Source: Escherichia phage vB_EcoM_FJ1. From it: DNA of 64,000 nt. Positions within the stretch are counted from its first letter, which is position 1. Each line of letters begins with the position of its first letter. Positions 1 through 64,000 of this stretch are shown here, piece by piece. The stretch is taken from the sequence record MZ170040.1; one strand, written 5' to 3'. The notes under the pieces are model-generated. The model was not told the origin of the DNA. It made no database searches and worked only from the letters and a program-made list of their open reading frames with translations. A program made the position numbers and the translations under genes.

Positions 1-38
1 TTTAGCGTTCATTTTGTGTTCCTCCGTAGTTGATAGTT

Positions 39-70
39 GTATAGTACCACAGAGGAACGGTCTTGTAAAC
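39..70 (-). promoter_or_regulatory. T4-type early promoter (-35 GTTTAC, extended -10 TGGTACTAT)
   Basis: Conserved block TTGATAGTTGTATAGTACCA...GTAAAC on plus strand; drives a gene starting near nt 12 and running off the window. Confidence 0.55.
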
Positions 71-72
71 AA

Positions 73-375
73 CTAAAAGAAACTTCTTTCACAATTTTTT
101 CCACTGAACCATGCGCTCACTGCTTTCTTAGTCTCAGGAGCAGTATTATCCATAAACCATTCAAAGGCAGCCTTTTTATGATTCTGGAGGGCTTCTCGGG
201 CTTTAATCTGCTCACGGTCTATTAACACTAACATATGAGCCTTTCTTGTCACCAAGGGCTTCTTATGATTCTTGGAGTATTCCCAGTCATTTGTCCAACG
301 CATTGTCGTTGCGAACTGATGAACCGCGTCTTTAATTTTAGTTTCGTAAATTTCACGAGCCTTTGAGTATAACAT
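73..375 (-). CDS. hypothetical early protein (~100 aa)
   Basis: Track ORF 73..387 trimmed to internal ATG preceded by GGAGG; no recognisable motif. Confidence 0.45.
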   Translation of the reverse strand: MLYSKAREIYETKIKDAVHQFATTMRWTNDWEYSKNHKKPLVTRKAHMLVLIDREQIKAREALQNHKKAAFEWFMDNTAPETKKAVSAWFSGKNCERSFF

Positions 376-477
376 CACTACCTCCATTTACCAGTTTAAT
401 TCTAGTCATCTTTTTGATGGCAGTCCATATAATCTATTTCTGAACTGCCTTTTTGTCTTAGAAGGCCTCTTATGAAT

Positions 478-1446
478 TTATTTCAGAAGAGTAACCTCAG
501 CGATTTCTTGCCAACCGTTTTTGTCGGTCATAATAAAGTCAGCAAGATAAAGTGCAGTACGCAGTGAAACATTGCGTAAACGGTTAACATTGACTTTCAT
601 CCATGATAATGCTTTATAAGTTTCTTCATCAGAAAGACCGCGCTTTTGCATCATGTCGGTTGAAAGAATAACATCTTCAACCCTGACCATAATTTCTTCA
701 TTAGTGTGAACACCCAAATCTAAATAAACTGAGCGGGACACTAATGCTTGTAAATGTGGAGCAAGTTTAGTACCACGGTCTAATTCGCGGTCAATGTCAA
801 CGTTTGTGATAAAAACAATCGTTCCTTTAAATTCAAACTCACGCTCAATGCCTTTTTCTTCTAAGTAAGAAGATGCAGTGCTCCAGCAGACTTTACGGGT
901 CTCTCCGGTGTCCAGAGCGGCTTTTAGAAGATTAAGAATGTCCATATCAGAGAAAACATCCACATCATCAATCAAAAGGACAGAATTCTCTTCACGATTA
1001 TTCCAAAGCTGTTCATAAAGACCGATACCAGAGATTTTACCGTTAATGCTTTTATATTCAATGTATCCAATATCATTTGCTTTATTTAAAGCTTTATCTA
1101 AAGAATACGTTTTACCAATACCCGCCGCACCAGAGATAATTAATGAACGAATATTTCCATTAATAATACCATTCGTCATCATTCCCATAACATTAAATCT
1201 TTTATTAATGCGGGTTTTCATATCTTCATACGATTCTTTAACTTCTTCAACTTTTACACCATCATATGAAATGTCTGATTTGTAAACCCAAACACCGCGA
1301 CGTTTACCGTCAATTTCAACAAAAACTTTACCATCTCCTTGTGCATCTACCGGAGCATTATCTGGGAACCATTCGCCTAAGAGCTCAAAAGTTCCAGAGA
1401 TTTCTTTACCGAAGTAGATACCCTTATTGATAGTTACAGTTTTCAT
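478..1446 (-). CDS. P-loop NTPase (AAA-like), unknown function
   Basis: 322 aa; Walker A GAAGIGKT, Walker B LLIDDVD; AGGAG SD; sits in T4 nrdC/mobD-equivalent accessory region. Confidence 0.8.
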   Translation of the reverse strand: MKTVTINKGIYFGKEISGTFELLGEWFPDNAPVDAQGDGKVFVEIDGKRRGVWVYKSDISYDGVKVEEVKESYEDMKTRINKRFNVMGMMTNGIINGNIRSLIISGAAGIGKTYSLDKALNKANDIGYIEYKSINGKISGIGLYEQLWNNREENSVLLIDDVDVFSDMDILNLLKAALDTGETRKVCWSTASSYLEEKGIEREFEFKGTIVFITNVDIDRELDRGTKLAPHLQALVSRSVYLDLGVHTNEEIMVRVEDVILSTDMMQKRGLSDEETYKALSWMKVNVNRLRNVSLRTALYLADFIMTDKNGWQEIAEVTLLK

Positions 1447-1503
1447 TTTATTCTCCTTTGATTTGATAGGACTACTATAACATAGTCCTATCAGTTTGTA
1501 TAC

Positions 1504-1704
1504 TTATTTTGACATTTCTTCGATGTCACGACGATACCCGTCACGAACTTCACGAAGAGCTTCAAGGCCACACATAGGCTCGATACCAGTAATGTGAACT
1601 TGATTAATCTGATACTCTACATCTTCTAACTGAGCGAAAACATAACGACGTTCAGCTGCACAACCAGATTTAGCTTTACCGAAACGTTTATTCAAAGTAG
1701 TCAT
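1504..1704 (-). CDS. hypothetical small protein (66 aa)
   Basis: ATG with GGAG SD, early promoter immediately upstream. Confidence 0.55.
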   Translation of the reverse strand: MTTLNKRFGKAKSGCAAERRYVFAQLEDVEYQINQVHITGIEPMCGLEALREVRDGYRRDIEEMSK

Positions 1705-1740
1705 TTTGTATCTCCAATTTACTCATTTGTTTTGATAGGT

Positions 1741-1773
1741 CTATAGTATCAACAACTACAGACCATGTAAACA
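1741..1773 (-). promoter_or_regulatory. T4-type early promoter
   Basis: GTTTAC box and TACTATAG -10 upstream of 1504..1704. Confidence 0.5.
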
Positions 1774-1775
1774 AT

Positions 1776-2039
1776 TTATTTTAATTTTCGCCAAATTTTT
1801 ACTGCTTCTCGCCTCGATACTTCTACGGCGCCAAGTTCTATAGCTTTTTGACGACGACTTGCACGTAAGTCATAATGTTTAATGCGTTTATCTTGAAACC
1901 AAGAACGTTTCATTCCTATTGCTTCTGCCATTTCGTGAAGCTCTTCAATATCTCCATCAGTGAACATATGACAATTTTTAGTTGGATGACCGCGAAGTTT
2001 CCATCCATGATTCATTAAAACATCTACGTAAACTGTCAT
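1776..2039 (-). CDS. hypothetical protein (87 aa)
   Basis: ORF track; start overlaps stop of upstream small ORF (ATGA). Confidence 0.6.
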   Translation of the reverse strand: MTVYVDVLMNHGWKLRGHPTKNCHMFTDGDIEELHEMAEAIGMKRSWFQDKRIKHYDLRASRRQKAIELGAVEVSRREAVKIWRKLK

Positions 2040-2185
2040 TGATTCTTCTCCAAATAAGTTTCGATAATTTTCTGGGCGAGATAAACCGCGTTATCTTCAG
2101 TTGCGTCTTCTAAGAAACTTTCAAAACACTCTGAAATTTCTTCTGTATCAATCAACTTTTTTACTTCAATTGGTGTAATTTTCAT
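2036..2185 (-). CDS. hypothetical small protein (~49 aa, MKITPIEVKK...)
   Basis: Hand-translated; not in ORF track (<60 aa); downstream of early promoter, ATGA coupling to next gene. Confidence 0.35.
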   Translation of the reverse strand: MKITPIEVKKLIDTEEISECFESFLEDATEDNAVYLAQKIIETYLEKNQ

Positions 2186-2219
2186 TTTGTTTTCCGTTTA
2201 AGTGTTTGTTTTGATAGTT

Positions 2220-2252
2220 GTATAGTACCATAAAGCTTTATGCTTGTAAACA
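2220..2252 (-). promoter_or_regulatory. T4-type early promoter
   Basis: Same conserved block (TTGATAGTTGTATAGTACCA...GTAAAC), upstream of the small ORF at 2185. Confidence 0.6.
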
Positions 2253-2271
2253 GTTTTGTGAAAAATTTTTG

Positions 2272-2300
2272 AAATAAAAAAGGGAGCCCGAAGGCTCCCT
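2272..2300 (-). terminator. rho-independent terminator
   Basis: Hairpin GGGAGCC-CGAA-GGCTCCC followed by U-run on minus strand, right after the NTase gene stop. Confidence 0.7.
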
Positions 2301-2301
2301 A

Positions 2302-3315
2302 TCATTTATAATAGCTTCGGTGGTTTTCAAGATAAACCTTCTCAAGGAAGTCATCCCAGAAACCCATGTCTACTTTTTGCTGCATACCGTTCTTAGAAGC
2401 TTCAGTAGATGCTGCTTCTACTTGATCGACCACATCTTCCAAAAACTCTTGAACTGTTTTAAATGGATGTTTACCCAACTTCACGTCGAGAATAAATGGA
2501 GCATCTTGGAGTGGATAAACCAAGTCACCAGTTTTGTAAATTTCCAATAGTTGGAGTCCACCACGGCAGGCATGGCTCAGAGCTTTCCAGTCAATGCCTT
2601 CATTGGCTTCGGCCTTACGAGCGCGTTCACCGTATTCAGCATCTAATTTGTTCAGTGACTGCTTAAGCTCAATAAGAGAAAGCGTTGTCTGATATTTACG
2701 ACCCAACACAGTGTAGAACATTTGTGGGCCTGTTTTCTCATGATTATGGAACACCCATTCACAGAATTCGTTTTCTGGAAGACGATGCTTAATATCTTCA
2801 ACTTTAGTACGACGCTGCTTAATAGAACCATCTTCTTGGTAATCAATCCATTGCTCAGGGATTTGATTAACTACTTTCAATACATCACGTAATGCAGCCA
2901 AACGAGAACCCTTGACGCCATATTTAGAAGCTTGCTTACGGACATATCCTAAATAGGATTTCATGTTAGTCGTATAAAAACGAGAACGGTTGTCTTGAAT
3001 AAACTTCCACACATCAGGCAAATCAGATTTAACCACTAGTTCAGGTGGAGTGTGAAGCATATCCAATGCTACGGTTTCACCATCTGCTGCTAATTTAAAG
3101 AAATATTTAAGACTGTATAGTTCATGGTCAATATCATCTTTAGTGTTTTTAGATGATGTGTTGTTAGTGTTTTTACTCATATGCTCTTTAACATTTCCGA
3201 TAAGAATATCGCGAGCAGGAGGAACAAAGATTTCTTTAAAATCTACATCAGATTCTGGGGTAGAAGTTCCATAAAGATGACTACCAAAATAGCTTTTCAT
3301 TACTGTTTTCATCAT
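2302..3315 (-). CDS. Pol-beta-superfamily nucleotidyltransferase-fold protein, unknown function
   Basis: 337 aa; N-terminal YFGSHLYGTSTPESDVDF (GS...DxD) plus later VALDML acidic motif; ATGA overlap with upstream membrane-protein gene; terminator hairpin just downstream. Confidence 0.8.
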   Translation of the reverse strand: MMKTVMKSYFGSHLYGTSTPESDVDFKEIFVPPARDILIGNVKEHMSKNTNNTSSKNTKDDIDHELYSLKYFFKLAADGETVALDMLHTPPELVVKSDLPDVWKFIQDNRSRFYTTNMKSYLGYVRKQASKYGVKGSRLAALRDVLKVVNQIPEQWIDYQEDGSIKQRRTKVEDIKHRLPENEFCEWVFHNHEKTGPQMFYTVLGRKYQTTLSLIELKQSLNKLDAEYGERARKAEANEGIDWKALSHACRGGLQLLEIYKTGDLVYPLQDAPFILDVKLGKHPFKTVQEFLEDVVDQVEAASTEASKNGMQQKVDMGFWDDFLEKVYLENHRSYYK

Positions 3316-3785
3316 TCAGCCTTATATTCAATAACAGGACATACTTTAGCTTTACGAGCTTTTAAAAATTCGACGATAATCGATTTCTTAGGTTGAATAG
3401 GAGGTAAACCTTTATACGCCCTATCAATATTTTCTACGTGTAAAGCATAATCCTTTTTCCATTTATAATCTTTATATTTTTCACGCAGTTGTGCAGGAAT
3501 AACAAATGAACCGATAATAAGTAAAACAAGCAAAATGGCAAGTATAAATGCTGATGGAATAAGAGTCCATAAACTACCAAAAATAAGCCATTTCTGCATG
3601 ATTTCTGCGCAGATAATAGTTAGACCTACGAGTATAGTACATCCGAAAAAAGAAACGAAAAATGTAGGAATAACAATAGACCAAAAATACGCGCACAGTG
3701 TCTTAGGTCGTTGCCATTCATCGTTAAACAATTTGAATAATTTATAGTGCCAAGAGTTTTCATTAATAATCATAATTATAATCAT
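3312..3785 (-). CDS. multi-pass membrane protein (157 aa)
   Basis: Three to four hydrophobic segments; ATGA coupling on both sides. Confidence 0.7.
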   Translation of the reverse strand: MIIIMIINENSWHYKLFKLFNDEWQRPKTLCAYFWSIVIPTFFVSFFGCTILVGLTIICAEIMQKWLIFGSLWTLIPSAFILAILLVLLIIGSFVIPAQLREKYKDYKWKKDYALHVENIDRAYKGLPPIQPKKSIIVEFLKARKAKVCPVIEYKAE

Positions 3786-4303
3786 CCTTTCATTGAAGGC
3801 GTAACGGTTGTTAAATACTTAATCATAGCTTCAGCTTCTGATTTTGATAATGAAATTTCTCCATTGTTTTGACGAATAGAAATAAAATCCGGATGACGGT
3901 CACCACCGGCTTTTAAAACACACATATAAGTATCAGTTTCATCTTCAATATTTGAAATGATTGAAGCAGTTCCACACGAATGTGGTTTTTGATAAATCAA
4001 TACAGCTTTTCTTCCACCATTTGACTGTTCATAAACTTTTAATACATCAAACAAATCACTTCTTTTATCAATAGCTAAAATGTTGTTTTCATCTTCAATG
4101 TTAAATCCTTCGGATACTTCATAAAGTGTCACCCATAAATCACCTATATCGATAGTAGCATTTTCCTTTCCATGACTTTCAAGAGCATGACAAATTTTCT
4201 TGATTTCGTCATAACTCATTTTAATAATATCATCTCCTTGACTAAGAAAGATGTCATTTTTAAATTCAACACGAATTAAACCGCTTCCACTTGAAATAAA
4301 CAT
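3782..4303 (-). CDS. hypothetical protein, paralog of 4310..4852
   Basis: 173 aa; shares GFNIE(D/S)E core and KYL..V.P(S/T)M C-terminus with neighbour. Confidence 0.75.
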   Translation of the reverse strand: MFISSGSGLIRVEFKNDIFLSQGDDIIKMSYDEIKKICHALESHGKENATIDIGDLWVTLYEVSEGFNIEDENNILAIDKRSDLFDVLKVYEQSNGGRKAVLIYQKPHSCGTASIISNIEDETDTYMCVLKAGGDRHPDFISIRQNNGEISLSKSEAEAMIKYLTTVTPSMKG

Positions 4304-4309
4304 ATTTCC

Positions 4310-4852
4310 TCACTTTGAAATCATAGTTGGAATGACAGAATCAAGATAAGTCTTTAACGCAATAGCTTCGTCTTTGGTAAATGTGACAATATGCGCTCGA
4401 AAATCATCAATTTGACGAATAGTTAAGACATCTCCATCTTCATAACATTTTGATACATTTAAAACAGTTTCATCATTCTGATCGCACTGATCGCAAGCGT
4501 TAGTAATAATAGCATTGCAATTTTTAAGCCATTTTAAACTATGTTTTCTTTCATTAGAATAATAAAAATATTTAATGTAAGTTATAAAATTATCCCAATT
4601 ATTAATTGATAAGCATATTGACTCGCTTTCAATGTTAAATCCTGGGCATAAAGAATAGAAATGAATTTTATGCTCATCATTAATGCTTACAATTTTATCA
4701 GTGTAAGGTTTTTCAATTTGGGTTAAATGAATAATTTCGCTAGGCGTAAAATATAGCATATCGTCTTCTTGCGTCAAACGATACATATTATTTACTTTTT
4801 CTATAGCCAATTCACCAAAAAATGAACTAACTTCTAATACTAATCGTTTCAT
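4310..4852 (-). CDS. hypothetical protein, paralog of 3782..4303
   Basis: 180 aa; AAGGA SD; tandem duplicate of downstream gene. Confidence 0.75.
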   Translation of the reverse strand: MKRLVLEVSSFFGELAIEKVNNMYRLTQEDDMLYFTPSEIIHLTQIEKPYTDKIVSINDEHKIHFYSLCPGFNIESESICLSINNWDNFITYIKYFYYSNERKHSLKWLKNCNAIITNACDQCDQNDETVLNVSKCYEDGDVLTIRQIDDFRAHIVTFTKDEAIALKTYLDSVIPTMISK

Positions 4853-4853
4853 A

Positions 4854-5120
4854 TTAATCCTTTTTATTTGCGCTGATTTGTTCTAAAATTTTAGAGTATT
4901 CCTTTGTATCAGATTTACGTACAATTGATACACTATAAGGCATACTATCGGTGTCTTTTATAAAGCGTTCCAAATGACACTCTAACAAAATTTCTGGATT
5001 ATAAATCGTGTACATCAAATTACCTGTTGCTCCACGATATTGGCAGATTTCTACTGATTGAACACCATTCCATAATTTTGTTAAAACTAAGTCACCTACT
5101 TCTAATTTAGGAAAACTCAT
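4854..5120 (-). CDS. hypothetical protein (~88 aa)
   Basis: Track ORF starts at TTG; trimmed to ATG (MSFPKL...) with GGTGA SD. Confidence 0.55.
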   Translation of the reverse strand: MSFPKLEVGDLVLTKLWNGVQSVEICQYRGATGNLMYTIYNPEILLECHLERFIKDTDSMPYSVSIVRKSDTKEYSKILEQISANKKD

Positions 5121-5121
5121 A

Positions 5122-5307
5122 TTATTCACCAATTAAAGTTTCAATATAAGAATCAAGATTTACTTTAGCTTCTTCCATAAGAGTTTTGTATTTAATCTTG
5201 TTAGCATGTCCGGAGAAAGCTGATTCATCAATAATTGTTGATGTATGAACAGCTTTACTATACGTCTCAATTAATTCTCTTAATTTAAAAGCCTGCTCAC
5301 TTGTCAT
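5122..5307 (-). CDS. hypothetical small protein (61 aa)
   Basis: ORF track; ATG; start overlaps stop of an upstream 34-aa ORF. Confidence 0.55.
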   Translation of the reverse strand: MTSEQAFKLRELIETYSKAVHTSTIIDESAFSGHANKIKYKTLMEEAKVNLDSYIETLIGE

Positions 5308-5438
5308 TACATACTCCTTTGAATAATATCAATAATGTTGTTCACCAGATTATAAGTAAACATTGGGTAATTATATTGAATCATCACATACACAACAAAC
5401 AAAACTTTCATTCTCTTCTCCTTGGCAGTTGACAAGAT

Positions 5439-5470
5439 TACTATACCATAACCTTGCCAACTTGTAAACC
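5439..5470 (-). promoter_or_regulatory. T4-type early promoter
   Basis: GTTTACA -35 and TGGTATAGT extended -10 on minus strand, flanked by inverted repeat TTGGCA/TGCCAA. Confidence 0.5.
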
Positions 5471-5471
5471 A

Positions 5472-5645
5472 TTAAATGACGTTTTCAATAAAATTCTGAA
5501 GCTTTGTGTGAGCATCAACCATGATTTTCATTTCTTCTTTGGCGAAAGCTGTACCTCTTTCCCGAGCAGAATACTCATAGTCAGAAACTGCGTTAGCATA
5601 TTCTTCAATTAGTTTCATTAAAAACATCTGCTTTTCAGTTTTCAT
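5472..5645 (-). CDS. hypothetical small protein (~57 aa, MKTEKQMFLMK...)
   Basis: Hand-translated; AGGTGGA SD; not in ORF track; approximate coordinates. Confidence 0.4.
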   Translation of the reverse strand: MKTEKQMFLMKLIEEYANAVSDYEYSARERGTAFAKEEMKIMVDAHTKLQNFIENVI

Positions 5646-5829
5646 TATTCCACCTAATCATTTCAAGATATTGAACTAACTTAGCTTTAGATTTATCCAA
5701 ATCCTTTTTAGCTGCTGCTATACCTTCGTATGAATATCCTTCACAGTGCTCAACTGCTAATTGATATGAATCTATTTCAATATCACGTGCTAATTTAATG
5801 ATTTTTTCAAACTGTTCGCGTGTTAGCAT
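5635..5829 (-). CDS. hypothetical small protein (64 aa)
   Basis: ORF track; part of a tightly packed small-gene array. Confidence 0.55.
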   Translation of the reverse strand: MLTREQFEKIIKLARDIEIDSYQLAVEHCEGYSYEGIAAAKKDLDKSKAKLVQYLEMIRWNNEN

Positions 5830-5831
5830 AC

Positions 5832-6035
5832 TTAAACTCTCGTATTATGATCGATAATTTCATCAAGAAACATATCTAACGCTTCTACAGCATTATTAAC
5901 TTTATCTTCAAGTTCTTCAATACTTTTATTTGCAATTCCTGACGAAAACCAAGCAAAGTCACTAAGTTCCTCATCTGCTTTACGAATTAAAGCTACCAAT
6001 TCCTTAATTTTATCCGCTTGTTCGATACTAATCAT
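5832..6035 (-). CDS. hypothetical small protein (~67 aa)
   Basis: Track ORF starts at GTG; trimmed to ATG overlapping upstream stop (TAATG). Confidence 0.5.
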   Translation of the reverse strand: MISIEQADKIKELVALIRKADEELSDFAWFSSGIANKSIEELEDKVNNAVEALDMFLDEIIDHNTRV

Positions 6036-6223
6036 TATTCTACCACATATGAAAGAGAGAATATTGCACACGCCATGTGAGTTGCAACTTCATCACACAT
6101 ATTATAACGTTTCTTAAGAAGTTCTACAAGTTCTTCACTAGTAACTTCATCCATGTCGACGAAAAAATCACCATTAATGATGACGTAGATATTTCCTTCT
6201 TGATTAAGTGCTTCAATTTTCAT
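6035..6223 (-). CDS. hypothetical small acidic protein (~62 aa)
   Basis: Trimmed to ATG with GAGGAG SD; early promoter just upstream. Confidence 0.55.
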
Positions 6224-6249
6224 GATGTTCTCCTCTTTATCTGATAGTT

Positions 6250-6282
6250 GTATAGTATCACAGCTCAAATGGAAAGTAAACC
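6250..6282 (-). promoter_or_regulatory. T4-type early promoter
   Basis: Conserved block CTGATAGTTGTATAGTATCA...GTAAAC upstream of 6035..6223. Confidence 0.6.
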
Positions 6283-6290
6283 GGTAAAAT

Positions 6291-6314
6291 GAAAAAAGTC
6301 TCCCGAAGGAGACT
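6291..6314 (-). terminator. rho-independent terminator
   Basis: Hairpin AGTCTCC-CGAA-GGAGACT then U6 on minus strand, after rI.-1. Confidence 0.7.
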
Positions 6315-6318
6315 AACG

Positions 6319-6705
6319 TTATTCGAGGGAAAGAAGATACTTACTCTGGTAAAACATTCCAGTAATATCATCTATCGTGCTTTGGATGGCTGGAGGCATT
6401 TCTTTATAAATGCTGTTAGATTGGTCTAGTATGCGATCAATCATTTTAATTGTGTCGGTAGGAAGTTTACTAGCATCTGGAATTGAAGGTGTGTATTTTC
6501 TACCAGAATACCCCAAATATTGCTCACCAAATTTATCAATCAAATCTGGCAACTCGGAGAAAATAAAATCGTATGCTTTGTGTCTAGCATAACTTTTAGT
6601 TTCAAAATGTGCAGAATGAAAATAAGCTTGTGCAGCCATTAATAAACCTAAGTATTCATCTGCCTTTGAAGGTTTTCCACTTTGTGAAAAGTCGCTGAAT
6701 TTCAT
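6319..6705 (-). CDS. rI.-1-like conserved hypothetical protein
   Basis: 128 aa, immediately downstream of rI with ATGA overlap, as in T4; terminator follows. Confidence 0.7.
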
Positions 6706-6995
6706 TCAGTCTCCAATTTAATGTTCATAATTCTAGCGTATGATTGTGCCATCTCCGCGCCTCGTTCTATACATTCAAAATCAGAAGAGCACGGGTCATT
6801 TTTATAGGTCGTTCTCATAAAACTATAGAATTGTTCAGACGATTCTACGCTTTTATTTTCAAAAAGCATATAAACGTGCCTAATACCAGATTCCATAAAT
6901 TTATCAAAATGAGGATCGACATTCGCTTCAATCGGTGGAGATAAAGCAAACGCTAATCCTAGCATGGCAAATAGTGCCGTTGCTTTTAAGGCCAT
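6702..6995 (-). CDS. rI: lysis inhibition regulator RI (periplasmic antiholin)
   Basis: 97 aa; N-terminal signal-anchor MALKATALFAMLGLAFALSP; near-identical to T4 RI as recalled; adjacent to tk. Confidence 0.9.
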   Translation of the reverse strand: MALKATALFAMLGLAFALSPPIEANVDPHFDKFMESGIRHVYMLFENKSVESSEQFYSFMRTTYKNDPCSSDFECIERGAEMAQSYARIMNIKLETE

Positions 6996-7007
6996 AAAGG
7001 CCTCCTA

Positions 7008-7220
7008 TCATTTTTGTCCTGTATTTACTTTATGCCGATGCACGGCCTTAACTTTATCAAGGTATTTTTCAAAATTTCGCAATCTAGTATAGTCTGCCGG
7101 AGATTGGTTGAGTGATACTTCTCGACGCAAAGCTGAAATGATATTTCCAACTTCCCTACGAATTTCATCTAATTGAAGAACAGTAAGATTGCGAAGTTGC
7201 TTTTCAGTTAATTGTAGCAT
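7008..7220 (-). CDS. rI.1-like small protein (70 aa)
   Basis: Between tk and rI; TATAAATA box on minus strand ~25 nt upstream. Confidence 0.6.
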
Positions 7221-7245
7221 ATATACCCCTTTAGTTAGATAAACC

Positions 7246-7253
7246 TATTTATA
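7246..7253 (-). promoter_or_regulatory. T4 late promoter box (TATAAATA)
   Basis: Exact TATAAATA on minus strand ~25 nt upstream of 7008..7220 start. Confidence 0.5.
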
Positions 7254-7262
7254 ACTTTTGCA

Positions 7263-7844
7263 CTAACCGAGTTTTTTAGTTAATTCATTCCAATGTTTTC
7301 TACACAAAGAAACATAAATTTCATCACCAATACAGATTTGATTACCTTCTTTAACTGGTGTTCCATCTTCCATTAATCGAGCTGTCATAATCGCTTTTTT
7401 ACCACAATGACAAACTGCCTTTAGTTCAATAAGTTTATCTGCAATCGCTAAAAGTTCTTTAGAACCTTCAAACAATTTTCCAGCGAAATCAGTCCTTAAT
7501 CCATAAGCCATAACAGGAACATTATATGTATCAACAATTCGGCTCAATTGATGCACCTGTTCAGTTTTTAAAAACTGAGCTTCATCTACAAATACGCAAT
7601 GAATATCTTTTTGTGCTTCAGCCCATTTATAGAACTCGAAAATATCCATATCATCTGTAATAATATTCGCTTCCTGCTTAATTCCAATGCGAGAAACGAC
7701 TTCACAGACAGAATCGCGAGTATCAATAGCAGGCTTAAGAACTAATACACTCATTCCACGTTCTTTATAATTATGTGCAGCAGTCAAAAGAGAAGCAGAT
7801 TTTCCAGCATTCATTGCTGCATAAGTAAAAATTAAACTCGCCAT
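7263..7844 (-). CDS. tk: thymidine kinase
   Basis: 193 aa; P-loop NAGKSASLL; zinc-ribbon CHCGKKA...C; same length as T4 Tk. Confidence 0.95.
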   Translation of the reverse strand: MASLIFTYAAMNAGKSASLLTAAHNYKERGMSVLVLKPAIDTRDSVCEVVSRIGIKQEANIITDDMDIFEFYKWAEAQKDIHCVFVDEAQFLKTEQVHQLSRIVDTYNVPVMAYGLRTDFAGKLFEGSKELLAIADKLIELKAVCHCGKKAIMTARLMEDGTPVKEGNQICIGDEIYVSLCRKHWNELTKKLG

Positions 7845-7853
7845 ATCACCTTC

Positions 7854-8045
7854 TTAAAGCGTATTCACATAAGCTATTAATTCATTTTCTTTCTTATCAA
7901 ACCGATCAGCAAATTCTTCCTGCTGTTCGGGAGATAGCGGGCCGTATTCATCATAAAAGGTGTTTGCTTCTGTATGCTCATCTAGAAGTTCATGGATAAG
8001 CTCAAACAATTTATCTTTTTGTTCTTTACTCAGACTCATAACCAT
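7854..8045 (-). CDS. hypothetical small acidic protein (63 aa)
   Basis: ORF track; AAGGTGA SD; tk.x position. Confidence 0.5.
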   Translation of the reverse strand: MVMSLSKEQKDKLFELIHELLDEHTEANTFYDEYGPLSPEQQEEFADRFDKKENELIAYVNTL

Positions 8046-8248
8046 GTCACCTTTAAGCAGTATTCTTCTACATGCTGTTTACGACCTTTCTTATCAATAA
8101 AGGTATATTCAACGAATGTTCCAATGTAGTCTTTATCTACATCATGTGGACTATTAATTGGACATTTAGTACGGCAAATGCGTTCCCATTGACGAATAAT
8201 TACTGCCTTATTCTTTGGGTCATACGGATGTGGATAATGTATATTCAT
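8036..8248 (-). CDS. hypothetical small protein (~70 aa)
   Basis: Trimmed from TTG to ATG; ATGA coupling with macro-domain gene. Confidence 0.45.
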   Translation of the reverse strand: MNIHYPHPYDPKNKAVIIRQWERICRTKCPINSPHDVDKDYIGTFVEYTFIDKKGRKQHVEEYCLKVTWL

Positions 8249-8712
8249 AATAACGGTTCCCAATCAACAATCACAATTTCTAATTTAGAGGAATATGTAT
8301 CTAAAATCCCCTCAATAATATCCCAGTTCCCTTTACCTATGCCTGCTCCAATCCTAGGCATATAGATTGTAGGTTTAATCAGTTTATTTTCACCAAACTC
8401 ATTTAATTCTAACATACAATTCATTAAAGCGGAATACTCAAAATTTGGCCCTGGTTGAAATTGAGTATAAAGATTAAAGCAGTAAGCTTTATGAGTCCTA
8501 AAGTATTTTTCATAGACTGAGTAAGAACCGAGTTTAGTTACATCGCCCCATTCTGTCTGTAATTTATCAGCTTCCAAAATTTTAGGGAAAGCTTTGGTTA
8601 ATTGACCCGCTACGCCTGAACCCATAGTATGAAAACAATTGCATCCATGCGCAATATTTTTACCTTCAGCGAAAAGGGCGACAATATCGCCCTTGATATA
8701 TTTTACAATCAT
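8245..8712 (-). CDS. macro-domain (ADP-ribose binding/processing) protein
   Basis: 155 aa; GDIV...NIAHGCNCFHTMGSGVAGQ resembles macro-domain N..N / GGGV signature. Confidence 0.7.
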   Translation of the reverse strand: MIVKYIKGDIVALFAEGKNIAHGCNCFHTMGSGVAGQLTKAFPKILEADKLQTEWGDVTKLGSYSVYEKYFRTHKAYCFNLYTQFQPGPNFEYSALMNCMLELNEFGENKLIKPTIYMPRIGAGIGKGNWDIIEGILDTYSSKLEIVIVDWEPLL

Positions 8713-9056
8713 CTAGTACTCAATCCTCGATTATAAGAATCTACCAAACGGTCAACCATTGAATGACAAGCGGCTTTATCTTTCTCCTCCGCAACTGAAC
8801 ATTCTAAGGTATTCCACTTTTTAGCATATCGTTTTAATAATGTATCGTTTTTGTATCTACTTGATTTATCTCTTTCTCCGTCTTTATATGCATATATTAA
8901 TTTCTGTGCAAATTCAGCTTGACATGCTTTATTTTTCCCACAATAATCTGCCGCAGTGCGGTTTACATATTCTCTAATTTCAGTATATGATGTATCTGCT
9001 AACGCAGAAGCAGAAAATGAAATTAATCCTATACATAAAACCAAAATTTTAGTCAT
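8709..9056 (-). CDS. small secreted protein (signal peptide), vs-position
   Basis: 115 aa; N-terminal MTKILVLCIGLISFSASALA; four Cys; occupies T4 vs locus position. Confidence 0.6.
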   Translation of the reverse strand: MTKILVLCIGLISFSASALADTSYTEIREYVNRTAADYCGKNKACQAEFAQKLIYAYKDGERDKSSRYKNDTLLKRYAKKWNTLECSVAEEKDKAACHSMVDRLVDSYNRGLSTR

Positions 9057-9594
9057 TTACTATTTCCAAAAGTTTATTATTTTTAAGGTAATTAGCCTTT
9101 TCTAGGACTTCAGAAGCATATTTAGAACCAGCTTTAACATTCCATCCCGAATTATAAGAGGATATTGCCTTTCTTATATCACCCTTATGTATATTTAACC
9201 AATAAGAAAGTTCAATGTACGCCCAGGAAGCTGAATTGGACCGTTTATTCAACATTCTTTTTATTTCAGCATCGGTCATATTATAACCAAGTTCCTTAAC
9301 TCTCGCTCGCATAGTAGGCAAATAATTTTGGAACATTCCGTAGGCGTGATGCTTTGGTTTAGATTTTAAATTAACTCCGCCAGAGCTTTCTTGCCATAAA
9401 ATGGCTGCCATTATATGACCTAATCCGCTCTTGTGGATATTTTTGTGTGTTTTATATTTTCCATCCTTAGAAAATTGTTCCCCGAATTGATACGCGTAAC
9501 GCATGTTATCGAGTTGGACATTACTGAAAGTATGCTCGGAGCTATGTGCCATCATTGAAATGGCCAATAGACCAGCGAGTAGTGCTTTTCTCAT
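9049..9594 (-). CDS. secreted protein with lytic-transglycosylase-like motif (vs.1-position)
   Basis: 181 aa; signal peptide MRKALLAGLLAISMMAHS; ESSGG...YGMFQ resembles SLT catalytic motif. Confidence 0.6.
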   Translation of the reverse strand: MRKALLAGLLAISMMAHSSEHTFSNVQLDNMRYAYQFGEQFSKDGKYKTHKNIHKSGLGHIMAAILWQESSGGVNLKSKPKHHAYGMFQNYLPTMRARVKELGYNMTDAEIKRMLNKRSNSASWAYIELSYWLNIHKGDIRKAISSYNSGWNVKAGSKYASEVLEKANYLKNNKLLEIVND

Positions 9595-9601
9595 GCTTAC
9601 C

Positions 9602-10063
9602 TCATTGAGTTTTAATTACTGCTTTAGAAGCCTTTCCTGGTAAACGACGACTGTTGATAATTGCCATCCTGCATTGAAGTGACGGGTTTTTGAACTTCTC
9701 ATTAGGCTTACAAACCGTAAATCCAAGCCAAAGATTTCCATCTGTAATTTCCAAACGCCCAGGACGATATTCAACCCCATCAATAAAATCCTCGTCAATG
9801 TCAGGACGCGGAGGCATACTCAGGAATTCATTAACTTCTAAAACATGGTCTTTTATTTTATGGAATAATTCAAAAACGTATGTCTCATCAATCTCCCGTT
9901 GAATTGCGCGATCAAGAAGATGCTGAGAATATTTTAGATGAAACGATGAGACTCCTGCTGCTTTTGATGCCTCACGAATCTCATTGTTAATTTGACGAAA
10001 CTCCGACTCAAAGTGACGACGAAGCTTATTTCGACGGATAAAAACTTCTGTATTGATAGTCAT
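9602..10063 (-). CDS. regB: RegB site-specific endoribonuclease
   Basis: 153 aa; near-identical to T4 RegB as recalled; strong early promoter (GTTTAC / TGGTATAAT) upstream. Confidence 0.92.
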   Translation of the reverse strand: MTINTEVFIRRNKLRRHFESEFRQINNEIREASKAAGVSSFHLKYSQHLLDRAIQREIDETYVFELFHKIKDHVLEVNEFLSMPPRPDIDEDFIDGVEYRPGRLEITDGNLWLGFTVCKPNEKFKNPSLQCRMAIINSRRLPGKASKAVIKTQ

Positions 10064-10090
10064 GTTATTCTCCTCTTAACTGATAGAAAA

Positions 10091-10121
10091 ATTATACCAC
10101 AGTCAAGAGGAAAAGTAAACA
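10091..10121 (-). promoter_or_regulatory. T4-type early promoter for regB
   Basis: Minus strand GTTTAC -35 and near-consensus TGGTATAAT extended -10, ~30 nt upstream of regB ATG. Confidence 0.7.
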
Positions 10122-10122
10122 G

Positions 10123-10401
10123 TTATTCTTTAAATCTAATCAATTTATTCATAGACTTTGAAACTTCTGCACGAACCTCATGTAGATTTTTGAGCTGTTC
10201 AAGACGCTGCTCATAGTAAGCAATTTCATCTTCTTCGAGACAGTCCTGTGAATCTTCTTTAAGATAACGTGCATAGTCCTGGAAAGCTTTACGGACTACT
10301 TCCTGGAAGTCATCAAGACTTTGAATTTTCTTAGGAGCAACAGATACACGACGAGGGGCAGTATAATACTCATAACCAAACCCTGCGCTTAATTGAGCCA
10401 T
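10123..10401 (-). CDS. hypothetical small protein (~92 aa)
   Basis: Track ORF starts at GTG; trimmed to ATG overlapping upstream stop. Confidence 0.5.
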
Positions 10402-10667
10402 TAGTATTTTTCCTCTGGTTGGAACACAGCACGGCAAGCCCACATACTGGCTTCTTTGAGTTTCGTTTTAGCAATAGTTAACTGATCGAGGCTTTCGGCG
10501 TAATTCTTCGCGAGTTCATCATCTTCACAGCTATCAAATGCTTCCCAGAATTCATCATATAAAGCATCAAAGATAAGCCCTAAACGAACTTCAGCATCTT
10601 TGATAGCATTCACTTTACTGATTTTATCGTCAGTATGTGGTTTATAACCTTTAATGTCTTCAATCAT
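10401..10667 (-). CDS. hypothetical small acidic protein (88 aa)
   Basis: ORF track; translationally coupled chain; vs.3-vs.5 position. Confidence 0.55.
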
Positions 10668-10881
10668 ATTTTACTTCCTCACCTGTTCCCAAATCATATT
10701 CAACTAAACGAATAGGTTCATGAATGCCATATCCTTGAACAGAAATTTCTGTCGTAGGATAAATTCCATTAATATCACCCATGTTCCATGCTTCGTTAAA
10801 TTGCTGTTCGCCTGAATTACTAAACCACTCGGCGAAAGCATTTAGCACATCTTCAGAACCTTCAATAATTATCTTTGCCAT
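10660..10881 (-). CDS. hypothetical small acidic protein (73 aa)
   Basis: ORF track; overlaps neighbours. Confidence 0.5.
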   Translation of the reverse strand: MAKIIIEGSEDVLNAFAEWFSNSGEQQFNEAWNMGDINGIYPTTEISVQGYGIHEPIRLVEYDLGTGEEVKYD

Positions 10882-11243
10882 TACAAACTCTCGGTGAAGG
10901 TACGAGCGATAACGTCGCGCTGCTGTTCCGGAGTCAGAGAGTTAAAGCGAACTGCATAACCGGATACACGGATGGTCAGCTGCGGATATTTTTCCGGATG
11001 CTTAACTGCATCTTCCAGAGTTTCACGACGCAGAACGTTAACGTTCAGGTGTTGACCACCTTCAATTTTAACTGTAGGCTGTTGCTCAATTTCAATTTCA
11101 CGGGCATGCAAACCGTAGAAAATTTCTGGGTCTACAAAAGAGTCCTCTTTAAAGGTTTTAGAGACAATAATTCGTGCTTGAATACCATCTTCAAAATAAA
11201 TAGTACCTTTATGTGTGCCTTCAAGAATTTGATATGCTTTCAT
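10881..11243 (-). CDS. autonomous glycyl-radical cofactor (GrcA/YfiD-like)
   Basis: 120 aa; C-terminus ...[29 protein letters not shown] carries the glycyl-radical motif and matches E. coli GrcA as recalled. Confidence 0.85.
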
Positions 11244-11250
11244 ATAAACC

Positions 11251-11580
11251 TCAATTAGAAAATAAATTTATCCAAGATTGTTCTTTGATTAAAAATGGCT
11301 CAGAATCATATGCCATTAAACTCTGTGTGATTAGTCCTTTAAAAGGCCCATCAATAAATTCCATGGTAAAATATGGAATTTTATTCATTAGCCGTGCATT
11401 AGGAGCAGTACACAAAACTCTGCATCCTTTGAATACGCCTTTTTGTAATTTGTATTGCTTAGGATAAAATTCGCTCAAGACGTTGTTATTTGCCAAAATT
11501 TCAAAATGATTCACCAATTTATTTTTAATAGTTTTTGGCGAAAAATAAAGATATTCGAAAAGCTGAGTGTCTGTCATCAT
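11251..11580 (-). CDS. hypothetical protein (109 aa)
   Basis: ORF track; ATG; overlaps upstream stop. Confidence 0.55.
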
Positions 11581-12164
11581 TGCATTCCGATTACGAAAAA
11601 CTGTGGACGAGTAATACCATCAATGCAACATTTAATATTACAGCAGCAGTGTACAGTGTCAATATGGACACTATAAATCTTATCCATATCAGGAGATTTG
11701 ACAGGCTCATCAATTATATACAAAATTCGCGAAAGCGATAAACCTCTGAACTTGCTTCCTTTATTACCAATAAAACTGCGCACAGAATCAGTAAATAAAC
11801 GAAAACGTATATCATCATTAGAATAACGCGAAAATTCCTTTTTAATGTTATTTGCAGAAATTTTAGCGTAAGCTGAAGTATTAGAAAGAACAATAACTGT
11901 TCCGCCATCATACAACCAATTAGCAGCAAAGTTAGTCACAGCAATTGATTTACCAGATTGACGTCCACCATCTAGTCGAAGTGTGCAATACTGTTTGAGT
12001 AAGTCTTCAAATGGTGGGATATAATCGTTTTTACAAATTTCTTCTACTCTAGCATCAGAATGGTGTGTAAAAGCATTCATCAGGGATAGATAAGGACCAG
12101 TTAAAAATGTTCTCATTTTGTTATCTCTAAATTTGGGCCATTCCGTGGCGCGTGAATTGTCCAT
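11577..12164 (-). CDS. P-loop-containing protein with Cys-rich C-terminus
   Basis: 195 aa; Walker A-like GGRQSGKS, Walker B-like LYIIDE, C-terminal HCCCNIKCC. Confidence 0.6.
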   Translation of the reverse strand: MDNSRATEWPKFRDNKMRTFLTGPYLSLMNAFTHHSDARVEEICKNDYIPPFEDLLKQYCTLRLDGGRQSGKSIAVTNFAANWLYDGGTVIVLSNTSAYAKISANNIKKEFSRYSNDDIRFRLFTDSVRSFIGNKGSKFRGLSLSRILYIIDEPVKSPDMDKIYSVHIDTVHCCCNIKCCIDGITRPQFFVIGMQ

Positions 12165-12269
12165 TTCTGTATTTACCCATTACCGCGCTTGGGCTCGACC
12201 TTATTACAGGTTGGCGGGAATCCCTCACAGAATCATGAGGTCCAGCTTGTTCCCATATTTCTTATTTGC

Positions 12270-12743
12270 TTATTTGAATGATTTAACGTACTGAATAGAA
12301 CCCTTACTATTCACAAAGGCAATTTTACCATTTTTATTATACATGGTAGCAGTACGCTGATAACCATAGGTTTGTTTACCAGATTGATAACCAACTAATG
12401 CAAAATTATCTTCACCCATTTTATTCTGTTTAGCGCGAATGCGTTCATGACCATGTGCCATAAGAACCTTAGCATCACCAGTTGCAATGGATCGACGAGT
12501 TTTTTCATCTTCAACTGCATTAACAAAGTCGTCAAATGAATCAAATTTAGCATGAGATTTATTATACAATTTTCCATCTACTGCATAATTATATCCCTGT
12601 ACATCCATCTCAACTTCTGTACCATCATCCAATACAGCAGTAATTTTTTGACCTTTTTTAAATTTCAAAAGATCAGTAAAAGATTCAGCAATAATTTGAG
12701 AATTAATAGCTGCTTCAGTGATAAATTCTTGATATGTTTTCAT
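12270..12743 (-). CDS. internal-protein-like (capsid-targeted) protein
   Basis: 157 aa; N-terminus MKTYQEFITEA matches T4 IP capsid-targeting sequence (MKTYQEFIAEA) incl. gp21 cleavage context; 10 nt downstream of denV. Confidence 0.75.
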   Translation of the reverse strand: MKTYQEFITEAAINSQIIAESFTDLLKFKKGQKITAVLDDGTEVEMDVQGYNYAVDGKLYNKSHAKFDSFDDFVNAVEDEKTRRSIATGDAKVLMAHGHERIRAKQNKMGEDNFALVGYQSGKQTYGYQRTATMYNKNGKIAFVNSKGSIQYVKSFK

Positions 12744-12752
12744 GGGTTTCCT

Positions 12753-13169
12753 TTAAATGTAAATATTTTTGCCGTAATACTTGTACCAGTGTGGCTTCAT
12801 TAAAATTTTTTCATCAAGTCGTTGTTGACTCAATTTAATAGCTGATTTGCATGGATTATAATCATTTTTCCATTCTATTGGAATATCGCTGATGTCAGGA
12901 ACTTCAGTATCTTTTATACTGAACCCGCGTTTTAAGCATTCCGTTATAATGTCTAATTGACGCTTTCGCAAAAATTCTAACTTATCGTAAAAGAACGTAA
13001 CATGGCCAGAACCTAAAATAAACTCGGAAGATATTTTAAAATCTTTAACGCGCTTACCGTTTGCCACATGCTTACGAACTATACCAAAAACACGCGGCAA
13101 TTCACGGTATTCTGCGATTAAATGTTGATCAGCAAGTTCAGATACTAAAGTCAAATTAATACGAGTCAT
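12753..13169 (-). CDS. denV: endonuclease V (pyrimidine-dimer DNA glycosylase)
   Basis: 138 aa; [17 protein letters not shown]...; near-identical to T4 DenV as recalled. Confidence 0.95.
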
Positions 13170-13192
13170 TTTATCCCTCCAAGTAACTGTGA

Positions 13193-13225
13193 ATATACTA
13201 TCACAATTCTAGGAGAAAGTAAACA
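13193..13225 (-). promoter_or_regulatory. T4-type early promoter upstream of denV
   Basis: GTTTAC box and TGATAGTAT -10 between e stop and denV start. Confidence 0.55.
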
Positions 13226-13228
13226 ACT

Positions 13229-14197
<969 letters not shown>

Positions 14198-14216
<19 letters not shown>

Positions 14217-14686
14217 TCGGTGATAAAATTATTTAAATTTTGAGTATATTTCTTTTCATCAAAAATCTTTTGCTGCCTACGTAAACGCCATGGCATTTCA
14301 ATGAACGTGTACCATATCCCAGATAATATTGCTGCTGTAAAAATATTAACAAGTATGGTTAAAATAATCCAATCTCCCGTTCTGTCTACTGGACTTTCTC
14401 CAAAGAAGCAAAATACAAATGATGTCACAGGAAAACTAATAATATACCACAGAATCATAATCTTATCTGTGAACCAATCAGTGTTCGTTAATTTAGCGCG
14501 ACCATTATGAATACACACGAATTTATCATCTGTTGCAGTAGATGGCTTAACTGGTTGATATCCCATTCTAAACTCCCTAATCAGCAAATTTTTCATATCT
14601 TCGGAACAGCCATTCCAGTCAACTCTATCAACTGAAATGCCATCATCCCCATCATCTAAATCATACCAGCGAGTTTTTAAAATCAT
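14198..14686 (-). CDS. membrane protein, member of a 4-gene paralogous family
   Basis: 162 aa; two TM segments; C-terminal FITECRKLK motif shared with neighbours. Confidence 0.65.
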
Positions 14687-15045
14687 TTGATTTTCCTACA
14701 ATCATTCACGAATTCTTTCATTGATTCATTTTCAATATAAGACATGTAGTTATTATATTCTTTTAATTGTATTTTGTAATCCTTTTTTCTTTGCCAATTT
14801 ATTTTAAAATTATCATAATGAAAATATAAAATAATACCAAAGAATGAAAATAATGAAATTGCTATAGTATAATGAAGTTCACTCCAAACTTCTGTTATAT
14901 TTACTGTGCCGTCGATGTTTAAAATAAGACAGTCAATTAACAATCCAAAAAGACTACCCGCAAGAGCTGCAGCCAACGCCACAGCAAAAATTAAAAATGA
15001 CTCAGAAAACGAATATTTGACTTTATTTAGTTTTGGCTTTTGCAT
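14683..15045 (-). CDS. membrane protein, paralogous family
   Basis: 120 aa; two TM segments; C-terminal EFVNDCRKIK. Confidence 0.65.
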   Translation of the reverse strand: MQKPKLNKVKYSFSESFLIFAVALAAALAGSLFGLLIDCLILNIDGTVNITEVWSELHYTIAISLFSFFGIILYFHYDNFKINWQRKKDYKIQLKEYNNYMSYIENESMKEFVNDCRKIK

Positions 15046-15419
15046 CGTGATTCCTTAACAAATTTCATAATTTCATCAAATTCATACGCGGCAAGTTTAA
15101 GCTGATGTTCCTTTTTAATCTTTTTACACTGTGCTTTCCAATCACGTACACGTTTACGATAATGTCTTCCTTGATACCAATATCCTATCCAATTTACAGG
15201 TACTAATAAAAGTGGAACTATTAATGGAAGAATTAGCATTAACACAAGTATTTCGCCAGAATCAATATCAGTCATAACATCTAAAACACCTCCAATAATC
15301 AATAGAATTACAAATGATATGAGTATAACAGGACCTATTAACACATCAGTAGAAATTATCTGACGCTTTAATTCATACTTTAAGGGTTTACTTGGAAGAT
15401 ACATTGATGGCTTTGACAT
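15027..15419 (-). CDS. membrane protein, paralogous family
   Basis: Trimmed from TTG to ATG (MSKPSMYL...); two TM segments; C-terminal KFVKESRCK. Confidence 0.6.
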   Translation of the reverse strand: MSKPSMYLPSKPLKYELKRQIISTDVLIGPVILISFVILLIIGGVLDVMTDIDSGEILVLMLILPLIVPLLLVPVNWIGYWYQGRHYRKRVRDWKAQCKKIKKEHQLKLAAYEFDEIMKFVKESRCKSQN

Positions 15420-15996
15420 ATTCTCTACATTCCTTAACAAATTTTTCTAATAATAAATCGCTTTCAAAATTGGGATTTTCTACGAATTTATCAAAAAGAT
15501 CATCAACAATATTCAAGATATTTCTTTTACTAAGAATACGTTTATTTTCATGTTTCGTTTCAGAATCAACTATAAGAGTAAAGAAATATTTCTTTCCCTG
15601 AAATTTTACCGTAGTATCAATATAGAATAAATTTGACTTTTGTAAATTACGTTTAAACCATGCGTCACTTAAACTATAAACACCGAGATAATCAAAATCG
15701 TCGTTTAAATAACATACTGTCCATTCAGGAGAAATGAAATCAGTAAATTCAACATCAAAATCACACGTCAATGAATGAATTGATTCAATACTGTTAATAA
15801 GTATTCCAGGACGTATTAAAGACTTTTTACCTCTGGAAAATCTTCCAGAAAGACTTTCATCAGTTTCATATGAAGAACCCCAATAATAATTACGTCCTTC
15901 TGCCATACGTTTAAGAGCATTTAGTAATTGGTCTGGAACATCAACTTGTCGTTGGAATTCTTCAAACATTGAATTGAAATCACTTTGCATTTTCAT
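15388..15996 (-). CDS. hypothetical protein sharing C-terminal motif with the membrane-protein family
   Basis: 202 aa; no TM; C-terminal KFVKECREYVK. Confidence 0.65.
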   Translation of the reverse strand: MKMQSDFNSMFEEFQRQVDVPDQLLNALKRMAEGRNYYWGSSYETDESLSGRFSRGKKSLIRPGILINSIESIHSLTCDFDVEFTDFISPEWTVCYLNDDFDYLGVYSLSDAWFKRNLQKSNLFYIDTTVKFQGKKYFFTLIVDSETKHENKRILSKRNILNIVDDLFDKFVENPNFESDLLLEKFVKECREYVKAINVSSK

Positions 15997-16037
15997 TCCT
16001 ATTTACTCCAAGTAATAGGGGCCGAAGCCCCTTATCA

Positions 16038-16631
16038 TTATTTCAGAGAATTAATGTATTCCTGAACATCGGCAGAGGTAGTTTCAACCCCAGAAATATT
16101 ACCATTAAAGGTTTCAACTCGAGCAAGAGTATCTTCAATATCAACCTTAGTCAGTGCTGCAATTTCAACTACATCATCAGCAGTACTAATTCCAAGGGCA
16201 TTTGCTGCACGAGTTTCACGGATATATTCCAATTTAACCGCAAGTTCTTGGCGTGCATCATCTAACTCAACTACTTTCTTGGCGATTTCAATTCGCATTT
16301 CAGCATAACCATCAGCTTTAGTAGTCAACTGCTCAGCTGTTCGACGATATAGCAAGCCGAGTTTAGCATGCATTGTTACATCTTGACCTTCGGAAAGAAG
16401 CTTGCGAATTTCACGCTCTTTTGATTCGGCCTGCTTATTCTTTTCGACAATAAGTTCACGAATACGCTTTTCTTCATTAATAGATTTAACAGAAGCAGTT
16501 TTTAGGTCTTTAATTTTATCAAGCAGTTTTGCTGCTGCGGCAGTATACTGTTCTTCAACAGATAGATTTTTAGCCATAGCAGAACCAAGTTTAGTGCGAA
16601 TAAACTCAACAATTTTCTTCAGTGTGTTCAT
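16038..16631 (-). CDS. coiled-coil protein (weak PspA/IM30-like resemblance)
   Basis: 197 aa; heptad-rich, charged; loose similarity to PspA helical regions (low certainty). Confidence 0.6.
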
Positions 16632-16706
16632 AGTAGTTCCTTAGGTTGATTAAGATTTAAAATCCATGAGAGTATTATACCCTGTTATTTGAGGGATGTA
16701 AACATT

Positions 16707-17105
16707 TTATTTCATTTTTGCGAGGCAGATTTCATTGGCTTCCCATTGAGCTTGCTTAATAATAGCTTTGGATACAGGAACCTTTTGACCATAAGTTTTT
16801 GACGTTGAGAGAACAATATATTTGTTTGCCTCATTATGCCAACCCCATGATTTTTCGCCATGAGTACCTTTAATTACGGCCGACACTTCAACAGAGCATC
16901 CATCAGAACTAATCTTGGTGTCTACAATCCATTCATTTCTCTCGACAGCTTCATTTTCCGATCTCATTTTTTCTTCATACACGGCGGCCCAATCAGTTTT
17001 TGTCAAGCTTAAACTAAGAGCTTTCTCTAATTCTTTGGCAGCCTTTTGTTGTTCGGGTGTTAATGAATTATATAACTCTCGCATTTCTTTATCTTCAATA
17101 TTCAT
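16707..17105 (-). CDS. hypothetical protein (132 aa)
   Basis: ORF track; ATG; e.8 position. Confidence 0.6.
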   Translation of the reverse strand: MNIEDKEMRELYNSLTPEQQKAAKELEKALSLSLTKTDWAAVYEEKMRSENEAVERNEWIVDTKISSDGCSVEVSAVIKGTHGEKSWGWHNEANKYIVLSTSKTYGQKVPVSKAIIKQAQWEANEICLAKMK

Positions 17106-17162
17106 TATGTTCTCCTCAAGTTATAGGCTCATAATATCTCAATCATGAGCCTGTGTACACAA

Positions 17163-17426
17163 TTATTTCATATTATTGAAATATTCTTCTGCGATTTCGT
17201 CGTTATCATGGTAAACTTTAGAAGACAGTTTAACATAACTTTCAGCAGTGAACATGTTAATCACAACCTTTACAGTATACCACTGACCATCTTCATTACC
17301 CATTACTGCGTAAGTTTCAAACATCGGATGGTCAGGACCGATAACTTTAATATCATTCACTGTACGACCAAAATCTTCTGAAACACATTTCATAAAGAAG
17401 TTGAACAGTTCACCGTAATTATCCAT
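17163..17426 (-). CDS. hypothetical small acidic protein (~87 aa)
   Basis: Trimmed from TTG to ATG with GGAGAA SD; early promoter upstream. Confidence 0.55.
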   Translation of the reverse strand: MDNYGELFNFFMKCVSEDFGRTVNDIKVIGPDHPMFETYAVMGNEDGQWYTVKVVINMFTAESYVKLSSKVYHDNDEIAEEYFNNMK

Positions 17427-17467
17427 TTCATTCTCCAAGTTGTTTTCTGTATCAGTAGTTGATAGTT

Positions 17468-17500
17468 GTATAGTACCATGGAAGAACAGAGATGTAAACA
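17468..17500 (-). promoter_or_regulatory. T4-type early promoter
   Basis: Conserved block GTTGATAGTTGTATAGTACCA...GTAAAC upstream of 17163..17426. Confidence 0.6.
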
Positions 17501-17631
17501 GTTTTGTGAAAAAATTTTTAAAAAGTTTTAGGGAATTCTAGGGCAGGGAGGGGAAATCAAAGGATAGGATAATATATTATAAAGGGTATAAACTAAATGA
17601 TGCCTAGAGAGGCCCGGAAAGGCCTAGATAC

Positions 17632-17660
17632 CAAAAAGCCCCAACCTTTTGGTCGGGGCT
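17632..17660 (-). terminator. rho-independent terminator
   Basis: Hairpin AGCCCCAACC-TTTT-GGTCGGGGCT then U5 on minus strand; near-duplicate of the 18188..18216 element. Confidence 0.6.
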
Positions 17661-17848
17661 AAGAATGTTATTTGATTTGTTTAGCAGACCAAATGCGATC
17701 TTTAATAATTTTTTGGATGTCTTCAACATACTCTAGGTCATGAGCATGTGGATTATCTTTGAAACTATGAGCTCGCGCAAGTTTCTGGCCTTCGGTCTTA
17801 ATTATCAAAAGTTCTTTAAGAATTGCTTCATACCTAGAGATAATTCCT

Positions 17849-18142
17849 TTAGCAATATTTTTTTTCTTGTGCTGCTTTAGGGTCAGCCTTAGGAGCAGGT
17901 TTACCTGAAGCCTTTGCAAAAGCAGCTCCAGTAGCAACTAAACTTTTCCAGGCCATACTAACTGCATTTCCCGTAAATCCTTCCGCTTTCATGTCGCGTG
18001 CGAACTGGAATCGCGATTCATCGGAAGCATCTTTATAGGAATATTTACCCGCGGCAATGGCTGCTTTTGCGACAGCTTGAATTTCGGTGCTAGATGCTTC
18101 ATTTAACACCGCTTCATTTAAAAATTGAGCATATGATTTCAT
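17849..18142 (-). CDS. internal-protein-like (capsid-targeted) protein
   Basis: 97 aa; N-terminus MKSYAQFLNEA resembles IP capsid-targeting sequence; Ala/Lys-rich; minus-strand TATAAATA box upstream. Confidence 0.65.
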   Translation of the reverse strand: MKSYAQFLNEAVLNEASSTEIQAVAKAAIAAGKYSYKDASDESRFQFARDMKAEGFTGNAVSMAWKSLVATGAAFAKASGKPAPKADPKAAQEKKYC

Positions 18143-18178
18143 CTTATTTCCTGTTTTAATTCGTGGTTTTAATATACT

Positions 18179-18186
18179 TATTTATA
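18179..18186 (-). promoter_or_regulatory. T4 late promoter box upstream of IP-like gene 17849..18142
   Basis: Exact TATAAATA on minus strand ~36 nt upstream of ATG; late expression fits a packaged internal protein. Confidence 0.5.
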
Positions 18187-18187
18187 C

Positions 18188-18216
18188 TAAAAAGCCCCAA
18201 CCTTTCGGTCGGGGCT
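18188..18216 (-). terminator. rho-independent terminator after RNA C/D-like region
   Basis: Hairpin AGCCCCAACC-TTTC-GGTCGGGGCT then U5 on minus strand. Confidence 0.6.
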
Positions 18217-18220
18217 AAGC

Positions 18221-18480
18221 CTTGCGGCAACCTTGTCGGGGTTCCACCTGCTAAGGCAAGTGTTTGTACGAAACGCCGGGACTTGAACCCGGTTATTAAG
18301 TAGTTGACGCTACTCAATATTTTTAAAAGGCCATATCTCGACCATATCCGAACGTTCCGTCAAAAACGCTACTCGGCTTACGGCAAAGATATTTCCTCGA
18401 ATCGATAATTCGGTGCGCCGTTTCTGCTGTGATGTAAGAGGGCATCAATAAACGCAAAGATTATTAACGCAATTCCTTAC
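18221..18480 (-). ncRNA. structured non-coding RNA region (T4 RNA C / RNA D position), tRNA-like T-arm element
   Basis: No ORF; between tRNA-Arg and a terminator; contains CCGGGTTCAAGTCCCGG (T-arm-like) on minus strand; boundaries approximate. Confidence 0.4.
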
Positions 18481-18530
18481 TCAGGGAGCATCAGTCCGAC
18501 GACTTACCGGTAGCGACCCGGTTTCTTGTC

Positions 18531-18607
<77 letters not shown>

Positions 18608-18610
18608 TAG

Positions 18611-19276
18611 TTAAAATTTCATTTTTCGACCTTTAAACCATCCTTCTGGAATTGGGTCAGTTTTCTTAATACGTTTAGAAACTTTTTCATCTAATGAATG
18701 AATCCACATCATACCAAATTGGGAATTCTTTTCACCTTTTTGGTGATTATTTTTAGCATGAATTTCTTTCATTTTATTAATAGTTTCAAGAGTATGATGC
18801 TTATTTAAAAATCGGCTATTATTTAAAAATTTTTCTTTGTATTCAGGAGTTGACCACAAACGGTTAAATACATTTGAACCATTTTTACGATATTTTTCTT
18901 GAAGTAAAATATCATTTTTAAAACGTGACTTAAACGATTTAGCTCCTTTTAAACTAGCGTCTTTCTTCTGATTTAGCATCTCAGGAATATTTATATGATC
19001 CCATCCACCTTCACCGCCAAGTTTTAAATTATACACATCAGGTCTATTTAAAAACTCTTCTGTGACAATATTTTTCTCGGCTTCAAGCATAGATTCTTTA
19101 TCATCAAAATACTCTAATATTTCTTTAGAAAAATTTTCTATGCCATACTTATCTTGGGCTCTTTTTAATAATTTACCAGAACCCATATATCCATCATCTA
19201 AATTTTCGGTAGAATGCACACCAATATAAATTTTATTATTAATTTTATTTGTTATTTTATAAAGATAAAAATGCAT
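18611..19276 (-). CDS. segB: GIY-YIG homing endonuclease SegB
   Basis: 221 aa from ATG (MHFYLYKITN...IYIGVHS...GYMGSG); inside tRNA cluster as in T4; track ORF 5' extension overlaps a tRNA and is rejected. Confidence 0.8.
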   Translation of the reverse strand: MHFYLYKITNKINNKIYIGVHSTENLDDGYMGSGKLLKRAQDKYGIENFSKEILEYFDDKESMLEAEKNIVTEEFLNRPDVYNLKLGGEGGWDHINIPEMLNQKKDASLKGAKSFKSRFKNDILLQEKYRKNGSNVFNRLWSTPEYKEKFLNNSRFLNKHHTLETINKMKEIHAKNNHQKGEKNSQFGMMWIHSLDEKVSKRIKKTDPIPEGWFKGRKMKF

Positions 19277-19322
19277 ATCAGTCCCTAATAAAGAACTGAG
19301 CGTCTCACGACGAGTCATAAAT

Positions 19323-19409
19323 TGGTGGGGAGTGGTGGAGTCGAACCACCCGAGTCGCAATGACAATGGATTTACAGTCCACACCGCTACCTCTACGGGA
19401 TAACTCCCC
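19323..19409 (-). tRNA. class-II tRNA, anticodon GUA (tRNA-Tyr) - not part of the T4 set
   Basis: 87 nt; acceptor GGGGAGT/ACTCCCC, T-arm GGTGGTTCGACTCCACC, long variable arm, anticodon loop CTGTAAA; encoded CCA. Confidence 0.6.
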
Positions 19410-19418
19410 TAATTAATT

Positions 19419-19495
19419 TGGTGACCCAGACCAGATTTGAACTGGTAACCTTTCCCTTATGAGGGGACTGCTGCTAACCATTGAGCTACAGGGCC
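19419..19495 (-). tRNA. tRNA-Ile (anticodon CAU, lysidine-type; alternatively Met)
   Basis: Anticodon loop CTCATAA; T-loop TTCAAAT; encoded CCA; position matches T4 tRNA-Ile. Confidence 0.6.
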
Positions 19496-19496
19496 T

Positions 19497-19572
19497 TGGT
19501 GCTGATTGACGGAATCGAACCGCCGACCTTCTCATTACAAGTGAGTTGCTCTACCTACTGAGCTAAATCAGC
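19497..19572 (-). tRNA. tRNA-Thr (anticodon UGU)
   Basis: Acceptor GCTGATT/AATCAGC; anticodon loop CTTGTAA; T-loop GGTTCGATTCC; encoded CCA. Confidence 0.75.
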
Positions 19573-19574
19573 AA

Positions 19575-19661
19575 CGGAGGCGATAGGATTTGAACCTATG
19601 AGTCGCCGGAGCGACTGCCGGTTTTCAAGACCGGTGCATTAAACCACTCTGCCACGCCTCC
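19575..19661 (-). tRNA. tRNA-Ser (anticodon UGA)
   Basis: Class II; starts GGAGGCGTGGCAGAG; anticodon loop CTTGAAA; CCA not encoded. Confidence 0.75.
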
Positions 19662-19663
19662 AG

Positions 19664-19737
19664 TCTCCGTGGCAGGATTTGAACCTACGACATTCTGCTC
19701 CCAAAGCAGACGCTCTACCAAACTGAGCTACACGGAG
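19664..19737 (-). tRNA. tRNA-Pro (anticodon UGG)
   Basis: Acceptor CTCCGTG/CACGGAG; anticodon loop TTTGGGA; T-loop GGTTCAAATCC; CCA not encoded. Confidence 0.75.
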
Positions 19738-19747
19738 TAAATTAAAT

Positions 19748-19821
<74 letters not shown>

Positions 19822-19826
19822 AAATT

Positions 19827-19913
19827 TGGTGCGAGAAGTGGGACTCGAACCCACATGGAAATCATTCCGCAGCATTTTAAGTGCTGTGCCTTTACCAATT
19901 TGACCATTCTCGC
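19827..19913 (-). tRNA. tRNA-Leu (anticodon UAA)
   Basis: Class II; matches T4 tRNA-Leu as recalled (GCGAGAA...CTTAAAA...GGTTCGAGTCC...CCA). Confidence 0.85.
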
Positions 19914-19914
19914 G

Positions 19915-19987
19915 CTGGGAATAAAGGACTCGAACCTTTGCATCCTGGAATCAAAATCCAGTGCCTTACCAACTTGGCTAATTCCCA
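19915..19987 (-). tRNA. tRNA-Gln (anticodon UUG)
   Basis: Acceptor TGGGAAT/ATTCCCA; anticodon loop TTTTGAT; T-loop GGTTCGAGTCC; CCA not encoded. Confidence 0.75.
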
Positions 19988-20084
19988 ATTATTAACAAAG
20001 GCTCTCTAACAAGAACCCTTGATGATAGAGGGTATTAATCAGTGCGGTATGAGTTAATAATAACAAATAATTCTTAAAGCATAT

Positions 20085-20372
20085 TTACCATTTATGATGA
20101 TACATACTTACGATGCATTCAAGACCCAAAGGATTCTTGAAAATATCATATTCAAGAGGACCTTTTTCCGTTTCAATAAAGAAATCAAAATTTACTGTAT
20201 TAAATTTACGGTCTTCCTTCACTAATTTAACCTGAGAAGATGAACGGTCAATGTAAACCTTTTCAACTTCAAAACATGTTAAAATGCCATAATCATCAAT
20301 CAAGGCTTTAGCCGCGTCTTGATCATATTTATATCCATTTTCAATGGACGATACTTTCGCATAAAGAATCAT
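20085..20372 (-). CDS. hypothetical protein (~95 aa)
   Basis: Trimmed from TTG to ATG; between tRNA cluster and IP-like gene. Confidence 0.5.
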   Translation of the reverse strand: MILYAKVSSIENGYKYDQDAAKALIDDYGILTCFEVEKVYIDRSSSQVKLVKEDRKFNTVNFDFFIETEKGPLEYDIFKNPLGLECIVSMYHHKW

Positions 20373-20374
20373 TA

Positions 20375-20755
20375 TCAACCTTCATCAACAATAGTATGAG
20401 TGTGGGCATTTACAATTTGCCACCAATCAAAGCGATTAGAACCATACATTGGTTTGTTCTCATTTTCTTTGATAATGTCACGGAGTTCATCTTCGGTAGC
20501 GGCTTTCGCGATTAAATCAGCATATCCACCGCGAGGATAATAATTATCACCTGCAAAAAGTAAAAAGTTCGGTTTAATATTATTGAACTCTTCAAGAGTA
20601 ATAACTTTTCCTGTCGGTTGAACAATCTCTACATATTTATATCCTAATTTTTGAGCAGCATCTACTGCTTCAAGCAAAGTATCATGAGCCCATCCAATTT
20701 GACAACCTGGCTTTTCAGATGGATTAGCCTGATAATCCGCGTACACTTTATACAT
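20375..20755 (-). CDS. hypothetical protein (~126 aa)
   Basis: Trimmed to ATG (MYKVYADYQ...) with AAGGTGA SD. Confidence 0.55.
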   Translation of the reverse strand: MYKVYADYQANPSEKPGCQIGWAHDTLLEAVDAAQKLGYKYVEIVQPTGKVITLEEFNNIKPNFLLFAGDNYYPRGGYADLIAKAATEDELRDIIKENENKPMYGSNRFDWWQIVNAHTHTIVDEG

Positions 20756-20756
20756 T

Positions 20757-20942
20757 CTATTCACCTTTAGAAATTTTATCCATAACGATAGCAATTAAAC
20801 CAATTAAAAATGCTACTACAAGTGAAAACACATTTTCTGCTGTAGTCAATAATCCGCATATAAATCCAACAAACATTGAAAAACTAAAAGCAGAAGCAGA
20901 AATTGCAATAGCAACATTTCGAATTAATTCACAACGTTTCAT
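20757..20942 (-). CDS. small hydrophobic (single/double TM) protein
   Basis: 61 aa, mostly hydrophobic; early promoter immediately upstream. Confidence 0.45.
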   Translation of the reverse strand: MKRCELIRNVAIAISASAFSFSMFVGFICGLLTTAENVFSLVVAFLIGLIAIVMDKISKGE

Positions 20943-20970
20943 TTTATTCTCCTCGGTAGTTGATAGGGTA

Positions 20971-21001
20971 ATAGTATCACAACTAAAACCCTATGTAAAC
21001 A
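20971..21001 (-). promoter_or_regulatory. T4-type early promoter
   Basis: GTTTACA and TGATACTAT upstream of 20757..20942; -10 embedded in inverted repeat. Confidence 0.55.
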
Positions 21002-21018
21002 ACTTTGTGAAATATTTA

Positions 21019-21306
21019 TTACAAAAGATTTTTAGCAATAATCTTGAGATGTGCCGCAGAAATGTGTTTAGCTTTAAACAACGCAGTTTCTTCAGCAGGA
21101 GAGATAACGATTGTAGCACCATCCTTTTTAGCAGACCACCCATCACCTAGGTAAACAGTACCTTTGATTTCTTCGCCATCAACCAGACTAATCATTGGTT
21201 TACCTTCTCGTCCTTTATTTGCTTTAATAACTTCAGAAGTAAGAGTAGCCTCGGTAATGGTAGAAACCGGGGTAGTTGTAGAAGTAAATTCTTTAAATGT
21301 TTTCAT
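21019..21306 (-). CDS. internal-protein-like (capsid-targeted) protein, ipI position
   Basis: 95 aa; N-terminus MKTFKEFTS... resembles IP targeting sequence; located between tRNAs and 57B like T4 ipI; early promoter upstream. Confidence 0.6.
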   Translation of the reverse strand: MKTFKEFTSTTTPVSTITEATLTSEVIKANKGREGKPMISLVDGEEIKGTVYLGDGWSAKKDGATIVISPAEETALFKAKHISAAHLKIIAKNLL

Positions 21307-21336
21307 TTTATTTTCCTAATTAATTTTGATGAGGTA

Positions 21337-21367
21337 ATAGTATCACTACCTCATCAACGTGTAAACA
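21337..21367 (-). promoter_or_regulatory. T4-type early promoter upstream of IP-like gene
   Basis: GTTTACA and TGATACTAT; -10 flanked by 9-bp inverted repeat GATGAGGTA/TACCTCATC. Confidence 0.55.
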
Positions 21368-21378
21368 ACTTTGTGAAA

Positions 21379-22075
<697 letters not shown>

Positions 22076-22076
<1 letters not shown>

Positions 22077-22789
22077 TATAGTACCTTTAGTGTATTTTTA
22101 ATTTTAGAAAAAAGTTCTTCAAGAGAACCATCGTTTGTAATTACTAAATCGCCATCACGAATTGGCAATCCAGCTTCTGTAATATGAGTATCATTGGATT
22201 TTTGACCAGGACGAACTACATGAATTACTGTAGCACCCATCGCCCTAGCCGCATCCATTTCATGATCTTGACGAGTATCAGGAACGATATAATAATCATA
22301 ACCTGAGTTAAATTTATCAAGATAATCTAAAGCAAATAATTTTACCCAATACATGCGGTCGAAGTTATTAACAATCAAATCCGTACCTAGGGCTTGCATC
22401 AGACGACGGACTGACCATTGATCTTCAATATTATTTATAACGTCAGCAATCTTGTTAAATGCTACGAAATTAACTGCGTCATCAAAAACAAACACACCCT
22501 TAATTGGGCTTTTACCGTTAAGATAGCAAAATGCTTGTTCCATAATCGTGATTACTTCTGATTTAGTCAGATTTAAATTAGTCTCACGATCATAGTCAAT
22601 TCCTTCAAACTCTTTACGAGTTAAGCAAGGATAGTCAGTGTTTTCTGCAAATACGCCCCATGCATAAGCCAATGCATCCTTAATAGGACCAGCAAGTTGG
22701 TATTTAACTGCAGAATAATTGCTCATGATAAAATCAGCAGTAGTATCTTTTCCACTACGCTTTACACCGCTTAAAAAGATTAGTTTCAT
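22076..22789 (-). CDS. 1: deoxynucleoside monophosphate kinase
   Basis: From ATG (MKLIFLSGVKRSGKDTT P-loop) with AGGAG SD; track start is an upstream TTG. Confidence 0.95.
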
Positions 22790-22838
22790 GTGTTTCTCCT
22801 CAAATTTAATTAAAATTATAACACACAAAACTGAAGCA

Positions 22839-23369
22839 TTAAACTTCTGCTATAATTTTTCCATCTTTTTCTACTTGAAAATAGGTGTAAGGAATCGTTG
22901 CAGTGCATACTAAAGCCGGGTCTGAATCTTCTGTGTAGCTAAATTCTACTTCAGATAGGTCAGAAACCCAAGGCTTATAAAAATTTATTGACATCACGAT
23001 TTCAGTTTTGCTATTATCTAAGATGTAAAGCGTAATGTACTCAGGACCTGTTTTTTGGGCAGTATTTTCACCTGTAAGATAGTTGCTCGTTCCTAGCATC
23101 CATTCATACATTCCTATCCACGACTTAAGTTCTTCATCAACTATAAATCTCACAATGAGTGGATCATACTCAAATGTAACGCCTGGACGTTGTGCTCGGC
23201 CTAGTCCAAACGGCCCAGTCACGGTATCAGTAACAGGTATTCTAATTCCTGGAATAGGAACTGACTGAGCATTTAAAGTAAAAGCAGATGTAGTATTACT
23301 ATGTGGTATTGATACTACAAAGTTAGTTGTATTTGCTTGGTTAAAAATTTGTTGTAGAGCTTGCGACAT
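22839..23369 (-). CDS. 3: gp3 tail tube terminator / tail completion protein
   Basis: 176 aa from ATG (MSQALQQIFNQ...) with GAGGAA SD; T4 order 1-3-2-4. Confidence 0.9.
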   Translation of the reverse strand: MSQALQQIFNQANTTNFVVSIPHSNTTSAFTLNAQSVPIPGIRIPVTDTVTGPFGLGRAQRPGVTFEYDPLIVRFIVDEELKSWIGMYEWMLGTSNYLTGENTAQKTGPEYITLYILDNSKTEIVMSINFYKPWVSDLSEVEFSYTEDSDPALVCTATIPYTYFQVEKDGKIIAEV

Positions 23370-23475
23370 ATATTCCTCATAATGCTTTATAACTGTTGGT
23401 GGTATAATGGGTCTAAATCCCTTCCATTCAATTCCATTTAGAACAAACAACAGAAAAGAATGGAAGATAATAGAA

Positions 23476-24300
23476 TTAGATATTTGACCAGACTTTGTTT
23501 GCAGAGAAACGTTTTCCTTTTGAAACGAACTGCTGAAGTGGCATCAACACAACGTTCGCCCAGTCTTTCGGGGCGATTTCAACAAGGCTACCCATAATAT
23601 TACCAGGTATATATGCCTTAATCATTTGGTCTGCACCCCTAAATCCTTTCACTTGACTCCAATCAATTTTTAATTTCGTTTTATTAGTAATAGTAGGTGT
23701 ATTTGCATATTGCTTTAAAAGCTCTTCTAGAAACTGTTGACGAGCTTTAGGTGGAATATAGTGCAAGTTCAATCCGTACATTAAATTATGCTTACCTAAA
23801 CCAAGGTAAATTATCAAAGGAAATTTATCCCAGTAAGGAAGAGTTTCCTTGTGTTTAGCATCATAAGCAAAAGCATATATTCGTCCCGGCTGCGGGCGAA
23901 CAACTTTATGTCCTTTTACTTGCTTAATAGTTTCAGCAAACCACTTTCTGGTTTTATTATTAATTGCTGCGCCTTCATTACGAATTTTATCACGCAATGT
24001 TTGCCTGAATGAATTTATCATAAGCAGTTGTCTTTCTTGCTTATTGAGTTTATTCATTGGTTTTGATTCAAGCTTTTGAATCTTTTCAGCTGTTTTAATT
24101 CCTGAAGCATATTTTGACATTGCCGAAGTAAACGTAGAGTATTTGATTCCTCTTTCTTCAGCAAATTGCTTTCCTGTCATTCCTTTTGCTTTGGCCTTTT
24201 TGTATTCAAGACCTATCTGAATCCATTTCTTTTCGTTTAATGATTGCTTAACCTTTGGAACTTGGGGAGTGCTTTCATTAATTATTTGAAAAATAGCCAT
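23476..24300 (-). CDS. 2: gp2 DNA end-protector protein
   Basis: 274 aa, same length and position as T4 gp2. Confidence 0.9.
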
Positions 24301-24752
24301 TATGCCCCCTTAAAGCCAAGAGCTCGTAATCCATCTTCTGTTAGAATTCTAAATTTTATTCCACGCTTTTCAGCTAAAGCTTGCGCTGCTTTCCATTTGT
24401 CGGTATTAACGGAATATGTATAAATTTCATTCATAAATCTTTTCTTCGCTGCAGTTGTTAGATGTGCTGGTTTAACTGGTGGTTGTGTTTCTTTTTTAGG
24501 TTTTATTTCAATAAAAAATTCTTGTCCAGAAGAATCTTTCATCCAAATATCCATGAAGTATCTACGTTTTTTCCCTTCTGCATTACAAAAATAAGGAATT
24601 ACTGCTGTTTCACTACCCCATGCAATAATTTCTGGATTTTTATCTAACCATTCAAAAAAGAATTTTTCCCAATTTGATCTATACGTAATTTTTTTAGGGT
24701 CACCTCTATATTTTGATATATTTTTAGGAACCCATTTTCCAGAATATGCCAT
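24300..24752 (-). CDS. 4: gp4 head completion protein
   Basis: 150 aa; AGGAG SD; minus-strand late promoter upstream. Confidence 0.9.
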
Positions 24753-24763
24753 TGGATTCTCCT

Positions 24764-24771
24764 TATAAATA
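24764..24771 (+). promoter_or_regulatory. T4 late promoter box for gene 53
   Basis: TATAAATA ~28 nt upstream of gene 53 ATG. Confidence 0.65.
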
Positions 24772-24778
24772 GATAATA

Positions 24779-24786
24779 TATTTATA
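24779..24786 (-). promoter_or_regulatory. T4 late promoter box for gene 4 (divergent from the gene 53 promoter)
   Basis: TATAAATA on minus strand ~26 nt upstream of gene 4 ATG. Confidence 0.6.
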
Positions 24787-24799
24787 AACAGGAGGGCCC

Positions 24800-25390
24800 A
24801 TGCTCTTTACATTTTTTGATCCGATTGAATATGCGGCCAAAACGGTGAATAAAAACGCGCCGACTATTCCTATGACAGATATTTTTAGAAACTATAAAGA
24901 CTATTTCAAACGTGCTCTTGCGGGATACCGCTTACGTACTTATTATATTAAAGGTTCACCACGCCCGGAAGAATTAGCAAATGCTATATATGGAAATCCG
25001 CAGTTGTATTGGGTTTTATTGATGTGTAATGATAATTATGATCCGTATTATGGATGGATTACTTCGCAAGAAGCTGCTTATCAAGCATCTATACAAAAAT
25101 ACAAAAACGTAGGTGGAGACCAAATAGTATATCATGTGAATGAGAACGGTGAAAAATTTTATAATTTAATATCATACGATGATAATCCATATGTTTGGTA
25201 TGATAAAGGCGATAAAGCTAGAAAATATCCTCAATATGAAGGAGCGCTTGCTGCGGTCGATACGTATGAAGCGGCTGTTCTTGAAAATGAAAAACTTCGT
25301 CAAATAAAAATAATAGCAAAATCAGACATCAATTCATTTATGAACGACCTTATACGTATAATGGAGAAATCTTATGGAAATGATAAGTAA
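24800..25390 (+). CDS. 53: gp53 baseplate wedge protein
   Basis: 196 aa (same as T4); late promoter upstream; first gene of the rightward late block. Confidence 0.92.
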   Translation: MLFTFFDPIEYAAKTVNKNAPTIPMTDIFRNYKDYFKRALAGYRLRTYYIKGSPRPEELANAIYGNPQLYWVLLMCNDNYDPYYGWITSQEAAYQASIQKYKNVGGDQIVYHVNENGEKFYNLISYDDNPYVWYDKGDKARKYPQYEGALAAVDTYEAAVLENEKLRQIKIIAKSDINSFMNDLIRIMEKSYGNDK

Positions 25391-27101
25391 TAACCTTAAT
25401 TGGTTTGTTGGTGTTGTTGAAGATAGAATGGACCCATTAAAATTAGGTCGTGTTCGTGTTCGTGTGGTTGGTTTGCATCCACCTCAAAGAGCACAAGGTG
25501 ATGTAATGGGTATTCCAACTGAAAAATTACCATGGATGTCAGTTATTCAACCTATAACTTCGGCAGCTATGTCTGGAATTGGAGGTTCCGTTACTGGACC
25601 AGTAGAAGGAACTAGAGTTTATGGTCATTTTTTAGACAAATGGAAAACTAACGGAATTGTCCTTGGCACGTATGGTGGAATAGTTCGCGAAAAACCGAAT
25701 AGACTTGAAGGATTTTCTGACCCAACTGGACAGTATCCTAGACGTTTAGGAAATGATACGAACGTATTAAACCAAGGCGGAGAAGTAGGATATGATTCGT
25801 CTTCTAACATTATCCAAGATAGTAACTTAGACACCGCAATAAATCCCGATGATAGACCACTATCAGAGATTCCAACCGATGATAATCCAAATATGTCAAT
25901 GGCTGACATGCTTCGCCGTGATGAAGGATTAAGACTAAAAGTTTATTGGGATACCGAAGGATATCCTACAATTGGTATTGGTCATCTTATCATGAAGCAG
26001 CCAGTTCGTGATATGGCTCAAATTAATAAAGTTTTATCGAAACAAGTTGGTCGTGAAATTACTGGAAACCCAGGTTCTATTACAATGGAAGAAGCGACGA
26101 CTTTATTTGAACGTGATTTAGCTGATATGCAACGCGACATTAAATCGCATTCTAAAGTTGGCCCAGTTTGGCAGGCAGTTAATCGTTCTCGTCAAATGGC
26201 ATTAGAAAATATGGCATTTCAGATGGGTGTTGGCGGTGTAGCTAAATTTAACACAATGTTAACTGCTATGTTAGCCGGAGATTGGGAAAAAGCATATAAA
26301 GCTGGTCGTGATTCATTGTGGTATCAACAAACAAAAGGCCGTGCATCCCGTGTTACCATGATTATTCTTACGGGGAATTTGGAATCATATGGTGTTGAAG
26401 TGAAAACTCCAGCTAGGTCTTTATCGGCAATGGCTGTGACTGTAGCTAAATCTTCTGACCCTGCTGACCCTCCTATTCCAAATGACTCGAGAATTTTATT
26501 CAAAGAACCAGTTTCTTCATATAAAGGCGAATATCCGTATGTTCATACAATGGAAACTGAAAGCGGACATATTCAGGAATTTGATGATACCCCTGGGCAA
26601 GAACGATATAGATTAGTTCATCCAACTGGAACTTATGAAGAAGTATCACCATCAGGAAGAAGAACAAGAAAAACTGTTGATAATTTGTATGATATAACCA
26701 ACGCTGATGGTAATTTTTTGGTAGCCGGCGATAAAAAGACTAACGTCGGTGGATCAGAAATTTATTACAACATGGATAATCGTCTTCACCAAATAGATGG
26801 AAGCAATACAATATTTGTACGTGGCGATGAAACTAAGACGGTTGAAGGTAATGGAACTATCCTAGTTAAAGGTAATGTTACTATTGTAGTTGAAGGCAAT
26901 GCTGACATTACAGTTAAAGGAGATGCTACCACTTTAGTTGAAGGAAATCAAACTAACACAGTAAATGGAAACCTTTCTTGGAAAGTTGCCGGGACAGTTG
27001 ATTGGGACGTTGGTGGTGATTGGACAGAAAAAATGGCATCTATGAGTTCTATTTCATCTGGTCAATACACAATTGATGGATCGAGGATTGACATTGGCTA
27101 A
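25374..27101 (+). CDS. 5: gp5 baseplate hub / tail lysozyme (cell-puncturing device)
   Basis: 575 aa; lysozyme domain DEGLRLKVYWDTEGYPTIGIGH; C-terminal VxGxxxxx beta-helix repeats. Confidence 0.95.
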   Translation: MEMISNNLNWFVGVVEDRMDPLKLGRVRVRVVGLHPPQRAQGDVMGIPTEKLPWMSVIQPITSAAMSGIGGSVTGPVEGTRVYGHFLDKWKTNGIVLGTYGGIVREKPNRLEGFSDPTGQYPRRLGNDTNVLNQGGEVGYDSSSNIIQDSNLDTAINPDDRPLSEIPTDDNPNMSMADMLRRDEGLRLKVYWDTEGYPTIGIGHLIMKQPVRDMAQINKVLSKQVGREITGNPGSITMEEATTLFERDLADMQRDIKSHSKVGPVWQAVNRSRQMALENMAFQMGVGGVAKFNTMLTAMLAGDWEKAYKAGRDSLWYQQTKGRASRVTMIILTGNLESYGVEVKTPARSLSAMAVTVAKSSDPADPPIPNDSRILFKEPVSSYKGEYPYVHTMETESGHIQEFDDTPGQERYRLVHPTGTYEEVSPSGRRTRKTVDNLYDITNADGNFLVAGDKKTNVGGSEIYYNMDNRLHQIDGSNTIFVRGDETKTVEGNGTILVKGNVTIVVEGNADITVKGDATTLVEGNQTNTVNGNLSWKVAGTVDWDVGGDWTEKMASMSSISSGQYTIDGSRIDIG

Positions 27102-27630
27102 TATACTTCCAATGAGCGCTGATTTAGGAGAATCCATGGAAGGTTCTTCTATCGACGTCACCTTTACCGCTCAATTAGAAACAGGTGAAACGTTAGTATC
27201 TATAAATATAACTAGTTACGAAGAAACTCCTGGGGTTTTAGTAGAAGAAAATCGCTTATATGGAACATATGAATCTGTATTTGGTTTCGGAAATGACGCG
27301 TTGAAATATCGTTTAGGCGATGAATTTAAAACTGCTGCTTCATGGGAAGAACTTCCTACTGATTCTAATACTCAGTTGTATTTGTGGAAAGCTCCCCAAA
27401 ATCTCCAGAAGACATTCACTTACGAAGTAACATTAATATATGACTACCAAGAACAAAGTGAATCTGGAGGTTCTGGCAGTAATTCTAGGTCATCTTCTGA
27501 TACTACTGAACCGGCAGATCCTCCTGCTCCAGTAAGAAAAACTCTCGTTAAAAATTATACTAAAACTATAGTTGGAAATTGGAGTCGTTGGGCTAATAAA
27601 CTGAGAAGCTATGTGTATGAGAGGCCATAA
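27076..27630 (+). CDS. gp5.1-like hypothetical protein
   Basis: ORF between 5 and 5.4; start uncertain (27076 or 27112), no clear SD. Confidence 0.55.
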
Positions 27631-27924
27631 ATGTCAGGATTAAGTTATGATAAGTGTGTTACTGCTGGCCATGAAGCGTGGCCTCCAACAGTTGTGAATG
27701 CTACACAAAGTAAAGTATTCACTGGAGGAATTGCTGTTCTCGTAGCAGGCGATCCAATTACAGAACACACAGAAATTAAAAAGCCATATGAAACACATGG
27801 CGGAGTGACACAACCCAGAACTTCTAAAGTATATGTCACTGGAAAGAAAGCTGTTCAAATGGCTGATCCAATATCATGCGGTGATACTGTGGCTCAGGCA
27901 TCATCTAAAGTATTCATTAAATAG
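27631..27924 (+). CDS. 5.4: gp5.4 PAAR-repeat tail-spike tip protein
   Basis: 97 aa, same length as T4 gp5.4; Cys/His residues consistent with metal-binding tip. Confidence 0.85.
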
Positions 27925-27932
27925 GATTTAAA

Positions 27933-29915
27933 ATGGCAAATACCCCTGTAAATTATCAATTAACAAGAACAGCAAATGCTATTCCCGAGATATTCGTCGG
28001 GGGTACGTTTGCTGAAATAAAACAAAACCTCATTGAATGGCTTAATGGTCAAAATGAATTTTTGGATTATGATTTTGAAGGCTCAAGATTAAACGTTCTG
28101 TGTGACCTTTTGGCTTATAATACGCTGTACATTCAACAGTTTGGTAATGCTGCTGTGTATGAAAGCTTTATGCGTACTGCTAACTTACGAAGTTCAGTTG
28201 TTCAAGCTGCACAAGATAACGGATATTTACCTACTTCAAAATCCGCTGCGCAGACCGAAATTATGTTAACATGCACAGATGCATTGAATAGAAATTACAT
28301 TACTATTCCTCGCGGTACTCGCTTTTTAGCATATGCAAAGGATACTTCTGTTAATCCTTATAACTTTGTATCTACCGAAGATGTTATTGCTATTCGTGAT
28401 AAAAATAACCAATATTTTCCGCGTTTAAAATTAGCCCAGGGGCGTATAGTAAGAACTGAAATCATTTATGATAAGTTAACACCTATTATCATTTATGATA
28501 AAAATATTGATAGAAACCAGGTTAAATTATATGTTGATGGAGCGGAATGGATTAACTGGACGAGAAAGTCAATGGTTCATGCTGGTTCAACATCAACGAT
28601 TTACTATATGCGTGAAACTATTGATGGAAACACTGAATTCTATTTTGGCGAAGGTGAAATTTCTGTTAATGCTTCTGAAGGAGCTTTGACCGCTAATTAT
28701 ATCGGAGGTCTTAAACCTACCCAGAACTCTACGATTGTTATTGAGTACATCAGTACTAACGGTGCAGATGCGAATGGCGCAGTCGGATTTTCATATGCAG
28801 ATACATTAACAAATATAACTGTCATCAATATTAATGAAAATCCAAACGACGACCCAGATTTTGTCGGAGCAGATGGCGGCGGTGATCCAGAAGATATTGA
28901 GCGTATTCGCGAATTGGGTACTATTAAACGCGAAACTCAGCAACGATGCGTAACTGCGACTGACTACGATACATTCGTTTCAGAGAGATTTGGTTCTATT
29001 ATTCAAGCTGTTCAAACTTTCACTGATTCTACTAAACCTGGGTATGCATTTATTGCTGCTAAACCTAAATCAGGACTGTATTTAACTACTGTACAACGTG
29101 AAGATATTAAAAATTATCTCAAAGACTATAATTTAGCTCCTATTACACCATCAATTATTTCTCCTAATTATCTTTTTATTAAGACTAATTTAAAAGTCAC
29201 ATATGCTTTAAATAAGCTGCAAGAATCCGAACAGTGGCTCGAAGGTCAAATAATTGATAAAATTGATCGTTATTATACCGAAGATGTAGAAATTTTTAAC
29301 TCGTCTTTCGCTAAATCTAAGATGTTGACATATGTAGATGATGCAGATCATTCTGTCATTGGTTCATCAGCGACTATTCAAATGGTTCGTGAAGTACAAA
29401 ACTTCTATAAAACGCCTGAAGCGGGTATTAAATACAATAATCAAATAAAAGATCGTTCTATGGAATCTAATACGTTTTCATTTAATTCTGGACGAAAGGT
29501 TGTAAATCCTGATACTGGTTTAGAAGAAGATGTATTATATGACGTTCGTATAGTATCAACAGACCGAGATTCTAAAGGAATTGGTAAAGTTATTATTGGT
29601 CCATTTGCTTCTGGCGATGTTACAGAAAATGAAAACATTCAGCCGTATACAGGCAATGATTTTAATAAATTAGCAAATTCTGATGGACGTGACAAATATT
29701 ATGTTATCGGTGAAATAAATTATCCGGCTGACATGATTTATTGGAATATCGCTAAAATTAATTTAACATCTGAAAAATTTGAAGTTCAGACCATTGAATT
29801 ATATTCTGACCCAACCGATGATGTTATCTTTACTCGCGATGGTTCACTGATTGTATTTGAAAATGACTTACGTCCACAATACTTAACTATCGATTTGGAG
29901 CCTATATCACAATGA
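27933..29915 (+). CDS. 6: gp6 baseplate wedge protein
   Basis: 660 aa (same as T4). Confidence 0.93.
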   Translation: MANTPVNYQLTRTANAIPEIFVGGTFAEIKQNLIEWLNGQNEFLDYDFEGSRLNVLCDLLAYNTLYIQQFGNAAVYESFMRTANLRSSVVQAAQDNGYLPTSKSAAQTEIMLTCTDALNRNYITIPRGTRFLAYAKDTSVNPYNFVSTEDVIAIRDKNNQYFPRLKLAQGRIVRTEIIYDKLTPIIIYDKNIDRNQVKLYVDGAEWINWTRKSMVHAGSTSTIYYMRETIDGNTEFYFGEGEISVNASEGALTANYIGGLKPTQNSTIVIEYISTNGADANGAVGFSYADTLTNITVININENPNDDPDFVGADGGGDPEDIERIRELGTIKRETQQRCVTATDYDTFVSERFGSIIQAVQTFTDSTKPGYAFIAAKPKSGLYLTTVQREDIKNYLKDYNLAPITPSIISPNYLFIKTNLKVTYALNKLQESEQWLEGQIIDKIDRYYTEDVEIFNSSFAKSKMLTYVDDADHSVIGSSATIQMVREVQNFYKTPEAGIKYNNQIKDRSMESNTFSFNSGRKVVNPDTGLEEDVLYDVRIVSTDRDSKGIGKVIIGPFASGDVTENENIQPYTGNDFNKLANSDGRDKYYVIGEINYPADMIYWNIAKINLTSEKFEVQTIELYSDPTDDVIFTRDGSLIVFENDLRPQYLTIDLEPISQ

Positions 29916-32900
29916 CAGTAAAAGCACCTTCAGTCACTAGTCTCAGAATTTCCAAGTTATCCGCAAATCAGGTGCAAGTACGCTGGGATGACGTTGGTGC
30001 TAATTTCTACTATTTTGTAGAAATCGCTGAGACAAAAACAAACTCGGGGGAAAATCTCCCGAGTAATCAATACAGATGGATTAACTTAGGATATACTGCA
30101 AATAACAGCTTCTTTTTTGATGATGCTGATCCATTAACAACATACATTATTAGAGTAGCTACGGCGGCGCAAGATTTTGAGCAGTCTGATTGGATTTATA
30201 CCGAAGAGTTTGAAACTTTTGCTACAAATGCTTATACATTTCAAAACATGATTGAAATGCAATTAGCCAATAAATTCATTCAGGAAAAATTTACTCTTAA
30301 TAATTCTGATTATGTTAATTTTAATAATGATACTATAATGGCTGCATTGATGAATGAATCATTTCAATTCAGCCCATCATATGTTGATGTTTCATCAATA
30401 AGTAATTTTATTATTGGTGAAAATGAATATCATGAAATACAAGGTTCTATTCAACAAGTATGTAAGGATATTAACCGTGTTTATTTGATGGAATCAGAAG
30501 GGATTCTATATCTTTTTGAGCGCTATCAACCCGTAGTTAAAGTATCCAATGATAAAGGACAAACCTGGAAAGCTGTAAAGCTCTTCAATGACCGTGTAGG
30601 ATATCCTTTATCTAAGACAGTATATTACCAATCTGCGAACACAACATACGTTCTAGGATACGACAAGATTTTCTATGGCCGCAAATCTACTGATGTTAGA
30701 TGGTCAGCTGATGATGTCAGATTTAGTTCACAGGATATAACATTTGCTAAACTTGGCGACCAATTACATCTAGGATTTGATGTAGAAATTTTTGCCACTT
30801 ACGCGACTTTGCCAGCGAATGTATACCGCATTGCAGAAGCTATTACTTGCACCGATGATTACATTTACGTTGTCGCCAGAGACAAAGTTAGATACATAAA
30901 AACGAGTAATGCACCTATAGATTCTGATCCATTATCTCCAACATATTCGGAAAGACTTTTTGAACCTGATACAATGACTATAACTGGAAATCCTAAAGCA
31001 GTATGCTATAAAATGGATTCTATCGGTGATAAAGTTTTTGCTCTTATTATTGGTGAAGTTGAAACATTAAATGCCAATCCGAGAACATCAAAAATAATTG
31101 ATTCTGCTGATAAAGGAATATATGTTTTAAATCATGATGAAAAAACATGGAAAAGAGTTTTCGGTAATACCGAAGAAGAAAGAAGACGTATTCAACCCGG
31201 ATATGCGAATATGTCAACTGACGGTAAATTAGTTTCTCTGTCTTCGAGTAATTTTAAATTTTTAAGTGATAACGTTGTTAATGACCCTGAAACTGCTGTA
31301 AAATACCAGTTAATCGGTGCTGTTAAATATGAATTTCCTCGCGAATGGTTAGCTGATAAACATTATCATATGATGGCGTTTATAGCGGATGAAAAATCTG
31401 ATTGGGAGACTTTTACTCCTCAACCGATGAAATACTACGCAGAACCGTTCTTTAACTGGTCTAAAAAATCTAACACTCGTTGTTGGATAAACAACTCTGA
31501 TAGAGCTGTAGTAGTTTATGCGGATTTAAAATACACCAAAGTTATAGAAAATATTCCGGAAACATCACCAGATAGATTAGTTCATGAATACTGGGATGAT
31601 GGTGATTGCACTATAGTAATGCCAAATGTTAAATTTACTGGATTTAAAAAATATGCATCTGGGATGCTTTTCTATAAAGCCTCTGGTGAAATAATTTCTT
31701 ACTATGATTTTAACTATCGCGTGAGAGATACAGTAGAAATTATTTGGAAGCCAACTGAAGTATTTTTAAAAGCATTTTTACAAAACCAAGAGCATGAAAC
31801 TCCTTGGTCGCCTGAAGAAGAGCGTGGATTGGCTGACCCTGATTTAAGACCATTGATTGGCACAATGATGCCTGATTCTTATTTGTTACAGGATTCGAAT
31901 TTTGAGGCATTTTGCGAAGCATATATTCAGTATCTTTCTGATGGATATGGAACTCAGTATAACAATTTACGAAATTTAATTCGTAACAAATATCCACGAG
32001 AAGAGCATGCATGGGAATATTTGTGGTCAGAGATATATAAAAGAAACATCTATTTAAATGCTGACAAACGTGATGCTGTTGCAAGATTTTTCGAATCACG
32101 TAGCTATGATTTTTATTCTACTAAAGGAATTGAAGCATCATACAAATTTCTTTTTAAAGTTCTTTATAATGAAGAAGTTGAAATTGAAATTGAATCTGGG
32201 GCTGGTACTGAATATGATATAATCGTTCAATCTGATTCTTTGACTGAAGACTTAGTAGGACAAACGATTTATACGGCAACAGGAAGATGTAATGTTACTT
32301 ATATAGAAAGAAGCTATTCTAATGGTAAATTGCAATGGACCGTAACTATTCATAATCTTTTAGGACGATTAATTGCTGGTCAAGAAGTTAAAGCAGAAAG
32401 ACTCCCTAGTTTTGAAGGCGAAATTATTCGTGGGGTTAAAGGAAAGGATTTGCTTCAAAATAATATAGACTATATTAATAGAAGTAGATCATACTATGTA
32501 ATGAAAATTAAATCCAATTTACCTTCTTCCCGCTGGAAATCTGACGTTATTCGTTTTGTTCATCCAGTAGGATTTGGATTTATAGCAATTACCCTTTTAA
32601 CGATGTTTATTAATGTTGGTTTAACTCTTAAACACACAGAGACTATAATTAATAAATACAAAAACTATAAATGGGATTCTGGATTGCCTACTGAATATGC
32701 TGATAGAGTAGCTAAATTGACTCCAACTGGTGAAATTGAGCATGATTCGGTAACAGGCGAAGCAATTTATGAGCCTGGCCCAATGGCTGGTGTAGAATAT
32801 CCTCTTCCTGATGACTATAATGCTGAAAATAACAATTCAATATTTCAAGGTCAATTGCCGTCTGAACGACGTAAATTAATGAGTCCTTTATTTGATGCAT

Positions 32901-33010
32901 CTGGAACAACATTTGCGCAATTTAGAGATTTAGTTAATAAACGTCTAAAAGATAATATAGGAAATCCAAGAGACCCTGAAAATCCAACACAGGTTAAAAT
33001 AGATGAATGA
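29912..33010 (+). CDS. 7: gp7 baseplate wedge initiator
   Basis: 1032 aa (same as T4); ATGA overlap with gene 6. Confidence 0.93.
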   Translation: MTVKAPSVTSLRISKLSANQVQVRWDDVGANFYYFVEIAETKTNSGENLPSNQYRWINLGYTANNSFFFDDADPLTTYIIRVATAAQDFEQSDWIYTEEFETFATNAYTFQNMIEMQLANKFIQEKFTLNNSDYVNFNNDTIMAALMNESFQFSPSYVDVSSISNFIIGENEYHEIQGSIQQVCKDINRVYLMESEGILYLFERYQPVVKVSNDKGQTWKAVKLFNDRVGYPLSKTVYYQSANTTYVLGYDKIFYGRKSTDVRWSADDVRFSSQDITFAKLGDQLHLGFDVEIFATYATLPANVYRIAEAITCTDDYIYVVARDKVRYIKTSNAPIDSDPLSPTYSERLFEPDTMTITGNPKAVCYKMDSIGDKVFALIIGEVETLNANPRTSKIIDSADKGIYVLNHDEKTWKRVFGNTEEERRRIQPGYANMSTDGKLVSLSSSNFKFLSDNVVNDPETAVKYQLIGAVKYEFPREWLADKHYHMMAFIADEKSDWETFTPQPMKYYAEPFFNWSKKSNTRCWINNSDRAVVVYADLKYTKVIENIPETSPDRLVHEYWDDGDCTIVMPNVKFTGFKKYASGMLFYKASGEIISYYDFNYRVRDTVEIIWKPTEVFLKAFLQNQEHETPWSPEEERGLADPDLRPLIGTMMPDSYLLQDSNFEAFCEAYIQYLSDGYGTQYNNLRNLIRNKYPREEHAWEYLWSEIYKRNIYLNADKRDAVARFFESRSYDFYSTKGIEASYKFLFKVLYNEEVEIEIESGAGTEYDIIVQSDSLTEDLVGQTIYTATGRCNVTYIERSYSNGKLQWTVTIHNLLGRLIAGQEVKAERLPSFEGEIIRGVKGKDLLQNNIDYINRSRSYYVMKIKSNLPSSRWKSDVIRFVHPVGFGFIAITLLTMFINVGLTLKHTETIINKYKNYKWDSGLPTEYADRVAKLTPTGEIEHDSVTGEAIYEPGPMAGVEYPLPDDYNAENNNSIFQGQLPSERRKLMSPLFDASGTTFAQFRDLVNKRLKDNIGNPRDPENPTQVKIDE

Positions 33011-34007
33011 TTCAAGTGTTATCTATCGTGCGATAGTTACTTCAAAATTTAGAACAGAAAAAATGTTGAATTTTTATAATTCAATTGGAAGTGGTCCGGA
33101 TAAAAACACTATCTTTATCACATTTGGAAGATCAGAACCATGGTCATCAAATGAAAATGAGGTGGGCTTTGCCCCACCTTATCCTACCGATTCTGTATTA
33201 GGCGTAACTGACATGTGGACTCATATGATGGGAACAGTAAAAGTTCTTCCATCAATGCTTGATGCTGTTATTCCTCGCAGAGATTGGGGAGATACTAGAT
33301 ATCCGGATCCATACACATTTAGAATTAACGATATTGTAGTGTGTAACTCAGCTCCTTACAATGCTACTGAATCAGGCGCAGGCTGGTTAGTATATCGTTG
33401 TTTAGATGTTCCTGACACAGGAATGTGTTCAATCGCATCTTTAACTGATAAGGATGAATGCCTTAAGTTAGGTGGAAAATGGACTCCTTCTGCTAGGTCA
33501 ATGACTCCTCCTGAAGGTCGAGGAGATGCTGAAGGAACAATTGAACCTGGAGACGGGTATGTGTGGGAATATCTATTTGAGATTCCGCCTGATGTATCTA
33601 TAAATAGATGCACGAATGAATATATCGTGGTTCCTTGGCCTGAGGAATTAAAAGAAGACCCGACTAGATGGGGATATGAAGATAATCTCACTTGGCAACA
33701 AGATGATTTTGGATTAATTTACCGTGTTAAGGCAAATACTATCCGTTTTAAAGCATATTTAGATTCAGTTTATTTTCCTGAAGCTGCATTGCCAGGAAAT
33801 AAAGGATTTAGACAAATATCAATAATCACGAATCCTCTTGAAGCTAAAGCTCATCCAAATGACCCAAACGTTAAAGCTGAAAAGGATTATTATGATCCGG
33901 AAGATTTAATGAGGCATTCGGGCGAAATGATTTATATGGAAAATAGGCCACCTATTATTATGGCAATGGATCAGACAGAAGAAATCAATATTCTGTTTAC
34001 ATTTTAA
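33003..34007 (+). CDS. 8: gp8 baseplate wedge protein
   Basis: 334 aa (same as T4); terminator hairpin after stop. Confidence 0.93.
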   Translation: MNDSSVIYRAIVTSKFRTEKMLNFYNSIGSGPDKNTIFITFGRSEPWSSNENEVGFAPPYPTDSVLGVTDMWTHMMGTVKVLPSMLDAVIPRRDWGDTRYPDPYTFRINDIVVCNSAPYNATESGAGWLVYRCLDVPDTGMCSIASLTDKDECLKLGGKWTPSARSMTPPEGRGDAEGTIEPGDGYVWEYLFEIPPDVSINRCTNEYIVVPWPEELKEDPTRWGYEDNLTWQQDDFGLIYRVKANTIRFKAYLDSVYFPEAALPGNKGFRQISIITNPLEAKAHPNDPNVKAEKDYYDPEDLMRHSGEMIYMENRPPIIMAMDQTEEINILFTF

Positions 34008-34011
34008 CTTA

Positions 34012-34036
34012 AGGGAGCCCATGGGCTCCCTTTTTC
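34012..34036 (+). terminator. rho-independent terminator after gene 8
   Basis: Palindrome GGGAGCCCATGGGCTCCC followed by TTTTT. Confidence 0.7.
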
Positions 34037-34038
34037 TT

Positions 34039-34046
34039 TATAAATA
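34039..34046 (+). promoter_or_regulatory. T4 late promoter box for gene 9
   Basis: TATAAATA ~24 nt upstream of ATG, just after the gene 8 terminator. Confidence 0.65.
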
Positions 34047-34070
34047 CTATAAACTCATAAGGAAACCGCT

Positions 34071-34937
34071 ATGTTCATTCAAGAACCAAAGAAATTGATT
34101 GATACCGGCGAAATTGGTAACGCTTCTACTGGTGATATCTTATTCGACGGTGGTAATAAAATTAATAGTGATTTTAACGCAATTTATAATGCGTTTGGCG
34201 ATCAACGTAAAATGGCAGTAGCAAATGGAACTGGAGCAGATGGCCAAATTATCCATGCTACTGGATATTATCAAAAACACTCTATTGCAGAGTACGCAAC
34301 TCCAGTAAAAGTTGGCACTAGGCATGATATTGATACCTCTACTGTAGGTGTTAAAGTTATCATTGAAAGAGGCGAACTTGGCGACTGCGTTGAATTTATT
34401 AACTCAAATGGATCTATATCAGTTACTAATCCTTTAACGATTCAAGCGATTGATTCAATTAAAGGTGTTTCTGGTAATTTAGTAGTGACTAGCCCATACA
34501 GTAAAGTTACTTTACGCTGTATTTCATCTGATAATTCTACGTCGGTTTGGAATTATTCTATTGAAAGTATGTTTGGACAAAAGGAATCACCAGCTGAAGG
34601 TACATGGAATATTTCTACATCTGGATCAGTTGATATTCCACTATTTCATCGCACTGAATACAATATGGCTAAATTACTAGTTACATGCCAATCGGTAGAT
34701 GGAAGAAAAATTAAAACAGCAGAAATAAATATTCTTGTGGATACTGTTAATTCAGTGGTCATTTCTTCTGAATATGCTGTCATGCGAGTTGGGAATGAAA
34801 CCGAAGAAGACGAAATCGCTAATATTGCATTTAGTATTAAAGAAAATTACGTAACGGCGACTATAAGTTCTTCAACTGTCGGTATGAGAGCAGCAGTTAA
34901 AGTTATCGCTACGCAGAAAATCGGGGTGGCTCAATAA
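34071..34937 (+). CDS. 9: gp9 baseplate wedge / long tail fiber socket
   Basis: 288 aa (same as T4); late promoter upstream. Confidence 0.93.
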   Translation: MFIQEPKKLIDTGEIGNASTGDILFDGGNKINSDFNAIYNAFGDQRKMAVANGTGADGQIIHATGYYQKHSIAEYATPVKVGTRHDIDTSTVGVKVIIERGELGDCVEFINSNGSISVTNPLTIQAIDSIKGVSGNLVVTSPYSKVTLRCISSDNSTSVWNYSIESMFGQKESPAEGTWNISTSGSVDIPLFHRTEYNMAKLLVTCQSVDGRKIKTAEINILVDTVNSVVISSEYAVMRVGNETEEDEIANIAFSIKENYVTATISSSTVGMRAAVKVIATQKIGVAQ

Positions 34938-36745
34938 TGAAACAAAATATTAATATCGGTAATGTTGTAGATGATGGTACCGGTGACTACCTGCGTAAAG
35001 GTGGTATAAAAATAAATGAAAACTTTGATGAGCTTTATTATGAACTCGGTGATGGTGATGTTCCATATTCAGCTGGTGCCTGGAAAACTTATAATGCTTC
35101 ATCAGGACAAACATTAACAGCAGAATGGGGAAAATCATACGCTATTAATACATCTTCTGGAAGAGTGACTATAAATCTTCCAAAGGGTACAGTTAATGAT
35201 TACAACAAGGTAATTAGAGCCAGAGACGTATTTGCTACATGGAACGTCAACCCAGTTACACTAGTAGCTGCTTCCGGTGATACGATTAAAGGGTCTGCAG
35301 TACCAGTTGAAATTAATGTTCAATTCAGCGATTTAGAACTAGTGTATTGTGCCCCAGGACGTTGGGAATATGTCAAAAATAAACAAATTGACAAAATTAC
35401 CAGTTCAGACATTAGTAATGTAGCTCGTAAAGAATTTTTAGTCGAAGTCCAAGGACAAACAGACTTTTTAGATGTTTTCCGTGGAACCAGTTATAATGTA
35501 AATAACATCAGAGTAAAACATCGTGGTAACGAATTGTATTACGGCGATGTGTTTAGCGAAAACAGTGATTTTGGCTCTCCGGGCGAAAATGAAGGAGAAC
35601 TAGTTCCTCTTGATGGATTTAATATTCGATTAAGACAGCCTTGTAATATTGGTGACACTGTTCAAATTGAAACATTTATGGATGGTGTATCGCAGTGGAG
35701 AAGTTCATATACAAGACGTCAAATTAGATTGTTAGATTCAAAATTAACGTCAAAAACTTCTTTAGAAGGAAGCATTTACGTTACTGATTTATCAACAATG
35801 AAATCAATTCCATTTTCTGCTTTTGGATTAATTCCAGGAGAACCTATTAATCCTAACTCTCTTGAGGTTCGTTTTAATGGAATTTTGCAGGAATTAGCTG
35901 GCACAGTTGGAATGCCATTATTTCATTGTGTTGGTGCCGATTCAGACGATGAAGTAGAATGCTCTGTTTTAGGTGGAACTTGGGAACAATCTCATACCGA
36001 TTATTCAGTTGAAACTGATGAAAATGGCATACCTGAAATTTTACATTTCGATAGAGTATTTGAGCATGGTGACATTATCAATATCACCTGGTTTAATAAT
36101 GATTTGGGTACATTATTAACAAAAGACGAGATTATTGATGAAACTGATAATCTTTATGTATCGCAAGGACCAGGGGTAGATATTTCCGGTGATGTAAATT
36201 TAACAGACTTCGATAAAATTGGTTGGCCAAATGTAGAAGCGGTTCAATCTTATCAACGCGAATTTAATGCTGTTTCAAATATCTTTGATACGATTTATCC
36301 TATTGGAACTATATATGAAAACGCTGTTAATCCAAATAACCCTGTTACATATATGGGATTCGGCTCATGGAAATTATTTGGGCAAGGAAAAGTTTTAGTT
36401 GGATGGAATGAAGATATTTCGGACCCTAACTTTGCTCTAAATAACAACGATTTAGATTCAGGTGGAAATCCTTCGCATACGGCAGGTGGAACAGGTGGTT
36501 CTACTTCTGTTACATTGGAAAATGCTAATCTTCCTGCAACTGAAACAGATGAAGAAGTTCTAATAGTTGATGAAAATGGATCAGTCATTGTTGGTGGGTG
36601 TCAATACGATCCAGATGAATCCGGTCCAATTTACACTAAATACCGTGAAGCTAAAGCATCTACTAACTCTACTCACACTCCGCCAACATCAATAACTAAC
36701 ATTCAACCATATATTACAGTTTATCGTTGGATAAGGATTGCATAA
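34937..36745 (+). CDS. 10: gp10 baseplate wedge / short tail fiber attachment
   Basis: 602 aa (same as T4). Confidence 0.93.
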
Positions 36746-37404
36746 TGAGTTTACTTAATAATAAAGCGGGAGTTATTTCCCGCTTAGCCGATTTTCTTGG
36801 TTTTAGACCTAAAGCTGGTAATATAGATGTAATGAATCGTCAATCAGTTGGGTCAGTGACAATTTCTCAATTAGCGAAAGGTTTTTATGAACCAAACGTA
36901 GAATCAGCTATTAATGATGTTCATAATTTTTCTATAAAAGACATTGGTACAATTATTACTAATAAAACTGGTGTTTCTCCTGAGGGTGTTTCTCAAACTG
37001 ATTATTGGGCATTTTCTGGAACTGTAACAGACGATTCTCTTCCTCCGGGTTCTCCTGTTACAGTATTAGTATTTGGTCTTCCAGTTTCAGCAACAACTGG
37101 AATGACGGCAATTGAGTTTGTTGCAAAAGTTCGTGTTGCCCTTCAAGAAGCTATTGCGTCATTTACTGCTATCAACTCATATAAAGACCATCCAACAGAT
37201 GGTAGTAAATTAGAAGTTACTTATTTAGATAATCAAAAACATGTATTAAGCACATATTCTACATATGGAATAACTATTTCACAGGAAATTATTTCTGAGT
37301 CTAAACCTGGCTACGGTACATGGAATTTATTAGGCGCACAAACTGTAACTTTAGATAATCAGCAGACTCCTACAGTACTTTATCATTTTGAGAGAACAGC
37401 ATGA
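36745..37404 (+). CDS. 11: gp11 baseplate wedge / short tail fiber connector
   Basis: 219 aa from ATG (MSLLNNKAG...), TAATG overlap with gene 10; track start is an upstream TTG. Confidence 0.9.
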
Positions 37405-38984
37405 GTAATAATACATATCAACACGTTTCTAATGAATCTCGTTATGTAAAATTTGATCCAACTGGTACAAATTTTCCGGAAGAGATTACTGATGTTCAGG
37501 CTGCTATAGCAGCCATTTCTCCTGCTGGCGTAAATGGAGTTCCTGATGCATCGTCAACAACAAAGGGAATTTTATTTCTTGCCACTGAACAGGAAGTTAT
37601 AGATGGAACTAATAATACCAAAGCAGTTACACCGGCAACGTTGGCAACAAGATTATCATATCCAAATGCTACCGAAGAAGTTTATGGACTTACACGTTAT
37701 TCAACAGACGATGAAGCTGTAGCTGGTGTTAATAATGAATCATCTATAACTCCGGCTAAATTTACTACAGCAATTAATCACATTTTTGATACACGAATTT
37801 CTTCTGAAAGTTCACTTGGTGTTATTAAGTTATCATCTCTACCGCAAGCATTAGCTGGTGCAGATGATACTACTGCAATGACTCCATTAAAAACACAGCA
37901 GTTAGCTATTAAATTAATTGCGCAAATTGCTCCTTCTGAAACTGCAGCTACCGAATCGGCCCAAGGCGTTGTTCAATTAGCAACAGTAGCGCAAGTTCGT
38001 CAAGGAACTTTAAGAGAAGGCTATGCAATTTCTCCTTATACGTTTATGAATTCATCCGCTACTGAAGAATATAAAGGCGTAATTAAATTAGGAACACAAT
38101 CAGAAGTTAACTCGAATAATGCTTCTGTTGCGGTTACTGGCGCAACTCTTAATGGTCGTGGTTCTACAACGTCAATGAGAGGAGTTGTTAGATTAACAAC
38201 AACGGCCGGTTCACAAAGCGGAGGCGATGCTTCATCAGCACTAGCTTGGAATGCTGACGTTATCCACCAAAGAGGCGGTCAAACTATCAATGGAACACTT
38301 CGCATTAATAACACGCTCACGATAGCTTCAGGCGGAGCAAATATTACCGGTACAGTTAACATGACCGGTGGTTATATTCAAGGTAAGCGTGTCGTAACAC
38401 AAAATGAAATTGATAGAACTATTCCTGTCGGAGCTATTATGATGTGGGCTGCTGATAGTCTTCCTAGTGATGCTTGGCGTTTTTGCCACGGTGGAACTGT
38501 TTCAGCGTCAGATTGTCCATTATATGCTTCTAGAATTGGAACAAGATACGGTGGAAGCTCATCAAATCCTGGATTGCCTGACATGCGTGGTCTTTTTGTT
38601 CGTGGCTCTGGTCGTGGCTCTCACTTAACGAATCCAAATGTTAATGGTAATGACCAATTTGGTAAGCCTAGATTAGGTGTAGGTTGTACCGGTGGATATG
38701 TCGGTGAAGTACAAAAACAGCAGATGTCTTATCATAAACATGCTGGCGGATTTGGTGAATGGGATGATTCTGGGGCATTCGGTAATACCCGTAGATCAAA
38801 TTTTGTTGGTACACGTAAAGGACTTGACTGGGATAACCGTTCATACTTCACCAATGATGGATATGAAATTGACCCAGCATCACAACGAAATTCCAGATAT
38901 ACATTAAATCGTCCTGAATTAATTGGAAATGAAACACGTCCATGGAACATTTCTTTAAACTACATAATTAAGGTAAAAGAATGA
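37401..38984 (+). CDS. 12: gp12 short tail fiber
   Basis: 527 aa (same as T4). Confidence 0.93.
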
Positions 38985-40444
38985 CAGATATTGTACTGAA
39001 TGACTTACCATTCGTTGACGGCCCTCCTGCAGAGGGCCAGAGCCGCATTTCCTGGATTAAAAACGGCGAAGAAATATTAGGAGCTGACACACAATATGGA
39101 AGTGAAGGTTCAATGAATAGACCTACAGTTTCTGTACTAAGAAATGTTGAAGTTCTTGATAAAAACATTGGAATACTTAAAACATCTTTAGAAACCGCAA
39201 ATAGTGATATTAAAACCATCCAGGGCATCTTAGATGTATCTGGTGATATAGAAGCTTTAGCACAAATAAGTATCAATAAAAAGGATATTTCTGACCTCAA
39301 AACGCTAACCAGTGAACATACAGAAATATTAAATGGAACTAATAGTACAGTTGACAACATTCTTGCTGATATTGGTCCATTTAACTCCGAGGCCAACTCT
39401 GTATACAGAACGATCAGAAATGATTTACTGTGGATAAAGCGTGAACTTGGACAATACACAGGTCAAGATATTAATGGTCTTCCTGTTGTAGGAAATCCTA
39501 GCACAGGAATGAAGCATCGCATCATTAATAATACTGATGTCATCACTTCACAGGGAATACGTTTAAGCGAATTAGAAACAAAATTCATTGAATCTGATGT
39601 AGGTTCTTTAACTATTGAAGTTGGTAATCTTCGCGAAGAGCTTGGACCGAAACCACCGTCATTTTCACAAAACATCTACAGTCGTTTAAATGAAATTGAC
39701 ACTAAACAGACAACATTCGAATCTGACATTAGTGCTATTAAGACCTCAATAGGATATCCAGGAAATAATTCGATTATCACGAGTGTTAATACAAACACTG
39801 ATAATATTGCATCTATTAATTTAGAGCTAAATCAAAGTGGAGGTATTAAACAGCGTTTAACAGTTATTGAAACTTCTATTGGCTCAGATGATATTCCTTC
39901 GAGTATTAAAGGTCAAATCAAAGATAATACAACTTCAATCGAATCTCTGAATGGAATCGTCGGTGAAAACACTTCATCTGGTTTAAGAGCGAATGTTTCA
40001 TGGTTAAACCAAATTGTTGGAACTGATTCTAGCGGTGGACAACCTTCTCCTCCTGGGTCTCTTTTAAACCGAGTTTCTACAATTGAAACTTCTGTTTCAG
40101 GCTTGAATAATGATGTTCAAAACCTACAAGTAGAGATTGGTAATAACAGCACAGGAATTAAAGGGCAAGTTGTAGCGTTAAATACTTTAGTAAATGGAAC
40201 TAATCCAAACGGTTCAACAGTCGAAGAACGTGGATTAACCAATTCAATAAAAGCTAACGAAACTAACATTGCATCAGTTACACAAGAAGTGAATACAGCT
40301 AAAGGCAATATATCTTCTTTACAAGGCGATGTTCAAGCTCTCCAAGAAGCCGGTTATATTCCTGAAGCGCCAAGAGATGGGCAAGCTTACGTTCGTAAAG
40401 ACGGCGAATGGGTATTGCTTTCTACCTTTTTATCACCAGCATAA
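38981..40444 (+). CDS. wac: fibritin (whisker antigen control)
   Basis: 487 aa; coiled-coil; C-terminal foldon [27 protein letters not shown]. Confidence 0.95.
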
Positions 40445-40475
40445 CATGGGGCCGCAAGGCCCCAAAGGATTTTAA

Positions 40476-42177
<1,702 letters not shown>

Positions 42178-42218
42178 TAAATATTATAAACTAATTAAAG
42201 CCCAGATTAGGAGAAATC

Positions 42219-45359
<3,141 letters not shown>

Positions 45360-45387
45360 TATTAAAGCATATTAAAGAGGATTAAAA

Positions 45388-47367
45388 ATGACTTTATTAT
45401 CTCCGGGCATTGAGCTCAAAGAAACTACGGTTCAAAGCACCGTGGTTAATAACTCTACTGGTACAGCAGCTTTGGCCGGTAAATTCCAGTGGGGTCCTGC
45501 TTTTCAAATTAAACAGGTTACAAATGAAGTAGATTTAGTTAATACTTTTGGTCAACCAACCGCTGAAACTGCTGACTATTTTATGTCTGCGATGAATTTC
45601 TTGCAGTATGGAAATGACTTACGAGTTGTTCGTGCTGTTGATAGAGATACCGCTAAAAACTCATCGCCAATTGCTGGTAATATTGAATACACAATTTCTA
45701 CCCCAGGTAGTAACTATGCAGTTGGAGATAAAATCACGGTCAAATATGTTTCAGATGATATTGAAACTGAAGGTAAAATTACCGAAGTAGACGCAGATGG
45801 AAAAATTAAGAAAATTAATATTCCTACTGCAAAAATTATCGCTAAAGCGAAAGAAGTCGGTGAATATCCAGCACTAGGTTCTAACTGGACTGCAGAAATT
45901 TCTTCGTCTTCCTCCGGTTTAGCTGCAGTAATAACTCTTGGAAAAATTATTACTGATTCTGGTATTTTATTAGCTGAAATTGAAAATGCTGAAGCTGCTA
46001 TGACAGCGGTTGACTTTCAAACAAATCTTAAAAAATACGGAATTCCAGGAGTAGTAGCTCTTTATCCAGGCGAATTAGGCGATAAAATTGAAATTGAAAT
46101 CGTATCTAAAGCTGACTACGCAAAAGGGGCTTCTGCATTACTCCCAATTTATCCAGGTGGTGGTACTCGTGCATCTACTGCTAAAGCAGTGTTTGGATAT
46201 GGACCACAAACTGATTCACAGTACGCTATTATAGTTCGTCGCAATGATGCTATTGTTCAAAGTGTTGTTCTTTCAACTAAGCGTGGTGAAAAAGATATTT
46301 ACGATAGTAACATTTATATCGATGACTTTTTCGCAAAAGGTGGTTCAGAATATATTTTCGCAACTGCACAAAACTGGCCAGAAGGCTTCTCTGGAATTTT
46401 AACTCTGTCTGGTGGTTTATCATCAAATGCTGAAGTAACAGCAGGAGATTTGATGGAAGCTTGGGACTTCTTTGCTGACCGCGAATCTGTTGATGTTCAG
46501 TTGTTTATTGCGGGTTCTTGTGCCGGTGAATCTTTAGAAACAGCATCTACTGTCCAAAAACACGTCGTTTCAATTGGGGATGCTCGCCAGGATTGCTTAG
46601 TACTGTGCTCACCACCGCGTGAAACTGTAGTTGGAATTCCTGTAACTCGTGCAGTAGATAATTTAGTTAACTGGAGAACTGCGGCAGGTTCATACACTGA
46701 TAATAACTTTAATATCAGTTCAACCTACGCAGCAATTGATGGTAACTATAAGTATCAGTATGACAAATATAATGATGTGAATCGTTGGGTTCCATTAGCA
46801 GCTGATATTGCTGGTTTATGCGCAAGAACTGATAACGTATCTCAGACTTGGATGTCTCCAGCTGGTTATAAGCGTGGCCAGATTCTTAACGTTATTAAAC
46901 TGGCTATTGAAACTCGCCAGGCTCAGCGCGACCGTTTATACCAAGAAGCTATCAACCCGGTAACTGGTACAGGTGGTGATGGTTACGTATTGTATGGTGA
47001 TAAAACAGCTACTTCTGTTCCTTCTCCATTTGATCGTATTAACGTTCGTCGTCTGTTTAATATGTTGAAAACGAACATCGGACGTAGTTCAAAATATCGT
47101 TTGTTCGAATTAAACAACGCGTTTACTCGTTCATCATTCCGCACAGAAACTGCCCAGTACTTACAGGGAATTAAAGCTCTCGGTGGAATTTATGAATATC
47201 GTGTAGTTTGCGATACAACAAATAACACTCCGTCAGTAATTGATAGAAATGAGTTTGTTGCAACATTCTACATCCAACCGGCTAGAAGCATTAACTACAT
47301 TACCTTAAACTTCGTAGCAACTGCTACTGGTGCAGATTTCGATGAGTTAACTGGTCTTGCAGGTTAA
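45388..47367 (+). CDS. 18: tail sheath protein
   Basis: 659 aa (same as T4 gp18); late promoter upstream. Confidence 0.95.
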   Translation: MTLLSPGIELKETTVQSTVVNNSTGTAALAGKFQWGPAFQIKQVTNEVDLVNTFGQPTAETADYFMSAMNFLQYGNDLRVVRAVDRDTAKNSSPIAGNIEYTISTPGSNYAVGDKITVKYVSDDIETEGKITEVDADGKIKKINIPTAKIIAKAKEVGEYPALGSNWTAEISSSSSGLAAVITLGKIITDSGILLAEIENAEAAMTAVDFQTNLKKYGIPGVVALYPGELGDKIEIEIVSKADYAKGASALLPIYPGGGTRASTAKAVFGYGPQTDSQYAIIVRRNDAIVQSVVLSTKRGEKDIYDSNIYIDDFFAKGGSEYIFATAQNWPEGFSGILTLSGGLSSNAEVTAGDLMEAWDFFADRESVDVQLFIAGSCAGESLETASTVQKHVVSIGDARQDCLVLCSPPRETVVGIPVTRAVDNLVNWRTAAGSYTDNNFNISSTYAAIDGNYKYQYDKYNDVNRWVPLAADIAGLCARTDNVSQTWMSPAGYKRGQILNVIKLAIETRQAQRDRLYQEAINPVTGTGGDGYVLYGDKTATSVPSPFDRINVRRLFNMLKTNIGRSSKYRLFELNNAFTRSSFRTETAQYLQGIKALGGIYEYRVVCDTTNNTPSVIDRNEFVATFYIQPARSINYITLNFVATATGADFDELTGLAG

Positions 47368-47402
47368 TACGGTGCATTCTAAAGGCCTGTTTCGGCAGGC
47401 CA

Positions 47403-47410
47403 TATAAATA
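47403..47410 (+). promoter_or_regulatory. T4 late promoter box (distal) for gene 19
   Basis: TATAAATA; second copy at 47462-47469. Confidence 0.55.
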
Positions 47411-47461
47411 CACTATATCCTTAATTCTTTAATTCTATATGCCCTAGGTTAAACATAGGGA

Positions 47462-47469
47462 TATAAATA
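47462..47469 (+). promoter_or_regulatory. T4 late promoter box (proximal) for gene 19
   Basis: TATAAATA ~14 nt upstream of ATG. Confidence 0.6.
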
Positions 47470-47483
47470 CTACAGAGGCTAAT

Positions 47484-47975
47484 ATGTTTGTAGATGATGT
47501 AACACGAGCGTTTGAATCTGGTGATTTTGCTCGACCTAACTTATTCCAAGTAGAAATTTCTTATCTTGGACAAAATTTTACGTTCCAATGTAAAGCTACT
47601 GCTTTACCAGCTGGTATTGTAGAAAAAATTCCAGTCGGATTTATGAACCGTAAAATTAACGTAGCAGGCGATCGTACATTCGATGACTGGACTGTTACAG
47701 TAATGAACGATGAAGCTCATGATGCTCGCCAGAAGTTCGTTGATTGGCAAAGCATTGCTGCGGGACAAGGAAACGAAATTACTGGTGGAAAACCTGCAGA
47801 GTATAAAAAGAGCGCTATCGTTCGTCAATATGCTCGTGACGCTAAAACAGTAACAAAAGAAATTGAAATTAAAGGTCTGTGGCCTACTAACGTGGGTGAA
47901 CTTCAATTAGATTGGGATTCAAACAATGAAATCCAAACCTTTGAAGTAACTCTTGCTCTCGATTATTGGGAATAA
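47484..47975 (+). CDS. 19: tail tube protein
   Basis: 163 aa (same as T4 gp19); two TATAAATA boxes upstream. Confidence 0.95.
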   Translation: MFVDDVTRAFESGDFARPNLFQVEISYLGQNFTFQCKATALPAGIVEKIPVGFMNRKINVAGDRTFDDWTVTVMNDEAHDARQKFVDWQSIAAGQGNEITGGKPAEYKKSAIVRQYARDAKTVTKEIEIKGLWPTNVGELQLDWDSNNEIQTFEVTLALDYWE

Positions 47976-48007
47976 AATGAATGGGGAGAAATCCCCATCC
48001 TGCTTAA

Positions 48008-49632
<1,625 letters not shown>

Positions 49633-49633
<1 letters not shown>

Positions 49634-49887
49634 TGGAAGGTTTAATTGAAGCTATTAAATCAAACGACCTCGTAGCCGCTCGTAAATTATTTGCTGAAGC
49701 CATGGCTGCAAGAACGATTGATTTAATTAAAGAAGAAAAAATTGCTATCGCTCGTAATTTCTTAATTGAAGGTGAAGAACCTGAAGACGAGGATGAAGAT
49801 GAAGATGATGACGAAGATAGCGATGATAAAGACGACAAAAAAGACAAAGACTCTGATGAAGATGACGAAGACGAGGATGATGAATAA
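49633..49887 (+). CDS. 67: gp67 prohead core protein (acidic)
   Basis: 84 aa; long Asp/Glu C-terminal tract; between 20 and 68. Confidence 0.85.
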
Positions 49888-50312
49888 TGCTTCTGATCCC
49901 TGAAACTCATGAATTAGTTCTCGAGAATGTCGAAGCACTTATTCCTGAAGCACAGGGTCGCTTCGACGAATTGTCTTCTGCTTTAAATAAAGACGATATA
50001 AATACAATTGTCGAGAATATGCTTGATGATGAAACTGATTTAGCGGTTGCATTAGCTTCTATTAATGAAAATATGCCGTTAAATGAATTCATCGTTAAAC
50101 ATGTTTCTGCCCGTGGTGAAATTACTCGCACTAAAGATCGCAAAACCCGCGAACGTAATGCATTTCAAACTACCGGGTTGTCTAAAGCAAAACGTAGACA
50201 AATTGCTCGTAAAGCTACCAAAACGAAGATTGCCAATCCAGCAGGTCAATCTCGTGCTCAGCGTAAGCGTAAAAAAGCTCTTAAACGCCGTAAAGCATTA
50301 GGATTAAGCTAA
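49887..50312 (+). CDS. 68: gp68 prohead core protein
   Basis: 141 aa (same as T4); basic C-terminus. Confidence 0.85.
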
Positions 50313-50950
50313 TGAATGAACCCCAATTACTAATTGAAACTTGGGGTCAACCTGGCGAAATTATTGATGGCGTACCAATGCTTGAATCTCATGATGGAAA
50401 AGACTTAGGTTTAAAACCGGGTTTATACATCGAAGGAATATTCATGCAAGCGGAAGTCGTCAATAGAAATAAACGTCTTTATCCAAAACGCATATTAGAA
50501 AAAGCGGTAAAAGACTATATTAATGAGCAAGTTTTAACTAAACAAGCTCTCGGAGAATTAAATCATCCTCCACGCGCTAATGTTGACCCGATGCAAGCCG
50601 CTATCATTATAGAAGATATGTGGTGGAAAGGAAATGACGTATACGGACGAGCTCGTGTTATTGAAGGTGACCATGGTCCTGGAGATAAATTAGCAGCTAA
50701 TATTCGTGCCGGATGGATTCCAGGAGTTTCTTCTCGTGGATTAGGTTCATTGACTGACACAAATAAAGGTTATCGTATCGTAAACGAAGGATTCAAATTA
50801 ACTGTAGGTGTTGATGCAGTATGGGGTCCAAGTGCTCCAGATGCATGGGTAACTCCTAAGGAAATTACCGAATCACAGACGGCGGAAGCCGATACAAGTG
50901 CCGATGACGCCTATATGGCTCTCGCAGAGGCCATGAAAAAAGCGTTATAA
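50312..50950 (+). CDS. 21: gp21 prohead core scaffold / prohead protease
   Basis: 212 aa (same as T4). Confidence 0.93.
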   Translation: MNEPQLLIETWGQPGEIIDGVPMLESHDGKDLGLKPGLYIEGIFMQAEVVNRNKRLYPKRILEKAVKDYINEQVLTKQALGELNHPPRANVDPMQAAIIIEDMWWKGNDVYGRARVIEGDHGPGDKLAANIRAGWIPGVSSRGLGSLTDTNKGYRIVNEGFKLTVGVDAVWGPSAPDAWVTPKEITESQTAEADTSADDAYMALAEAMKKAL

Positions 50951-50953
50951 ATA
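50946..50953 (+). promoter_or_regulatory. T4 late promoter box for gene 22
   Basis: TATAAATA ~27 nt upstream of ATG. Confidence 0.65.
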
Positions 50954-50980
50954 TTATTATCTAAACAACAGGACTACAAA

Positions 50981-51790
50981 ATGCTTAAAGAACAACTGAT
51001 TGCCGAAGCGCAGAAAATTGATGCTTCCGTTGCTCTTGATAGTATTTTCGAATCAGTTAATATTTCTCCGGAAGCAAAAGAAACTTTCGGCACTGTATTC
51101 GAAGCTACCGTCAAGCAGCACGCCGTTAAATTAGCTGAATCTCATATCGCTAAAATTGCTGAAAAAGCAGAAGAAGAAGTAGAAAAAAATAAAGAAGAAG
51201 CCGAAGAAAAAGCTGAGAAGAAAATCGCTGAGCAAGCTTCTAAATTCATTGACCATCTTGCGAAAGAATGGCTCGCTGAAAATAAATTAGCAGTTGATAA
51301 AGGCATCAAAGCCGAACTGTTTGAATCCATGCTCGGTGGATTAAAAGAGCTCTTTGTTGAACACAACGTTGTTGTTCCAGAAGAATCAGTTGATATTGTA
51401 GCTGAAATGGAAGAAGAGCTGCAAGAACATAAAGAAGAATCAGCTCGTCTGTTCGAAGAACTCAATAAGCGTGACGCATATATCAATTATGTGCAGCGTG
51501 AAGTGGCATTGAGCGAAAGTACTAAAGATCTGACTGAGTCTCAAAAAGAAAAAGTCTCTGCTCTGGTCGAAGGTATGGATTATTCAGATGCATTCTCAAG
51601 TAAATTGAGTGCAATCGTAGAAATGGTGAAGAAATCTAATAAAGATGAAAGCACTATTACTGAGAGTATAAATACTCCTGATACTGAAGCAGCCGGACTG
51701 AATTTCGTCACTGAAGCTGTAGAAGATAAAGCTGCACCTGGTGCAGAAGATATTGTAAGTGTATATGCGAAAGTCGCATCTCGTTTCTAA
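50981..51790 (+). CDS. 22: gp22 prohead core scaffold protein
   Basis: 269 aa; Glu/Lys-rich coiled-coil; late promoter upstream. Confidence 0.9.
   Translation: MLKEQLIAEAQKIDASVALDSIFESVNISPEAKETFGTVFEATVKQHAVKLAESHIAKIAEKAEEEVEKNKEEAEEKAEKKIAEQASKFIDHLAKEWLAENKLAVDKGIKAELFESMLGGLKELFVEHNVVVPEESVDIVAEMEEELQEHKEESARLFEELNKRDAYINYVQREVALSESTKDLTESQKEKVSALVEGMDYSDAFSSKLSAIVEMVKKSNKDESTITESINTPDTEAAGLNFVTEAVEDKAAPGAEDIVSVYAKVASRF
51667..51674 (+). promoter_or_regulatory. T4 late promoter box inside gene 22 (P23-like)
   Basis: TATAAATA within the 3' end of gene 22 coding sequence, ~135 nt upstream of gene 23. Confidence 0.5.
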
Positions 51791-51808
51791 TTTTAAAGGT
51801 TAACACAA

Positions 51809-53374
51809 ATGACTATCAAAACTAAAGCTGAACTTTTGAACAAATGGAAGCCATTACTGGAAGGTGAAGGTTTACCGGAAATTGCTAATAGCAAACAAGC
51901 GATTATCGCTAAAATCTTTGAAAACCAGGAAAAAGATTTCCAGACAGCTCCAGAGTACAAAGACGAAAAAATCGCTCAGGCGTTCGGTTCTTTCTTAACA
52001 GAAGCTGAAATCGGTGGTGACCACGGTTACAATGCTACCAACATCGCTGCAGGTCAGACTTCTGGCGCAGTAACCCAGATTGGCCCGGCTGTTATGGGTA
52101 TGGTACGTCGTGCTATTCCTAACCTGATTGCTTTCGATATTTGCGGTGTTCAGCCGATGAACAGCCCGACTGGTCAGGTATTCGCACTGCGCGCAGTATA
52201 TGGTAAAGACCCAATCGCTTCCGGCGCTAAAGAAGCATTCCACCCAATGTATGGTCCAGATGCAATGTTCTCTGGTCAGGGTGCTGCTAAGAAATTCGCT
52301 GCTTTGAAAGCAAATGATACTCTTGAAGTCGGAACTATTTACACTCACTTCTTCCAGGAAACTGGTACAGTATATCTGCAAGCTACAGAAGCTAAACAAA
52401 TTGATTCTACTGCATCTGACGCAGCTAAATTAGATGCTGAAATTAAGAAACAAATGGAAGCTGGTGTACTGGTAGAAATCGCTGAAGGTATGGCTACTTC
52501 TATCGCTGAACTCCAGGAAGGTTTCAATGGCTCTACCGATAACCCATGGAATGAAATGGGCTTCCGTATCGATAAACAAGTTATCGAAGCTAAATCTCGT
52601 CAGCTGAAAGCTGCTTACTCTATTGAATTAGCACAAGACCTCCGCGCTGTTCACGGTATGGATGCTGATGCTGAACTGTCTGGTATTCTGGCTACAGAAA
52701 TTATGCTGGAAATCAACCGTGAAGTTGTTGATTGGATTAACTACTCCGCACAGGTTGGTAAATCTGGTATGACCCTGACTCCGGGTTCTAAAGCTGGTGT
52801 ATTTGACTTCCAGGACCCAATCGATATTCGTGGTGCTCGCTGGGCAGGTGAATCCTTTAAAGCTTTGTTGTTCCAGATTGACAAAGAAGCAGTTGAAATT
52901 GCTCGTCAGACCGGTCGTGGTGAAGGTAACTTCATTATCGCTTCCCGTAACGTAGTTAACGTTCTGGCTTCAGTTGATACCGGCATTTCTTATGCTGCAC
53001 AAGGTCTGGCTACCGGCTTTAACACTGATACTACCAAGTCAGTATTTGCTGGTGTTCTGGGTGGTAAATACCGCGTATATATCGACCAGTATGCTAAACA
53101 GGATTATTTCACTGTAGGTTATAAAGGTCCTAACGAAATGGATGCTGGTATTTACTATGCTCCATATGTAGCTCTGACTCCGCTGCGTGGTTCCGATCCG
53201 AAGAACTTCCAACCGGTAATGGGATTCAAAACTCGTTACGGTATCGGTATCAACCCATTTGCAGAATCCGCTGCTCAGGCTCCGGCTTCTCGCATCCAGA
53301 GCGGTATGCCTTCTATTCTGAATAGCCTTGGTAAAAACGCTTACTTCCGCCGTGTATATGTTAAAGGTATCTAA
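51809..53374 (+). CDS. 23: major capsid protein
   Basis: 521 aa (same as T4 gp23); highly biased codon usage; terminator after stop. Confidence 0.97.
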   Translation: MTIKTKAELLNKWKPLLEGEGLPEIANSKQAIIAKIFENQEKDFQTAPEYKDEKIAQAFGSFLTEAEIGGDHGYNATNIAAGQTSGAVTQIGPAVMGMVRRAIPNLIAFDICGVQPMNSPTGQVFALRAVYGKDPIASGAKEAFHPMYGPDAMFSGQGAAKKFAALKANDTLEVGTIYTHFFQETGTVYLQATEAKQIDSTASDAAKLDAEIKKQMEAGVLVEIAEGMATSIAELQEGFNGSTDNPWNEMGFRIDKQVIEAKSRQLKAAYSIELAQDLRAVHGMDADAELSGILATEIMLEINREVVDWINYSAQVGKSGMTLTPGSKAGVFDFQDPIDIRGARWAGESFKALLFQIDKEAVEIARQTGRGEGNFIIASRNVVNVLASVDTGISYAAQGLATGFNTDTTKSVFAGVLGGKYRVYIDQYAKQDYFTVGYKGPNEMDAGIYYAPYVALTPLRGSDPKNFQPVMGFKTRYGIGINPFAESAAQAPASRIQSGMPSILNSLGKNAYFRRVYVKGI

Positions 53375-53388
53375 TCTTTGACGATTTA

Positions 53389-53420
53389 AGGGACCTTCGG
53401 GTCCCTTTAGTTGTTTTTAT
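53389..53420 (+). terminator. rho-independent terminator after gene 23
   Basis: Hairpin GGGACC-TTCG-GGTCCC followed by T-rich tract. Confidence 0.7.
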
Positions 53421-53422
53421 GG

Positions 53423-53430
53423 TATAAATA
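53423..53430 (+). promoter_or_regulatory. T4 late promoter box for gene 24
   Basis: TATAAATA ~27 nt upstream of ATG, after the gene 23 terminator. Confidence 0.65.
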
Positions 53431-53457
53431 AATCATATAAACCAAAAGGAAAGCGCA

Positions 53458-54741
53458 ATGGCTAAAATCAACGAACTTCTGCGCGAATCAACCACAACGA
53501 ATAGCAACTCAATCGGTCGCCCAAATCTCGTTGCTTTGACTCGCGCTACCACTAAATTAATATATTCTGACATTGTAGCAACGCAAAGAACTAATCAACC
53601 TGTTGCTGCTTTTTATGGTATCAAATACCTTAACCCAGATAACGAATTTACATTTAAAACTGGTGCTACTTATGCTGGCGAAGCTGGATATGTAGACCGA
53701 GAACAAATCACAGAATTAACAGAAGAGTCTAAATTAACTCTCAATAAAGGCGATTTATTCAAATATAATAATATCGTTTATAAAGTATTAGAAGATACAC
53801 CATTTGCTGATATTGAAGAAAGTGATTTAGAATTAGCTCTTCAGATTGCAATTGTTCTTTTAAAGGTTCGTCTATTTTCTGATGCTGCAGTAACAAGCAA
53901 ATTTGAAAGCTCTGATAGTGAAATTGCGGATGCTAGATTCCAGATTAATAAATGGCAAACCGCAGTTAAATCTCGTAAACTTAAAACTGGCATTACAGTT
54001 GAATTAGCACAAGATTTAGAAGCAAATGGATTCGATGCTCCTAATTTCTTGGAAGATTTGCTTGCAACCGAAATGGCAGATGAAATCAATAAAGATATTC
54101 TGCAGTCTTTGATTACAGTATCAAAACGTTATAAAGTTACAGGAATTACTGATACTGGATTCATTGATTTGAGTTATGCATCTGCACCTGAAGCGGGTCG
54201 TTCATTATATCGAATGGTATGTGAAATGGTTTCACATATCCAAAAAGAATCAACTTATACAGCAACGTTCTGTGTTGCTTCAGCTCGTGCTGCTGCGATT
54301 CTTGCTGCATCAGGTTGGTTAAAACATAAACCAGAAGATGATAAATATCTTTCACAAAATGCCTACGGGTTCTTAGCTAACGGTTTACCGCTTTATTGCG
54401 ATACTAACAGCCCATTAGATTATGTAATCGTTGGTGTAGTAGAAAATATCGGTGAAAAAGAAATTGTTGGATCAATTTTCTATGCTCCGTATACAGAAGG
54501 TCTCGACTTAGATGACCCTGAACATGTAGGTGCATTTAAAGTTGTTGTTGACCCAGAAAGTTTGCAGCCATCTATCGGTTTATTAGTTAGATATGCTTTA
54601 TCAGCAAATCCTTACACCGTAGCAAAAGATGAAAAAGAAGCAAGAGTAATTGATGGTGGAGACATGGATAAAATGGCGGGTCGTTCAGATTTGTCTGTTT
54701 TATTAGGTGTTAAGCTACCAAAAATTATCATTGATGAATAA
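53458..54741 (+). CDS. 24: capsid vertex protein
   Basis: 427 aa (same as T4 gp24); follows gene 23 directly with no segD in between. Confidence 0.95.
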   Translation: MAKINELLRESTTTNSNSIGRPNLVALTRATTKLIYSDIVATQRTNQPVAAFYGIKYLNPDNEFTFKTGATYAGEAGYVDREQITELTEESKLTLNKGDLFKYNNIVYKVLEDTPFADIEESDLELALQIAIVLLKVRLFSDAAVTSKFESSDSEIADARFQINKWQTAVKSRKLKTGITVELAQDLEANGFDAPNFLEDLLATEMADEINKDILQSLITVSKRYKVTGITDTGFIDLSYASAPEAGRSLYRMVCEMVSHIQKESTYTATFCVASARAAAILAASGWLKHKPEDDKYLSQNAYGFLANGLPLYCDTNSPLDYVIVGVVENIGEKEIVGSIFYAPYTEGLDLDDPEHVGAFKVVVDPESLQPSIGLLVRYALSANPYTVAKDEKEARVIDGGDMDKMAGRSDLSVLLGVKLPKIIIDE

Positions 54742-54744
54742 AAC

Positions 54745-54770
54745 AAAGGGACCTTTCGGTCCCTTTTTAT
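54745..54770. terminator. bidirectional terminator between gene 24 and rnlB
   Basis: Hairpin AGGGACC-TTTC-GGTCCCT flanked by A-run upstream and T-run downstream. Confidence 0.7.
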
Positions 54771-55775
54771 TTAACTTACCAATTCAATCCAAGCCGGACG
54801 AAGTACATCTTGTACCATTTTAACTAATTCCTTTTTAATCAAAGAAGGATTATCCGCTTGAGTTAGAGTAATACCTTCACGAGAAGTTTCTTCCAAAATA
54901 TCTTGAACAGTTAGTCCCATCACCTTTCCAAAATCTTTTGGACCAATTTCGCCAATTTTAGAAATAACGTTATTTACTCGGTTTAGTGTAACGTAACAAG
55001 CTAAAATCCCCACCAATTTGTTATCAGCTTCTGACAGTTCAACTTTAGCTTTAATAGGCTTATCAGACTTTTTCTTTTCACTAAATTTAGAATTCTTGCA
55101 TTTGATGGCTACACGATTGCGATTAGGCAGCCAAGAAGGATAACAAGGTTTCAATACATATCCTTCAGCGGTAAATACTTCGTCTTTGGCTTCAGCTTTC
55201 CAAACACATTTGTTAGCGTCAATTAAACCTGCATTATCTACGGTAAAATTATAAGACGGAACAACAGAATCCAAATCATTTGGCAATTTAATAAGCTCTT
55301 CAAATTTACCGCGACCTAAAAGTGGAGCCATTTTAAATTTAAATGTATTGCAGAATGATTCCATCATATAATCGTCGACATAAGTCACATCACCACTTTC
55401 TGTAGTGACAATAATGTCAAATACATAAAAATCTTTATCACCATAATCAACATTCTTCTGAATGCCAGGTCCAGCGAATTCGCCAAAGACTTGATAAGAC
55501 ACAACCGCTGAGGTTTCCATAATATCTTGTACTGCTTTAATGGAATCAGCGTAATTCTTTAGAATAATTTCATACCCAAAGAAATCTTCAGCAGGAAGAA
55601 TAGGACCAGTACGTTTAGCGCAAGTTACTTTATCGCGCTCAATAATCAACGAGAAATTTGTACCATGAATCTTTTCACGAGCTACCCATTCGCCGCCAGT
55701 CAATCCCAAGCTATAAAGTTTTTCAATAAATTTAGAGTTGTAATGATTTTCAAGACTGCTATACTTTTTAAACAT
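54771..55775 (-). CDS. rnlB: RNA ligase 2
   Basis: 334 aa; nucleotidyl-lysine motif KIHGTN; same length as T4 Rnl2. Confidence 0.9.
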
Positions 55776-55784
55776 AATTAATCC

Positions 55785-56063
55785 TCAAAATGTAATTTCT
55801 AACCAATCACCATCACGCTGATCACTATTAACTTTAAAGATGAATCCTTCTTTTCTCAGCCAATCACCAATTTCTTCAGTAATCAATTTATCGCGAGCAG
55901 TACAATAATAACTAAAATATGTTTTACCTTGTTCAGCTGCTTTATTAGCAAGTTCCGAAAAATCTTTAATAAAACACTCTAGCTTAAACTGTTTACTTTT
56001 GAATGCTTTTTCGCGTAATTGATTAGCAAAAGATTCATTTTCATAAAGATCATACTGTTCCAT
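55785..56063 (-). CDS. hypothetical protein (24.2 position)
   Basis: 92 aa ORF between rnlB and hoc. Confidence 0.5.
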   Translation of the reverse strand: MEQYDLYENESFANQLREKAFKSKQFKLECFIKDFSELANKAAEQGKTYFSYYCTARDKLITEEIGDWLRKEGFIFKVNSDQRDGDWLEITF

Positions 56064-56265
56064 TTTTCACCTTTTTATTGATATGTCTTTTTCTATAGAC
56101 AACTTTTTCTCGAGTTTCAAATTTATTCTTAGCAGTCATAGCTCGAGCCCATAATACAGCCACCTCTTTTGCCTGTAAGTTCAATTCACGAGCAATTTCA
56201 ATGAATGACTTTCCAGACTCATGGAGAGTAAACACCACAACCTCAGTTCTCATAATCAATCTCAT
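56050..56265 (-). CDS. hypothetical small basic protein (24.3 position)
   Basis: 71 aa ORF, overlaps downstream gene start. Confidence 0.5.
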   Translation of the reverse strand: MRLIMRTEVVVFTLHESGKSFIEIARELNLQAKEVAVLWARAMTAKNKFETREKVVYRKRHINKKVKNGTV

Positions 56266-56319
56266 GTTATCGAGTTGGTGCCATTATATACATCATTTTC
56301 TGAGTGTGTTTTGTGTGCT

Positions 56320-56349
56320 TTCAAAATGAAGAAAGGGGCCGAAGCCCCT
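56320..56349 (-). terminator. putative terminator after hoc
   Basis: Hairpin GGGGCC-GAA-GCCCC with U-rich tail on minus strand. Confidence 0.45.
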
Positions 56350-56354
56350 TATGA

Positions 56355-58349
56355 TTATGGATAGGTATAGATGATACCAGTTTCTAAAGCAGTTTTATGA
56401 ATGATGTATCCATTACGCGATTCTTGGACATCAACTTCTGGATAGTCTTTCATCATCTTCTGAAGAGTGTAACGATGCAGGTAGTATTTACTATCTGGAT
56501 CGTCAGTTTTCCAATCTTTACCTTCTTCGGTCATTTTTTGGATTTCATCCATAACCCACCAACCGCACCAGATGTAAGCTGAAGTGCGATGTGGAAGAGG
56601 ATGAACATAAGGCAATTCACCTTCTGGTTCTGGAGCAACTTTATCAGTTACCTGAACTTGACCTTCTGCTGTGATAGTTTTGCTATCATAATCAGTAGCA
56701 GTAACAGTTGCAGTAACTTCAATAGTTTGACTTCCAATAGATGATGTATCAACAGTGTATACATTAGTTGACCCTTCTACTGGAGAAGAATCTTTCTTCC
56801 ATGAATATTCGATTTGTGCTTCTTCTGGAGCATCCGTAACATTAGCAGTAAATGTAGCCGAAGCATCTTGCTGAACGTTAATAGAAGGAGGAGTCAATGT
56901 AACCCGTGGATTCATTGTTTTCTTATTAACAGTCAATGATACTTCATTAGAAGTAACTTCCTTTTCATTGTAATTTTCTGCAGTTACTTGCGCTACACAC
57001 TTAACTGTTTTAGCTCCAACTGTGGTAGGAGTATAGTTAAATGTAGTAGTAGTTTCTCCATCGACCAGAGAACCGTCAACATACCACTGATACGTAGCAG
57101 ACGCTCCTGGTGGCTGTGAAGCCAAGGCAGCAGTAAATTGAACTGGGGTTCCAATTACTGCTGCAGCAGGATTAGCAGGAGTTACGGCTAACGTAGTTGT
57201 CTGTGTTTTCTTATTAACTGTTAATGATACTTCATTAGAAGTAACTGTTTTTGCGTCATAATCTGTTGCTGTTACTTGCGCTACACATTTAATTCTTTTT
57301 ACTCCACTTGTAGTTGGAGTATAGCTAAATGTAGCAGAAGTCGCTTCACCAATTTGAGAATCATCTACATACCACTGATACGTAGCAGATGCCCCATCAG
57401 GTTGAGAAGCTAAGGCAGCAGTAAATTCAACGGCTGTTCCAATTACTCCTGCTGGAGGACTATCAGGAGTTACAGATAGGGTAGTCGTTTGTGTTTTCTT
57501 GTTAACAGTCAAAGATACTTCATTCGAAGTAACTTCCTTTTCATTGTAATTTTCAGCAGTTACTTGGGCTACGCATTTAATTCTTTTAACCCCACTTGTA
57601 GTTGGAGTGTAATTGAACGTAGCATTAGTTTCTCCACCAACTTGTGAATCATCTACATACCACTGATACGTAGCAGATGCTCCTAGCGGCTGCGAAGCTA
57701 AGGCAGCAGTAAATTGAACTGGGGTTCCAATTACTCCTGCTGGAGGACTATCAGGAGTTACTGCCAAAGTAGTCGTCTGCGTCTTTTTATTAACAGTCAG
57801 TGATACTTCATTAGAAGTAACGCTTAGTGTATCATAATCTGCCGCAGTTACTTGAGCTACACACTTGATTTTTTTAACTCCGCTTGTGTCAGGAGTGTAA
57901 TTGAATGTAGCGTCAGTTGCTTCGTCTACAGGAGAACCGTCAACGTGCCATTGATACGTAGCGTTTGCACCTGATGGCTGTGAAGCTAAGGCAGCGGTAA
58001 ATTGAACTGGGGTTCCAATCACTCCAGCATCAGGGCTACCAGGAGTTACTGCCAACGTAGTTGACTGAGTTTTATTTTGAACTGTGATAGTTGTACTAAT
58101 TTCAGCTGTTTCAGGTTCAGATTCTGCAACTTGATTGGTTGCAACTACTTTAATAGTCTTTTGACCGGCAGGTCCTTTTAGTACATAACTAAAAGTTGCT
58201 GACGTTTCTTCCTGTGGAGCGTCGTCTACAGTCCAAGCATATGTAATAGGTCCATCTCCAGTTTGACCACTGGGTGTAGCAGTAAACTGCTGAGTCTGAT
58301 CTATAACTCCAGTAGGTGTTTTAGGAGTTATATCAACTGTAAAAGTCAT
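56355..58349 (-). CDS. hoc: Hoc (highly immunogenic outer capsid protein), expanded to ~6 Ig-like domains
   Basis: 664 aa; six ~95-aa Ig-like units, four near-identical; C-terminal capsid-binding-like domain; hoc position between rnlB side and inh. Confidence 0.85.
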   Translation of the reverse strand: MTFTVDITPKTPTGVIDQTQQFTATPSGQTGDGPITYAWTVDDAPQEETSATFSYVLKGPAGQKTIKVVATNQVAESEPETAEISTTITVQNKTQSTTLAVTPGSPDAGVIGTPVQFTAALASQPSGANATYQWHVDGSPVDEATDATFNYTPDTSGVKKIKCVAQVTAADYDTLSVTSNEVSLTVNKKTQTTTLAVTPDSPPAGVIGTPVQFTAALASQPLGASATYQWYVDDSQVGGETNATFNYTPTTSGVKRIKCVAQVTAENYNEKEVTSNEVSLTVNKKTQTTTLSVTPDSPPAGVIGTAVEFTAALASQPDGASATYQWYVDDSQIGEATSATFSYTPTTSGVKRIKCVAQVTATDYDAKTVTSNEVSLTVNKKTQTTTLAVTPANPAAAVIGTPVQFTAALASQPPGASATYQWYVDGSLVDGETTTTFNYTPTTVGAKTVKCVAQVTAENYNEKEVTSNEVSLTVNKKTMNPRVTLTPPSINVQQDASATFTANVTDAPEEAQIEYSWKKDSSPVEGSTNVYTVDTSSIGSQTIEVTATVTATDYDSKTITAEGQVQVTDKVAPEPEGELPYVHPLPHRTSAYIWCGWWVMDEIQKMTEEGKDWKTDDPDSKYYLHRYTLQKMMKDYPEVDVQESRNGYIIHKTALETGIIYTYP
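56936..58076 (-). repeat. ~285-bp coding tandem repeats (4 copies) inside hoc
   Basis: DNA-level near-identical units (e.g. ...gatacttcattagaagtaac...gttacttg(c/a)gctacaca(c/t)tt...) each encoding one Ig-like domain. Confidence 0.8.
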
Positions 58350-58358
58350 AAGTTATCC

Positions 58359-59039
58359 TTATTTTAATGTTACGAAAGAAGAATTGCGTGTTTCACGAAT
58401 TAAAACTGATCCGTCACGGTTAATGTAATAAATTAAGCTAAATAAAGTTTGGTGTGCTGACGCATGCTCAAAACTAGTTGGGTGAGATTTCCAATCCGGA
58501 GTTTCAGCAATCCATTGATAAATCCACCAAGGAACAGTGCAGAATCCTGGATTTTTTCCAATCAACTGAAGATTAGGACTAAAGTTTTCCGGAAGAGTAA
58601 ATACAGACGGCTTTTCAGATTCAATAATCTCAGCTACAGCCTGTTCAAACTTTTCTTCAACAAAGGGAGTATCTTCAATCAAAACTGAAGTATTTTCAGG
58701 AATTTTATCCGTTTCTACTACTTCAATTTTAATGTCAGATTTAACCGGAGAATCAATCAGAAGTGCTGCTTCTGGATTGACTTCTTCATCGTCATATTTT
58801 AACCCCTCTGCAGCATCAGCAGCATCAATTAAGTCTTTAATAGATAACCCATCAGTCTCTGGCATAGGTTCACTAGCAAGCTTCTGGAGGGCTTCTTCAA
58901 TATCAACAACGATATTATCAAAAGATTTATTCTTTTTGACCTTTATACCAAACTGTTCAGCATATTCAGCTAATTTAGCTTTAGCTTCTTTATTATCATC
59001 AAGAGCCTTCAGCTCTGCAATATAATCTTTATCTATCAT
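58359..59039 (-). CDS. inh: Inh-like protein (inhibitor of prohead protease gp21)
   Basis: 226 aa acidic protein adjacent to hoc, as T4 inh. Confidence 0.65.
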   Translation of the reverse strand: MIDKDYIAELKALDDNKEAKAKLAEYAEQFGIKVKKNKSFDNIVVDIEEALQKLASEPMPETDGLSIKDLIDAADAAEGLKYDDEEVNPEAALLIDSPVKSDIKIEVVETDKIPENTSVLIEDTPFVEEKFEQAVAEIIESEKPSVFTLPENFSPNLQLIGKNPGFCTVPWWIYQWIAETPDWKSHPTSFEHASAHQTLFSLIYYINRDGSVLIRETRNSSFVTLK

Positions 59040-59052
59040 AATATTTCCTCAG

Positions 59053-59060
59053 TATAAATA
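59053..59060 (+). promoter_or_regulatory. T4 late promoter box upstream of segE-like gene
   Basis: TATAAATA ~28 nt upstream of ATG. Confidence 0.55.
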
Positions 59061-59088
59061 TAGATATATTTATTACTCGGAAAATAGT

Positions 59089-59706
59089 ATGTACCACTTT
59101 GTATATGAAACAACAAATCTAATAAATGGTAAAAAGTATATAGGAAAGCACTCTACTGATGACTTGAATGATGGTTACCTTGGTTCCGGTAAGGCAATTC
59201 AGCAGGCTATAAAGAAATATGGTGAAAACAATTTCTCTAGAACAATACTAAAAGAGTTTAAAACTTCCGAAGAAGCGTACATGTATGAAGAAAAAATTAT
59301 AACTCCTGAACTAATAAAAAGCAAAAATTACTATAATATGAAACCTGGTGGAATTGGTGGAATTGTTATGACTACAGATGTTATAGCAAAGATGAAAGAA
59401 TCTTCCGCTAAAAGATTTGAAAACTCACCGGGCACGGTATTAGGTAAAACTTGTTATACTAATGGAACTAAAAATATTTTTATTAAACCTGGAGAACTTG
59501 TTCCAGAAGGATTTGTAAAAGGGATGGTTCATCCTAATAGAAAGTCCAGAAAAGGATGTAAAGTCAAACCGACTACCACAGGAACTTTTTGGGTCAATAA
59601 TGGCGCAATAAATAAATTAATACAACCAGACGGTATTATTCCCGACGGATTTATTAAAGGTCGTCTCATGAAAAGAGATTCTAAAGGCAAATTTAGTAAG
59701 GCATAA
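59089..59706 (+). CDS. segE: GIY-YIG homing endonuclease (SegE-like)
   Basis: 205 aa; MYHFVYETTNLINGKKYIGKHS...GYLGSG; between inh and uvsW like T4 segE; TATAAATA upstream. Confidence 0.75.
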   Translation: MYHFVYETTNLINGKKYIGKHSTDDLNDGYLGSGKAIQQAIKKYGENNFSRTILKEFKTSEEAYMYEEKIITPELIKSKNYYNMKPGGIGGIVMTTDVIAKMKESSAKRFENSPGTVLGKTCYTNGTKNIFIKPGELVPEGFVKGMVHPNRKSRKGCKVKPTTTGTFWVNNGAINKLIQPDGIIPDGFIKGRLMKRDSKGKFSKA

Positions 59707-59708
59707 TT

Positions 59709-61217
59709 ATGGATATTAAAGTACATTTTCACGACTTCAGTCATGTACGCATCGATTGTGAAGAGAGCACGTTCCACGAATTAAGAGATTTCTTTTCGTT
59801 TGAGGCCGATGGATATAGATTTAATCCTCGCTTCAGATATGGCAACTGGGATGGACGAATCCGTCTTTTAGATTATAATCGTCTTCTTCCATTTGGCTTA
59901 GTCGGGCAAATTAAAAAGTTCTGTGATAACTTTGGCTATAAAGCCTGGATTGACCCGCAAATTAACGAAAAAGAAGAATTATCAAGAAAAGATTTTGATG
60001 AATGGCTTTCTAAATTAGAAATCTATTCAGGAAATAAAAGAATTGAACCGCACTGGTATCAAAAAGATGCAGTGTTCGAAGGATTAGTTAATCGTCGTAG
60101 AATTCTTAATCTTCCAACATCCGCTGGTAAATCTTTAATTCAAGCTTTGCTTGCGCGATATTATTTGGAAAATTATGAAGGTAAAATTCTTATCATTGTT
60201 CCAACAACTGCTCTGACAACTCAGATGGCTGATGACTTCGTCGACTATCGTTTATTCAGTCATGCAATGATAAAGAAAATTGGCGGCGGAGCATCAAAAG
60301 ATGATAAATATAAAAATGATGCACCAGTCGTTGTTGGTACATGGCAAACTGTAGTAAAACAACCGAAAGAATGGTTCTCACAGTTTGGAATGATGATGAA
60401 TGATGAATGCCATCTTGCTACAGGAAAAAGTATTTCATCTATCATATCAGGTTTAAATAACTGTATGTTTAAATTTGGTTTGTCTGGTTCATTACGTGAC
60501 GGCAAAGCCAATATCATGCAGTATGTTGGAATGTTTGGTGAAATATTTAAGCCAGTAACGACCTCTAAATTAATGGAAGATGGACAAGTAACTGAGTTAA
60601 AAATTAATAGTATTTTTCTTCGCTATCCCGATGAGTTCACTACTAAATTAAAGGGAAAAACTTATCAAGAAGAAATAAAAATTATTACTGGGCTTAGTAA
60701 AAGAAATAAATGGATCGCTAAATTAGCTATTAAGCTTGCACAAAAAGATGAAAACGCTTTTGTCATGTTTAAACATGTATCGCATGGTAAAGCTATTTTC
60801 GATTTAATTAAAAATGAATACGATAAAGTTTATTACGTATCAGGGGAAGTTGATACCGAAACCCGCAATATAATGAAAACCTTAGCTGAAAATGGTAAAG
60901 GAATAATTATAGTAGCGAGTTATGGTGTATTTTCTACTGGTATTTCAGTTAAAAATCTGCATCATGTTGTTTTAGCGCACGGCGTTAAATCAAAAATCAT
61001 TGTATTACAAACAATCGGTCGTGTATTACGTAAGCATGGTTCTAAGACAATAGCAACTGTCTGGGACCTCATAGATGATTGTGGCGTTAAGCCAAAATCT
61101 GCTAATACGAAAAAGAAATATGTTCATTTGAACTATCTTTTAAAACACGGCATTGATCGTATTCAGCGCTACGCAGATGAAAAATTTAATTACGTAATGA
61201 AAACAGTTAATTTATAA
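59709..61217 (+). CDS. uvsW: UvsW helicase (SF2)
   Basis: 502 aa; Walker A PTSAGKS, DExH-like MMNDECH. Confidence 0.9.
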   Translation: MDIKVHFHDFSHVRIDCEESTFHELRDFFSFEADGYRFNPRFRYGNWDGRIRLLDYNRLLPFGLVGQIKKFCDNFGYKAWIDPQINEKEELSRKDFDEWLSKLEIYSGNKRIEPHWYQKDAVFEGLVNRRRILNLPTSAGKSLIQALLARYYLENYEGKILIIVPTTALTTQMADDFVDYRLFSHAMIKKIGGGASKDDKYKNDAPVVVGTWQTVVKQPKEWFSQFGMMMNDECHLATGKSISSIISGLNNCMFKFGLSGSLRDGKANIMQYVGMFGEIFKPVTTSKLMEDGQVTELKINSIFLRYPDEFTTKLKGKTYQEEIKIITGLSKRNKWIAKLAIKLAQKDENAFVMFKHVSHGKAIFDLIKNEYDKVYYVSGEVDTETRNIMKTLAENGKGIIIVASYGVFSTGISVKNLHHVVLAHGVKSKIIVLQTIGRVLRKHGSKTIATVWDLIDDCGVKPKSANTKKKYVHLNYLLKHGIDRIQRYADEKFNYVMKTVNL

Positions 61218-61242
61218 GGGCTTCGGCCCTTTGGAGAAAAAG

Positions 61243-61473
61243 ATGTTACTAGGATTTAAACAATTTCTTTATGAAGCTTCTATTGATGAATTTATGGGTA
61301 AAATTGCCTCTTGTCAAACATTAGAAGGTTTAGAAGAACTTGAAGCTTATTATAAGAAAAGAGTCAAAGAAACTGAATTAAAAGATACTGATGACATCTC
61401 TGTAAGAGATGCTTTGGCAGGAAAAAGAGCTGAATTAGAAGATTCAGACGATGAAGTAGAAGAAAGCTTTTAA
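61243..61473 (+). CDS. uvsW.1: UvsW.1 small acidic protein
   Basis: 76 aa from ATG (MLLGFKQFLYEA...); track start is an upstream TTG. Confidence 0.7.
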   Translation: MLLGFKQFLYEASIDEFMGKIASCQTLEGLEELEAYYKKRVKETELKDTDDISVRDALAGKRAELEDSDDEVEESF

Positions 61474-61528
61474 ATTAAAAAAGGCCCAACCAAAAAGGAA
61501 GGGCCAAAACTATAGACTAAAGGTCACA

Positions 61529-61696
61529 CTATAGCAAAAGTTGTGTTTCATTTAATTGTTCTTCCGAACTTTCTGAAACTGGTAGTTCTTTAATGTAATT
61601 ATAGCAAGGCCCAGGATGTACAGGACCTTTGTCTGTTTCAACAACCAATGCAGAATCGATTGGAGTTTTACAGACAACACAAATCTTATCTGACAT
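61529..61696 (-). CDS. uvsY.-2-like small Cys-containing protein (~55 aa)
   Basis: Hand-translated (MSDKICVVCKTPIDSALVVETDKGPVHPGPCYNY...); GAGGAG SD; not in ORF track. Confidence 0.45.
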   Translation of the reverse strand: MSDKICVVCKTPIDSALVVETDKGPVHPGPCYNYIKELPVSESSEEQLNETQLLL

Positions 61697-61724
61697 GATT
61701 GTCTCCTCTGAATTATATATCTAT

Positions 61725-61949
61725 TTATACAACTCTCATATGCATATCAATGCCCATATCTTTAGAATAAAAATACTCATCAAGATACCCGGCAAATTTT
61801 CCTTTAATATAAAGGACATCTTCACCACACGGGTGATCGGCCAGGATACGAATATCCTGACGCTTAAGATTATGCTTTTTCATTAAGAATTGAATTTCCG
61901 TTTCAAATTCTTCTTCATAATTAAAAGCATCATCAATGCTATATCTCAT
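61725..61949 (-). CDS. uvsY.-1-like protein
   Basis: 74 aa; start overlaps uvsY stop. Confidence 0.6.
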   Translation of the reverse strand: MRYSIDDAFNYEEEFETEIQFLMKKHNLKRQDIRILADHPCGEDVLYIKGKFAGYLDEYFYSKDMGIDMHMRVV

Positions 61950-62362
61950 TATTTTCCAGCCTCAAATGCTCGCATGTCTTGAATATGCTTAATAGCAAAT
62001 CCACGCGATTTAATAGCATCAAGAGCTCCGCTACAGAAATCTAATAAAATTCCCCAATATTGTAATGAAGTATCAACCTTTAAAACATCCTTATCAGCTG
62101 ATAGAACTGTTTTCATTTCTGATTTCTCGTAACGATCCATACTAAATTCATCACCATCTCCTCGTCCCGAGTAGTAGTCTAATTTAGCTTTAAGAGCAAC
62201 TTTTTTCTGTGCATCAATTCTAAGCATTTCCTTTTTAATACTTGAATGCTTATTGAGCCATTTACTATATAACATCACATTATTAGCTGCTTCATACTGT
62301 AATTTAGTCGAATCTATAAACACATCTTTCTTCAATTCTTCTTGAAGATCTTCTAATCTCAT
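61949..62362 (-). CDS. uvsY: UvsY recombination mediator
   Basis: 137 aa (same as T4 UvsY). Confidence 0.95.
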   Translation of the reverse strand: MRLEDLQEELKKDVFIDSTKLQYEAANNVMLYSKWLNKHSSIKKEMLRIDAQKKVALKAKLDYYSGRGDGDEFSMDRYEKSEMKTVLSADKDVLKVDTSLQYWGILLDFCSGALDAIKSRGFAIKHIQDMRAFEAGK

Positions 62363-62428
62363 ATTGTTCTCTATTCAATTGTTATTGGATGGACTTAGAT
62401 TCATTATACCACGTTTTAACGTGAAGCA

Positions 62429-62827
62429 TTATACCCTATTACTCGAAGCCAGTTGCAGTTTTATCTGCTCAATATCATCAGGGTTATCGATGACCGAAAA
62501 GCGTATTTCTACTATCAGAGTATAATCATCATAAACTGGTATCACATTAACTGATAATTTATCAATACGTGGCTCATAGTTTCTTACTGCGCTTTCAATA
62601 TTGCGCTCAACTGTGTCAGCAGTAAGAGGAGTCATATTTTCAAAAAGCTGGTCTGATAAATCACATCCAAATTCAGGGTCAAACGGTCTTGAACCTTTTC
62701 TTGTTGTAATAATTCCCAAAAGACTGTTTTTAATTGACCTTAATCCAAGTGATCTGGAAACATCTTTGTTCCAATCCATTTTCATTTCCGGGTCAATATC
62801 AGAATAAAGCTTATTAATATTTGCCAT
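62429..62827 (-). CDS. 25: gp25 baseplate wedge protein
   Basis: 132 aa (same as T4). Confidence 0.93.
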   Translation of the reverse strand: MANINKLYSDIDPEMKMDWNKDVSRSLGLRSIKNSLLGIITTRKGSRPFDPEFGCDLSDQLFENMTPLTADTVERNIESAVRNYEPRIDKLSVNVIPVYDDYTLIVEIRFSVIDNPDDIEQIKLQLASSNRV

Positions 62828-63453
62828 TATAGTAACTCAAAGAACTCTTTGAGGCCTCTTATTACGTGAGCATGGGTTTTTCCACACTCTGGACACTTAA
62901 TTGGAACAGCCAAATAAACGGTAGGTTTTAAAAGCATATCTTTTATAGCTACAATATCTGACTCTGTGATGATAGAATATAAATCTTCCAACTCTTTTTC
63001 ATTTAAGTCTTCAATTGGAATGCTTTCACCGTTAGCATGAATCGTTTCTATACATGATACTATCATGTGGGCTATATTTTTATCATCAAAAATTTTAGGG
63101 TAATGGAACTTAATTTTAATGTCACCTAGTGTATACCAGAGGTCTTCTGGTGCATCTATTTGCGTATGTAATAGATTTATATGGGTTGGTATTTCAGTTC
63201 CACAGGTGCACTTCCAGGAGTTTTCGTGATTAACTTCTCCAAGAGAATGCGCCCATAAATGAATCAACAATAGTTCTGATTCTTGGCGGTTTAAATCTTT
63301 TGCATTTGTGCAGTCTTTGATTAGCTTTTTAACAATTACTTCTACGGAACCATTATTTTTAGCAGTAATAAGTTCTAGATATTCTTTAAGCGTGAATGCG
63401 CGACAATTGATTATTTTAGAACCAACTCTCACATCAAATTTGTATTCATACAT
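62827..63453 (-). CDS. 26: gp26 baseplate hub protein
   Basis: 208 aa (same as T4). Confidence 0.9.
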
Positions 63454-63474
63454 ATTTAGCTCCTTTATTTATCA

Positions 63475-63486
63475 TATTTATAAATA
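63475..63486. promoter_or_regulatory. Overlapping divergent late promoter boxes for genes 26 (minus) and 51 (plus)
   Basis: Sequence TATTTATAAATA contains TATAAATA on both strands between the divergent starts. Confidence 0.55.
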
Positions 63487-63503
63487 GAATAAAAGGAGCA
63501 TCT

Positions 63504-64000
63504 ATGGCAAACATTATTCGTTGTAAATTACCAGATGGTGTTCATCGTTTTAAACCATTTACGGTAGAAGATTATCGAGATTTTTTGTTAGTTCGAAACG
63601 ATATAGAACATCGGTCACCACAAGAACAAAAAGAAATAATTACTGATTTAATTGATGATTATTTTGGAGACTATCCGAAGACTTGGCAACCATTTATATT
63701 TTTGCAGGTATTTGTAGGGTCAATAGGTAAAACAAAAGTACCAGTCACATTCGTATGTCCAAAATGTAAAAAAGAAAAGACAGTTCCATTTGAAATATAT
63801 CAAAAAGAATTAAAGGAACCTGTTTTTGATGTAGCTAATGTTAAAATTAAATTAAAGTTTCCTTCTGAGTTTTATGAAAATAAAGCAAAGATGATTACTG
63901 AAAATATTCATTCCGTTCAAGTAGATGAAATGTGGTATGACTGGAAGGAAATTAGCGAATCAAGTCAAATAGAACTTGTTGATGCCATCGAGATAGAAAC
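63504..64000 (+). CDS. 51: gp51 baseplate hub assembly catalyst (5' part, truncated by window end)
   Basis: ATG with AAGGAG SD, ORF open to window end ([19 protein letters not shown]...); divergent from 26 as in T4. Confidence 0.7.

What the first reader, a model, noticed from the sequence alone, without database searches (positions are those of the whole stretch)
8245..8712. Phage macro-domain protein in the tk-vs early cluster
The 155-aa protein carries macro-domain-like signatures (GDIV...NIAHGCNCFHTMGSGVAGQ). Macro domains bind or hydrolyse ADP-ribose derivatives. In a phage that (like T4) presumably ADP-ribosylates host proteins, or that faces ADP-ribosylating or NAD-derived-signal defences, this is a plausible counter-defence or regulatory enzyme.
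Basis: partly seen in the sequence, partly recalled or inferred. Interest (0 to 1): 0.5.

Follow-up and report, generated by a model that had tools for sequence, protein, structure and literature searches.

The report
T4 Tk.4/AdfM anti-DarT2 macrodomain

Summary
The ORF at 8245..8712 (minus strand, 155 aa) is real. It is 100% identical to phage T4 Tk.4 (NP_049723.1). The window is a T4-like Tequatrovirus.

The protein is a macrodomain by three tests: Pfam Macro above the curated threshold, an AlphaFold2 model at pLDDT 94, and Foldseek top hits to TARG1, BT1257, Poa1p and DarG.

A 2025 preprint (HIDEN-SEQ) found tk.4 as the only T4 gene needed on a DarTG2 host. A clean knockout sensitised T4, and the gene was named adfM.

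What I add is mechanistic. Tk.4 is not a DarG-type macrodomain. The catalytic lysine of DarG (K80), TARG1 (K84) and PhiKZ "AdfM" is an invariant glutamine (Q84) in the Tk.4 family, and TARG1 D125 is Gly/Ala. [quoted passage not shown]

Tk.4 lacks the long mobile loop of that subclass. Its bacterial relatives are stand-alone genes without a DarT neighbour.

The likely mechanism is Gln-dependent, Lys-independent removal of ADP-ribose from thymidine in phage ssDNA. This is inferred; no biochemistry on Tk.4 was found.

The parts
8245..8712 (-). tk.4 / adfM coding sequence, 155 aa, single macrodomain
   Evidence: ORF. 100% identical to T4 NP_049723.1. Pfam Macro. AF2 pLDDT 94. Foldseek hits to TARG1, BT1257, Poa1p and DarG.
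8635..8649 (-). Codons for H22-G23-C24-N25-C26 (the HGCNC motif). N25 is the equivalent of SCO6735 Asn27 and PhiKZ AdfM Asn23. H22 is the equivalent of SCO6735 His24 and Poa1p His23.
   Evidence: G23, C24, N25 and C26 are invariant and H22 nearly invariant (at least 90%) in alignment A1. Mapping from alignments. Roles of the equivalent residues come from PMC9411070 and PMC13309987.
8605..8625 (-). Codons for M30-G31-S32-G33-V34-A35-G36, the first glycine-rich substrate/diphosphate-binding loop of the macrodomain
   Evidence: G33 and A35 are invariant. G33 is invariant even across DarG, TARG1, Poa1p and BT1257.
8461..8475 (-). Codons for N80-L81-Y82-T83-Q84, the end of the central strand. Q84 occupies the position of the catalytic Lys of TARG1 (K84), DarG (K80) and PhiKZ AdfM (FPTK), and of the essential Gln85 of SCO6735.
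   Evidence: hhalign against TARG1 and MAFFT alignment A2. Q84, N80 and Y82 are invariant in 30/30 and 79/79 sequences. The model has a strand at residues 75-84.
8323..8358 (-). Codons for P119-R-I-G-A-G-I-G126-K-G-N-W130, the phosphate-binding loop. G126 lies at the position of TARG1 Asp125 and SCO6735 Ala130.
   Evidence: P119, I121, G122, G124 and W130 are invariant. Column 126 is Ala in 71 and Gly in 8 of 79 sequences. Alignment to TARG1.
8709..8712 (-). ATGA overlap of the vs stop codon and the tk.4 start codon (translational coupling)
   Evidence: Read directly from the sequence and the ORF coordinates.
8245..8248 (-). ATGA overlap of the tk.4 stop codon and the start of the tk.3 homologue (8036..8248, 70 aa)
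   Evidence: Sequence. T4 tk.3 is 213 nt and overlaps the tk.4 stop in the same way (T4 coordinates 60713-60925 and 60922-61389).
10091..10119 (-). Candidate sigma-70-like early promoter upstream of regB (TTTACT-17-TATAAT with TG). It could drive the co-oriented run regB-vs.1-vs-tk.4. This is a candidate only.
   Evidence: Consensus scan. The number of promoter-like sites in the region is not above chance (15 found, 13.9 expected), so this is weak evidence.

Best explanation
The gene encodes Tk.4 (AdfM) of a T4-like phage. It is a stand-alone 155-aa macrodomain of the ALC1/TARG1-like class, made early in infection from the regB-vs.1-vs-tk.4 gene run.

Its role is to neutralise the bacterial DarTG2 defence. 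DarT2 attaches ADP-ribose to N3 of thymidine in single-stranded phage DNA and so blocks replication. Tk.4 most likely binds the ADP-ribosyl-thymidine and hydrolyses the ribose-base bond, releasing free ADP-ribose and restoring the DNA.

The active site is of the glutamine type described for SCO6735, not the lysine type of DarG and TARG1. Gln84, held in place by Asn25, would orient the distal ribose, and a water molecule held by the backbone of the HGCNC loop would start the reaction.

What is shown: the gene's identity, its fold and its active-site residues (this work), and the need for tk.4 on DarTG2 hosts (published genetics).

What is inferred: hydrolysis of thymidine-ADP-ribose by Tk.4 itself, the role of Gln84, and early transcription from the regB promoter.
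For: Identity: 155/155 identical to T4 Tk.4, with the same gene order as T4.

Fold: Pfam Macro above threshold. AF2 pLDDT 94, pTM 0.89. Foldseek probability 1.00 to TARG1 (3e-10), BT1257, Poa1p and DarG bound to ADP-ribose (3.5e-8). The PADLOC DarG model matches at 1.3e-9 over residues 3-153.

Function: in bioRxiv 10.1101/2025.11.20.689424, tk.4 is the only transposon-library hit on DarTG2, and a clean knockout is sensitised. T4 lacking adfA and adfN stays DarTG2-resistant, so another factor was expected (PMC11825919).

Mechanism: Q84 aligns with TARG1 K84, DarG K80 and SCO6735 Q85, and it is invariant in 30/30 and 79/79 family members. SCO6735, which has the same Gln/Ala pair, cleaves DarT-made thymidine-ADP-ribose faster than DarG. 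Its Q85A and Q85E mutants are inactive (PMC9411070). The equivalent Asn in PhiKZ AdfM matters for activity (N23A; PMC13309987).
Against: No biochemical assay of Tk.4 on ADP-ribosylated DNA was found in the library. The preprint itself only says hydrolysis 'seems likely'.

Tk.4 lacks the lysine that is essential in DarG and TARG1 (PMC8501950). It also lacks the 5-residue-longer basic mobile loop that the authors link to SCO6735's high DNA activity. The Q-to-P spacing is 33-34 residues in the Tk.4 family, against 37-38 in SCO6735 and BT1257. SCO6735 Val25 is Gly23 here.

Bacterial relatives are not next to a DarT gene, so the family's ancestral substrate may be something else.

The genetic result comes from one preprint. 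I did not see sufficiency reported, that is, Tk.4 alone rescuing DarT2 toxicity.
Confidence: 0.8

Rival explanations
1. Tk.4 protects mainly by binding and inhibiting DarT2, or by masking modified sites, rather than by hydrolysis.
For: A catalytically dead SCO6735 (Q85A) still inhibits DarT in vitro, more strongly than DarG or TARG1 (PMC9411070). Tk.4 lacks the DarG/TARG1 catalytic lysine.
Against: The whole ADP-ribose-binding and Gln/Asn active-site set is invariant across distant phage and bacterial members that have no DarT partner. That pattern fits an enzyme better than a toxin binder. Tk.4 also lacks the C-terminal DarT-binding domain of DarG: it is 155 aa and scores 30 bits on NCBIfam DarG against a cutoff of 250.
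Confidence: 0.08
2. Its main substrate is a small ADP-ribose derivative (ADP-ribose-1''-phosphate or O-acetyl-ADP-ribose), as in yeast Poa1p and as implied by the database label 'phosphatase'. The DarTG2 effect would then be secondary.
For: The HxCNC motif is shared with Poa1p, which reads HSCNC. Poa1p is among the best sequence and fold hits. RefSeq and PHROG call it a 'phosphatase'. Bacterial relatives sit in housekeeping contexts.
Against: The 'phosphatase' label is transferred from a motif, not tested. The only phenotype found in a genome-wide screen is specific to DarTG2. Poa1p has Ser, not Gln, at position 84, and it carries a large insertion that Tk.4 lacks.
Confidence: 0.07
3. It reverses or tunes ADP-ribosylation (or RNAylation) made by the phage's own transferases Alt, ModA and ModB.
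For: T4 encodes three ADP-ribosyltransferases (established knowledge). SCO6735 and TARG1 also remove Glu/Asp-linked protein ADP-ribose (PMC5087735; PMC9411070).
Against: Alt and the Mod enzymes modify arginine (established knowledge). ALC1-like macrodomains are reported on Glu/Asp esters and thymine/uracil N-glycosidic links, not on arginine. tk.4 is dispensable on a host without DarTG2.
Confidence: 0.03
4. It counters an RNA-directed or signalling-type defence, for example uracil ADP-ribosylation of RNA or Thoeris-type ADP-ribose-derived signals, in addition to or instead of DarT2.
For: SCO6735, TARG1 and DarG also reverse uracil ADP-ribosylation on ssRNA (PMC13036486).
Against: No bacterial defence using uracil ADP-ribosylation was found in the papers read. 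T4 remains sensitive to the mRNA ADP-ribosyltransferase CmdTAC despite carrying tk.4 (PMC11618068). There is no evidence for a Thoeris link.
Confidence: 0.02

Closest known systems
T4 Tk.4 = AdfM (anti-DarT factor Macrodomain), bioRxiv 10.1101/2025.11.20.689424
   Same: Identical protein (155/155) in the same position between vs and tk.3.
   Different: Nothing at the protein level. The host phage differs from T4 by about 3% in DNA and in the tk.1/tk.2 segment.
SCO6735 (Streptomyces coelicolor) and BT1257 (Bacteroides thetaiotaomicron), the Gln-type subclass of ALC1-like macrodomains
   Same: Gln at the TARG1 K84 / DarG K80 position, and Ala or Gly at the TARG1 D125 position. The His and Asn of the first loop are conserved (H22/N25 against H24/N27). 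BT1257 is the best sequence hit in the PDB, at 8.5e-16 with the family profile. SCO6735 is a proven thymidine-ADP-ribose DNA hydrolase.
   Different: Only about 28% identity to BT1257, the one member compared directly. The mobile loop is short, as in TARG1 and DarG. Gly replaces Val/Ile25. Tk.4 has the family-specific invariants C24, C26 (Asp in SCO6735 and BT1257) and D49.
DarG antitoxin macrodomain (Thermus aquaticus, M. tuberculosis) and PhiKZ gp104, also named 'AdfM'
   Same: Same fold and class, and the same biological opponent, DarT2. The PADLOC DarG model matches.
   Different: DarG and PhiKZ gp104 keep the catalytic Lys (FPTK). PhiKZ gp104 matches Mtb DarG at 9e-25, whereas Tk.4 matches only at 5e-4 to 6e-3 as a single sequence. 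Tk.4 has no DarT-binding C-terminal domain. The two 'AdfM' proteins are therefore independent recruits from different subclasses.
Human TARG1 (OARD1)
   Same: Best Foldseek hit. It has the same short loop and also removes thymidine-linked ADP-ribose (PMC8501950).
   Different: The Lys84/Asp125 dyad is replaced by Gln84/Gly126.
Yeast Poa1p (ADP-ribose-1''-phosphate phosphatase)
   Same: HxCNC motif and a close profile score of 4.5e-14. It is the source of the 'Poa1p-like / phosphatase' annotations.
   Different: Ser at position 84, Phe152 where Tk.4 has Gly126, and a large helical insertion. Poa1p is a small-molecule phosphatase.

Membership tests
Macro domain (Pfam PF01661) | Profile score above the curated gathering threshold | tested here: met
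   27.7 bits against a cutoff of 22, E=2.9e-6, covering profile positions 2-113 of 118.
Macro domain (Pfam PF01661) | Three-layer alpha/beta/alpha fold with two glycine-rich loops lining the ADP-ribose cleft | tested here: met
   AF2 pLDDT 94 with alternating strands and helices. Foldseek probability 1.00 to many solved macrodomains. The MGSGVAG and IGAGIGKG loops are conserved.
ALC1/TARG1-like macrodomain class | Closest structural and sequence neighbours are TARG1, DarG, SCO6735/BT1257 and ALC1 rather than MacroD or PARG types | tested here: met
   The top 25 Foldseek hits are TARG1, BT1257, Poa1p, DarG, TTHA0132 with designed hydrolases derived from it, and ALC1. Viral and MacroD-type macrodomains come later, with lower TM-scores. 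PDB profile search agrees.
T4 AdfM (Tk.4) | Orthology to T4 tk.4: sequence identity and synteny | tested here: met
   155/155 identity, lying between vs and tk.3 as in T4.
T4 AdfM (Tk.4) | Loss of the gene sensitises the phage to DarTG2 | not testable with these tools
   Reported for T4 in bioRxiv 10.1101/2025.11.20.689424. Not tested for this phage.
DarG antitoxin (DarTG2) | Catalytic lysine (Taq DarG K80) at the end of the central strand | tested here: not met
   The position is Q84, invariant in the family. K80 is essential in DarG (PMC11543638; PMC8501950).
DarG antitoxin (DarTG2) | C-terminal DarT-binding domain, seen as a full-length match to the equivalog model | tested here: not met
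   The protein is 155 aa. NCBIfam antitoxin_DarG scores 30.3 bits against a cutoff of 250 and matches only profile positions 2-146 of 338.
DarG antitoxin (DarTG2) | Encoded next to a darT toxin gene | tested here: not met
   The neighbours in the window are vs and tk.3. There is no DarT2-like sequence in the window or within 6 kb in 80 bacterial loci. This used a single DarT2 query, so sensitivity is limited.
TARG1 | Lys84/Asp125 catalytic dyad | tested here: not met
   Q84 and G126 at the aligned positions.
SCO6735/BT1257 subclass | Gln at the Lys position and Ala (a small residue) at the Asp position | tested here: met
   Q84. Position 126 is Gly here and Ala in 71 of 79 relatives. Feature as defined in PMC5087735.
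SCO6735/BT1257 subclass | Asn (SCO6735 Asn27) that positions the Gln | tested here: met
   N25 aligns with it and is invariant.
SCO6735/BT1257 subclass | Mobile loop five residues longer than in DarG and TARG1 | tested here: not met
   The Q-to-PB-loop spacing is 34 in Tk.4, with family modes of 33-34. It is 33 in TARG1 and DarG, and 37-38 in SCO6735 and BT1257.
SCO6735/BT1257 subclass | Val or Ile at SCO6735 position 25, whose backbone holds the proposed catalytic water | tested here: not met
   The aligned residue is the invariant G23. Because the proposed role is through the backbone, this does not exclude the same chemistry.
Poa1p-like ADP-ribose-1''-phosphate phosphatase | Residues probed in the Poa1p structures (His23, Ser30, Phe152) | tested here: inconclusive
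   His23 corresponds to H22, which is conserved. Ser30 corresponds to T29, which is variable in the family (Thr in 42 of 79). Phe152 corresponds to G126, so it is absent. The roles of these residues were not checked in a paper.
Poa1p-like ADP-ribose-1''-phosphate phosphatase | Phosphatase activity on Appr1p | not testable with these tools
   The 'phosphatase' label in RefSeq and PHROGs is an annotation transfer.

The most novel reading that the evidence does not exclude
The Tk.4 clade may be a separate, uncharacterised subclass of ALC1-like macrodomains. Its signature is HGCNC...D49...NxYTQ, a short loop and two invariant cysteines.

Its many stand-alone chromosomal bacterial members include Ruegeria genes lying between rpoC and rpsL. 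This suggests a native substrate other than DarT2-modified DNA, for example uracil-ADP-ribosylated RNA or another base or metabolite adduct. T4 would then have borrowed a housekeeping repair enzyme rather than a defence-system antitoxin, and the chemistry could differ from both the Lys-type and the SCO6735-type mechanisms.
Probability: 0.2. Interest if true: 0.45.

Novelty: already known. Interest (0 to 1): 0.22.

Why it matters
The gene shows how a T-even phage survives DNA ADP-ribosylation by DarTG2. It completes a layered set of anti-DarT factors in T4: AdfA, AdfN (a NADAR enzyme acting on guanine adducts) and AdfM (a macrodomain acting on thymine adducts).

The useful new point for specialists is small but testable. 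T4 AdfM and PhiKZ AdfM share a name and a target, yet they come from different macrodomain subclasses with different key residues, Gln against Lys. Results on one should therefore not be transferred to the other. Q84 and N25 are the residues to mutate in T4.

Relatives occur in 2,750 phage records, mostly large myoviruses. That suggests thymidine, or similar, ADP-ribosylation is a common pressure on these phages.

Tried and rejected
1. DarG membership was rejected. The catalytic Lys, the C-terminal domain and a DarT neighbour are all absent.

2. I looked for a conserved partner gene around 80 bacterial relatives. No neighbour family spans more than 14 loci, and those found are lineage synteny: HAD hydrolase, alpha/beta hydrolase, EamA transporter, RpoC, ribosomal proteins S12 and S7, and EF-G. 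A tblastn search with P. aeruginosa DarT2 gave only E of about 1 or worse. A profile-based DarT search was not possible offline, so distant DarT relatives could have been missed.

3. hhalign of the family against PhiKZ gp104 placed the FPTK motif two residues out of register in a low-confidence stretch. I relied instead on the TARG1 hhalign, the MAFFT alignment, and the published structure-based equivalence of SCO6735 and BT1257 Gln with TARG1 Lys.

4. The promoter and terminator scan gave no more sites than chance, so no transcription unit can be claimed from sequence alone.

5. The DarG-inhibitor preprint had no information on K80. The CmdTAC paper mentions macrodomains only in its reference list. 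The JACS and NAR 2026 papers did not test phage macrodomains.

The Q84-N25 geometry is therefore untested.

Full report
**Observation.** The window carries an ATG-to-stop ORF of 155 aa at 8245..8712 on the minus strand. It lies between a 193-aa thymidine kinase ORF (7263..7844) and a 115-aa ORF (8709..9056).

A megablast of 7000-10100 finds 731 phage records. The best is Shigella phage ESh31 at 99.1%. The features annotated under the match are thymidine kinase, 'macro domain protein / Poa1p-like / phosphatase / tk.4', valyl-tRNA synthetase modifier and RegB. In the T4 RefSeq record the gene order is tk, tk.1-tk.3, tk.4, vs, vs.1, regB.

The window's protein is 155/155 identical to T4 Tk.4, NP_049723.1. 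The surrounding DNA is about 97% identical to T4, and the tk.1/tk.2 segment is replaced. The window is therefore a close T4 relative, not T4 itself.

**What the protein is.**
- Pfam Macro (PF01661) matches above its gathering score: 27.7 bits against 22, E=2.9e-6.
- PHROG 335 matches at 1.3e-65.
- Sequence search of the PDB gives BT1257, Poa1p, SCO6735, DarG and TARG1.
- An AlphaFold2 model built on a 30-sequence alignment has pLDDT 94 and pTM 0.89.
- Foldseek places the model with TARG1, BT1257, Poa1p, DarG and ALC1, all at probability 1.00. This group is ahead of viral and MacroD-type macrodomains.

The protein is a single-domain macrodomain of the ALC1/TARG1-like class.

**What is already known.** The HIDEN-SEQ preprint (bioRxiv 10.1101/2025.11.20.689424, November 2025) screened a T4 transposon library on a DarTG2-expressing host. 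It found one significant hit, tk.4. A clean knockout made T4 DarTG2-sensitive. The authors named the gene adfM and proposed, without biochemistry, that it removes ADP-ribose from DNA.

This fits an earlier result: T4 lacking adfA and adfN remains DarTG2-resistant (PMC11825919).

A 2026 Cell Reports paper gave the same name to PhiKZ gp104. It showed in vitro removal of thymidine-linked ADP-ribose, reduced by an N23A mutation (PMC13309987).

The finding is already known.

**Anatomy of the active site.** Here the analysis goes a little beyond the literature I could find.
- DarG needs Lys80 and TARG1 needs Lys84 to cleave thymidine-ADP-ribose (PMC11543638; PMC8501950).
- In a profile-sequence alignment with TARG1 and in a MAFFT alignment with TARG1, two DarG macrodomains, PhiKZ gp104, BT1257 and Poa1p, that lysine column is Gln84 in Tk.4.
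- Gln84 is invariant in 30 phage and metagenome relatives and in 78 bacterial relatives plus Tk.4.
- TARG1 Asp125 aligns with Gly126, which is Ala in most relatives.
- PhiKZ gp104 keeps the FPTK lysine and matches M. tuberculosis DarG at 9e-25. Tk.4 matches DarG only weakly as a single sequence.

The two proteins called AdfM are therefore independent recruits from different subclasses.

**Link to SCO6735.** The Gln/Ala pattern is the one described for SCO6735 and BT1257 (PMC5087735). For SCO6735 it has been shown that:
- the enzyme removes DarT-made thymidine-ADP-ribose from DNA faster than DarG or TARG1;
- it rescues DarT toxicity;
- Q85A and Q85E mutants are inactive;
- Asn27 positions Gln85;
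- a backbone-held water at Val25 is proposed to start catalysis (PMC9411070).

Mapping through the alignments gives Tk.4 H22, G23, N25 and Q84 for SCO6735 H24, V25, N27 and Q85. The missing lysine is therefore not evidence against a DNA de-ADP-ribosylase. It points to the Gln-type mechanism.

Tk.4 is not a plain SCO6735 family member, however.
- The 'mobile loop' that defines that subclass is short in Tk.4 and its whole family. The Q-to-P spacing is 33-34 residues, as in TARG1 and DarG, against 37-38.
- Val25 is replaced by Gly.
- The clade has its own invariants, Cys24 and Asp49, plus Cys26 where SCO6735 and BT1257 have Asp.
- Part of that signature, HxCNC, is shared with Poa1p.

**Context of relatives.** tblastn finds the protein in 2,750 phage records. 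Most are large myoviruses: T4-like, rV5-like, FelixO1-like and Pakpuna-like.

In 80 bacterial genome loci the homologue is a stand-alone gene of about 150 aa. No DarT2-like gene lies within 6 kb. No neighbour family is shared by more than 14 loci. The shared ones are housekeeping synteny: HAD hydrolase, alpha/beta hydrolase, EamA transporter, RpoC, ribosomal proteins S12 and S7, and EF-G.

So the clade is not derived from an obvious DarTG operon. This leaves room for a different ancestral substrate.

**Expression.** vs, tk.4 and tk.3 are linked by ATGA stop/start overlaps. The genes from regB to tk are co-oriented. A promoter-like site lies upstream of regB (10119-10091), but promoter-like sites in the region are no more frequent than chance. 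Early transcription is taken from the T4 literature label 'early region' (record X04567) and is not shown here.

**Mechanism and rivals.** The best explanation, at confidence 0.8, is this. Tk.4/AdfM binds ADP-ribosyl-thymidine in phage ssDNA and hydrolyses it by a Gln84/Asn25-dependent, lysine-independent mechanism. That reverses the DarT2 damage so replication can proceed.

The rivals are:
- protection by binding DarT2 (SCO6735 Q85A still inhibits DarT);
- a Poa1p-like small-molecule role;
- reversal of the phage's own Alt/Mod modifications;
- action on RNA uracil adducts or signalling molecules.

None of these is excluded by computation, but none has direct support. The only genome-wide phenotype is specific to DarTG2.

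**Verdict.** The residual interest is threefold. The T4 enzyme's activity has not been shown biochemically. It has a Gln-type active site, which differs from that of the DarG-like PhiKZ AdfM. And its clade is distinct from SCO6735.

Noticed in passing
window 7845-8045: The T4 tk.1/tk.2 segment is not conserved here. blastn against T4 breaks between window positions 7844 and 7980, and the window has a single 63-aa ORF (7854..8045, minus strand) where T4 has tk.1 and tk.2.
   Followed up: partly
window 10401-10667 (-): An 88-aa ORF is 92% identical to T4 Vs.4. From my own knowledge (not checked here), Vs.4 is the anti-CBASS sponge Acb2. If so, two counter-defence genes (adfM and acb2) lie within 2 kb.
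   Followed up: partly
window 8036-8263 (-): the ORF listing starts the tk.3 homologue at a TTG (8263, 75 aa), overlapping tk.4 by 19 nt. The ATG at 8248 gives the 70 aa of T4 Tk.3 and an ATGA overlap with the tk.4 stop codon. The same ATGA arrangement links vs and tk.4 at 8709-8712.
   Followed up: yes
literature: T4 Tk.4 against PhiKZ gp104: The name AdfM is used for two non-orthologous macrodomains. T4 Tk.4 is Gln-type and closest to BT1257, SCO6735 and Poa1p. PhiKZ gp104 is Lys-type and matches Mtb DarG at 9e-25.
   Followed up: yes
L014, L021, L023, L026, L031, L048, L052, L053, L063, L064, L074, L075 (Ruegeria): In Ruegeria genomes the Tk.4-like macrodomain gene sits in the conserved rpoC / rpsL-rpsG-fusA neighbourhood, next to an EamA transporter. 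This is a housekeeping context rather than a defence island.
   Followed up: partly
window 9049-9594 (-): The Vs.1 homologue (181 aa) starts with what looks, by eye, like a signal-peptide N-terminus (MRKALLAGLLAISMMAHS). The vs product (115 aa) also begins with a hydrophobic leader-like segment. Neither was examined further.
   Followed up: no

What the first reader, a model, noticed from the sequence alone, without database searches (positions are those of the whole stretch)
10123..10881. Three small acidic ORFs at the vs.3-vs.5 position: possible Acb2-type cyclic-oligonucleotide sponge
In T4 this interval contains vs.4, which I recall as encoding Acb2 (anti-CBASS sponge). Here three coupled ORFs of 92, 88 and 73 aa occupy the equivalent place. 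I cannot confirm by eye which, if any, is the Acb2 homolog.
Basis: inference. Interest (0 to 1): 0.45.

Follow-up and report, generated by a model that had tools for sequence, protein, structure and literature searches.

The report
Known T4 anti-defence sponge gene pair
These are the ordinary vs.5, vs.4 and vs.3 genes of a T4-like phage: vs.4 is the known anti-CBASS sponge Acb2, vs.3 is the known anti-Thoeris sponge TadIV-1, and only the small acidic Vs.5 protein has no known function.

Summary
Three translationally coupled minus-strand ORFs of 92, 88 and 73 aa lie exactly at 10123-10881, between the GrcA homologue vs.6 and regB. The window is a Tequatrovirus, 99.4% identical to phage Lutter over 9600-11300, and syntenic with T4.

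- **vs.4 (88 aa, 10401-10667):** this is Acb2. It is 92% identical to T4 Vs.4 (PDB 7UQ2, E=8e-52) and passes Pfam Acb2_Tad1_hairpin (70 bits against a cut-off of 27). It keeps Y8, K23 and F82. It also keeps T4's D61/T68, so I predict it binds cyclic dinucleotides but not cyclic trinucleotides.
- **vs.3 (92 aa, 10123-10401):** this is TadIV-1, the N7-cADPR sponge against type IV Thoeris published in 2026. It is 98% identical to the T4 protein, belongs to the active long form, and keeps R17, R18 and K24.
- **vs.5 (73 aa, 10660-10881, pI 4.05):** this is a real protein family found only in T4-related phages (Straboviridae). The model is confident (pLDDT 91) but matches no known fold or family, and I found no paper on it.

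The one open point is Vs.5. T4's annotated 58-aa Vs.5 is a sequencing artefact of the old reference.

The parts
10401..10667 (-). vs.4 = acb2, 88 aa, pI 4.54. Anti-CBASS cyclic-dinucleotide sponge.
   Evidence: PDB 7UQ2 'Vs.4', E=8.2e-52, full length. 92% identical to T4 Vs.4 and 100% to phage Lutter. Pfam PF24729 Acb2_Tad1_hairpin, 70.4 bits against a cut-off of 27. Y8, K23, D61, T68 and F82 are conserved.
10123..10401 (-). vs.3 = tadIV-1, 92 aa, pI 5.49. Sponge for N7-cADPR, the type IV Thoeris signal.
   Evidence: 98% identical to T4 Vs.3. E=4.9e-38 to PDB 9WIW, which is TadIV-1 of phage UPEC07. It has the long form with the N-terminal loop and keeps R17, R18 and K24. PHROG 2037.
10660..10881 (-). 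vs.5, 73 aa, pI 4.05, net charge -11. Conserved small alpha/beta protein found only in Straboviridae; function unknown.
   Evidence: PHROG 1986, E=4.7e-43. 988 phage records carry it. No PDB, Pfam or NCBIfam match. The AlphaFold2 model has pLDDT 91.2 and no fold match. 97% identical to the Vs.5 of re-sequenced T4T.
10091..10119 (-). Early promoter of regB (TTTACT-17-TATAAT with TG), directly downstream of the vs.3 stop. It marks the 3' boundary of the vs cassette.
   Evidence: Promoter scan, 10 of 12 matches. A promoter is annotated at the same place in phage Lutter. Sequence shown.
11635..11662 (-). Probable early promoter upstream of vs.7 that could drive vs.7-vs.6-vs.5-vs.4-vs.3.
   Evidence: TTGACA-16-TAATAT, 10 of 12 matches. 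It maps onto the promoter annotated in Lutter at locus 5036-5063. That it transcribes the cassette is an inference.
10881..11243 (-). vs.6, the autonomous glycyl-radical cofactor (GrcA homologue). Upstream neighbour, coupled to vs.5.
   Evidence: Pfam Gly_radical, 67 bits. Annotated as GrcA in T4 and Lutter.
21379..21834 (-). 57B = acb1, the cyclic-oligonucleotide phosphodiesterase. This is the phage's second anti-CBASS gene, elsewhere in the window.
   Evidence: Pfam PF23474 Acb1, 202.7 bits.

Best explanation
The interval is the vs.5-vs.4-vs.3 segment of the early transcription unit of a T4-type phage (Tequatrovirus). Two of its three products are immune-signal sponges of unrelated families.

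Vs.4 is Acb2. By near-identity to the crystallised T4 protein it should form a hexamer that traps three cyclic dinucleotides (3',3'-cGAMP and relatives). Each ligand sits between the N-terminal parts of two protomers, stacked on Tyr8 and salt-bridged by Lys23. CBASS effectors then never see their activating signal. Like T4 Acb2, it has Asp61 where trinucleotide-binding homologues have Arg, so it should not bind cA3. That gap is covered by the nuclease Acb1, encoded at 21379-21834.

Vs.3 is TadIV-1. It is a two-helix dimer whose flexible N-terminal loop (Arg17, Arg18, Lys24) sequesters N7-cADPR, the TIR-made signal that switches on the caspase-like protease of type IV Thoeris.

Vs.5 is a conserved, very acidic 73-aa alpha/beta protein with no known relative. 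My best guess is that it is another early accessory factor, either counter-defence or host takeover, that acts by binding something. Nothing here shows this.

Shown here: the gene structure, the homology and the conservation of functional residues. Inferred from T4 experiments: oligomeric state, ligand binding and anti-defence activity.
For: - **Synteny and identity:** 99.4% to phage Lutter, and 490 phage records cover at least 80% of window 9600-11300. The gene order is identical to T4.
- **Acb2:**. Acb2 Y8A fails to trigger the Panoptes defence in co-expression and the escaper F82C binds the ligand less well (PMC12657218). PaMx33 Y11 and K26, which align to Y8 and K23 here, are essential for cyclic-dinucleotide binding. 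T4 Acb2, with D61 and T68, binds dinucleotides but not cA3 or cAAG (PMC10312549). Vs.4 forms a hexamer with 3 cGAMP (PMC10449767).
- **TadIV-1:**. T4 Vs.3 is necessary and sufficient against type IV Thoeris. Only long homologues of about 90 aa are active. R17, R18 and K24 matter for binding. PDB 9WIW is the UPEC07 homologue (PMC13243611).
- **Vs.5 is a real protein:** 51 homologues at 43-96% identity share invariant F16, G24, E25, Q26, G50 and E61, and the model is confident.
- **Conserved neighbourhood:** vs.7-(vs.6)-vs.5-(vs.6)-vs.4-(vs.3)-regB holds in 38 diverse loci. vs.4 lies directly downstream of vs.5 in 29 of them.
Against: No binding, oligomer or infection data exist for this particular phage. 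The window Acb2 differs from T4 at 7 positions (E13D, E14D, G17S, L44F, N46S, C50D, F52L), and their effect on affinity or specificity is untested. For Vs.5 there is only guilt by association. It is linked to vs.7 as tightly as to vs.4, and it matches no sponge family by sequence or fold.
Confidence: 0.93

Rival explanations
1. Vs.5 is a third immune-signal sponge, which would make vs.5-vs.4-vs.3 a three-sponge cassette.
For: It is under 100 aa, early, translationally coupled to acb2 through an 8-nt overlap, and directly upstream of acb2 in 29 of 38 loci. It has a strongly conserved loop motif, W19-F20-x3-G24-E25-Q26, that could line a pocket. Sponge genes are reported to share small size and oligomeric pockets (PMC12265669).
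Confidence: 0.1
2. Vs.5 is a protein-binding inhibitor or nucleic-acid mimic aimed at a host defence or housekeeping protein, not at a small-molecule signal.
For: Net charge is -11 over 73 aa, pI 4.05, which from general knowledge is typical of phage DNA mimics and protein inhibitors such as Ocr and Arn. It is an early gene in a plastic accessory region, and the family is restricted to Straboviridae.
Against: There is no homology or fold match to any known inhibitor. This is pure inference from composition and context.
Confidence: 0.3
3. Vs.5 works with its upstream neighbours vs.7 and GrcA (vs.6) in metabolism, for example support of glycyl-radical enzymes, rather than in counter-defence.
For: vs.7 or vs.6 lies immediately upstream of vs.5 in 37 of the 38 loci, and GrcA sits on either side of vs.5 in different genera. 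A Vs.7::Vs.5 fusion is annotated in Enterobacter phage PG7 (P0063).
Against: 24 of the 38 vs.5 loci have no GrcA at all. The PG7 fusion may be an annotation or frameshift artefact. Vs.7 itself has no known function.
Confidence: 0.1
4. The window's Acb2 allele has a shifted ligand specificity relative to T4 Acb2, for example to avoid decoy nucleotides such as the 2',3'-c-di-AMP of Panoptes.
For: There are seven substitutions in two clusters, residues 13-17 and 44-52. Residues 13-17 lie between the ligand contacts Y8 and K23. Decoy systems are expected to select on sponge specificity (PMC12393519).
Against: All residues with experimental support (Y8, K23, F82, D61, T68) are unchanged. Most changes are conservative (E to D, L to F, F to L). 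The 44-52 cluster lies in the central stretch that differs most between the Acb2 homologues read here. The same allele occurs in other phages.
Confidence: 0.07

Closest known systems
T4 Vs.4 / Acb2 (PDB 7UQ2; family founder PaMx33 Acb2, PDB 8H2J/8IXZ)
   Same: Same length (88 aa), same locus, 92% identity. Y8, K23 and F82 are identical, as is the D61/T68 configuration.
   Different: Seven substitutions: E13D, E14D, G17S, L44F, N46S, C50D, F52L. Only about 24% identical to PaMx33 Acb2 (the figure the paper gives for T4 Acb2), and like T4 it lacks the Arg of the trinucleotide pocket.
T4 Vs.3 / TadIV-1 (PDB 9WIW for the phage UPEC07 homologue)
   Same: 92 aa long form, 98% identical to the T4 protein. 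The N-terminal loop with R17, R18 and K24 is intact, as are K48, E49 and H74, which correspond to U07 K57, E58 and H83.
   Different: Two substitutions against T4 (N38K, T64E). Relative to the crystallised UPEC07 protein it lacks 9 residues in the flexible N-terminal loop, exactly as T4 does.
T4 Vs.5 (PHROG 1986)
   Same: 97% identical to the Vs.5 of re-sequenced T4T, with the same 8-nt overlap onto vs.4.
   Different: The T4 reference record annotates a 58-aa product. That results from a missing base in the 1980s sequence. No function is known for either form.
Other phage sponge families (Tad1, Tad2, Acb4, Sequestin, Lockin)
   Same: Small early phage proteins that neutralise nucleotide immune signals. 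T4-type phages carry several of them, including the sequestin Y16Q at another locus (PMC12265669).
   Different: None of the three ORFs belongs to these families. Vs.5 gave no PDB sequence or fold match and no Pfam, PHROG-function or NCBIfam match; each of these sponge families was not compared individually.

Membership tests
Acb2 (anti-CBASS 2 sponge), tested on the 88-aa ORF | Significant sequence similarity to characterised Acb2 proteins and to the family model | tested here: met
   7UQ2 E=8.2e-52. PaMx33 Acb2 (8H2J/8IXZ) is weak on its own (E=0.17-0.18) but aligns end to end. Pfam PF24729 scores 70.4 bits against a cut-off of 27.
Acb2 (anti-CBASS 2 sponge), tested on the 88-aa ORF | Cyclic-dinucleotide contact residues: the stacking Tyr (T4 Y8 = PaMx33 Y11) and the salt-bridge Lys (T4 K23 = PaMx33 K26) | tested here: met
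   Y8 and K23 are present and align to Y11 and K26 of 8H2J. They are invariant against T4. Their roles are given in PMC10312549 and PMC12657218 (Y8A, F82C). F82 is also conserved.
Acb2 (anti-CBASS 2 sponge), tested on the 88-aa ORF | Cyclic-trinucleotide pocket (PaMx33 R67 and T74). Optional, present in some homologues only. | tested here: not met
   The positions are D61 and T68, as in T4 Acb2, which does not bind cA3 or cAAG even as a D61R mutant. This predicts a dinucleotide-only sponge and does not exclude family membership.
Acb2 (anti-CBASS 2 sponge), tested on the 88-aa ORF | Homohexamer that binds three cyclic dinucleotides and relieves CBASS | not testable with these tools
   Inferred from 92% identity to the T4 protein, whose PDB entry has 6 chains and which is reported as a hexamer with 3 cGAMP. 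Only monomer prediction is available here.
[quoted passage not shown] | Sequence similarity to T4 Vs.3 and UPEC07 TadIV-1 | tested here: met
   98% identical to T4 Vs.3. E=4.9e-38 to 9WIW over the full length.
[quoted passage not shown] | Long form (over 80 aa) carrying the N-terminal flexible region. Short homologues of about 70 aa are inactive. | tested here: met
   92 aa with the complete N-terminal 23 residues. The criterion comes from PMC13243611.
[quoted passage not shown] | Residues implicated in N7-cADPR binding in T4 TadIV-1: R17, R18, K24 | tested here: met
   All three are invariant in the alignment with T4. Their role is given.
[quoted passage not shown] | Dimer that sequesters N7-cADPR and blocks the caspase-like effector | not testable with these tools
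   Inferred from near-identity to the T4 protein tested in PMC13243611.
Known sponge families (Acb2, Tad1, Tad2, Acb4, Sequestin, Lockin, TadIV-1), tested on the 73-aa ORF Vs.5 | Sequence or fold similarity to any member | tested here: not met

The most novel reading that the evidence does not exclude
Vs.5 founds an uncharacterised counter-defence family, either a new sponge or a protein inhibitor. In that case the translationally coupled vs.5-vs.4-vs.3 block would be a three-gene anti-immune-signalling cassette conserved across T4-related phages (Straboviridae). Support is limited to four points: a confident fold with no known relative, extreme acidity, a strictly conserved WF-x3-GEQ loop, and tight coupling to acb2.
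Probability: 0.3. Interest if true: 0.5.

Novelty: already known. Interest (0 to 1): 0.15.

Why it matters
It matters little beyond annotation. The phage in this window can be labelled as carrying acb2, tadIV-1 and acb1. That predicts resistance to cyclic-dinucleotide CBASS and to type IV Thoeris, and sensitivity to decoy systems such as Panoptes, which fire when Acb2 soaks up their nucleotide.

Most GenBank records still call all three genes 'hypothetical protein'. A few call Vs.3 an endoribonuclease, and so does the PDB entry 9WIW. The mapping is therefore useful for curation.

The only research lead is Vs.5: a conserved, confidently folded orphan protein sitting next to two sponges. It is a reasonable candidate for an anti-defence screen.

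Tried and rejected
- **Vs.5 against solved structures and families:** PDB sequences, Pfam and NCBIfam gave nothing. A 12-bit DeoD match is noise.
- **Vs.5 against 1.84 billion representatives:** 7 hits. Five are the phage family. The other two are spurious: P0015 is a repeat protein with a recurring 'WFENNGSQSFTE' motif, and P0018 is an acidic low-complexity repeat protein.
- **First Vs.5 model:** 11 sequences gave pLDDT 62, too weak to use. It was replaced by a 51-sequence model with pLDDT 91.
- **Fold searches with that model:** no meaningful match. The afdb50 library was unavailable.
- **T4's 58-aa frameshifted vs.5 as evidence that the gene is dispensable:** rejected. Only the three records derived from the 1980s sequence lack the base, and every re-sequenced T4 has it.
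- **'Endoribonuclease', the PDB name of 9WIW, as a clue to Vs.3 function:** rejected. The paper identifies the entry as TadIV-1, and the name appears to be copied from the neighbouring regB.
- **Pfam Tex_N hit on Vs.3:** 18.6 bits against a cut-off of 32, dismissed.
- **Fusion partners of Vs.5:** an 85-aa C-terminal domain (PHROG 17468) and Vs.7. Both are uncharacterised, so they gave no functional clue.
- **Literature searches for vs.5 and the UniProt-style names Y06H-L:** nothing relevant. A search on vs.3/vs.4/regB returned only clinical 'vs.' noise.
- **Supplements of PMC12265669:** not held, so I could not check whether Vs.5 was among its predicted candidates.
- **Rfam:** no RNA family in the interval.

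Full report
**1. What is in the sequence**

The interval 10123-10881 holds three ORFs on the minus strand: 10660-10881 (73 aa), 10401-10667 (88 aa) and 10123-10401 (92 aa from the ATG). The purely mechanical ORF for the last one starts at an upstream GTG and gives 106 aa.

The stops and starts interlock, which is the classic arrangement for translational coupling:
- vs.6/vs.5: TAATG
- vs.5/vs.4: ATGATTGA, an 8-nt overlap
- vs.4/vs.3: TAATG

Calculated pI values are 4.05, 4.54 and 5.49. 'Acidic' therefore holds strongly for two of the proteins and mildly for the third.

**2. Where the window comes from**

Window 9600-11300 is 99.4% identical to Escherichia phage vB_EcoM_Lutter, a Tequatrovirus. 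490 phage records cover at least 80% of it.

Gene order matches T4 exactly. On the minus strand it runs vs.8, vs.7, vs.6 (GrcA homologue), vs.5, vs.4, vs.3, the regB early promoter, regB, vs.1, vs, tk.4. The promoter-like site at 10119-10091 (TTTACT-17-TATAAT) coincides with a promoter annotated in Lutter. So does the one at 11662-11635, upstream of vs.7, which plausibly feeds the cassette.

**3. The 88-aa ORF is Acb2**

- It matches the crystallised T4 Vs.4 (PDB 7UQ2) end to end at E=8e-52 and is 92% identical to it.
- It passes the Pfam Acb2/Tad1 hairpin model at 70 bits against a cut-off of 27.
- It aligns over its whole length to the family founder, PaMx33 Acb2 (8H2J/8IXZ). Tyr8 and Lys23 fall on the founder's Tyr11 and Lys26.

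The literature states that vs.4 is acb2 (PMC12657218) and that Vs.4 is a hexameric sponge holding three cGAMP (PMC10449767). Y11 and K26 are essential for dinucleotide binding (PMC10312549). T4 Acb2 Y8A no longer triggers Panoptes in co-expression, and the escaper F82C shows diminished ligand binding. All these residues are unchanged here.

T4 Acb2 carries D61 and T68 at the trinucleotide-pocket positions and binds dinucleotides only. The window protein has the same D61 and T68, so I predict the same spectrum.

The seven differences from T4 are E13D, E14D, G17S, L44F, N46S, C50D and F52L. Most are conservative. The 44-52 cluster lies in the central stretch that differs most between the Acb2 homologues I read. 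Residues 13-17 lie between the ligand contacts Y8 and K23, in a segment that is otherwise well conserved.

The phage also encodes the nuclease Acb1 at 21379-21834, as T4 does.

**4. The 92-aa ORF is TadIV-1**

A PDB search gave E=5e-38 to entry 9WIW, whose molecule name is 'Endoribonuclease'. The paper behind that entry (Nat Commun 2026, PMC13243611) shows that 9WIW is TadIV-1 of phage UPEC07 and that T4 Vs.3 is the founding member.

According to that paper:
- Vs.3 is necessary and sufficient for T4 to escape type IV Thoeris.
- It acts as a dimeric sponge for N7-cADPR.
- It needs its flexible N-terminal region. Homologues of about 70 aa are inactive.
- It depends on R17, R18 and K24.

The window protein is 98% identical to T4 Vs.3 (N38K, T64E), has the full 92-aa form, and keeps all three residues. 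The 'endoribonuclease' label is an annotation carried over from the neighbouring regB. Some GenBank records make the same mistake.

**5. The 73-aa ORF (Vs.5) remains unexplained**

It is a real protein:
- 988 phage records encode it at full length.
- 51 homologues at 43-96% identity share a strictly conserved F16, W19-F20, G24-E25-Q26, G50 and a V60-E61-Y62-D63 strand.
- With that alignment AlphaFold2 gives a confident small alpha/beta fold, pLDDT 91.2 and pTM 0.76.

It matches nothing known:
- No PDB sequence hit.
- No Pfam or NCBIfam family.
- Only function-less PHROGs.
- Foldseek against PDB, best E 1.3.
- In BFVD, only its own family.
- An exhaustive HMMER pass over 1.84 billion representatives found five phage relatives and two spurious repeat proteins.
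- Literature searches found nothing.

In 38 diverse Straboviridae loci the order vs.8-vs.7-(vs.6)-vs.5-(vs.6)-vs.4-(vs.3)-regB is conserved:
- vs.4 lies directly downstream of vs.5 in 29 loci.
- GrcA is interposed in 7.
- vs.4 is absent in 2.
- vs.3 is present in about 20.

So vs.5 is a stable member of this early unit, but it is linked to vs.7 as tightly as to acb2. I rate 'some kind of counter-defence or host-takeover binder' as the most likely role, about 0.3-0.4 in total. I rate 'a third nucleotide sponge' at about 0.1, because the protein has only three basic residues.

**6. A correction to the T4 reference**

T4's annotated Vs.5 is 58 aa and diverges from the window protein after residue 17. 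The DNA alignment shows a single missing base in the reference.

Only the three records derived from the original sequence (X04567, AF158101, NC_000866) lack that base. Every independently re-sequenced T4 has it. T4T annotates a 73-aa Vs.5 that is 97% identical to the window's. The 58-aa form is therefore an artefact and says nothing about dispensability.

**7. Verdict**

Everything that can be identified is already published and is nearly identical to the T4 prototypes, so the finding is ordinary. Its residual value is correct labelling (acb2, tadIV-1, acb1) and the pointer to Vs.5 as a testable orphan.

Noticed in passing
window 10660-10881; L002 (T4 NC_000866) 4382-4558; L005 (T4T) 588-809: The T4 reference annotates a 58-aa Vs.5 because one base is missing (GCC to GC at codon 18). 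Only the three records derived from the 1980s sequence lack it. All re-sequenced T4 genomes and the window encode the 73-aa protein.
   Followed up: yes
window 10123-10401 (PDB 9WIW; GenBank MK962750, MK373787): The PDB entry for the TadIV-1 homologue carries the molecule name 'Endoribonuclease'. Some phage records call Vs.3 an 'endoribonuclease' or a 'RegB domain-containing protein'. This looks like name bleed from the adjacent regB gene.
   Followed up: yes
window 21379-21834 (-), 21019-21306 (-), 21834-22076 (-): Acb1 (57B; Pfam PF23474, 203 bits), the internal protein IPI (nuclease inhibitor family) and gp57A lie about 11 kb away. The phage therefore carries both anti-CBASS genes, as T4 does.
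   Followed up: partly
P0026, P0028, P0037 (Klebsiella-type phages); P0063 (Enterobacter phage PG7); L004 2501-2845: Some Vs.5 homologues are longer. One group has an extra 85-aa C-terminal domain of unknown function (PHROG 17468). Another is annotated as a Vs.7::Vs.5 fusion. Neither partner has a known function, and some of these may be annotation or frameshift artefacts.
   Followed up: partly
L003-L041 (38 Straboviridae loci): The GrcA homologue (vs.6) sits upstream of vs.5 in Tequatrovirus-like loci and downstream of it in Jiaodavirus-like loci. It is absent from 24 of the 38. It behaves like a mobile insertion within an otherwise fixed vs.8-vs.7-vs.5-vs.4-regB backbone.
   Followed up: partly
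window 11577-12164 (-): The vs.8 ORF is 195 aa here against 219 aa in T4. It is 91% identical over the aligned 195 residues, but the first ~16 residues barely match T4 and T4's first 25 residues have no counterpart. Phage Lutter annotates a differently placed 133-aa ORF in this stretch.
   Followed up: no
window 18534-19987 (-): A cluster of nine tRNA genes, at the position of the T4 tRNA region. One of them is barely above threshold at 30.3 bits.
   Followed up: no
window 8245-8712 (-) and 9049-9594 (-): The Tk.4 homologue is a macro-domain protein and the Vs.1 homologue has a lytic transglycosylase (SLT) domain. Both are annotated only vaguely in phage records.
   Followed up: no

Follow-up and report, generated by a model that had tools for sequence, protein, structure and literature searches.

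Among the systems described so far, the internal proteins (IPs) of bacteriophage T4 are among the closest to the gene considered here. These proteins begin with a capsid-targeting sequence (CTS), in which targeting depends on residues 4 and 7 and processing on residues 8 and 10, and they are cut by gp21, which cleaves after L/I-x-E and produces IP propeptides of 10-19 residues (PMC9026906). IPII and IPIII are encapsidated and, in T4, injected, and both are now known to be inhibitors of GmrSD, a type IV restriction enzyme. Each of the T4 proteins Ip1, Ip2 and Ip3 inhibits one GmrSD only, namely those of CT596, ECOR21 and ECOR17, respectively (Silas et al. 2025, PMC12373910), and the same authors propose GmrSD variants as the common target of all accessory proteins encoded at the two IP loci (PMC12373910). 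They also credit Repoila et al. 1994 with "at least 10" IPs found by signal sequence (PMC12373910).

The window analysed here is the whole stretch of 64,000 nucleotides from Escherichia phage vB_EcoM_FJ1 (MZ170040.1). The ip4 coding sequence occupies 12270-12743 on its minus strand (157 amino acids plus stop; ORF list, Pfam and PHROG), with the ATG at 12743 and the stop codon at 12270-12272, and it is the sole long open reading frame (ORF) in this interval. The translation starts with MKTYQEFITEAAINSQ (MKTYQEFITEA), and a longer stretch of the protein N-terminus reads MKTYQEFITEAAINSQIIAESF. A preliminary description of this DNA had given these coordinates, the same N-terminus and a position directly after denV, all in agreement with the ORF list, and had omitted the strand. 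The product can be identified with near certainty as Ip4, a named internal head protein of T2-type phages. It matches Pfam DUF7412 (PF24183) with an E-value of 9.4e-96 and 318.7 bits, above the curated cut-off of 27 bits, and residues 1-157 align to profile positions 1-158; because the whole protein fits a curated family end to end, the match is far beyond chance. A second match is to phrog_3155, "internal virion protein" (E 1e-101).

The ip4 gene is therefore already known, with Pfam and PHROG families of its own and annotation as Ip4 in reference genomes. The existing labels are "ip4" in T2, "ipIV: IpIV internal head protein" in PP01 and "internal virion protein, Ip4" in RB68, and UniProt entry Q38388, "Ip4 [Enterobacteria phage K3]", is 98% identical over the modelled residues 21-157 in a structure search of BFVD. 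The preliminary description had treated the gene as an unfamiliar, divergent IP, a view that the names in K3 (Q38388), T2, PP01 and RB68 and the families DUF7412 and PHROG 3155 contradict. The Ip4 name has been in use since the 1990s and reportedly originates from Repoila et al. in 1994. A search of the main texts of the searchable literature for ip4, IpIV or DUF7412 found no functional study of Ip4 itself.

By tblastn, ip4 homologues occur in 470 of 50,697 phage records, in Tevenvirinae genomes. The same searches give 100% identity in ES12, G157lw and RB68, 99.4% in T2, PP01, phiD1 and many others, and 68-71% in Klebsiella, Salmonella and related T4-like phages. Orthologues are found in several Tevenvirinae genera whose hosts include Klebsiella, Salmonella, Serratia, Erwinia and Proteus, and identity is at least 61% across five or more of these genera. 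An exhaustive profile search added three distant relatives from uncultured phages, with 35-37% identity. The Ip4 proteins of K3, T2, PP01 and RB68 are the same protein as that of vB_EcoM_FJ1, being 98-100% identical over the aligned length (for K3, residues 21-157), of the same length (156-157 amino acids) and with the same CTS, and their genes share one locus, downstream of e and upstream of vs.8.

The first ten residues of Ip4, MKTYQEFITE (12714-12743, minus strand), form a CTS that is identical at 9 of 10 positions to that of T4 IPII and IPIII (MKTYQEFIAE) and at 6 of 10 to that of IPI (MKTFKEFTST). The earlier statement that this sequence is almost identical to the CTS of all three T4 proteins thus stands for IPII and IPIII and fails for IPI. 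All four key residues, Y4, F7, I8 and E10, are present, which together with the DUF7412 and phrog_3155 matches bears out the earlier reading as an internal-protein gene with a T4-type CTS and gp21 motif. M1, K2, F7 and E10 are invariant in 12 homologues, and at position 4 the family has either Y or F. The gp21 motif I8-T-E10 ends the CTS, with the predicted cut between E10 and A11; cleavage there would yield a protein of 147 amino acids with a computed mass of 16.5 kDa, a pI of 9.1 and 22 Lys+Arg.

Beyond the CTS, the comparison with the T4 proteins changes. T4 IPII and IPIII share with Ip4 the near-identical CTS, the cleavage motif and a basic mature protein, but similarity is no longer detectable after residue ~13, and the mature sizes differ (90 amino acids for IPII and 183 for IPIII, against 147 for Ip4). 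BLASTP of Ip4 against IPIII (77% identity over 13 amino acids, E 4e-4) and against IPII (E 3e-6) is driven by the N-terminus in both cases. When the CTS is removed, alignment to IPI, IPII and IPIII gives no similarity (best E 0.026 in this three-sequence database), and Pfam reports DUF7412 only. Other IP PHROGs match within the first ~13-30 residues only, with the exception of a weak match to an IPI-family PHROG (E 0.0075, Ip4 residues 1-66). Orthology to T4 IPI, IPII or IPIII is rejected, the likeness being limited to the CTS; the preliminary description was right that the mature part does not resemble the T4 proteins, and full-length orthology to IPII or IPIII, which it had named as grounds for withdrawing its proposal, was not found.

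The same phage also carries ipI, and it has neither ipII nor ipIII; T2 has none of the three. The ipI gene (21019-21306, minus strand) encodes 95 amino acids, matches PF11634 with E 7e-54 and is apparently identical to T4 IPI. Another ORF of 97 amino acids (17849-18142, minus strand) begins with the CTS-like sequence MKSYAQFLNE followed by A, and an exact late-promoter box TATAAATA (18179-18186) stands ~35 nt upstream of it. This ORF matches phrog_2280, "unknown function", a profile 178 positions long of which only the first 90 are matched, and 511 records contain a match, labelled "hypothetical protein" in all cases among the matches listed. Its 3' end is overlapped in another frame by an ORF of 89 amino acids (17668-17937). 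The 97-residue product may be a third internal protein of this phage that has so far escaped annotation. Nine tRNA genes lie at 18534-19987 on the minus strand, interrupted by a 257-amino-acid ORF (18611-19384) at the T4 segB position; the cluster and this ORF have the T4-type arrangement.

Evidence on the virion comes from an orthologue. In CsCl-purified virions of two phages, the proteins ValerieMcCarty03 gp127 and ValerieMcCarty04 gp119, both labelled "internal virion protein", were represented by 66 peptide-spectrum matches (PSMs) each (PMC13119998 Table 3). These counts are lower than those of the tail tube (98/106) and higher than those of the head completion protein (46/51) in the same 2026 proteome, and they are of the same order as those of the portal and tail-tube proteins (PMC13119998). 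The ValerieMcCarty03 protein (VMC263_127) is 70% identical to Ip4 of vB_EcoM_FJ1 over its full length, and its gene adjoins the e lysozyme gene in this Klebsiella Jiaodavirus. The preliminary description had held that absence from virions would count against it; the 70%-identical orthologue is present in them (PMC13119998).

The supplementary PSM table of ValerieMcCarty04 repeats the protein sequence in every row and was assessed by string counts, with one row read directly. In these counts TYQEFLNES occurs 66 times, once per row, and therefore no observed peptide of the orthologue would contain it; LATVGVMTESVGSNLLK occurs 69 times against 66 rows, and therefore the tryptic peptide 13-29 would have been seen three times. 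By the same counts, no peptide covering residues 1-12 is found among the 66 spectra, and the 13-29 peptide is. Within the limits of such counts, this pattern, which is indirect and short of proof, fits removal of the CTS at E10. A second L/I-x-E site, I18-A-E20 followed by S21 (12681-12692, minus strand), has an E20 that never varies in the family; P0016 and P0017, among the three relatives with 35-37% identity, keep the E-S site as "LNE-S" before the folded domain. According to the string counts, the tryptic peptide LATVGVMTESVGSNLLK from ValerieMcCarty04 virions spans the equivalent site; because it does so, S21 is not supported as the main mature N-terminus, and the second site, although conserved, is apparently not cut quantitatively in the orthologue. 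Overall, Ip4 is very probably packaged into the capsid and processed.

The genes around ip4 are transcribed in the order gene e lysozyme (13229-13723; Pfam Phage_lysozyme), denV, ip4 and vs.8. The upstream neighbour denV, for endonuclease V (12753-13169, minus strand), matches phrog_1183 (E 8e-62) and Pfam PF03013 Pyr_excise, and its stop codon is separated from the ip4 start by 9 nt. Within this spacer, the sequence AGGAAA (12747-12752, minus strand) reads as the ribosome-binding site of ip4; it abuts the denV stop codon (12753-12755) and leaves 3 nt to the ATG of ip4. By pattern search, the T4 late-promoter box TATAAATA occurs twice in exact form upstream of gene e (13737-13757, minus strand), and these two boxes are the closest exact matches upstream of ip4, ~1 kb away. 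No exact TATAAATA came up between e and ip4 in a scan that tolerated one mismatch, and a dedicated late promoter of exact sequence just upstream of ip4 is rejected on these grounds. From the placement of the boxes we infer that ip4 is transcribed late from those upstream of gene e.

On the downstream side, vs.8 (11577-12116, minus strand) was delimited by phrog_1488 (E 5e-79), the RB68 annotation and alignment; the PHROG match covers residues 19-195 of a longer ORF, and the conserved start is ATGAGAACATTT at 12116. Annotation of this start is inconsistent, with 219 amino acids in T4, 180 in RB68, two fragments in T2 and, mechanically, 195 here (regions 11577-12164 and 12127-12228, minus strand; 8561-9142 in L005). 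The vs.8 product contains a Walker-A-like motif, GGRQSGKS, and its match to phrog_2, the ATPase of the terminase large subunit, is weak (E 1e-5). The label "IpIII internal head protein" given to the vs.8 homologue in ValerieMcCarty01 and 03 appears to be mistaken.

The ipII and ipIII genes of T4, like ip4, lie in a hypervariable locus between e and vs.8, one of two such IP loci. The order is e-ipIII-ipII-denV-vs.8 in T4, with both IP genes between e and denV as the preliminary description had stated; e-ip4-vs.8 without denV in T2; e-denV-ip4-vs.8 in vB_EcoM_FJ1 and RB68; and e-ip4-ipII-vs.8 in the Klebsiella Jiaodavirus ValerieMcCarty03. A 170-kb T4-like, Mosigvirus-like IMG/VR contig (L007) has e-IP(132 aa)-denV-IP(99 aa)-vs.8, where the 99-residue IP also begins with MKTYQEFITEA. 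Compared with T4, ip4 thus lies across denV, yet in the same e-to-vs.8 variable locus. The earlier claim that its position differs from that of the T4 genes is correct as to the side of denV and does not extend to the locus; judged by gene order, the altered position is a cassette shuffle inside one hypervariable IP locus.

Traces of this shuffling are visible in the sequence itself. The 25 nt upstream of the ip4 ATG, AAAAATATTTACATTTAAAGGAAAC, match those in front of T4 ipII exactly, and denV ends with the codons for …GKNIYI-stop here against …GKAIYA-stop in T4, the change falling where the ipII-type upstream module begins. This identity and the altered denV end make the junction at 12744-12775 (minus strand) look like a recombination joint; the junction between the denV 3' end and the ip4 5' end was compared with positions 4719-4750 of L003. 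T2 ip4 differs in that it follows e directly behind an ipIII-type upstream module, its 60 upstream nt being nearly identical to those of T4 ipIII, whereas in vB_EcoM_FJ1 and RB68 denV precedes ip4 and the 25 nt are of the ipII type. All IP genes compared begin with almost the same ~20 nt of coding sequence, and several of the cassette boundaries share the motif ATTTACATTTAAA.

The other end of the variable slot is marked by a conserved structured RNA motif (12135-12255, minus strand; blastn, covariance model and covariation). The motif is ~120-140 nt long and pseudoknotted, begins 14 nt past the ip4 stop codon and ends before the vs.8 start, and its GC content is 53% against 36% for the window. 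It was found by blastn in 1004 phage records, and the covariance model scores 89.7 bits at 12135-12255. Nucleotide identity is ~95% among T4, T2 and RB68 and 82-90% in Jiaodaviruses, where Ip4 is only ~70% identical. A 44-nt core (…CCUGUAAUAAGGUCGAGCC…GCGGUAAUGG…) recurs in unrelated rV5-like Vequintaviruses, where it is 93-95% identical and lies near tRNA genes in a gap without annotation, and exact-core scans of IMG/VR and metagenomes added further sequence classes. Searches of Rfam 15 gave no match at the gathering threshold or at E<=10, and searches of E. coli genomes gave none either. The motif appears to be previously undescribed.

The case for a conserved structure comes from covariation, the single-sequence folding z-score being unremarkable (-0.5). 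The closing helix covaries through GGGAA/UUCCC, GGGAG/CUCCC, AAAGG/CCUUU, AAAGC/GCUUU, AAAGA/UCUUU, GGGG/CCCC and GGAAC/GUUCC, and the short pseudoknot through CCG/CGG, CAC/GUG, CGC/GCG and CUG/CAG. The inner hairpins have unrelated sequences in different classes, and a long irregular helix links the invariant core to the conserved GUGCCANGGAAUGGCC segment. The structure scored here was partly hand-derived from the same sequences. In the nine sequences of class B, 98.8% of cells are paired, both partners differ in six pairs, and the observed covariation score is attained by 0 of 500 shuffles. Across 34 model-aligned sequences of five classes, in an alignment fitted to the model, the paired share of cells is 94.5%, compared with 30-47% in slid controls, and each of the five pairs in the closing helix covaries.

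In the T4 annotation (NC_000866), where it lies at positions 64,819-64,939, this stretch forms the N-terminus of vs.8. The vs.8 frame through the motif holds a stop codon here and a 1-nt insertion in L010, and RB68 vs.8 starts after the stretch; because the reading frame is not conserved, the motif is rejected as the vs.8 N-terminus. In T4-like genomes it always closes the variable IP slot, following ip4 here and in T2, denV in T4 and the 99-residue IP in L007, and it is present twice in ValerieMcCarty03, after ip4 and after ipII. A vs.8 leader, a processing or stability element and a stand-alone small RNA are its candidate roles. As the aligned loci are arranged, the CTS-coding sequence on the 5' side and the RNA motif on the 3' side are the conserved flanks between which IP cassettes exchange. 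These two brackets of the variable slot explain the swapping of IP cassettes, and the RNA motif probably merits more attention than the ip4 gene.

The mature part of Ip4 is predicted to be a folded domain. AlphaFold gave a weak model of the full-length protein (pLDDT 70.6) and a confident one of residues 21-157 (12273-12683, minus strand; pLDDT 91.5, pTM 0.86), for which 14 homologues were used, including the three distant ones from the exhaustive profile search. The model consists of a beta-barrel core and an inserted segment of three helices. Searching PDB sequences by profile returned nothing below E 0.5, NCBIfam only sub-threshold noise, and the BFVD structure search Ip4 of K3 (Q38388) as the only neighbour. 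His64 and His99 are invariant among close homologues and lost in distant ones, and this loss suits a binding protein better than a catalyst. The simplest reading of the model, which has no enzyme-like relatives, suggests that Ip4 is a compact binding protein.

What, then, does the protein do? The life history of T4 IPI* (PF11634), the inhibitor of E. coli CT596 GmrSD, comprises targeting, gp21 cleavage, packaging and injection, and by analogy the same course would be common to Ip4. Ip4 would be made late, probably through a read-through e-denV-ip4 late transcript, and its CTS, as the match and established T4 biology suggest, would dock it onto the prohead scaffolding core. Cleavage by gp21 after E10 at I-x-E would then free a basic protein of ~16.5 kDa, which would be retained in many copies in the mature virion, as seen for the 70%-identical orthologue, and, if it behaves like its T4 counterparts, be ejected into the cell with the DNA. 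There, on the hypothesis drawn from T4 Ip1-3, it would most likely bind and neutralise a host factor that attacks the incoming modified phage DNA; candidates for this factor are a GmrSD-subtype type IV restriction enzyme outside the tested set and another early-acting defence.

We regard ip4 as probably a non-essential accessory gene of T2/RB68-type Tequatroviruses whose product is packaged, injected and most likely directed against host defence. Since Ip1-3 each block a GmrSD, an injected anti-defence role of some kind is the best guess for Ip4, and on this analogy we lean towards it. The preliminary description had put forward the same idea, which remains a reasonable one by comparison with the T4 proteins. 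The target is less clear. In the published screen, ip4-10 showed no reproducible inhibition of the GmrSD panel (PMC12373910 Suppl. Fig. 9), and Ip4 of this type was apparently among the genes screened; T4 IPII and IPIII are GmrSD inhibitors, and in that panel Ip4 apparently is not (PMC12373910). T2, which has a 99.4%-identical Ip4, is still restricted by GmrSD-ECOR21 and GmrSD-ECOR17 (PMC12373910), and it follows that Ip4 does not block these two. That Ip4 acts after injection as an inhibitor of new specificity, for a GmrSD/BrxU subtype beyond the eight active ones tested or for another class of early-acting defence, is a serious though tentative possibility, and a GmrSD subtype outside the tested panel as the target is a more doubtful one.

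The same negative panel (PMC12373910) and the restriction of T2 by two GmrSDs despite ip4 could also be taken to mean that Ip4 is an injected effector against something other than GmrSD, such as a different early defence directed at DNA, a nuclease of the host (for example RecBCD) or a factor involved in host takeover. Orthologues serve phages of Klebsiella, Salmonella, Serratia, Erwinia and Proteus, whose DNA modifications may differ, and the adjacent vs cluster holds TadIV-1, a counter-defence gene that does not act on restriction. T4 vs.3 is this TadIV-1, an anti-Thoeris sponge that blocks type IV Thoeris (PMC13243611), and a vs.3 homologue lies at ~10123-10400 (minus strand) in the vs.3-vs.8 cluster, ~2 kb downstream of ip4, so the IP locus abuts another counter-defence gene. 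Against this stand the three characterised IPs of this locus type, all of which hit GmrSD, and the size of the tested set, only eight active systems of a very diverse family (PMC12373910); positive evidence for any other target is absent. We consider a target wholly outside GmrSD unlikely.

A different possibility is that Ip4 is mainly a structural or DNA-associated component of the head core that helps core assembly or DNA condensation, a role suggested for IPIII, and has no specific host target. Mature Ip4 is basic (pI 9.1, 22 Lys+Arg), the orthologue is abundant in virions (66 PSMs), and no GmrSD target emerged for it from the ip4-10 panel (PMC12373910). IPIII-minus and triple IP-minus T4 mutants make more aberrant polyheads (PMC9026906). 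The protein is also unusually conserved across genera, its gene always next to or near e; such conservation suggests more constancy than expected of an arms-race effector and leaves room for a more general role. However, ip4 is absent from T4 and from about half of the T4-like genomes with the RNA motif (470 against 1004 records), and therefore Ip4 cannot be required for head assembly. The gene occupies a cassette-swapping accessory slot, the same e-to-vs.8 slot that different IP cassettes fill in T4, T2, Jiaodavirus and L007, and the predicted fold is compact and globular, not that of an extended or disordered DNA-coating protein. A mainly structural role is accordingly improbable. An enzymatic function is rejected, the PDB and NCBIfam searches being negative and His64 and His99 not kept in distant homologues.

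The injected anti-defence role remains the preferred reading. Now that Ip1-3 have been matched to three GmrSD subtypes, Ip4 has the widest distribution of the T-even internal proteins that lack an assigned function, and the confident structural model can guide binding studies. If Ip4 is indeed an inhibitor of new specificity, its fold, which has no relatives in PDB or BFVD apart from Ip4 of K3 itself, would be a new inhibitor architecture, and its broad conservation in Tevenvirinae would suggest a host target that is itself conserved and widespread in Enterobacterales.

Follow-up and report, generated by a model that had tools for sequence, protein, structure and literature searches.

A conserved C-terminal tail on the overlapping T4-type genes e.5, e.4, e.3 and e.2 whose codons usually hold the ribosome-binding site of the next gene

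Phage T4 is the best-studied large lytic phage, and about half of its genes, e.2 to e.6 among them, have no known function; the region that contains these genes is non-essential in the laboratory. Like the proteins described here, T4 Imm, Sp and other small T4 membrane proteins are small, early-expressed envelope proteins, and Imm has two transmembrane (TM) helices as well. In coupled phage genes with ATGA-type overlaps, too, the upstream gene ends in codons that carry the Shine-Dalgarno (SD) sequence of the downstream gene; the overlaps at this locus measure 4-32 nt. Moreover, PeSLs, promoter/stem-loop cassettes, mediate modular shuffling in the hyperplastic regions of T4-like phages (Comeau, Arbiol & Krisch 2014, PMC4122927), and T4 joins DNA at very short homologies (PMC8262927).

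The window, a stretch of 64,000 nucleotides from Escherichia phage vB_EcoM_FJ1 (MZ170040.1), comes from a Tequatrovirus (T4-like) genome and contains e.5-e.4-e.3-e.2-nudE, a string of overlapping early genes of the T4 type. The order e.6 - e.5 - e.4 - e.3 - e.2 - nudE - e on one strand is that of T4. Four neighbouring minus-strand accessory genes form the core of this report, overlapping one another by 32, 19 and 4 nt: e.5 (15388..15996, 202 aa, ending in KFVKECREYVKAINVSSK), e.4 (15027..15419, 130 aa, with the ATG start annotated in T4 and ending in KFVKESRCKSQN), e.3 (14683..15045, 120 aa, ending in EFVNDCRKIK and joined to e.2 by an ATGA overlap) and e.2 (14198..14686, 162 aa, joined to nudE by an ATGA overlap). 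The open reading frames lie exactly where the initial annotation had placed them. The string closes with nudE (13761..14201, minus strand; Pfam NUDIX, E=5e-13), the last translationally coupled gene, whose start is probably the ATG at 14201 (MKTLS...), 6-7 nt past an AGGAAA and identical to the start annotated in T2.

The four proteins are 90-100% identical to their T4 orthologues (NP_049738-NP_049741), and tblastn finds many Tequatrovirus genomes that match them equally well. They fall into the PHROG families phrog_2203 (e.2, E=3.7e-79), phrog_2330 (e.3, E=3.5e-59), phrog_2604 (e.4, E about 1e-70; 9.9e-71) and phrog_2607 (e.5, E=4.7e-109). The annotation 'predicted membrane protein' is common to T4 e.2, e.3 and e.4 and their orthologues in the window. 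Whereas e.2 of the T4 reference is reduced to 102 aa by a frameshift, the copy in the window is the intact 162-aa form. Searches for homologous proteins with e.2, e.3 and e.4 returned close Tequatrovirus relatives only, and the more divergent genera were reached through tblastn on phage genomes. In the Mosigvirus, Gaprivervirus and Dhakavirus relatives found in this way, both the reading frames and the C-terminal motif are conserved.

All four proteins end in a common peptide, F-[VI]-x-[ED]-[CS]-R, as had been noticed initially. The shared module comprises about 10-15 residues, (L/M)-x-x-F-[IV]-x-[ED]-C-[RK]-[KE], and is predicted to form the end of an amphipathic helix. The version in e.4, F-V-K-E-[SI]-R-C, is a degenerate variant for which hhalign detects no match to e.2 or e.5, and the e.4 tail of Gaprivervirus has lost the Cys. 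The motif is short and our regular expression was set after the motif had been seen, so a chance resemblance between four short C-termini had to be weighed; we regard this reading as already refuted, its probability being negligible. The pattern F[VI].[ED]C[RK] occurs three times in 793 ORFs of 30 aa or more from the window and 100 kb of T4, each time at a C-terminus (e.2, e.3 and e.5) and with no further occurrence, against an expectation of 2e-5 per tail; elsewhere, about 164 kb of T4-type sequence contain no copy of the strict form. When the final 20 residues of 88 ORFs were compared all against all, without bias, e.2/e.3 came first among 3828 pairs, with e.2/e.5 at rank 6, e.3/e.5 at 8 and e.4/e.5 at 12, which puts four of the six possible pairs within the top 12. 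Furthermore, the motif is kept in four genera and is found at none of the 49 other closely spaced or overlapping gene junctions of the window. Scans of IMG/VR with two degenerate tail patterns recovered only e.2, e.3, e.5 and gp236 genes of T4-like genomes, the remaining matches being short non-coding noise that included a giant-virus repeat.

The codons of the motif usually also hold the SD of the next, overlapped gene, a point absent from the initial annotation. At 12 of 14 junctions the motif contains the best anti-SD match, and one further junction has a weak match at the same position. The codons that bear the SD are AAG GAA or GAG GAA at motif positions 3-4, or AGG AAA at positions 6-7. 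In the tail of e.5 (FVKECRE, 15421..15441, minus strand; TTT GTT AAG GAA TGT AGA GAA), the best anti-SD match for e.4 is AAGGAA; the ATG of e.4 (15419) begins one base past the motif. The tail of e.4 (FVKESRC, 15042..15062, minus strand; TTT GTT AAG GAA TCA CGA TGC) provides AAGGAA as the SD of e.3, and the e.3 ATG is embedded in its codons CGA TGC. The e.3 tail (FVNDCRK, 14692..14712, minus strand; TTC GTG AAT GAT TGT AGG AAA, then ATC AAA TGA) contributes AGGAAA as the SD of e.2, and that of e.2 (FITECRK, 14207..14227, minus strand; TTT ATC ACC GAA TGC AGG AAA, then TTA AAA TGA) does the same for nudE. Since the motif codons also supply the SD of the next gene, the stretch is dual-coding. 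In Tequatrovirus e.2 and e.3, where the SD is shifted to positions 6-7, two added codons (I/L-K) restored the spacing. Folding of the RNA at ten junctions gave z values from -0.8 to +1.6, with no structure that was conserved or stood out in stability.

This overlap raises the question of whether the tails are alike purely as a by-product of translation initiation, each having to encode a strong T4-type ribosome-binding site (AAGGAA/AGGAAA with an A/U-rich spacer) for the gene that overlaps it downstream, with a peptide that has no function of its own. The frequency of SD matches within the motif agrees with this, as do the coding identities K-E = AAG GAA and R-K = AGG AAA, the joint variation of tail length and SD position, and junction RNAs that are unstructured, as at typical initiation regions. 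Four of the seven motif residues (K-E and R-K) are explicable by the SD alone, and therefore the purely peptide-level signal rests on F, I/V, C and the Arg encoded by CGT or CGA. However, the 49 other overlapping or abutting junctions of the window have SDs without such a peptide, and, in contrast to these ordinary coupled junctions, the tail of e.2 to e.5 is conserved beyond what an SD needs. F, I/V and C lie outside the SD coding and are retained through synonymous changes, and the Arg is retained with the non-SD codons CGT and CGA. In Dhakavirus Bp7, gp236 retains FIAECREYAK even though its SD is found 15 nt further downstream, outside the motif, and Mosigvirus e.5 keeps M-E-C-R-E despite a weak SD. 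The codon table thus largely refutes the by-product reading, which we consider very unlikely.

At the level of sequence, these comparisons show the tail module to be kept by selection on amino acids across four Tevenvirinae genera. The homologues in Mosigvirus, Gaprivervirus and Dhakavirus use different codons for it, with Arg written as AGA, AGG, CGT or CGA. Dhakavirus e.2 is only 31-46% identical overall, yet ends in FIEECRK with Arg as CGT, and Mosigvirus e.3, at 38% identity, ends in FIKECRK with Arg as AGA. The counterparts of the e.5 tail are FIMECREYVK in Mosigvirus and FIAECREYAK in Dhakavirus gp236, a protein that corresponds to e.5 in position and tail, while the two sequences give E=0.53 in blastp and, without the tail, E=0.32 in hhalign. 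Within Tequatrovirus, differences at the motif positions are synonymous (GAA/GAG, TTC/TTT, TGT/TGC, ATC/ATT), and residue changes (N/I/S) are confined to x. That the same 21 bases serve as peptide motif and as ribosome-binding site, with tail length compensating for a shift in SD position, makes for a clean case from nature of two constraints on one sequence; annotation and selection analyses should allow for such dual-use stretches.

The initial annotation had gone further and described a four-gene paralogous family that arose by tandem amplification. This is not demonstrable, as hhalign detects homology beyond the tail only between e.3 and e.4. Judged by profile comparison, these two are true collinear paralogues: hhalign aligns them locally with 90.7% probability (E=1.3e-6) and globally with 89% (E=2.5e-7) over 113 collinear columns, well above the best E values of controls with reversed profiles (1.1e-3) and with seven further small proteins of T4 that include several membrane proteins (4.5e-3). 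With the tail removed, a residual N-terminal similarity (MxKP...) persists at E=3.7e-4, and e.3 matches the e.4 family phrog_2604 weakly, at full length (E=0.0087). The other matches involve the tail only, covering the last 11-22 columns, with E=2.5e-5 over 18 columns for e.2/e.3, 2.5e-4 for e.2/e.5 and 1e-3 for e.3/e.5. Once the tail was trimmed, e.2/e.3, e.2/e.4 and all pairs with e.5 gave hhalign E values of 0.09 or worse.

Common descent of whole genes could still be envisaged if all four, or at least the three membrane proteins, derived from one ancestor by tandem amplification and diversifying selection left only the C-terminus recognisable. In its favour, e.3 and e.4 are demonstrable paralogues. 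Past its N-domain, e.2 follows the same plan (N-terminus inside, two TM helices with an acidic loop, then a juxtamembrane stretch with Trp and basic residues, a helix and the tail), a natural chimera of the e.4 N-terminal and e.2 C-terminal parts, present in 5 contigs, is joined in register inside TM1, and the hairpins are what evolves fastest. Against it stand the lack of profile similarity for e.2/e.3, e.2/e.4 and any e.5 pair once the tail is gone (E of at least 0.09), the nature of e.5, which is soluble, 202 aa long and unrelated to the others both by composition and by predicted secondary structure, and the precomputed Pfam families, which separate e.2 from e.4 and contain no e.3. With family alignments this shallow (Neff about 2-2.6), failure to detect homology of e.2 to e.3/e.4 beyond the tail is weak evidence against ancient paralogy. 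Overall, we judge whole-gene paralogy to be unlikely. As part of the explanation that we prefer with modest confidence, e.2, e.3, e.4 and e.5 would have no whole-gene ancestry in common, just the C-terminal module.

On the level of architecture, the four proteins do not follow one design. As predicted initially, e.2, e.3 and e.4 each have two TM helices (Kyte-Doolittle, 19-aa window), whereas e.5 is soluble and has none. The inter-TM loops of the three membrane proteins are acidic and free of K/R and their termini are rich in K/R, which fits an N-in/C-in topology. e.4 is an inner-membrane protein with TM helices at aa 31-49 and 57-75 (nt 15273-15329 and 15195-15251), as is e.3, with helices at aa 19-37 and 57-75 (nt 14935-14991 and 14821-14877). 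In e.2, likewise an inner-membrane protein, the first 75 aa form a cytoplasmic N-domain; TM helices follow at aa 76-94 and 106-124 (nt 14405-14461 and 14315-14371), and the last 38 aa make up the C-terminal segment. The TM hairpins are the fastest-evolving parts of these proteins, as illustrated by the e.4 allele of P0132, in which the hairpin is 38% and the cytoplasmic C-domain 91% identical. The AlphaFold2 model of e.4 (31-sequence alignment, pLDDT 67) places helices at 24-48, 54-108 and 111-128, giving a helical hairpin followed by C-terminal helices, with the motif inside the helical C-terminus (pLDDT about 55-72). For e.5, a model built without an alignment was unusable (pLDDT 38.7). This protein is an ORFan with relatives in Tequatrovirus and Mosigvirus only: HMMER against 1.84e9 representatives yielded six matches, namely Tequatrovirus/Mosigvirus fragments and one spurious repeat protein. 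Sequence searches of the PDB with e.5 and e.2 found no match.

Superinfection exclusion or inhibition of membrane defence effectors, the functions suggested initially for the small membrane proteins, may still apply but has no direct support. Comparison by hhalign with T4 Imm, Sp, Imm.1, Ac, rIII, PseT.3 and gp55.8 gave no relationship (probability at most 7.8%; at most 2.9% for Imm and Sp), and the tail motif is absent from Imm and Sp. Pfam and NCBIfam scans of e.2 to e.6 returned nothing above threshold, and PADLOC defence HMMs had no match to them at E of 0.1 or better. The GenBank names attached to homologues, 'sulfurtransferase', 'host specificity protein' and 'DNA primase', are unsupported. 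Among published screens, the supplement of a T4 knock-down study (CRISPRi-ART, PMC11879866) lists e.2 to e.6 as function unknown, and its guide rows, as far as shown there, read 'Not Fit'; the main texts of CRISPRi-ART and HIDEN-SEQ do not mention these genes, which appear only in that supplement. Literature searches on the gene names returned unrelated papers only, and in the records and literature covered we found no description of the shared tail, its overlap with ribosome-binding sites or the paralogy of e.3 and e.4.

The explanation to which we give somewhat better than even weight is that of a shared C-terminal module on four genes, at once dual-coding, a recombination joint and a docking or assembly helix. 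Here, the tail would be a common cytoplasmic docking or assembly helix carried by variable membrane hairpins. Through it, e.5 and the membrane proteins could bind to one another, or to a single partner common to them, on the cytoplasmic side of the membrane, while the fast-evolving TM1-loop-TM2 hairpins might supply target specificity in the envelope. We infer such a role from the conservation of the tail, the shared cytoplasmic location and the hydrophobic stripe (L/M, F, I/V, C). A peptide found on four adjacent proteins in four genera offers a concrete experimental handle on the contacts of these accessory proteins; the current view of phage biology would change only if a tail-dependent interaction were found. 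As a separate observation, the 'Not Fit' scores in the rows shown for e.2 to e.6 were counted against the docking/assembly explanation.

The tails also leave traces at the level of DNA. T2-type phages lack e.2 through an exact in-frame deletion whose crossover lies inside a 9-bp repeat, TGCAGGAAA, of the e.3 and e.2 tails; the left copy is TGTAGGAAA in the e.3 tail of the window, and the right copy is TGCAGGAAA in the e.2 tail. Such a tail-to-tail deletion can remove a gene from a coupled string in frame and keep downstream expression intact. T4-like phages do differ in copy number, and e.2 is missing from roughly a tenth of Tequatrovirus records.

These events lend themselves to a further alternative, in which tail plus ribosome-binding site are primarily a recombination and expression joint: genes would enter or leave the coupled string when tail copies recombine, newcomers would inherit a tail, and the peptide would be tolerated but not required. 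In its favour are the T2-type crossover and the lack of e.2 in part of the Tequatrovirus records. The tails of e.4 and e.5 share sixteen identical bases (AAATTTGTTAAGGAAT), which at the e.5|e.4 and e.4|e.3 junctions are accompanied by ATGnnAAAGCC. Tequatrovirus e.2 and e.3 have a derived ending in common, AGG AAA WTH AAA TGA, that is absent in other genera and suggests exchange between tails, and shuffling at short repeated motifs is a known trait of this hyperplastic region (PMC4122927). On the other hand, a single natural event has been mapped to the tail, and the e.4::e.2 chimera of UFV11 is joined at an unrelated 6-bp microhomology inside TM1. Nor would tolerated peptides be expected to stay identical at 20-40% overall protein identity with synonymous turnover, and the IMG/VR scans found tail DNA in e.2, e.3, e.5 and gp236 only. 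We therefore regard a joint with a dispensable peptide as improbable.

A bolder version of the module hypothesis, to which we assign only a small chance, treats the tail as a portable 'address tag plus plug', a peptide tag combined with an in-frame recombination joint that bears a ribosome-binding site. As an address tag, the peptide would recruit unrelated proteins, one soluble and three membrane-bound, to one cytoplasmic partner or inner-membrane complex. As a plug, the joint would let genes enter or leave the coupled string, a newcomer gaining coupled translation and the address tag together. If true, this would be the coding-sequence counterpart of the non-coding PeSL shuffling cassettes. 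Tails and PeSLs alike are short repeats at gene boundaries of the hyperplastic region, located at indel break-points between related phages; for the tails, this coincidence is seen in the one event mapped, the T2-type deletion of e.2. However, PeSLs are non-coding composites of an early promoter and a terminator, whereas the tails are coding, carry a ribosome-binding site rather than a promoter and have no stem-loop; unlike PeSLs, the tail repeats measure only 9-16 bp and form in-frame junctions. Promoter-like sites are not enriched (18 versus 15.5±4.4 expected), and no composite of early promoter and stem-loop was found at the junctions. A GGGGC-UUCG-GCCCC hairpin (16017..16032, minus strand) lies between e.6 and e.5, which is the first gene after it, and forms the upstream boundary of the e.5-nudE string; in phages Lutter and KAW3E185 it is annotated as a terminator.

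The 3 kb around these genes, in what is a Tequatrovirus (T4-like) genome, is 95–97% identical to many Escherichia, Shigella and Yersinia T4-type phages, and the minus-strand ORFs follow the T4 reference order of denV, e, nudE, e.2, e.3, e.4, e.5 and e.6. On this strand, e.2 (14198–14686, 162 aa, PHROG 2203), e.3 (14683–15045, 120 aa, PHROG 2330), e.4 (15027–15419, 130 aa, PHROG 2604) and e.5 (15388–15996, 202 aa, PHROG 2607), with PHROG E-values of 1e-59 to 1e-109, overlap by 4 nt (e.2/e.3), 19 nt (e.3/e.4) and 32 nt (e.4/e.5). The probable nudE start, an ATG at 14201, gives a 4-nt overlap with e.2. Between e.6 and e.5, a GGGGC-UUCG-GCCCC hairpin (16017–16032) sets the e.5–nudE string apart from e.6; records of related phages label this stable tetraloop a terminator, and no T-run follows it on the coding (minus) strand.

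Translation of the ORFs yielded the C-termini that the initial annotation had read for e.2–e.5, which share a short F-[VI]-x-[ED]-[CS]-R peptide, here called the tail. A hydropathy scan bore out two TM helices each in e.2, e.3 and e.4 and none in e.5. The loops between these helices are acidic and K/R-free and both termini are K/R-rich, so that an N-in/C-in topology fits all three proteins. The motif is far from chance. Its strict form, F[VI].[ED]C[RK], occurs three times in 793 ORFs (the window plus 100 kb of T4), in every case at the end of e.2, e.3 or e.5, with an expectation of 2e-5 per tail. When the last 20 residues of 88 ORFs were ranked pattern-free by local BLOSUM62 scores, e.2/e.3 came first of 3828 tail pairs, and e.2/e.5, e.3/e.5 and e.4/e.5 took ranks 6, 8 and 12. 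Only these four of the window's 53 closely spaced or overlapping junctions carry the motif. Rank 4 belongs to adjacent minus-strand ORFs at 3782–4303 and 4310–4852 (173 and 180 aa), whose C-termini resemble each other (KYLTTVTPSMKG and YLDSVIPTMISK) and which probably form a further pair of neighbouring paralogues. A degenerate tail pattern also matches a short giant-virus repeat on IMG/VR GVMAG contigs (L016, L017, L020, L024, L030 and others); this translates as ...DFI[KE]ECIY-stop, occurs solely in very short ORFs and bears no relation to the phage genes.

Judged from codon comparisons, the tail is under selection as a peptide. The motif persists in divergent homologues with other codons: Dhakavirus e.2, at 31–46% overall identity, ends in FIEECRK (TTT ATT GAG GAA TGY CGT AAA), Mosigvirus e.3 (38% identity) in FIKECRK with AGA for Arg, and e.3 of Gaprivervirus and Dhakavirus (~20% identity) in FIKECKS. 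Mosigvirus e.5 ends in FIMECREYVK; gp236, a soluble Dhakavirus protein of 178–184 aa at the e.5 position, ends in FIAECREYAK (Arg as CGT) and has no detectable similarity to e.5 outside the tail. In e.4 the tail takes a variant form, reading FVKESRCK, or FVKEIRCK in Mosigvirus and FIKEIRN in VR7. Among the Tequatrovirus sequences compared (window, T4 and T2), motif codons differ synonymously (GAA/GAG, TTC/TTT, TGT/TGC, ATC/ATT), the free x being the sole position at which the residue changes. The likeness of the Dhakavirus e.2 and e.3 tails reaches ~15 residues (TKKNTLNSFIEECRK versus TKRNDLETFIKECKS). In an AF2 model of e.4, the motif forms part of a C-terminal helix (H111–128, moderate confidence), and the conserved tail residues (L/M at –3, F, I/V and C, plus Y and V in e.5) would lie on one helix face.

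The tail stretch is also dual-coding, specifying a peptide and the ribosome-binding site of the next, overlapped gene. Measured at 14 junctions in four genera, the motif begins 17–26 nt (once 40 nt) 5' of the next start codon. The best anti-Shine-Dalgarno (SD) match, AAGGAA, GAGGAA or AAGGAG, falls at motif codons 3–4 (K/E-E) in nine of them, and one more has a weak match there. At three Tequatrovirus junctions (e.3>e.2, e.2>nudE and T2 e.3>nudE), the SD has gone from codons 3–4 (AAT GAT, ACC GAA) and is AGGAAA at codons 6–7 (R-K), two added codons (I/L-K) restoring a 6–7-nt spacing. Bp7 gp236 has its SD outside the motif, yet an unaltered peptide. The junction RNAs are unstructured (z –0.8 to +1.6). 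The SD accounts for K-E and R-K; it cannot account for F, I/V, C or the CGT-encoded Arg, or for the lack of such a peptide at 49 other coupled junctions.

Of the four-gene paralogous family by tandem amplification that the initial annotation proposed, only e.3/e.4 held up. Family alignments were built from close relatives and divergent homologues of Mosigvirus (KAW3E185, phiC120), Gaprivervirus (VR7) and Dhakavirus (Bp7, VR5, dhaeg), and their profiles compared pairwise by hhalign. The e.3 and e.4 profiles match locally at 90.7% probability (E=1.3e-6) and globally at 89% (E=2.5e-7, 113 collinear columns); an N-terminal match (M-x-K-P...) remains after tail removal (E=3.7e-4), and e.3 also matches the e.4 PHROG weakly over its full length. 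As these E-values are far better than the best of the controls (1.1e-3 for reversed profiles, 4.5e-3 for seven other small T4 proteins), we accept e.3 and e.4 as true paralogues. Alignments of e.2/e.3 (E=2.5e-5), e.2/e.5 (2.5e-4) and e.3/e.5 (1e-3) are confined to the last 11–22 columns and drop to noise level once the motif is trimmed, and hhalign gave no match whatever for e.2/e.4 and e.4/e.5. The soluble e.5 is an ORFan: exhaustive HMMER searches of 1.84e9 representative proteins returned Tequatrovirus and Mosigvirus copies only. Because similarity outside the tail is confined to e.3/e.4, a four-gene family is undemonstrated; at the sequence level, the thing held in common by e.2–e.5 is the tail module. 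The family alignments are shallow, and e.2 could be an ancient paralogue of e.3/e.4, whose architecture it shares; in a natural chimera (e.4N::e.2C), parts of e.4 and e.2 are joined in register. Residues 93–102 of e.4 (15114–15143) read DWKAQCKKIK, like the ends of e.3 and e.2, and the e.2-to-e.4 alignment stops there; the final 28 residues of e.4 may be a later extension with a second, e.5-like tail.

Copy number does differ among T4-like phages, with e.2 absent in T2-type phages and other differences elsewhere. In T2-type phages, nudE directly follows e.3, which ends in CRKLK as e.2 does, and the crossover that deleted e.2 lies within a 9-bp repeat (TGCAGGAAA) common to the e.3 and e.2 tails. 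Roughly one in ten Tequatrovirus records is without e.2. In the T4 reference (L001 2153–2461, 1992–2152), an A-run differs by one base (AAAAATCC versus AAAAAATCC in other phages), which frameshifts e.2 and leaves 102 aa; the 3' part of the gene, with the FITECRKLK tail and the ATGA nudE overlap, is intact in another frame. UFV05 and UFV11 carry the e.4N::e.2C fusion, at a TCCTGT microhomology in TM1; the UFV11 chimera (L009 2414–2734; P0143) joins the first 31 aa of e.4 in frame to the last 75 aa of e.2. This 106-aa two-TM protein stands in place of e.4, e.3 and e.2 and is found on five contigs. The annotations show no e.3 in phiC120, no e.5 at the locus in Gaprivervirus VR7 and no e.4 at the locus in Dhakavirus Bp7; in Dhakavirus VR5 and dhaeg, e.2 has another gene neighbourhood, one gene upstream of nudE and not adjoining e.3.

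The e.5|e.4 and e.4|e.3 junctions have 16 identical bases and ATGnnAAAGCC in common. A derived ending is common to Tequatrovirus e.2 and e.3 and absent elsewhere, which suggests exchange between their tails in this genus. T4 joins DNA at few-base homologies (PMC8262927), and hyperplastic regions of T4-like phages are shuffled at repeated promoter/stem-loop (PeSL) motifs (PMC4122927). The tails are not PeSLs, since they have neither promoter nor stem-loop; they may play a small, comparable role, in frame.

Conservation within Tequatrovirus is lowest in the TM1-loop-TM2 hairpins (mean pairwise identity 74–86% versus 92–94% for the cytoplasmic C-domains). Loops of e.3 carry indels, and for one e.4 allele identity is 38% in the hairpin and 91% in the C-domain. 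This variability fits diversifying pressure on the envelope-exposed part, as initially suggested; relaxed constraint on TM segments would explain it equally simply. Pfam, NCBIfam and PADLOC yielded no family match for e.2–e.6, sequence searches with e.5 and e.2 found no PDB relative, and the e.2–e.5 profiles do not resemble those of Imm, Sp or other small T4 membrane proteins. The supplementary CRISPRi-ART entries for T4 e.2–e.6 read 'function unknown', and the guides shown there are scored 'Not Fit' (PMC11879866). In GenBank, homologues of e.3, e.4 and e.6 (H4, H15, H94, H98 and others) are named 'sulfurtransferase', 'host specificity protein', 'DNA primase' or 'phosphoserine phosphatase'; as no Pfam or NCBIfam match lies behind any of these names, they look like propagated annotation errors.

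We are highly confident of the descriptive parts, namely a real motif, its conservation as a peptide, the SD overlap, e.3/e.4 paralogy and tail-mediated e.2 loss. Far more tentatively, and with more doubt than belief, we infer that the tail could be a common cytoplasmic docking or assembly helix, which would assemble e.5 with the membrane proteins or bring them all to one partner, and that the variable hairpins would give specificity in the envelope. The tail is a real, so far unremarked feature of known, uncharacterised T4 accessory genes. It provides a useful experimental handle and a clear example of peptide/RBS dual coding; its interest is modest, and current views stand unchanged unless a tail-dependent interaction emerges.

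Mosigvirus, Gaprivervirus and Dhakavirus have two to three tandem small soluble genes 3' of e.3 (KAW3E185 g131–g133, L004 1867–2661; VR7 gp142 and gp141, L010 3984–4565; Bp7 gp234 and gp233, L011 2183–2764), absent from Tequatrovirus and the window. These look like a family of tandem paralogues that share a C-terminal motif of their own: all end in ...G-x-W-[VI]-[SA]-S-S-x-x-C, and the stop codon is followed by TAAGGAA.

What the first reader, a model, noticed from the sequence alone, without database searches (positions are those of the whole stretch)
17849..18186. Second IP-like gene, Ala/Lys-rich, with late promoter
MKSYAQFLNEA... resembles the capsid-targeting sequence, the rest is low-complexity Ala/Lys-rich, and an exact minus-strand TATAAATA box lies upstream. 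This is consistent with a late-expressed packaged protein and is a candidate injected DNA-binding or anti-restriction protein.
Basis: partly seen in the sequence, partly recalled or inferred. Interest (0 to 1): 0.45.

Follow-up and report, generated by a model that had tools for sequence, protein, structure and literature searches.

The report
Frameshifted candidate phage internal protein gene
The flagged open reading frame is the front half of a 157-codon gene of a T4-like phage, broken here by one extra A in a run of As; the gene has the N-terminal tag that T4 uses to load proteins into its head, so it is probably a so-far unannotated packaged and injected "internal protein".

Summary
The sequence features are real. 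A 97-codon minus-strand ORF lies at 17849-18142. An exact TATAAATA lies 44 nt (first base) upstream of its ATG. It starts MKSYAQFLNEA, is 24% Ala and 12% Lys, and has pI 9.2. But the ORF is not a whole gene. In about 500 T4-like phage genomes the homologue is a single ORF of 154-157 codons (PHROG 2280, unknown function, always annotated "hypothetical"). The window has A8 (17858-17865) where relatives have A7, so the frame breaks and the most conserved part, the C-terminal helical hairpin, is lost. This is a rare allele or a homopolymer sequencing error.

The internal-protein reading holds up fairly well. The four capsid-targeting-sequence positions shown by mutagenesis to matter (4, 7, 8, 10) are all kept, including in distant homologues. 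There are two L-x-E prohead-protease sites. The window also encodes the gp21 protease and the gp22 scaffold. The ~95% identical Gp140 of Yersinia phage fD1 was detected by LC-MS/MS in purified virions, though that dataset has low specificity.

The gene sits in a 556-bp cassette (late promoter, gene, terminator) bounded by 36-nt direct repeats. T4 lacks the cassette. Its site lies outside the two known ip loci. An anti-restriction function is inferred only by analogy.

The parts
18184..18219 (-). Upstream copy of a 36-nt direct repeat. It contains a rho-independent terminator hairpin (stem-loop 18193-18216 plus a T-run) that ends the tRNA/rnaD/rnaC transcription unit.
18179..18186 (-). Exact T4-type late promoter box TATAAATA, with its first base 44 nt upstream of the ATG.
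   Evidence: conserved at -34 to -48 in relatives
18149..18152 (-). Shine-Dalgarno AGGA, 6 nt before the ATG.
   Evidence: read directly from the sequence
18098..18142 (-). Codons 1-15, MKSYAQFLNE|AVLNE|A. This is the CTS-like propeptide, with Y4, F7, L8, E10 and two L-x-E putative gp21 cleavage sites (after E10 and E15).
17849..18142 (-). The flagged 97-codon ORF. It is the 5' part of the gene (CTS, three-helix N-domain, Ala/Lys/Pro linker), and it ends in the aberrant residues K-Y-C-stop after the frameshift.
17858..17865 (-). A8 homopolymer run. Relatives have A7, and the extra A causes the frameshift.
17668..17857 (-). The 3' part of the gene, now out of frame. It encodes the C-terminal helical hairpin (NIAKGIISRYEAILKELL...IWSAKQIK). 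It is 100% identical at the DNA level to intact relatives, and it is the most constrained part of the gene.
17628..17663 (-). Downstream copy of the 36-nt direct repeat (terminator hairpin 17637-17660), 94% identical to the upstream copy and 556 nt from it. T4 has a single hybrid copy and no gene here.
50312..50950 (+). Trans-acting partner: gp21-type prohead core serine protease (Peptidase_S77), which would remove the CTS.
50981..51790 (+). Trans-acting partner: gp22-type scaffolding core protein (T4_CASP), the presumed docking target of the CTS.
   Evidence: role taken from PMC9026906

Best explanation
The locus is a small accessory gene of a T4-like (Tequatrovirus) phage, a member of PHROG 2280. 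It most likely encodes an internal (head-packaged, injected) protein. In this window the gene is interrupted by a +1 frameshift in an A-run.

Proposed mechanism. The tRNA/rnaD/rnaC transcript terminates at the hairpin at 18193-18216. Late transcription then starts at TATAAATA (18179-18186). The protein's first 10 residues (MKSYAQFLNE) act as a capsid-targeting sequence that docks it to the gp22 scaffolding core of the prohead. The gp21 protease cleaves after L-N-E10 and/or L-N-E15. The basic mature protein (pI about 9.5; about 15.5 kDa if intact, about 8.5-9 kDa for the truncated allele) stays in the head with the DNA and is injected at the next infection. By analogy with Ip1-3, it would there neutralise a host defence, most plausibly a subtype of type IV (GmrSD-like) restriction enzyme.

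Shown: the ORF, promoter, terminators, frameshift, CTS key residues and cleavage motifs; strong purifying selection; presence of gp21 and gp22 in the window; and MS detection of the fD1 homologue in virion preparations. Inferred: CTS function, processing, injection and the anti-defence target. The A8 allele in this window loses the most constrained domain, so it is probably a loss-of-function or hypomorphic variant, or a sequencing error.
For: Gene structure. The window has A8 against A7, and otherwise the 3' half is 100% identical to intact 474-nt genes. Both halves hit PHROG 2280. 469 of 511 phage records carry it as one full-length ORF, and 8 of 8 full-length IMG/VR loci are intact.

CTS. 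Mutagenesis reviewed in PMC9026906 places targeting at residues 4 and 7 and processing at residues 8 and 10, with gp21 cutting after L/I-X-E. The ORF has Y4, F7, L8 and E10. Distant homologues of about 40% identity or less keep an aromatic at 4, F7 and L/V8, and nearly all keep E10 (MLKFNEFLAEG, MINFSDFLNEG, MKSFSSFLNEG). The N-terminus ranks 2nd of 584 frames, above the genuine IPI homologue. It shares only 24 of 33 nt with the leader of the other ip gene in the window, so it is not a recent copy.

Expression. The conserved late promoter follows a terminator directly.

Machinery. The gp21 protease, gp22 scaffold and gp23 are in the same window.

Virion detection. fD1 g140 (157 aa, about 95% identical) is flagged PPAP at the strict threshold in Table S3 of PMC8309999.

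Context. In phage fHe-Yen9-01 two PHROG 2280 paralogues and a third CTS-like ORF lie in tandem. The protein's size, pI and Lys content match those of T4 IPII and IPIII.

Real gene. dN/dS is about 0.1.

Functional analogy. Ip1, Ip2 and Ip3 each inhibit a distinct GmrSD type IV enzyme, and IPs share only the leader.
Against: The fD1 proteome flagged 113-137 of 277 phage proteins (including rIIA) and 672 host proteins, so 'particle-associated' is weak evidence of true packaging.

No database annotates the family as an internal protein. Its N-terminus did not reach IP PHROG profiles in hmmscan.

The gene is not in either of the two recognised ip loci.

Nothing in the fold or sequence points to any activity.

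Some lineages have M-T-E instead of L-x-E at the first site. A few have AATAAATA or CATAAATA instead of the exact promoter box.

In this window the gene is broken, so it may do nothing here.
Confidence: 0.6

Rival explanations
1. The frameshift is an artefact. The phage really has A7 and an intact 157-codon gene, and the A8 is a homopolymer error of sequencing or assembly. This rival concerns only the truncation, not the nature of the gene.
For: The 3' half shows no further decay and is 100% identical to intact relatives over about 190 nt. That half is under very strong purifying selection, with dN/dS of 0.01-0.05. Near-identical sibling records differ by just this base: bov10K1 (166364 nt, A8) against bov9_1 (166363 nt, A7). 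Pu-Krd-SF4 has an odd A7+C insertion at the same spot. A6, A8 and other truncated versions are scattered over unrelated lineages at a few percent.
Against: The same A8 or 97-aa allele occurs in several independent deposits: bov10K1, UniProt/BFVD A0A653G153, and P0008 in another lineage. G28 and teqhal also show a 472-nt two-piece match, consistent with a +1 frameshift though the run itself was not read there. A-runs are also true mutational hot spots, and accessory genes are often lost.
Confidence: 0.4
2. It is a late-expressed cytoplasmic protein that is not packaged. On this view the N-terminal similarity to the CTS is a relic of shared 5' ends or is coincidental, and the MS detection reflects contamination.
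For: The fD1 virion preparation contained many non-structural proteins. No annotation or profile links the family to IPs.
Against: The four functionally mapped CTS positions are conserved across homologues that are otherwise 40% identical or less. The motif is unique to the three IP-type ORFs in the 64-kb window. According to the literature, the first 10 residues are sufficient to package foreign proteins.
Confidence: 0.15
3. It is packaged but acts generically. It would be a basic, histone-like DNA-binding and charge-neutralising head protein that aids DNA condensation or ejection, and not a specific defence inhibitor.
For: It has pI 9.2-9.5, 12-13% Lys and a KPAPKADPKAAQEK linker. Lysines of internal proteins contact DNA phosphates in T4 heads (PMC3012670).
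Against: The folded domains are under strong, residue-specific purifying selection, while the Lys-rich linker is the variable part. The gene is an accessory indel absent from T4, which fits an arms-race function better. All three T4 IPs now have specific GmrSD targets.
Confidence: 0.2
4. The A-run is a programmed slippage or frameshift site (or a phase-variation switch) that yields two products on purpose: a short 97-aa form and a long 157-aa form.
For: The A7 run is kept in 10 diverged loci although neighbouring synonymous sites vary. A6 and A8 alleles recur. From general knowledge, E. coli RNA polymerase slips on long A/T runs, so some in-frame mRNA could arise from A8.
Against: phiD1 has CAAGAGAAAAAT, a synonymous change that interrupts the run, yet its protein was detected. 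Distant homologues have no run. Off-length alleles make up only about 4%. No stimulatory structure or stall codon was seen. AT-rich codon usage for E-K-N gives A7 by default.
Confidence: 0.07

Closest known systems
T4 internal proteins IPII and IPIII (ipII, ipIII; PHROG 2667/3155-type 'internal virion/head protein')
   Same: The N-terminal leader is M-K-[ST]-Y-x-[QE]-F-[LI]-x-E|A, against MKTYQEFIAE|A in T4. There is an L/I-x-E gp21 cleavage motif. The proteins are small and basic (pI 9.3-9.5, 13-15% Lys). The genes are non-essential, variably present accessory genes in the e-tRNA-ipI hyperplastic region.
   Different: There is no similarity beyond the leader. The gene lies at a different position: between the rnaC terminator and e.8, not next to e/denV or 57B. 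It has two domains joined by an Ala/Lys/Pro linker. No target is known, whereas Ip2 and Ip3 inhibit GmrSD of ECOR21 and ECOR17 respectively.
T4 IPI (ipI; PHROG 4363), inhibitor of GmrSD-CT596
   Same: It has a CTS-type leader and is packaged and injected. The Klebsiella and Yersinia homologues (MKFKEFLAE...) resemble the IPI leader MKTFKEF.
   Different: IPI has a 19-residue propeptide and a compact alpha/beta fold. The present protein is predicted to be all-helical. There is no sequence or fold similarity.
ip4-ip10 genes of T-even phages (Repoila et al. 1994, as cited in PMC12373910)
   Same: They follow the same concept: diverse ORFs recognised as internal proteins only by the conserved leader.
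   Different: Those genes were described at the known ip loci. Their sequences could not be retrieved, so identity with any of them is neither shown nor excluded. All database records of this family say 'hypothetical protein'.
Yersinia phage fD1/phiD1 Gp140 (BN81_140)
   Same: It is the direct orthologue: 157 aa, about 95% identical, at the same position after e.8. It was detected in virion LC-MS/MS.
   Different: It is intact, and its A-run is interrupted by GAG. It is annotated only as a hypothetical protein / PPAP.
Terminator- or promoter-flanked mobile cassettes of T4-type phages (morons; 'PeSL'-type modular shuffling - recalled from memory, not checked)
   Same: It is a discrete 556-bp unit of promoter, gene and terminator, bounded by 36-nt direct repeats. 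T4 has a single hybrid repeat at the empty site.
   Different: The repeat here is a terminator followed by a late promoter upstream and an early promoter downstream. Membership of the published PeSL class was not tested.

Membership tests
T4-type internal proteins (CTS-bearing prohead-core cargo) | N-terminal ~10-residue capsid-targeting sequence, with the residues needed for targeting (positions 4 and 7) | tested here: met
   Y4 and F7 are present. An aromatic at 4 and F7 are conserved in all homologues, including distant ones. The requirement is taken from PMC9026906. The N-terminus ranks 2nd of 584 frames.
T4-type internal proteins (CTS-bearing prohead-core cargo) | gp21 processing motif L/I-X-E at the end of the leader (positions 8 and 10) | tested here: met
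   L8-N9-E10|A11, and a second L13-N14-E15|A16. Some lineages have L-M-T-E or L-T-E.
T4-type internal proteins (CTS-bearing prohead-core cargo) | The phage has the gp21 prohead protease and the gp22 scaffolding core | tested here: met
   Peptidase_S77 at 50312-50950 (E 1.5e-111) and T4_CASP at 50981-51790 (E 1.3e-89).
T4-type internal proteins (CTS-bearing prohead-core cargo) | The protein is physically present in purified virions | tested here: inconclusive
   The orthologue fD1 Gp140 is flagged PPAP by LC-MS/MS. However, about half of the phage proteome and 672 host proteins were also detected. There are no data for this phage.
T4-type internal proteins (CTS-bearing prohead-core cargo) | The leader is removed in the mature virion protein, and the protein is injected with the DNA | not testable with these tools
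   This needs N-terminal or semi-tryptic MS and injection assays.
T4-type internal proteins (CTS-bearing prohead-core cargo) | The gene lies in one of the two recognised ip loci (near ipI/57B or near e/denV). This is a usual feature, not a strictly defining one. | tested here: not met
   It lies between the rnaC terminator and e.8. 'Two Ip loci' is from PMC12373910.
Ip-type inhibitors of GmrSD type IV restriction enzymes | Specific inhibition of a GmrSD variant, or rescue of ip-deficient T-even phage plating | not testable with these tools
   This rests only on analogy with Ip1-3. There is no sequence or fold similarity to IPI-III.
PHROG 2280 (unknown function) | Significant match to the family profile | tested here: met
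   97-aa ORF: E 3.9e-37, profile positions 1-90. 3' fragment: E 5.3e-14, profile positions 109-172. Intact homologue P0001: E 3.2e-59.
Programmed frameshift / transcriptional slippage genes | A slippery run conserved across the family, with the off-frame configuration as the normal state | tested here: not met
   A7, which is in frame, is the norm. A8 occurs in about 1 of 51 close records and in 2 of 55 Tequatrovirus records of a spread sample. phiD1 interrupts the run with GAG, and distant homologues lack it.

The most novel reading that the evidence does not exclude
PHROG 2280 would be a previously unrecognised internal-protein family that defines a third ip locus of T-even phages. It is present in about 500 sequenced Tevenvirinae (Escherichia, Shigella, Yersinia, Klebsiella and Citrobacter phages) but absent from T4. 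It is carried on a 556-bp late-promoter/terminator cassette that is gained and lost by recombination between duplicated terminators. Its mature protein would be injected to block a host defence not covered by Ip1-Ip10, for example one of the GmrSD subtypes active against T-even phages for which Silas et al. found no inhibitor. The A-run would act as a mutational on/off switch.
Probability: 0.3. Interest if true: 0.6.

Novelty: new member of a known kind. Interest (0 to 1): 0.4.

Why it matters
All three T4 internal proteins have now been shown to be specific inhibitors of different GmrSD type IV restriction enzymes (PMC12373910). Several GmrSD subtypes active against T-even phages still have no known inhibitor.

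This family is a widespread, strongly conserved gene that carries the CTS. It sits outside the two known ip loci and is annotated everywhere as "hypothetical". That makes it a concrete, cheaply testable candidate for a new injected anti-defence protein.

The finding also matters for annotation. The 97-codon ORF should not be treated as a gene in its own right. It should be treated as a frameshifted allele, or a homopolymer error, of a 157-codon gene.

Tried and rejected
- **Pfam and NCBIfam scans** of the intact homologues found nothing above noise.
- **Structure.** The AlphaFold2 model (pLDDT 73) was searched with Foldseek against PDB and BFVD. It gave no informative structural neighbour, only family members, including a 97-aa entry identical to the window allele.
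- **Profile search** of 1.84 billion representative proteins found only 13 hits, all phage family members or fragments. It gave no link to a characterised protein.
- **Programmed frameshifting or slippage** was considered and rejected as the main explanation.
- **Recent copying of an ip 5' end by recombination** was considered as the source of the N-terminus. It was rejected because only 24 of 33 nt match and the upstream regions are unrelated.
- **Repoila et al. 1994**, the source of ip4-ip10, is not held in the library. The supplements of Silas et al. contain no sequences matching this family. Whether this family equals one of ip4-ip10 therefore stays open.
- **Literature searches** for locus names (RB32ORF133c, g131c) and for fHe-Yen9-01 proteomics were unproductive.
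- **Rfam** search of the flanking RNA region found tRNAs only.

Full report
**Setting.** The window is a T4-like (Tequatrovirus) phage genome segment. No record in the phage collection is more than about 96% identical over 20 kb. The minus strand carries the T4 order trna.4-trna.2, a tRNA cluster with a segB-like GIY-YIG gene, tRNA-Arg, and then a stretch about 98% identical to T4 rnaD and rnaC. The flagged ORF comes next, followed by homologues of e.8 to e, denV and an internal-protein gene.

**Observation.** The 97-codon ORF (17849-18142, minus strand) and the exact TATAAATA (18179-18186, minus strand) are present.
- The octamer is enriched in the window: 25 copies against 9.2 +/- 3.5 in shuffles.
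- This copy lies 44 nt (first base) before the ATG. It directly follows a strong terminator hairpin (18193-18216). An AGGA Shine-Dalgarno precedes the ATG.
- The box is conserved at -34 to -48 in most relatives. A few have AATAAATA or CATAAATA instead.
- The protein is 23.7% Ala and 12.4% Lys, with pI 9.2. This is close to T4 IPII (pI 9.33) and IPIII (pI 9.54).

**The ORF is half a gene.**
- The ORF hits PHROG 2280 at profile positions 1-90 of 178. The next small reading frame (17668-17832) hits positions 109-172 of the same profile.
- In phages SA20RB and JK23 the region is one 474-nt ORF. The only length difference is A8 in the window (17858-17865) against A7.
- After the run, the window is 100% identical to the intact relatives, so there is no secondary decay.
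- Of 51 phage records matching a 69-mer around the run, only bov10K1 shares A8, and there it is annotated as a 294-nt CDS. Pu-Krd-SF4 has A7+C. The other 49 align over 68 nt, consistent with A7.
- By tblastn, 469 of 511 records carry a full-length single-piece match. Two of the 55 Tequatrovirus records in a spread sample of 60 (G28, teqhal) are split.
- All 8 full-length IMG/VR loci have A7.
- Truncated proteins from A8 (P0008, in a different lineage) and from the -1 frame (P0006 of SfPhi01, and P0009) exist in the protein collection. BFVD holds an identical 97-aa entry.
- Sibling records bov10K1 and bov9_1 differ in total length by one base.
- I cannot tell whether the window's A8 is a real mutation or a homopolymer error. 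I put the chance of artefact at about 0.4.
- Programmed slippage is unlikely. phiD1 interrupts the run with a synonymous GAG, distant homologues lack the run, and the in-frame A7 is the norm.

**The gene is real and constrained.** Nei-Gojobori dN/dS between diverged Tequatrovirus alleles is about 0.1 overall. It is 0.01-0.05 for the C-terminal ~60 codons, which are exactly the part lost in the window allele.

The AlphaFold2 model (pLDDT 73) has four parts:
- residues 1-15 are low-confidence (pLDDT below 50), with a short helix modelled at 4-11;
- residues 18-71 form a three-helix domain;
- residues 72-87 are the Ala/Lys/Pro linker;
- residues 88-154 form a long helical hairpin.

Distant homologues in Yersinia and Klebsiella T4-like phages share the N-domain. 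Some of them carry a different C-terminal module.

**Is it an internal protein?**
- The review PMC9026906 states that the first 10 residues of IPIII suffice for encapsidation. Targeting depends mainly on residues 4 and 7 and processing on residues 8 and 10. gp21 cuts after L/I-X-E.
- T4 IPII and IPIII begin MKTYQEFIAE|A, and IPI begins MKTFKEF...ITE|A.
- The ORF begins MKSYAQFLNE|AVLNE|A. It has Y4, F7, L8 and E10, plus a second L-x-E.
- Homologues keep an aromatic at 4, F7 and L/V8 down to about 40% identity or below, and nearly all keep E10. Examples are MKTYNEFLNES, MKSYAEFLTEQ, MLEYSEFLKEL, MKFKEFLAEA, MLKFNEFLAEG, MINFSDFLNEG and MKSFSSFLNEG.
- Among 584 ATG-initiated frames in the window, the N-terminus scores second. 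It lies between the PHROG 3155 'internal virion protein' ORF (12270-12743) and the IPI homologue (21019-21306).
- At the DNA level only 24 of 33 leader nucleotides match the other ip gene, so the conservation is at the protein level.
- The window also encodes the machinery: gp21 protease, gp22 scaffold and gp23.
- In phage fHe-Yen9-01 two PHROG 2280 paralogues and a third CTS-like ORF lie in tandem beside tRNA genes.

**Virion evidence.** Yersinia phage fD1 (phiD1) carries the orthologue g140, which is 157 aa, about 95% identical and in the same position. Table S3 of PMC8309999 marks it PPAP. That means it was identified by LC-MS/MS of ultracentrifuge-purified virions at the strict threshold of at least 2 peptides and a mean spectral count of at least 2. 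The neighbouring e.8 homologue g139 was not detected, while the two known IP homologues (g129, g146) were. The caveat is that 113-137 of 277 phage proteins (including rIIA) and 672 host proteins were detected, so specificity is low.

**Cassette structure.**
- The upstream terminator (within 18184-18219) and the downstream terminator (within 17628-17663) are 36-nt direct repeats, 94% identical and 556 nt apart.
- T4 lacks the gene. It has one hybrid copy, which joins the left flank of the upstream copy to the right flank of the downstream copy.
- The unit of late promoter, gene and terminator is therefore a discrete indel. It is explained most simply by recombination between duplicated terminators.
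- Its site differs from the "two Ip loci" described by Silas et al..

**Function.** No Pfam, NCBIfam, PDB or BFVD match is informative. The best functional guess comes from precedent. IPs share only the leader, and Ip1, Ip2 and Ip3 each inhibit a distinct GmrSD type IV restriction enzyme. Several active GmrSD groups lack a known inhibitor, and ip4-10 gave no hits against them. I therefore propose an injected anti-defence role. I rate it at roughly 0.35-0.4 given that the protein is packaged, ahead of a generic DNA-binding role.

In this window the truncated product would still carry the CTS and the family's core N-domain, so it could still be packaged. It lacks the most constrained domain, however, and is probably impaired.

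**Verdict.** This is a real and correctly spotted IP-like feature, but it was mis-delimited. It is the 5' half of a frameshifted member of an unannotated, widespread candidate internal-protein family. It is a new member of a known kind and of moderate interest.

Noticed in passing
window 18184-18219 and 17628-17663; L001 (T4) 4830-4870: Two 36-nt, 94% identical copies of one terminator hairpin bracket the gene, 556 nt apart. T4 has a single hybrid copy at the empty site. The promoter-gene-terminator unit is therefore an indel cassette, probably gained or lost by recombination between the repeats.
   Followed up: yes
window 18220-18530 (minus strand): This stretch is about 98% identical to T4 rnaD plus rnaC (the stable species 2 and species 1 RNAs). 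No Rfam family matches it. ORFs listed there (18156-18317, 18323-18457), which some phage records annotate as proteins, are probably spurious.
   Followed up: partly
L012 (Yersinia phage fHe-Yen9-01) 200-358, 922-1491, 1501-2037: Three tandem ORFs have CTS-like N-termini (MKTYIEFINE, MLQYNEFLKE, MLEYSEFLKE). The last two are both PHROG 2280 paralogues. The first hits PHROG 3684 (unknown function). Together they look like an unannotated ip-gene cluster next to tRNA genes.
   Followed up: partly
protein P0014 (94 aa, from a 2898-nt contig): This is a chimera of the N-terminal part of Trna.3 (compare window 20375-20794) and the last 32 residues of this family. It implies that some phage has a deletion removing the whole tRNA region between the two genes.
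   Followed up: no
window 12270-12743 (minus strand): This is a second CTS-bearing ORF (MKTYQEFITEAAINS..., 157 aa; PHROG 3155 'internal virion protein', Pfam DUF7412). It lies downstream of the denV homologue (12753-13169), not between e and denV as ipIII and ipII do in T4. No TATAAATA lies within 50 nt upstream of it.
   Followed up: partly
window 18611-19409 (minus strand): A segB-like GIY-YIG homing-endonuclease ORF sits inside the tRNA cluster. The longest ORF call (GTG start at 19384) overlaps the ARAGORN tRNA-Tyr prediction (19323-19409), which scores only as a weak tRNA-Sec-like hit in Rfam. Either the endonuclease starts further in, or the tRNA call is doubtful.
   Followed up: no
proteins P0006, P0008, P0009, P0016, P0020; phage records G28, teqhal, bov10K1, Pu-Krd-SF4: Truncated versions of this gene recur in unrelated lineages: -1 and +1 shifts at the A-run, plus other breakpoints. 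The gene is either frequently inactivated or frequently mis-sequenced.
   Followed up: partly
window 49997, 50946, 51667, 53423 (plus strand): Exact TATAAATA boxes lie at positions consistent with late promoters of the head gene block: gp68-like/gp21 (50312-50950), gp22 (50981-51790), gp23 (51809-53374) and gp24 (53458-54741).
   Followed up: no
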